NCBI RefSeq assembly: GCF_006345805.1
Contig: NW_021825606.1
Location: forward strand, 1-15,090
Length of the DNA: 15,090 bases
DNA from: Octopus sinensis
Lineage: Eukaryota
Direction: 5' to 3'
Positions 1 to 15,090 of the stretch are shown here, in pieces. The notes under the pieces are model-generated. The model did no database searches. It was not told where the DNA came from and worked only from the letters and a program-made list of their open reading frames with translations. Position 1 is the stretch's first letter. Every line of letters begins with the position of its first letter. Made by a program: the position numbers and the translations under genes.

Positions 1-898
1 TGAATTTCAAGATGTTCAGGAGTTCTACACAGCATAGTTGGCATCCTGCTCTGTTATTTAAATAGGTGCAGCTGATCCGATGATGGACCATCGAGTTTGA
101 AGCCTATGCTTTGTCTTTTAATTCCCAAATTCTTTTAGAGAGGGAGGTGCTGTTTAGCCTTATGTCTGTGTCTCAGCGAGGACCGGTGGTTGTATATCTG
201 GATTCTCCAGGAGGTTGAGCAACCATATAGGTGAGTGTGTTAAACTGATACTCCCTCACATGAGTATATTACGTTTTTCGCCCTACTGCGCCCTGCAGCG
301 GGCACTCTGATGCACATCTGCGGTTGCATTGCATTGCATTATTCGGTCGTGTGCTGCTAATCCCAGGCGGAGGTGTTGCAATACGAGTTGGTATCCTCCT
401 GGTTGTTGATGGGTGTAGTATTTCCTCTGTTTGTGTTGCGTGTTGTTATTACTAACTGTTTGGGTAGTATGGCTGTCAGTCTGGTTATATTGTCTACTGT
501 CTAGATGAGGGGGGTTCTGTTGGTCCGCTATGGTTTGCTCTTGATCTAGCTGTTCTAATATTAATATAGTTATGTTTAGCTATGAGGCAGCTCATGTTGG
601 CAGGGTAGAGTAGGAAATCCTAATAGTTTTTGTTGGAGAAGATACTTCTATACGTGTTGGTGGTGGGAATTTGTTGGAAATTATAGAGAATATTCTCTTA
701 CATAACTTACCCCTAACTGCTAAGTTGAAAGGTATGTTGAACAATATATTTGCGTAATCTACTATTATCCCTTCTATTCTCCTAATAGGATCTATATGGT
801 TCTCGTCGGGAGGGTTACTATTGTGTGCTGTTCTATTAGTTCGCCTATTTCCTATACGTTGTTTGGAGTTTAGATTAGAATTATCGCTAGTGTGAGTG
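1..898 (-). mobile_element. Penelope-like retroelement fragment (RT-EN linker + GIY-YIG endonuclease), frameshifted, runs off the window start
   Basis: Minus-strand translation across frameshifts gives FNIPFNLAVRGKLCKRIFSIISNKFP..YRSIFSNK..TIRISYSTL..NMSCLIAKHN, then the reverse complement of the GIY-YIG region. This matches the PLE pattern WFNPPF..KF..IFN..TIKISYSC.PNM..II..HN as I recall it. Confidence 0.85.
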
Positions 899-1431
899 AG
901 AGCAAAACATAGCGACCAACAGAACCCCCCTCATCTAGCCAGTAGACAATATACCAGACTGACAGCCATACACCCAAACGTTAGTATAACACCCGCCAAC
1001 ACAACAGAGGAATACTACACCCATCAACAACCAGGAGGATACCAACTCGTATTGCAACACCTCCGCCTGGGATTAGCAGCACACGACCGAATAATGCAAT
1101 GCAATGCAACTGCAGATGTGCATCAGAGTGCCCGCTGCAGGGCGCATGTAGGGCAAAAAACGTAATATACTCATGTGAGGTGAGTACTCAGTTTAACACA
1201 CTCACCTATATTGGTTATCAACCTCCTGGAAATCCATACTACACCACCGGTCCTCGCTGAGACACGACAAAGGCTAACAGCACCTCCCTCTCTAAAAGAA
1301 TTTGGGAATTAAAAGACAATGCATAGGCTTCAAACTCAGATGGTCCATCATCGGATCAGCTGCACCTTATTTTAATAACAGAGCAGGATGCCAACTATGC
1401 TGTGTAGAACTCCTGAACATCTTGAAATTCA
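1..1431. repeat. Long inverted repeat: arms 1-541 and 899-1431, spacer 542-898
   Basis: Direct comparison: tgaatttcaag (1-11) vs cttgaaattca (1421-1431), and ctatggtttgctct (528-541) vs agagcaaaacatag (899-912), with continuous similarity between. Confidence 0.95.
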
Positions 1432-1530
1432 AAGACAAACACAATCTTATTACAAAGGTCAGAGTTCAAACCATCCTGTATACATAAACTTATTAATACT
1501 TTCAAATACTACATGCTTAGGTCTTTACCA
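899..1530 (+). mobile_element. Penelope-like element, 5'-truncated inverted copy: GIY-YIG endonuclease C-terminal part (pseudogenic)
   Basis: 1105-1215 reads CNCRCASECPLQGACRAKNVIYSCEVSTQFNTLTYIG (VIY..YIG motifs). After frameshifts it continues SLSKRIWELKD and FKLRWSIIGSAAPYFNNRAGCQLCCVELLNILKFKDKHNLITK. 899-1431 is the reverse complement of 1-541. Confidence 0.9.
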
Positions 1531-1592
1531 CTCCCCCATGCATTTCCTCCCACCCGGTGCAACCTGTCGCTCCAGCACATCCCGCTTTCCTA

Positions 1593-3260
1593 TATGTGCG
1601 TGTGTATGTGTGTGTGTGTGTGTGTGCGTATGTATGTGCACATACGTGTACGTATGTGTACATACATATATATACACATGTGTGTGTGGTGTGTGGGTGT
1701 GTGTATGTGCATATACGGTTCCCTGCATTTTCCCCCCTATATATACAAATTTTGTCTCCCATATATGACTTCTTTTCCCTAAATATTTCTTCTCCTACAC
1801 CCAATCCTCCCTATGTAGTCTCTTTAATTCCCTATAATCTATACCCTTTCACATTTCTAACTCAGATGTTGAACGCACACCCCAAACTCCACTTCCCACC
1901 CTTCCAATTTTCAGTCCCCCCCGCCCGCCCCTACGTTTAACACACCCCTCTAACTTTCAACCACCTCCATCTCATGTTAACTTTACAAAATTATATTTTT
2001 TATCTTATTTTATTTCATTTTTATTTTTACTTTTATTTTTACTTTTATCTACTTCCATTTATTTTTATTTTTAATTTTATTTTTACTTTTATTCTACTTC
2101 CATTTATTCTCATTTTCATTTTCATCCCTTACCTTAACTCTTATAATTTTTATAATTCTTATACTTCATTTCTAACTATTACATTGTATTTCTTATTTTA
2201 TACTGTATTTTTTATTCTAATCTTTACCCTTACCCTCATTCTTACCCCTAACTTATCGCTTTACACCTCTTATATGTTTATTTACTTACCTATGGATCCA
2301 TCTTTTGAATATACGAGCGTCCGCGTACGTGTGTATATCATACATACAATGCACGCGCATATATGTACATGCATACTTCGATATCTTAGTAGCTATCCCT
2401 GTGCGCGTGTGTCTCTCTGTGTGTGTATGTGAGTGTTATTGTGCACGCACATACGGACACACGCCGTGTGTGCGTGCGCGTATTGACATGAGTACGGGAT
2501 TCTTTACTTACGTTCTTATACACATCCTTTAATATCTTATACCTGGACCTAGAGGCGTGGGCATATACGTGTGTGTATGTAGTGATGGGCGCGCGTATAT
2601 ACATGTGAGCGTGTACGCGCGTAATGTCCGTGTATATATGCGGATATTCTGGTGTATGTATGTGTGTGTACGCGCGTGCGTGTGGGTGCGTGTGTGTTTA
2701 TGTACGTGTTTACACGCGAGTGCGTGTGTATGCTTATATGCTTGGAGGCGTATATGTACGCGTGTATGTGGGTGTATGTATCCATGATGATATGTATGTA
2801 CTAGAAGTCCATTTAATTCAAGGAACCAGATTAAATGCTCATCAGCTCTGATTTACAACGCATTAAGTCCCCAGACGAAACTGTTGATTTACTGTTGATT
2901 TACTGACAATTCTACAACTAAATTTTATCAATCTCCTGACCACCATGCCTGGTCCATAACCTCTATACATCCCTTATCTTTACATTCTTTTACACTTTTA
3001 TCATGGTTTTATCAGATTTTTTTACTTTTATTTCTATTTCTATTTTTACTTTATAACCTTATGCCTTTACATTTATTTACATTTCTTTATATTTCTTTAT
3101 ACCCCCTTTACATCTCCTTACAACTCTTTATATCTTTATCCTCTACATTTTTATATTATTCTATACTTACACTTTTTATACATTTTTTATCCCTCGTCCC
3201 GAACTCTCGCCCCTCCACCTTCACCTCTATATATGTATTTATTTATTTACATTACCTCAA
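1593..3260. repeat. Simple-repeat / low-complexity tract: (TG)n 1593-1711, T-rich 1975-2290, degenerate alternating purine-pyrimidine 2300-2790, T/C-rich 2960-3260
   Basis: Visible dinucleotide and T-rich runs; the source of many spurious ORFs (CVCV, HTHT, FYFY). Confidence 0.9.
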
Positions 3261-3387
3261 CATCCAATTTTCCTCATTCTACATTGAGAGAAGAAAGAGA
3301 TGGACGCTTCAATTCTATGCTGCTGCCGCATTATGTCGTACGTGAATGAGAGGATTTGCATCCCCAACCAAGAATTTTTTGATGTAA

Positions 3388-3511
3388 CACATGTCCTTGC
3401 GGAAGCTGTTTGTGCGGACTGAAGAAGGCCCACAGACTACATTATGCATTGTTATAAATCTGTCTAATAAAGGCCCGAAACATATGTACCGCTGAATCCT
3501 TCGCATCATGT
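3388..3511 (+). ncRNA. Type I hammerhead ribozyme, Penelope-type (short palindromic stem III)
   Basis: Core CTGAAGA 3419-3425 and GAAA 3477-3480. Stem II GGCC 3427-3430/3472-3475, plus inner ACAGA/TCTGT. Stem III is the palindrome ACATATGT 3480-3487, with a GUA triplet at 3486-3488. Stem I GCGG 3414-3417/CCGC 3489-3492, extended by TGCG(G)AAG/CTTCGCA and ACATG/CATGT. Non-canonical points: extra A3418 and an A.C mismatch at the base of stem II. Confidence 0.72.
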
Positions 3512-3530
3512 TTTATTTTATTTTGATCAA

Positions 3531-3560
3531 TTTATATATATATATATATATATATTTATA
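3531..3560. repeat. (TA)n microsatellite, probable 3' end of the Penelope-like copy
   Basis: tatatatata... run just downstream of the hammerhead. Confidence 0.8.
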
Positions 3561-4037
3561 TTTGAGTCTGTCTCTGTGTATGTGTGTGTGCAAGCGCATT
3601 AATTTCCAGTGGGAGTCTTTACCTACTTCTACCACCACCCCACCACCACCTCACGTTTAAACAACCACCTCAACAGTTTTATGAACCTCTTATTAATTAT
3701 AGCAACATCAAAAGTATACTTTAGAATTTCATCTTATTCTTCTTTACTAGTCTTGATCTTTTAATCAGTGTTCACTCGTGTTCAGCTCCCCTAAAACTTA
3801 CTATAGTTAGGAATACAGGTAGTTAAGCTGAAACAATCTATTTAGGACATCTTTATCCTGTCAAGAACACCTTCTCATAGCAACATCTAGAGGATCTTAC
3901 GAAGGTTGATTTTACGGGCAAACATCAAATGTACATGATCAGTTTGATCAAGTATACAGTAGAAAACAATAATGACACATTGATATCCATCCTGATTTTC
4001 ATGTAAATTTTCATTTTCTATTTTTACTTCCACAAAG

Positions 4038-4247
4038 GGTTCTGTTCAGTTGGATATTCAAAACAATCAGAAAAGGACACCATTGCTTGAAGCCGTTTCC
4101 CAGGGTCACCTCGGAATGACACACCTGTTAATAGCCCTGGGTGCAGACATAAATGCTGTTGATGGTGAAGGTAACAGCTGTTTGCACCTAGCCATGGCAA
4201 CAGAAGTGTTTAATTCCGAGGATGCACCCTTGGATTTACTAAACGAA
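4038..4247 (+). CDS. MIB2: MIB2-like E3 ligase, internal ankyrin-repeat exon (phase 0-0)
   Basis: Polypyrimidine tract + AG (4036-37), GTAAGT at 4248. 210 nt: GSVQLDIQNNQKRTPLLEAVSQGHLGMTHLLIALGADINAVDGEGNSCLHLAMATEVFNSEDAPLDLLNE. Ankyrin TPL..A/G..LHLA motifs; resembles the last ANK repeats of Mind bomb 2. The symbol means family-level likeness, not proven orthology. Confidence 0.9.
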
Positions 4248-4264
4248 GTAAGTTTTAAATTGTT

Positions 4265-4342
4265 TGTGTATATACATGCGTGTGTGTCTGTGTGTATGTG
4301 TCTGTGTGTGTCTGTGTGTGTGAGTGTGTGTGTGTCTGTGTG
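4265..4342. repeat. (TG)n/(TGTC)n microsatellite
   Basis: Visible repeat run. Confidence 0.9.
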
Positions 4343-4893
4343 ATTTTTATATTTGGGAGTCTTTGTGGGAGTGTGGAGAGAAGAGACGCAGACAGACAAA
4401 CTTTGCTTGTCATGTATCAATTCTCCCCCTATCAACCCCATCCTCCATTACCATTCCGTAATCCAGTCTCCCCTTATGACCCGAGTGATATTATGTAACA
4501 AACAATATTCCATCTCCTTTCACTCTCAAAGATGTCGTCTGACCACGGTCGAGAGGTGACCCATCTCGGTTGTTGGCCATATAAACACAGCCATCACAAT
4601 GTGACGGAGAAGTGGCCTATTTAATAGAGGAGATATTATTCTCAATTAACAATGATGCAGGATAGAAGAGATGTCTGAGCTTTATAGTGCTGGTGCCATG
4701 GTAAATACCTCCAGTCCATTCTATGAAGAATTCTGAGTGAAACTGCTCTCTATCCTACTTCTTGTACCCGACATGAATCCACTGCCTTCTTGTGGACATG
4801 TCATAACATTGTTCAATGTTAAGACACTAGAGAATGAATACAAAAAATCATGGTCCTTAGAGAGTTTTCCTGTATTTAAGTTCTGTACTTAGG

Positions 4894-4945
4894 TACACAC
4901 ACACACACTCACACACACACACTCACACAGACAAACACACACAAG
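4894..4945. repeat. (CA)n microsatellite
   Basis: Visible repeat run. Confidence 0.9.
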
Positions 4946-5869
4946 TAGTGATTTTGAGTTTGAGTATATATCTTGTAAAATGCTGTTTAAAGCCCGTTTA
5001 CTGTATTCGGCTATCTGATGTCATCAACAGTATGGACTTCAATACTACTGGACTTTTTACTGTCATCTCATAAATAAAGCAGTTTTTTATAATTCTTATA
5101 TTTTTCAAAATTAAGATAAACAAAGTACTTTTTTCTGTTAATCTAAAACATATTCTCCTTCATTTTCTACAATGCTCTTCCATCTTTCTGCTAGACTTGC
5201 AAGTCGCCTCTTCCAAAATTCACTTGTCCGTGATTAAAAATACTCCTCCATTACTCTTCTGACTTGACACTAATTCCTGCTTCCTTTACTTTACCGTCAT
5301 CATTCAAAGATGCTTCTTGCTTAATTATGGAAACATTATTGATATGTTTGGTCATGTCTGTGTGGTATTGACTTTGTTATGTTATATGTGTTTTTGTTTC
5401 TGATATAACTTATGTTCTTTCTTCTCATGTTGTGTTATATTTATATATACAATACTCTTTCTTATGGCCACATGTTCGCCTTTATCAAACCAATTATATA
5501 GATAGGTTCTTGTTGGTTTGTTCTTCCTATATTTGATTTTTCTATTGAATATATTGTGATATTTGTGATTGACAAGTAAATATTTACTCATTAATTAACA
5601 ATAAGCTTGATGTTAATCAATACGGTTTCTCCTGCTCAATGTAATGACAATATATTTAGAGAGTGTCTCAGTGTTGAAAATAAAGTAAAAACATGAAAAT
5701 TGGAAATGGACTCAATTAAAGATTATGTAGGAACTCAATACTTTGTAATTGCTTTAATTGGTGGATAAACAACCTATGAGTAAATTTAGATAAACTTTTG
5801 TGTAATTAGGGGCATTTGCTTTGAATATTTGTGTAATATTGTCATCATTTTATATTTCATCATTTGTAG

Positions 5870-6045
5870 TGCTGTACTGCCCTTAACCTGAAAAAGAAGG
5901 AAAGGCTCTCTGGTGTAGTGGTTGCGAGATATCTCGCCAACCAGGGAGCTGACTTTCACCATAAAAACAACAACAATAACACACCATTGGACCTCATTAA
6001 GGACCCAAATTTGAGAAAAAAATTAGAAGCATTTTTACCACCACA
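5870..6045 (+). CDS. MIB2: MIB2-like E3 ligase, terminal ankyrin exon (phase 0-2); missed by the ORF track
   Basis: TGTAG acceptor (AG 5868-69), GTAAGT at 6046. 176 nt: CCTALNLKKKERLSGVVVARYLANQGADFHHKNNNNNTPLDLIKDPNLRKKLEAFLPP(Q). Resembles Mind bomb GADL..N..G.SPLDL..DPNL. Its phase exactly bridges the 4247 and 8512 exons. Confidence 0.9.
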
Positions 6046-6865
6046 GTAAGTATTTCCTGGCAATGGAACAGATAAACCAGTACATTTTCTATTTTGTATA
6101 TAATCATGTTTATATGTTTATTTCGTTTTAATTCTACCAATACATTATACTGTCGCTAGTGTTTTTGTCAAAGGCCACACAATAAACAATATGCAGTTGT
6201 CAGGAGATCAAAGAAAGAACATGATTTTGATTACATTCACATGATTCGTAGTGTTGCCAGTTATACTTCACTGTCCATCACCACCTACCCCTCTTCGTTC
6301 CCTATTTTAAAGATTTGTGATCAATAGGAAAATATAGATCTAAATAATGAAGTGAATGAATTCCATTTTGAAACTGTTACTTAGAATTAAGTGGAATTTA
6401 TCTGTCTACCAACATCTTTTTCTCACTCTTCTAAGTCCGAATCAGTCAATATTAAGAATGATTTCATAGAAAAATAACCTACAAACACACACCAACTGTG
6501 TATATATTATATTTCTGCAAATACTGATGGAATATTGCCACATATCTTCATAGAAAAAAAAAGCTGTCAGGAAACGTAAATAATTCAAGTAACACATATA
6601 CCATTACTAGGTGCTTTAGTCGCCTTTGACTCCCTTATTTTATAAGATTTGGCAATTTCTTTGCCATACATCTCTCTGTATGAGCTACTTAAGAAGCAGG
6701 CACATTTCCCCCTAAGTGAATATACAAAACTTTCTTTGTTGAAATTCAGATATTGTTTATAGATATTGATTTTTGGACTGTATAAATATTGTTCTGCTTT
6801 ATTCAATTGACACGCTTCAGAAGATTTTATTTGTTTTTACAAATAATCGTTTATGTGAATGTTTT

Positions 6866-6905
6866 AATAATAATAATAATAATAATAACGATAATAATAA
6901 TAATA
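6866..6905. repeat. (AAT)n microsatellite
   Basis: aataataataat... run. Confidence 0.9.
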
Positions 6906-6906
6906 T

Positions 6907-7395
6907 GTCTACAGAGCGCAGCTGATATTATTGGAAAGGGACAAAATAAGGGACAGAAAACTAGAACTACATGCACGATACATATAATAAAGCCTCCCAA
7001 AATCATGGTGGAAAATATCTCATCAGCATTGCCCAAATGATGTTGGCATCAGCTTTAAGATATACCCAATGCCTGGGCCCCGTATTATCTGCCCACAACA
7101 TAAATCAAACTCGCATCACATAACAACAATACGGCAAAATTATTTCACCTCAAGTGGCCCCGCTCCATTTAGCATTACACCAAAATACATTAAAGCAGAA
7201 AAAGACCCCCATAAAGTTCAAGAAGTATTTGGAAAAATCCTTCAAGAAATCCCGGATAAAACTCCAACACCAGGATATGTCCCCGTAAACAGCAACTCTC
7301 TCCTCGAGTGGGTCATGTTGTCCGCATCCTGATTCGCCCGGTAGTGGGATTACGTTAAACATGACCTGCGCTAATGCTGGCGCGACCTATCATGC
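6907..7395 (+). mobile_element. CR1-like LINE 3' end (degenerate ORF2 C-terminus + 3' UTR, (TA)n tail)
   Basis: With stops and frameshifts it reads ..CPNDVGISFKIYPMPGPRIICPQHKSNSHHITTIRQNYFTSSGPAPFSITPKYIKAEKDPHK/FKKYLEK/ILQEIPDKTPTPGYVPVNSNSLLEW*. This matches, from recall, the CR1-clade tail pattern GP.LFN.LP..I...FK..LDKFL..IPD.P..PGY...SNSL. Confidence 0.75.
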
Positions 7396-7438
7396 ATACA
7401 TATATATTATAATATAATATTATATATATATATATATA

Positions 7439-7729
7439 TCACGTGATCACGTGACCGACCAGTCCATCAGATGTAGTTACACATCGCCGGTCACAATGCG
7501 TTCGCATTGTTTTAGCCTTCGAATGACGCCACCCCACTGGCTAAGCGAGCAGGCCAACAGAAGAAAGAGTGGTGAAAGAGTACAGCAGGGATCACCACCC
7601 CCTGCTGGAGCCTCGTGGAGCTTTTAGATGTTTTCGCTCAATAAACACTCACAACGGCAAGTCTGGGAATCGAAACCATGATCCTACAACCGCGAGTCCG
7701 CTGCCCTAACCACTGGGCCATTGTACCTC

Positions 7730-7732
<3 letters not shown>
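7439..7732 (-). mobile_element. tRNA-derived SINE (~295 bp) flanked by (TA)n/(CA)n
   Basis: The minus strand begins GTGGAGGTACAATGGCCCAGTGGTTAGGGCAGCGGACTCGCGGTTGTAGGATCATGGTTTCGATTCCCAG: A box TGGCCCAGTGG and B box GGTTTCGATTCC at tRNA spacing. It ends in a GTCACGTGATCACGTGA tail running into (TA)n. Confidence 0.85.
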
Positions 7733-7777
<45 letters not shown>

Positions 7778-7807
7778 CCTCCACATATATATATATATGA
7801 TAGATAT

Positions 7808-8110
7808 ATCATCATCATCATCATCATCGTTTAACATCCGTTTTCCGTGATAGCACGGGCTGGACGAAAATATATATAAGTAATATTCGTAGGCACGCCA
7901 ACATGAGTATCTGTTCGGATGGACTCTACTGCGAATGTTTAACCCCAAGAGAACACCTCCTCTAGCTAATTAACAATGCAAAGGTGCATCCGATTAATTG
8001 CGAGCAGGGGATCGAACCCCTACCATCTTATAGCAACAGAACCAGCAGACCAGGTCTGGTTTCGGGCTATTCCTGCCACTCTTCAGTACTGGACACCTCA
8101 TCTGCTAATC
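7808..8110 (-). mobile_element. Hammerhead-headed short retroelement (candidate retrozyme / ribozyme-SINE) with a (GAT)n tail
   Basis: Minus-strand order: hammerhead (8107-8031), hairpin containing GTTCGATCC (8023-8004), long hairpin (7999-7968), tail hairpin CCGTG-CTAT-CACGG (7858-7845), AAAACGGATGTTAAAC(GAT)n. The tail is homologous to that of the SINEs at 12106 and 14583. That these parts form one element is inference. Confidence 0.6.
8031..8107 (-). ncRNA. Type I hammerhead ribozyme with GUC cleavage site (cut between 8048 and 8047)
   Basis: Minus strand: CCAGTA-CTGAAGA-G(T)GGC-AGGAATA-GCCC-GAAA-CCA-GACC-TGG-TC-TGCTGG. Core CUGAAGA/GAAA/UH intact. Stem I 6 bp (one G.U), stem II 4 bp with a bulged U, stem III 4 bp + tetraloop. 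Distal stem I TAGCAGA pairs with TCTGTTGCTA. Confidence 0.88.
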
Positions 8111-8289
8111 TGTGGAGACAGGATGTATATAATAAAGTATGTGTATATAAAGAAACCTCTGTAGATATATTTGTTCAGAAGAAATGAGTTCGATGTTAGA
8201 AGTGAAATATATTTCTGGAATATATGCAGTTCACTGTGTGTCAACCAATTTCTATGATGTATCAGGGTCAAGACAAACATTTATCAATG

Positions 8290-8332
8290 TATGTATGCAT
8301 GTGTGTGTATGTATGTGTGTGTGTGTGTGTGT
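8290..8332. repeat. (TG)n/(TATG)n microsatellite
   Basis: Visible repeat run. Confidence 0.85.
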
Positions 8333-8511
8333 TTCTGCGTCATTTAACTACACAAAATGCTGTATGTATGTAAATATTTAAAGAAGAGTTTCTGCTCTAC
8401 TCTTGGTAGTTACTGATGTATCTTATAATATTCTCTATTCCGAACATGTAAATAATGTAATATTTGTTATAAATGAATGTTATTGATTGGATGTTTCTGT
8501 TTTGTCCACAG

Positions 8512-8651
8512 ATGTTTGTTGCGCAGAAATAAAGAGGCCACAACAAAAGTTCATCCCTGTGAACACCTTCTGACATGTGAAGAATGTTCAAACGTTCCAC
8601 TTAAACGATGCCTGAGGTGTTTGAAACCTGTAACAAGCAGAGGTCGAGTTG
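8512..8651 (+). CDS. MIB2: MIB2-like E3 ligase, RING-HC exon (phase 2-1)
   Basis: CACAG acceptor (AG 8510-11), G|GTAAGA donor at 8652. Encodes CLLRRNKEATTKVHPCEHLLTCEECSNVPLKRCLRCLKPVTSRGRV, with MIB-type C3HC4 spacing and PCxH...CEEC...KxCxxC; ligand 2 is Arg. Confidence 0.9.
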
Positions 8652-8970
8652 GTAAGAATATTCTTTGCTGATCTGTCTGTTTGTCCTGCTTGTCCCATTG
8701 CCCTTATTGTGTAGAATAATATACTTCATGTTGTTATGTAGACAGAGGTCTGCCATAATCTGGCAGATTTATGATAAAAGGTGTTCCTAGTGTCTGTTCT
8801 CTGTAATAGTATATCTCTCACACTACATCCACTAAACATTGACCTTATCCAAGTAGGAAACATGTCACACTTCAAGAGGGTTGTAGTCTGCAACATAAAG
8901 ATAATGGACGATTCTGCAAGATAATTAGTGAGTAACTGAAGTATCAATAAATCTCCATCAACTCTATAAT

Positions 8971-9018
8971 TAATTATGAGTTATTAGAAGATAATTATGA
9001 GTTATTAGAAGATAATTA
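8971..9018. repeat. 21-bp tandem duplication (taattatgagttattagaaga x2.3)
   Basis: Exact copies at 8971-8991 and 8992-9012. Confidence 0.85.
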
Positions 9019-9750
9019 AATACAACAGTACTTACAAGGACATCAGTGTCATCTTTGGTAAAGTATTAAAATTAGTAGAATATTTTAAAGGAGTAAAATT
9101 ATATGTCACTAGTTTGAGAGACTTTAACACACAATTCCATGTTGTTATGTTTGTAATTGGAGGTATTAAGGCTAATAGAGACAGTTTTGTTTGTCAAGCA
9201 ACCAGATCATGAAACCTTCAAATATATCCTGAATGAGATGACATTCTGGTGAACTGTGAAGTTAAAATTAGGGATTATCAGCAACAATGTTTAACAAAGA
9301 GATTAGGTGTATGTTTCTCCTTCTTGAAGTGGTTGTGACATGTGTTTGTTGTTATATCTTTGATGAATAAATATGTTGACACTGGAATCAAACAGGTTGT
9401 TAGTGAAGATTAGATTTAGGGTTATAGATATAAGCAAGGAAACCAAAGCCTACAGATAAACTGTTATTAAGTGATAATTAAATGATATAATTACAGCATT
9501 GTTAGATTATGTAGGATATCTTAACAGAGAGAGGAAATTTACAAAGATCAACTAGAGTTCGTTTTGGAGCTAAATATTGGCTATTACATGGGCCCACTGT
9601 TGAAAGTATAAAAGTATTGACCAAAACAATTATGATCGCTGGTTGGCCATTGATGGTATGAATGTCTCTCAATAATAAAATATAGATTATTAATAAATAT
9701 AAAGGGATTGTGCTATAAATAAATATAAAACTTGGAAATACATATTTCAG

Positions 9751-9830
9751 AGAGTCCAAAGTTTGAAGAGAAGGGAGTGCAGACTGTGGCAGAGACAGTT
9801 GATGAGTTTAAAATTAGAGATCTTAATTAA
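9751..9830 (+). CDS. Short exon after the RING, (E)SPKFEEKGVQTVAETV; either ends at 9801 (ATGAGT in place of a donor) or reads through DEFKIRDLN to TAA at 9828-9830
   Basis: TTTCAG acceptor (9745-9750). Phase 1 fits the RING exon and gives an open frame. Homologous with its flanking intron to the exons at 11777 and 14254. Confidence 0.7.
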
Positions 9831-10796
9831 TTTCTATAGATTTTACATTCACCTCAAGTATTTTGCGTATTAGAATGGTGGAGAACAAATCCCATTTCTA
9901 ATTTCCATTTGAAAGGTTAGCTCTAAAGTAATTGTATTAAAAATATTACTGAAATTTCATAAAGTCATGGTTAACATGTTTGGTAAAATGGATAAATTAA
10001 AAGCCACAATAGAGTTAATATTGTCTTCTGGAAGAGGGAACTATAATTTATTTTTTAGGTGTAAACTCGTGAGTTAATAAGATAGTTGTTTGTTTTTCTA
10101 CTAAGATCTTTCGTAAGTTTTCTGATAGGTTATTCTTGATGTTGTTATGTAGCCAGATGTCTGTCGTAATATTTTGTATTTTCTGGGGTTGTGTACCCTG
10201 AATGTCTCTGGTTAGAATACATTTTGTAGTTGCAAATTAGAAAATTCTAATTAAATGTTAACTCTGTATAAGAATATTCATCATGAACTTAATTTTATTA
10301 AATGTTAAATTTAGTATTCAACCGTGAACATCTGTTTATATTTAATATATATTGGTGCTTATACAAAATATACGATCATAAATTGAATATGACTTGAATA
10401 CACAAATCCTTGTTTGTAACTATATATAATATACACTTATTACATTGTTTGAACAACATTTACCATCCATATAGTCATTCTTTTTCTCACTCTTGTTAGA
10501 TTTTAGATGATATTAATGCTAAAAGAGGCACAGTTTTCTGAGTGTTTCACCCTTTGGTCTTGATTGTTGCGTTCAAATTATTTAATGAAAGATAGTCATT
10601 GTTATTTGACCAGGAAATGAATTAATGATTAGTATTTGGCAGTGGACTTGGTTATATCTTTCTTCGTTTGCTCATGGAACTACCATAATATTAGCTGTGC
10701 TGAGACACAATCATATTCATAGTAATGAAGGTTATATGTTCTTTACTCAGATTATATACAATCTATATTGATATCTAGTATTGCACTGTCAAGCAC

Positions 10797-11393
10797 AGTG
10801 CCATTGTATCACATATATACCCAATTATCATGATAATTAATAAGCTATAATTCATTAACTCTCTTACATTTGTATGTCTGAAATGTAAACATATTTTGCC
10901 ATAGGAACTTCCTGTACCCTCACCTAACATTTTATATCTTGTTAGGGATCATGGTGGGGAAAGAGTGTATGGTTTCAAGGTTGTTGGGGATGGTTTTTAG
11001 GGGACAGATTGTGTTCAGGGTGGAAGGTATGCACATAAAGGACATGTCTTTATGGGCGCAGTTTTACTTAATTAGAGAGGAATGTTGATTAGTGAATTCA
11101 GTACCATTGTATCACATATATACCCAATTATCATGATAATTAATAAGCTATAATTCATTAACTCTCTTACATTTGTATGTATGAAATTAAACTTTTTTTG
11201 TCATAGGAACATCGTGTACCCTCACCTTACATTTTATATTGTTAGGGATCATGTTGGAAGGGTGTATGGAATTTGCTTGTGGAGATGATTTTTAGGGGAC
11301 AGATTGTGTGCGGGGTGGAGGTATGTACATAAAGGACATGTCTTTATGACCTAAGTTTTACTTAATTAGAGAAGAATGTTGATTAGTGAATTC
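10797..11393. repeat. ~300-bp direct tandem repeat inside unit A (10797-11099, 11100-11393); single copy in unit B (13578-13878)
   Basis: Both copies run from agtg/accattgtatcacatatatacc to gttgattagtgaattc. Confidence 0.9.
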
Positions 11394-11526
11394 TAGAGAT
11401 GAGAGTACTGTGCCATGCCATAGATTTGGCAGTTATAAGAAAAGAAAGACAAAGCTAAGAGAAAACTCTTATCAAGTGTTAATTAAATGAGATAATTGCA
11501 ACATTGTTAGAATATTTAATGTGTTC

Positions 11527-11558
<32 letters not shown>

Positions 11559-11776
11559 TGGATTTAGGAATGTTAGTCTGTTTAATTGTGGACATATTGG
11601 GCTATTACATGGGACCACTGTAGAAAGTACAGAAATATTGACCAAAACCATAGTGGTCAACATTTGACCATTAACGACAGGAATTGAATGTCTCACAATA
11701 AAAAGATAGAGTTTAATAAAAATAAAGATAAAGAAAGTTTATTATTAAATGTAAAACTTGGAAATATTTATTTCAG

Positions 11777-11854
11777 GGGCTCCAAAGTTTGAAGACAGGT
11801 GTGTACAAACAGAGGCTACATGTCAGGAATTAGGGGCTGCAAATCAGGCAATAG
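11777..11854 (+). CDS. 78-nt symmetric (phase 1-1) exon, copy 1: (G)APKFEDRCVQTEATCQELGAANQAI
   Basis: TTTATTTCAG acceptor, AG|GTGAGT donor, 3n length, open in the host frame, homologous to the 9751 exon. Confidence 0.8.
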
Positions 11855-12105
11855 GTGAGTATAAAATAATAGTTCCCAATTGATTTCTGTAAGATTTTCT
11901 TCCCCCGAGTATGTTGTGCTTGAAAGAATAACTGAAACCAGCTTCCATTCCTATTTTCCAATTGAACAATTATCTGTATAATAATTGAATTAAAGATATC
12001 GATTTACTGAGAGTTTATGAAATACCCATTGAGGTTAATGCTGTTGGTAATAATGTTCAAATTAGAAGACACAATAGAGTTAATTTTGTCAATTGGTCAC
12101 AGAAC

Positions 12106-12136
<31 letters not shown>

Positions 12137-12501
12137 TTAACATCCGTTTCTTATGGCGGCATGGGTCGGACGATTTCACTGGCAAGGCAGTAGGCTGCGC
12201 CAGGCTCCAATGTGATCTGGCAAGGTTTCCACATATGTATGCCATTCCTAATGCCAACCACTCCGAGAGTGTGGTGGGTGCTTTTTACGTGCCACCGACA
12301 CAGGAGCCAGTCGGGGTGGGGGCTGGCATCGACCACGTTCGGATGGTGCTTTTTACGTGCCACCGGCACAGGGAACTAGTCAGGCGGCAGTGACAAGGAC
12401 CTATGCTTCTATGGTACTTATAACGTGCCACAGGAACAGGTGCCAGTCAGGCGGCACTGGCATCGGTCACAACTACAATTTCCATTTTGATTTCGATCTT
12501 G
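12106..12501 (-). mobile_element. SINE-like repeat with a (GAT)n tail and three internal ~68-bp repeat units
   Basis: (CAT)n-TTAACATCCGTTTC..GGACG tail on the + strand. Internal units gtgctttttacgtgccacc..cacagg..agtc start near 12278, 12347 and 12414. It resembles an abundant octopus repeat as I recall it. Confidence 0.8.
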
Positions 12502-14253
12502 AATTGCTTTTGATTTTTCATTTCTGTTATTGCCTGGTGGACTATGATGAAAACGAGGGGTTTAGGAATGATCCCTAGTGAACTCCTACTTCTATCCGGA
12601 ATTCTTCACTATACTCATTGCCGATCCTCACCTTACTACAGGGCCTCTTCAACTCTTATAATCGCTCGTCAATCCCTAGTTTCCGCATTAGCTGTAAAAA
12701 GGATTCTATTAAATATTCCACTGAAACTTCATAAAATTAAGGTTAACGTGGTTGGTAAAATGGATAAATAAGAAGACATAATAGAGTTAATGATGTCTTT
12801 TAGGACAGAGAACTAAAACATTTTGTTGTTTATTTGTAAACAGGTGAGTTAACGAGAAAGATTTTGTTTCTTTTACTACTAAGGTCTTTCCTAAGTTTTC
12901 TCATAGGTTATTGTTGTTGTTATTGTTATGTAGCCAGATGTCTGTCATGACATGTTGTTTAGGTACCTACCCTGAATGTCTCAGGTCAGAATAACTTTGT
13001 TATAAATTAAAGAAATTAAAAATCAAATCTCTAAGATTGTAAGTATAATGATCATTAACGTTGATTAAATATTAAATTTAGTATTGAACGGTGAACATGT
13101 TTACATTTAAACAAAATATTGGTGTTGACAAAAAATATAAAGATAGGAATTAAATTTGAGTTCCCTGTGTGACTTGAACTCACAAATCTTTGTTTGTAAC
13201 TATATATAATATACACTTATTACATTGTTTGAACAACATTTACCATCCATATAGTCATTCTTTTTCTCACTCTTGTTAGATTTTTAGATGATATTAATGC
13301 TAAAAGAGGCACAATTTTCTGAATGTTTCACCCTTTGGTCTTGATTGTTGCGTTCAAATTATTTAATGAAAGATAGTCATTGTTATTTGACCAGGAAATG
13401 TATTAATGATTAGTATTTGGCAGTGAACTTGGTTATATCTTTCTTCGTTTGCTCATGGAACTACCATAATATTAGCTGTGCTGAGACACAATCATATTCA
13501 TAGTAATGAAGGCTATATGTTCTTTACTCAGATTATATACAATCTATATTGATATCTAGTATTGCACCGTCAAGCACAGTGCCATTGTATCACATATATA
13601 CCCAATTTTCAAGATAAATAATTAGCTATAATTCATTAACTCTCTTACATTTGTATGTCTGAAATGTAAACTTATTTTGTCATAGGAACATCGTGTACCC
13701 TCACCTTACATTTTATATCTTGTTAGGGATCATGGTGGGGAAGGGTGTATGGAATTTGGCTTGTGGAAATGTTTTTTAGGGGACAGATTGTGTGCGGGGT
13801 GGAGGGTATACACATAAAGGACATATCTTTATGGGCTCAGTTTAACTTAATGAGAGAGGAATGTTGATTAGTGAATTCTAGAGATGAGAGGACTGTGCCA
13901 TGCCATAGGTTTGGCAGTTATAAGAAAAGAAAGACAAAGCTAAGAGGAAACTCTTATCAAGTGTTAATTAAATGAGATAATTGCAACATTGTTAGAATAT
14001 TTAATGTGTTTTTAGAGAGAGAGAGAGGGAGAGGGTGGATTTAGGAATGTTAGTCTGTTTTATTGTGGACATATTGGGCTATTACATGGGACCCCTGTAG
14101 AAAGTACAGAAATATTGACCAAAACCATAATGGTCAACATTTGACCATTAACGTCAGGAATTGAATGTCTCACAATAACAAGATAGAGTTTAATAAAAAT
14201 AAAGATGAAGAAAGTTTATTATTAAATGTAAAACTTGGAAATATTTATTTCAG

Positions 14254-14331
14254 GGGCTCCAAAGTGTGAGGACAGGTGTGTACAAACAGAGGCTACATGT
14301 CAGGAATTAGGGGCTGCATCTCAGGCAATAG
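14254..14331 (+). CDS. 78-nt symmetric exon, copy 2: (G)APKCEDRCVQTEATCQELGAASQAI
   Basis: Same splice sites as copy 1; 4 nt differences (F>C, N>S, one synonymous); frame open. Confidence 0.8.
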
Positions 14332-14582
14332 GTGAGTATAAAATAATAGTTCCCAATTGATTTCTGTAAGGTTTTCTTCCCCCGAGTATATTGTGCTTGA
14401 AAGAATAACTGAAAACAGCTTCCATTCCTATTTTCCAATTGAACGATTATCTGTATAATAATTGAATTAAAGATATCGATTTACTGTGAGTTTATGAAAT
14501 ACGCATTGAGGTTAATGCTGTTGGTAATAATGTTCAAATTAGAAGACACAATAGAATTAATTTTGTCAATTGGTCATGGAAC

Positions 14583-14975
14583 TCATCATCATCATCATCA
14601 TCATCATCATTTAACATCCGTTTCTTATGGCGGCATGGGTCGGACGATTTCACTGGCAAGGCAGTAGGCTGCGCCAGGCTCCAATGTGATCTGGCAAGGT
14701 TTCCACATATGTATGCCATTCCTAATGCCAACCACTCCGAGAGTGTGGTGGGTGCTTTTTACGTGCCACCGACACAGGAGCCAGTCGGGGTGGGGGCTGG
14801 CATCGACCACATTTGGATGGTGCTTTTTACGTGCCAGCGGCACAGGGAACTAGTCAGGCGGCAGTGACAAGGACCTATGCTTCTATGGTACTTATAACGT
14901 GACACAGGAACAGGTGCCAGTCAGGCGGCACTGGCATCGGTCACAACTACAATTTCCATTTTGATTTCGATCTTG
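14583..14975 (-). mobile_element. SINE-like repeat, duplicated copy of 12106-12501
   Basis: Near-identical sequence at the homologous position in duplication unit B. Confidence 0.8.
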
Positions 14976-15090
14976 AATTGCTTTTATTTTTCATTTCTGT
15001 TATTGCCTGGTGGACTATGATGAAAACGAGGGGTTCAGGAATGATCCTAGTGAACTCCTACTTCTATCCGGAATTCTTCACTATACTCAT

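Follow-up and report, generated by a model that had tools for sequence, protein, structure and literature searches.

We found that c2 and c3, two 78-nt exons of an Octopus sinensis gene, are real cassette mini-exons, already annotated, and that each lies within a ~2.5-kb tandem unit. The window, i.e., the whole stretch of DNA analyzed, is one complete unplaced contig of 15,090 bp. The explanation that we consider best as a whole, and advance tentatively, is an Octopus-specific ANK–RING–linker–Death family with duplicated mini-exons, in which intact units would dock the dimerizing hub protein LC8 (DYNLL). Judged from sequence, the LC8 reading of the repeats is plausible, and multivalency is put forward as a hypothesis. 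Regardless of LC8, this is a clear case of a linker built exon by exon from tandem-duplicated symmetric mini-exons, whose apparent origin is a duplicated Death-domain exon.

Coding exons and tandem units of the window

Products spliced from the window (Table 1) were identical, residue for residue, to three RefSeq models: XP_036354468.1 (isoform X1, RING→c2→c3), XP_036354469.1 (isoform X2, RING→c3, without c2) and XP_036354470.1 (isoform X3, also P0089, RING→c1, terminal). All start at a Met codon (MTHLL...) inside the ankyrin-repeat exon, which matched Pfam Ank_4 and Ank with 47 and 33 bits, respectively. The second coding exon is collinear with the closest locus, L001 (94.5% identity). Because the RING exon ends in phase 1 and c2 and c3 are phase 1-1, the two cassettes add in frame; both are flanked by the acceptor tatttatttcag/G and the donor AG/gtgagt. 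They differ at exactly four exon positions, namely 13 (F>C at LC8 position −6), 17 (silent GAA>GAG, Glu at −5), and 66 and 67 (together N>S), all of which leave the DRCVQTE heptad unaltered. After c3, the donor is read through in X1 and X2, giving the tail GEYKIIVPN before a stop, since the contig ends.

Table 1. Features located in the window (positions counted from its first nucleotide).
Feature	Positions	Strand	Remarks
Ankyrin-repeat coding exon	4038..4247	+	phase 0-0; translation, splice sites; matches XP_036354468.1-70.1
Second coding exon	5870..6045	+	last ankyrin repeat and pre-RING segment; phase 2 end
RING exon, zf-C3HC4_3 type	8512..8651	+	phase 1 end
c1, 51-nt-type linker exon	9751..9832	+	acceptor catatttcag intact; last coding exon of isoform X3
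LC8-like octamer of c1, EEKGVQTV (−5 to +2)	9765..9788	+	weak
First full tandem unit	9917..12618	.	self-BLAST, repeat families D2-D8
Segment X, intron	9917-11099	.	part of first tandem unit
Segment Y	11099-12618		intron, c2 and (CAT)n-headed SINE-like insert from about 12107
c2, 78-nt cassette exon, phase 1-1	11777..11854	+	encodes GAPKFEDRCVQTEATCQELGAANQAI; in X1, skipped in X2
LC8-consensus octamer of c2, EDRCVQTE	11791..11814	+	
Second tandem unit	12688..15090	.	cut by contig end
c3, 78-nt cassette exon, phase 1-1	14254..14331	+	encodes GAPKCEDRCVQTEATCQELGAASQAI; in X1 and X2
LC8-consensus octamer of c3, EDRCVQTE	14268..14291	+	

The translation of c1 opens with (E)SPKFEEKGVQTVAETV..., and its full product is ESPKFEEKGVQTVAETVDEFKIRDLN, ending at a TAA (9830-9832). 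The site homologous to the donor is tgATGAGT, not agGTGAGT, so that the donor position (9802-9803) reads AT; as translation continues to the TAA, c1 is usable only as a last coding exon. The same dead donor of the c1 type was seen in L001 and L003. A reading of c1 as a dead pseudo-exon was dropped, as X3 and the paralogous models P0088 and P0090 end on it. A true dead exon is the c1-like copy of L003, whose Gln codon reads TAG. For one paralogous gene, the models cover all 7 combinations of its 3 repeat exons. Short-read mapping among near-identical exons may have led to an overcount of skipping isoforms.

The second tandem unit repeats both segments of the first, with an identity of 85.6% between X' (12688-13878) and X and of 95.6% between Y' (13577-15090) and Y; Y' contains c3 together with another copy of the SINE-like insert. 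The c1 region (9426-10025) shares 67% identity with Y as well as with Y'. As the exons sit in tandem units, their paralogy is not due to chance. A local 300-bp duplication (10796-11099 / 11099-11393) was also observed in the first unit. At the DNA level, the comparison comprised three O. sinensis contigs, L001-L003. L001, 94.5% identical to the window across 7.6 kb, has the order c1, four 78-nt exons, then Death-domain exons. Searches for tRNA and Rfam families found none in the window.

These data agree in most respects with a preliminary description of the window made from its letters, which had reported three short exons encoding EEKGVQTV, EDRCVQTE and EDRCVQTE. The exons are present, and the in-frame addition of the two 78-nt phase 1-1 copies, with 4 differences outside the motif, was verified on sequence and splice sites. 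The suggested tandem duplication of paralogous symmetric mini-exons is upheld by the 95.6% identical units, the proposed variation in copy number by the 0 to 4 exons of the 78-nt type between loci, and the proposed skipping by gene models (X2 and the paralogous gene with 7 combinations). The three exons had been described as paralogous, which they are, but c1 is of the 51-nt type, has no donor and is not a cassette. Further copies beyond the window, also suggested as possible, gained indirect support, as the contig stops inside the third unit and L001 has four 78-nt exons.

Family and domain architecture

The 5' end of the window gene lies outside the contig, and the domain analysis rests on full-length relatives, which consist of ANK repeats, one IAP-like RING, 0–6 linker mini-exons and a Death domain. 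P0098, P0100 and P0092 showed Ank, zf-C3HC4_3 and Death only. RefSeq names such models MIB1/MIB2, with which they have in common ankyrin repeats followed by a zf-C3HC4_3 RING; however, the octopus family lacks the MIB/HERC2 and ZZ domains, has a single RING and ends in a C-terminal Death domain that is absent from MIB proteins. The term “MIB2-like ligase” in the preliminary description is thus a naming artefact, and the array, which had been placed after the RING, is a linker from the RING to the Death domain and not a tail. The Death domain (PF00531) scored 43.9 bits in P0100 and 31.1 bits in the tail of P0008, and the L001/P0002-type tail, although sub-threshold at 17.3 bits, is alignable to other tails. 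No Death domain lies within the window because the contig ends before the Death exons. In Foldseek comparisons, the RING resembled the dimeric RINGs of cIAP2, XIAP, BIRC7 and IDOL, and the ANK region matched the MIB1 ANK domain.

The family was found in Octopus only. Its linker mini-exons are short (51-78 nt) and symmetric (phase 1-1), and match no Pfam family. Many models from O. sinensis and O. vulgaris contain 1-4 linker copies, and linker exons are absent from many paralogs. The founder unit appears to derive from a duplication of the first Death-domain exon. In the AlphaFold2 model of an O. vulgaris paralog, P0006, linker residues 152-202 had pLDDT values of 30-33 (RING, 82-86; Death domain, 72-90), and the linker is accordingly predicted to be disordered in that paralog. 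A literature search returned nothing on the octopus family and no connection of LC8 with MIB or Death-domain proteins.

Fit of the repeat units to LC8 motifs

The heptad DRCVQTE of c2 and c3 matches exactly, as had been claimed, the LC8 consensus [DS][KR]x[TVI]Q[TV][DE] (Rapali 2011). Octamers were scored with our own log-odds matrix, a proxy for LC8Pred derived from 79 validated binders of its training set (PMC6607443 Table S4). EDRCVQTE scored 13.3, which falls within the range of validated binders (37th percentile) and above 81% of anchor-containing non-binders; its flank-only score exceeded 94% of the latter. A random octamer would reach 13.3 or more with a chance of 1.2e-5, and among 94,278 octamers scanned, only 4 non-linker ones attained the score of EDRCVQTE. 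The anchor triplet [T/V/I/S]-Q-[T/V] (−1, 0, +1) is VQT in c1, c2 and c3. Favorable flanks are a polar residue or Asp at −4, a large or basic residue at −3, no bulky aromatic at −2 and Asp/Glu/Pro at +2, and a hydrophobic residue at +2 is unfavorable (PMC6607443); c2 and c3 follow these rules (D−4, R−3, C−2, E+2) and c1 does so weakly. The c1 octamer, EEKGVQTV, with Glu at −4 and a hydrophobic Val at +2, scored 9.5 (14th percentile of validated binders) and is a weak motif.

Every residue of EDRCVQTE is found at the equal position in some validated binder; these include gephyrin EDKGVQCE, MAST1 RHQSVQTE and Asciz QSTCTQTR (PMC6607443 Table S4). EDRCVQTE and the sister units ADKGVQTD and EDKCVQTE closely resemble validated binders with Val at −1, i.e., gephyrin, MAST1, ZFPM1 SDKGVQTP and SON RCVSVQTD, all of them unrelated proteins with one or two such sites. 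A similar sequence is no guarantee of binding, since the look-alikes DAZL VDRSIQTV and TMV LDTSIQTE are validated non-binders (PMC6607443 Table S4). Among gene models, two or more candidate motifs per polypeptide were observed: X1 has two copies of EDRCVQTE, and P0002 from L001 has three, along with one VKK unit. LC8 is known to occur throughout animals.

Among multivalent clients, ASCIZ/ATMIN and Drosophila Asciz are similar to the octopus linker in having several TQT-type motifs of uneven strength, some weak or degenerate, along a disordered region, and in the presumed outcome, a two-chain LC8 ladder (PMC6607443 Table S4; PMC10046861). ASCIZ, however, is an ancient transcription factor that acts as a regulator of LC8, and its motifs lie inside large exons, whereas each octopus motif occupies its own 78-nt symmetric exon in a young, copy-number-variable ~2.5-kb tandem unit, the candidate array lies between a RING and a Death domain, and the anchor is VQT rather than TQT. 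The mechanism proposed here, with LC8 as a dimerizing or rigidifying clamp, is the same as for Nup159, the KANK1 L2 linker and dynein intermediate chain; according to the KANK1 preprint, LC8 dimers order a tether that is otherwise disordered, giving an aligned duplex or rod. The KETQT of sister exons is also the core of mouse Dync1i1 YSKETQTP (PMC6607443 Table S4). The octopus array differs from these three in its regular 26-residue spacing and in deriving valency from exon number, and is unrelated to them by descent.

Under the favored explanation, the mini-exons would have multiplied via unequal crossing-over between ~2-2.8-kb tandem intron-exon units. Each intact unit may dock one LC8 dimer through beta-strand addition, and LC8 would zip two chains, parallel and in register, into a ladder that could keep a pair of dimerization-dependent RINGs and a pair of Death domains together; gene copy number and exon inclusion would set how many rungs it has. 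c1 is an older copy with a dead donor, yielding a short isoform with a single weak motif and no Death domain. A stronger version, which we regard as unlikely, is a “valency dial” in Octopus: in a lineage-specific family of RING/Death-domain signaling adaptors, each symmetric mini-exon would add an LC8 rung, and gene copy number and combinatorial exon inclusion would determine the strength with which LC8 joins two chains, tuning RING dimerization (and with it E3 activity) and Death-domain oligomerization. The duplicated Death-domain exon would have given rise to a natural, evolvable series with 0 to 4 or more LC8 sites. Should the motifs bind LC8, the family would provide a natural allelic and isoform valency series of 0, 1, 2, 3 or 4 near-identical sites at 26-residue spacing, which is what biophysicists construct by hand to study multivalent LC8 ladders, and would tie the LC8 hub to RING/Death-domain signaling in a lineage-specific, rapidly expanding cephalopod family. 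If they do not, this is an ordinary young exon array in a gene that is annotated already.

Conservation of the units and alternative explanations

The Gln of the motif was the sole residue to be invariant in all 12 diverged exon types compared. T at +1 and V/T/S at −1 were among the next best conserved positions, with changes at −1 confined to V/T/S; position −3 was mostly K/R, and the “x” position (−2) was free to vary. Sister exon types carry KDKETQTQ, EVKETQTL, ADKGVQTD and EDKCVQTE, O. bimaculoides units carry SDKEVQTA and SDKGVQTV, and older 17-residue units mostly have Val at +2. The shared pattern EK..V..VAE may be partly inherited from Death-domain helix 1, ESPVLKEKDLLRVAK. Anchors were compatible with binding in 26 of 39 distinct units and broken in the other 13 (VKT, VKK, VQR, VQM, SQR, MKT), and some models, for example P0007, have broken units only. 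Sister arrays without an anchor have also been amplified (5x VKT in CAI9744105.1, 4x VQA in XP_029656683.1 and 8x PSTSQHE in XP_014783439.1); thus, amplification needs no motif. Among ten 78-nt copies, exon divergence was 4.3%, versus 6.3% in upstream and 3.8% in downstream introns. Pairwise pooling gave an overall pN/pS of 0.6, and a hand count (about 10 non-synonymous to 3 synonymous) gave about 0.95; with roughly 13 changes only, both values are indistinguishable from neutrality. The octamer codons had the lowest pN/pS within the exon (0.16 in 9 young copies, with very few changes), and no clear purifying selection was detected in the young copies. Although copy number does vary, the data did not support the idea that tandem duplication is assembling the array for the sake of LC8 valency: exon and intron divergence are equal, anchors are broken in a third of the distinct units, and anchor-less arrays amplify too.

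The same data bear on a neutral explanation, which we consider doubtful but quite possible, in which the mini-exons only lengthen the tether between RING and Death domain and VQT is a partnerless relic of the founder exon. The array would then have arisen incidentally, through unequal crossing-over in a family that evolves fast and is clustered in tandem, as suggested by the similar divergence of young exons and introns, by broken anchors in about a third of units, by anchor-less arrays that amplify just as readily and by paralogs without a linker exon. Between types, exons diverge as fast as their flanks or faster (c2 and a 72-nt exon have flanks 94% and 91% identical, and the exon 77% then 46%), and decayed pseudo-exons exist, such as one in L001 at 27546 (acceptor caa) and the c1-like copy in L003. 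Neutrality does not readily explain why the Gln at 0 is invariant in 12 exon types despite turnover elsewhere in the exon, why changes at −1 and −3 are so restricted, why octamer pN/pS is lowest, or why several independent types arrive at canonical KETQT or DKGVQTD, matches expected at about 1e-5 per octamer. A functional repeat with a partner other than LC8 appears improbable. The candidates are a TRAF-type MATH domain recruited through TxQE/TxEE, a PIKK SQ/TQ phospho-cluster and cysteine-based metal or redox chemistry. The TRAF2 consensus is (P/S/A/T)x(Q/E)E, and TCQE in the 78-nt unit, TVEE, TQEE and ASEE fit it in 4 of 12 exon types; this tetrad is very degenerate, however, and is missing from the other 8. 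ASQA, a candidate PIKK site, is present in every unit, but most 17-residue units have no SQ. Similarly, there are 2-3 Cys per 26 residues, with CPKC/CPRC in Cys-rich sister units, yet Cys positions are not conserved across types. Immune-type adaptors would suit the Death-domain/RING context, and the C-terminal half of the 78-nt copies, EATCQELGAASQAI, is near-invariant; on the other hand, the repeat has no Pfam match. Compared by eye with the respective consensus, the repeat showed no TRAF6 site (PxExx[Ar/Ac], aromatic or acidic), and a RHIM was rejected because the VQ[TV] core is not followed by Gly. By the same comparison, FED/R has an unfavorable P1' for a caspase site, and the SUMO-interaction motif is missing from the 78-nt unit.

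Compatible with any of these readings, though somewhat unlikely, is that the window copy is a decaying paralog or haplotig in which the role of the repeats in intact members is not performed. Its RING exon scored 22.8 bits, under the 27-bit Pfam cut-off, and reads CLLR: the codon of the second zinc ligand (8522-8524) is CGC (Arg), whereas paralogs have TGC (Cys, CLLC). The window copy therefore falls short of an intact C3HC4 RING with eight zinc ligands, and its ligase part is probably crippled because this second zinc cysteine is Arg. A 1-nt deletion shifts the frame in the RING exon of L001, and the window itself is a 15-kb unplaced contig without 5' exons and Death exons, on which models finish by intron read-through. 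Against decay, the L001 indel falls in a run of CCC, where an assembly error could have produced it, and a RING-dead paralog could still serve as an adaptor or decoy. Besides, RefSeq has modelled three isoforms, and splice sites and reading frames are intact in all six exons (in c1, the acceptor).

Gene models and linker exons

The DNA of the window was AT-rich, intron-rich and animal in character, with many microsatellites and SINE-like repeats, and a protein search with its spliced exons matched Octopus proteins only. An exact-sequence look-up returned three RefSeq models of Octopus sinensis that equaled the hand-spliced products residue for residue; the window is thus the entire unplaced contig in assembly GCA_006345805.1. 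Accordingly, c1, c2 and c3, the short linker exons following the RING exon, are already annotated as coding, one skipping variant included, and are used in gene models.

Exons, tandem segments and RefSeq isoform models of the window gene
Feature	Position	Strand	Details
Ankyrin exon	4038-4247	+	
Second coding exon	5870-6045	+	
RING exon	8512-8651	+	phase 1 at its end
c1	from 9751	+	encodes ESPKFEEKGVQTVAETV
c2	11777-11854	+	78 nt, phase 1-1
c3	14254-14331	+	78 nt, phase 1-1
Segment X	9917-11099		
X'	12688-13878		second copy of X, 85.6% identical
Segment Y	11099-12618		
Y'	13577-15090		second copy of Y, 95.6% identical
XP_036354468.1			isoform X1, 210 aa; RING exon, c2, c3, read-through GEYKIIVPN*
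XP_036354469.1			isoform X2, 184 aa; RING exon, c3 (c2 skipped)
XP_036354470.1			isoform X3, 175 aa; RING exon, c1; ends at TAA 9830-9832

Splice sites, phase and sequence confirmed the earlier account of c2 and c3. Their acceptors were pyrimidine-rich (tatttatttcag/G) and their donors consensus (AG/gtgagt), and exactly four exon differences (positions 13, 17, 66 and 67, giving F>C, one silent change and N>S) left DRCVQTE untouched. Three paralogous exons had been described, but only c2 and c3 are of cassette type: c1 belongs to a 51-nt type whose donor-homologous dinucleotide is AT (tgATGAGT versus agGTGAGT in c2), so that it is not usable as an internal exon and a stop is reached after 26 codons. 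Two other loci share this dead donor. At one of them, the related locus L003, the motif Gln codon of a decayed c1-like copy (26281-26335) has become TAG.

Related loci, family architecture and RING

The nearest locus, L001 (O. sinensis VCDQ01005652.1), was collinear with window positions 3530-11099 at 94.5% identity and contained, in order, the same c1, four 78-nt exons (FEDRCVQTE, CEDRCVQTE, TNCEDRCVQTE and SEDRCVKKE), a decayed pseudo-exon (27546-27600, with caa as 'acceptor') and two Death domain exons; its RefSeq model, P0002, omits c1. Locus L002 had four 78-nt exons, and its 51-nt linker exon reading GSQNFKEKEAKMMAGAV (about 18943-18993), skipped by the model, is a decayed pseudo-exon. 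In L003, one 72-nt relative (ASPKFADKGVQTDLQLLEPTSEQS, 28031-28102) and three 51-nt exons (VNRTFEVKETQTLAEPV) were found. The introns flanking this 72-nt exon matched the introns around c2 at 94% and 91% identity, but the exon itself matched c2 at only 77% in its motif half and 46% in its remainder; either the exon has outpaced its introns in divergence by a wide margin, or gene conversion has homogenised the flanks.

In about 100 models, taken from O. sinensis, O. vulgaris and O. bimaculoides, ankyrin repeats are followed by a single zf-C3HC4_3 RING, then by 0-6 linker mini-exons and finally by a Death domain. MIB/HERC2 and ZZ domains are absent, and names such as 'MIB1/MIB2-like' therefore rest on nothing more than the resemblance in ANK and RING; the label 'MIB2-like ligase' is an artefact of naming, the C-terminal domain is a Death domain, and the window RING has lost a Cys to Arg. 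When 1.8 billion representatives were searched exhaustively with a profile, full RING-linker-Death matches came, among the named matches, from Octopus species only. Isoform sets varied in the linker exons retained: in one paralogous gene, three repeat exons occur in every one of their seven non-empty combinations, and in a further gene isoform numbers reached X22. An array varying by copy number and skipping, as had been suggested, has the support of genomes and gene models, although short-read junction mapping could have inflated the skipping diversity because the repeat exons are approximately 95% identical.

The first Death-domain exon (ESPVLKEKDLLRVAKRLG...; ESPVLKEKDLLRVAK...; L001 30098-30169) was compared with the linker exons at window 9700-9860 and 11726-11886. 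The two kinds of exon have their acceptor flank, their opening codons and the intron that follows in common, at 73-81% identity, which suggests that the linker exons began as serial duplicates of a unit originally containing this exon.

The codon at 8522-8524 in the window RING is CGC, which puts Arg in the position of the second zinc ligand; this RING scored under the Pfam cut-off. L001 retains Cys at this position; a few codons on (about 14520), 1 nt is deleted from a CCC run, possibly an assembly error. Unless one of these changes is an assembly error, the two nearest copies thus carry different RING lesions. Independently of the other readings, we consider it unlikely that the window copy is a decaying paralog. 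Similarity of the family's RING to those of cIAP2, XIAP, BIRC7 and IDOL, which depend on dimerisation, leads us to infer that a clamp by LC8, a dimerising hub protein, immediately after the RING would be mechanistically sensible in intact paralogs.

The candidate LC8 motif and rival readings

As proposed, DRCVQTE matches the published consensus, [D/S]-4 K-3 X-2 [T/V/I]-1 Q0 [T/V]+1 [D/E]+2 (PMC3078936). On a log-odds matrix built from 79 validated binders and compared with 32 anchor-containing non-binders (Table S4, PMC6607443), the octamer EDRCVQTE scored 13.3. Under leave-one-out this score lies at the 37th percentile of binders; 81% of the non-binders score lower, as do 94% when only the flanks are counted. 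Each of the octamer's residues also occurs at the same position in a validated binder. A random octamer reaches this score with P = 1.2e-5, and outside the linkers only 4 of 94,278 octamers (249 proteins) scored at least 13.3. EEKGVQTV of c1 scored low (14th percentile of binders), in agreement with the LC8 rule that a hydrophobic residue at +2 is disfavoured (PMC6607443). Sister exons scored higher (KDKETQTQ, 17.2; ADKGVQTD, 16.9; EDKCVQTE, 14.8). In O. bimaculoides, the corresponding units are SDKEVQTA, SDKGVQTV and KEKGVQTV. Across 12 diverged exon types the motif Gln was the sole invariant column, T at +1 and V/T/S at -1 were among the next best conserved, and -2 was free. In an AlphaFold2 model of paralog P0006, the linker had pLDDT 30-33, while the RING and the Death domain on either side of it were modelled with confidence.

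Other observations weigh against the LC8 reading. Among ten 78-nt copies, exons (4.3% divergence) were not better conserved than introns (6.3% upstream, 3.8% downstream), which is what a neutral spacer would show. Nei-Gojobori pN/pS, on approximately 13 changes in all, was 0.60 overall; by part of the exon, it was 0.16 for the octamer codons and 0.39 for the C-terminal half, and the first five codons had amino-acid changes exclusively. Anchors are expected to fail in 13 of 39 distinct units (VKT, VKK, VQR, VQM, SQR, MKT), certain models consist of broken-anchor units only, and many paralogs have no linker exons. Moreover, the look-alikes VDRSIQTV of DAZL and LDTSIQTE of TMV are validated non-binders (Table S4, PMC6607443). 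Sister arrays were amplified without an LC8 anchor (5x VKT, 4x VQA, 8x PSTSQHE), hence the amplification mechanism is indifferent to the motif. These arrays comprise five ECP[KR]C.EK.VKTV units with CxxC pairs in P0106 (O. vulgaris CAI9744105.1), four VCPKSEDKAVQAVVESV units in P0101 (O. sinensis XP_029656683.1) and eight PSTSQHE heptads ahead of the Death domain in P0113 (O. bimaculoides XP_014783439.1).

Taken together, functional LC8 recruitment by the linker exons seems possible, with a probability somewhat below even; it is a good hypothesis, specific and cheap to test, for which the evolutionary support is mixed. That the mini-exons are a neutral spacer is only somewhat less likely, and recruitment of a partner other than LC8 is quite improbable. 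The octopus array is a candidate multivalent LC8 client and no new kind of system.

Tandem units and repeats

Self-comparison of the window gave two tandem segments, X and Y, each with a second copy; Y harbours the 78-nt exon together with a SINE-like insert headed by (CAT)n, and the end of the contig truncates a third unit. Identity between the c1 region (9426-10025) and the exon cores of Y and Y' was 67%. The (CAT)n-headed, GC-richer element lies within each unit (about 12107-12700 and 14581-15090) and was thus duplicated together with it; a fragment was also seen at 7802-7867, in the intron that precedes the RING exon. A tRNA-like sequence at about 7660-7727 (minus strand), with A-box- and B-box-like motifs and microsatellites on both flanks, received no call by ARAGORN or Rfam and is probably the head of a tRNA-derived SINE. 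A 300-bp local tandem duplication in an intron (10796-11099 and 11099-11393, 88.9% identical) appears to be absent from L001, judging by the overlap of BLAST pieces. At the contig start, a large inverted repeat (1-541 versus the reverse complement of 899-1431, 93.8% match) resembles a transposable element of the foldback or hairpin type.
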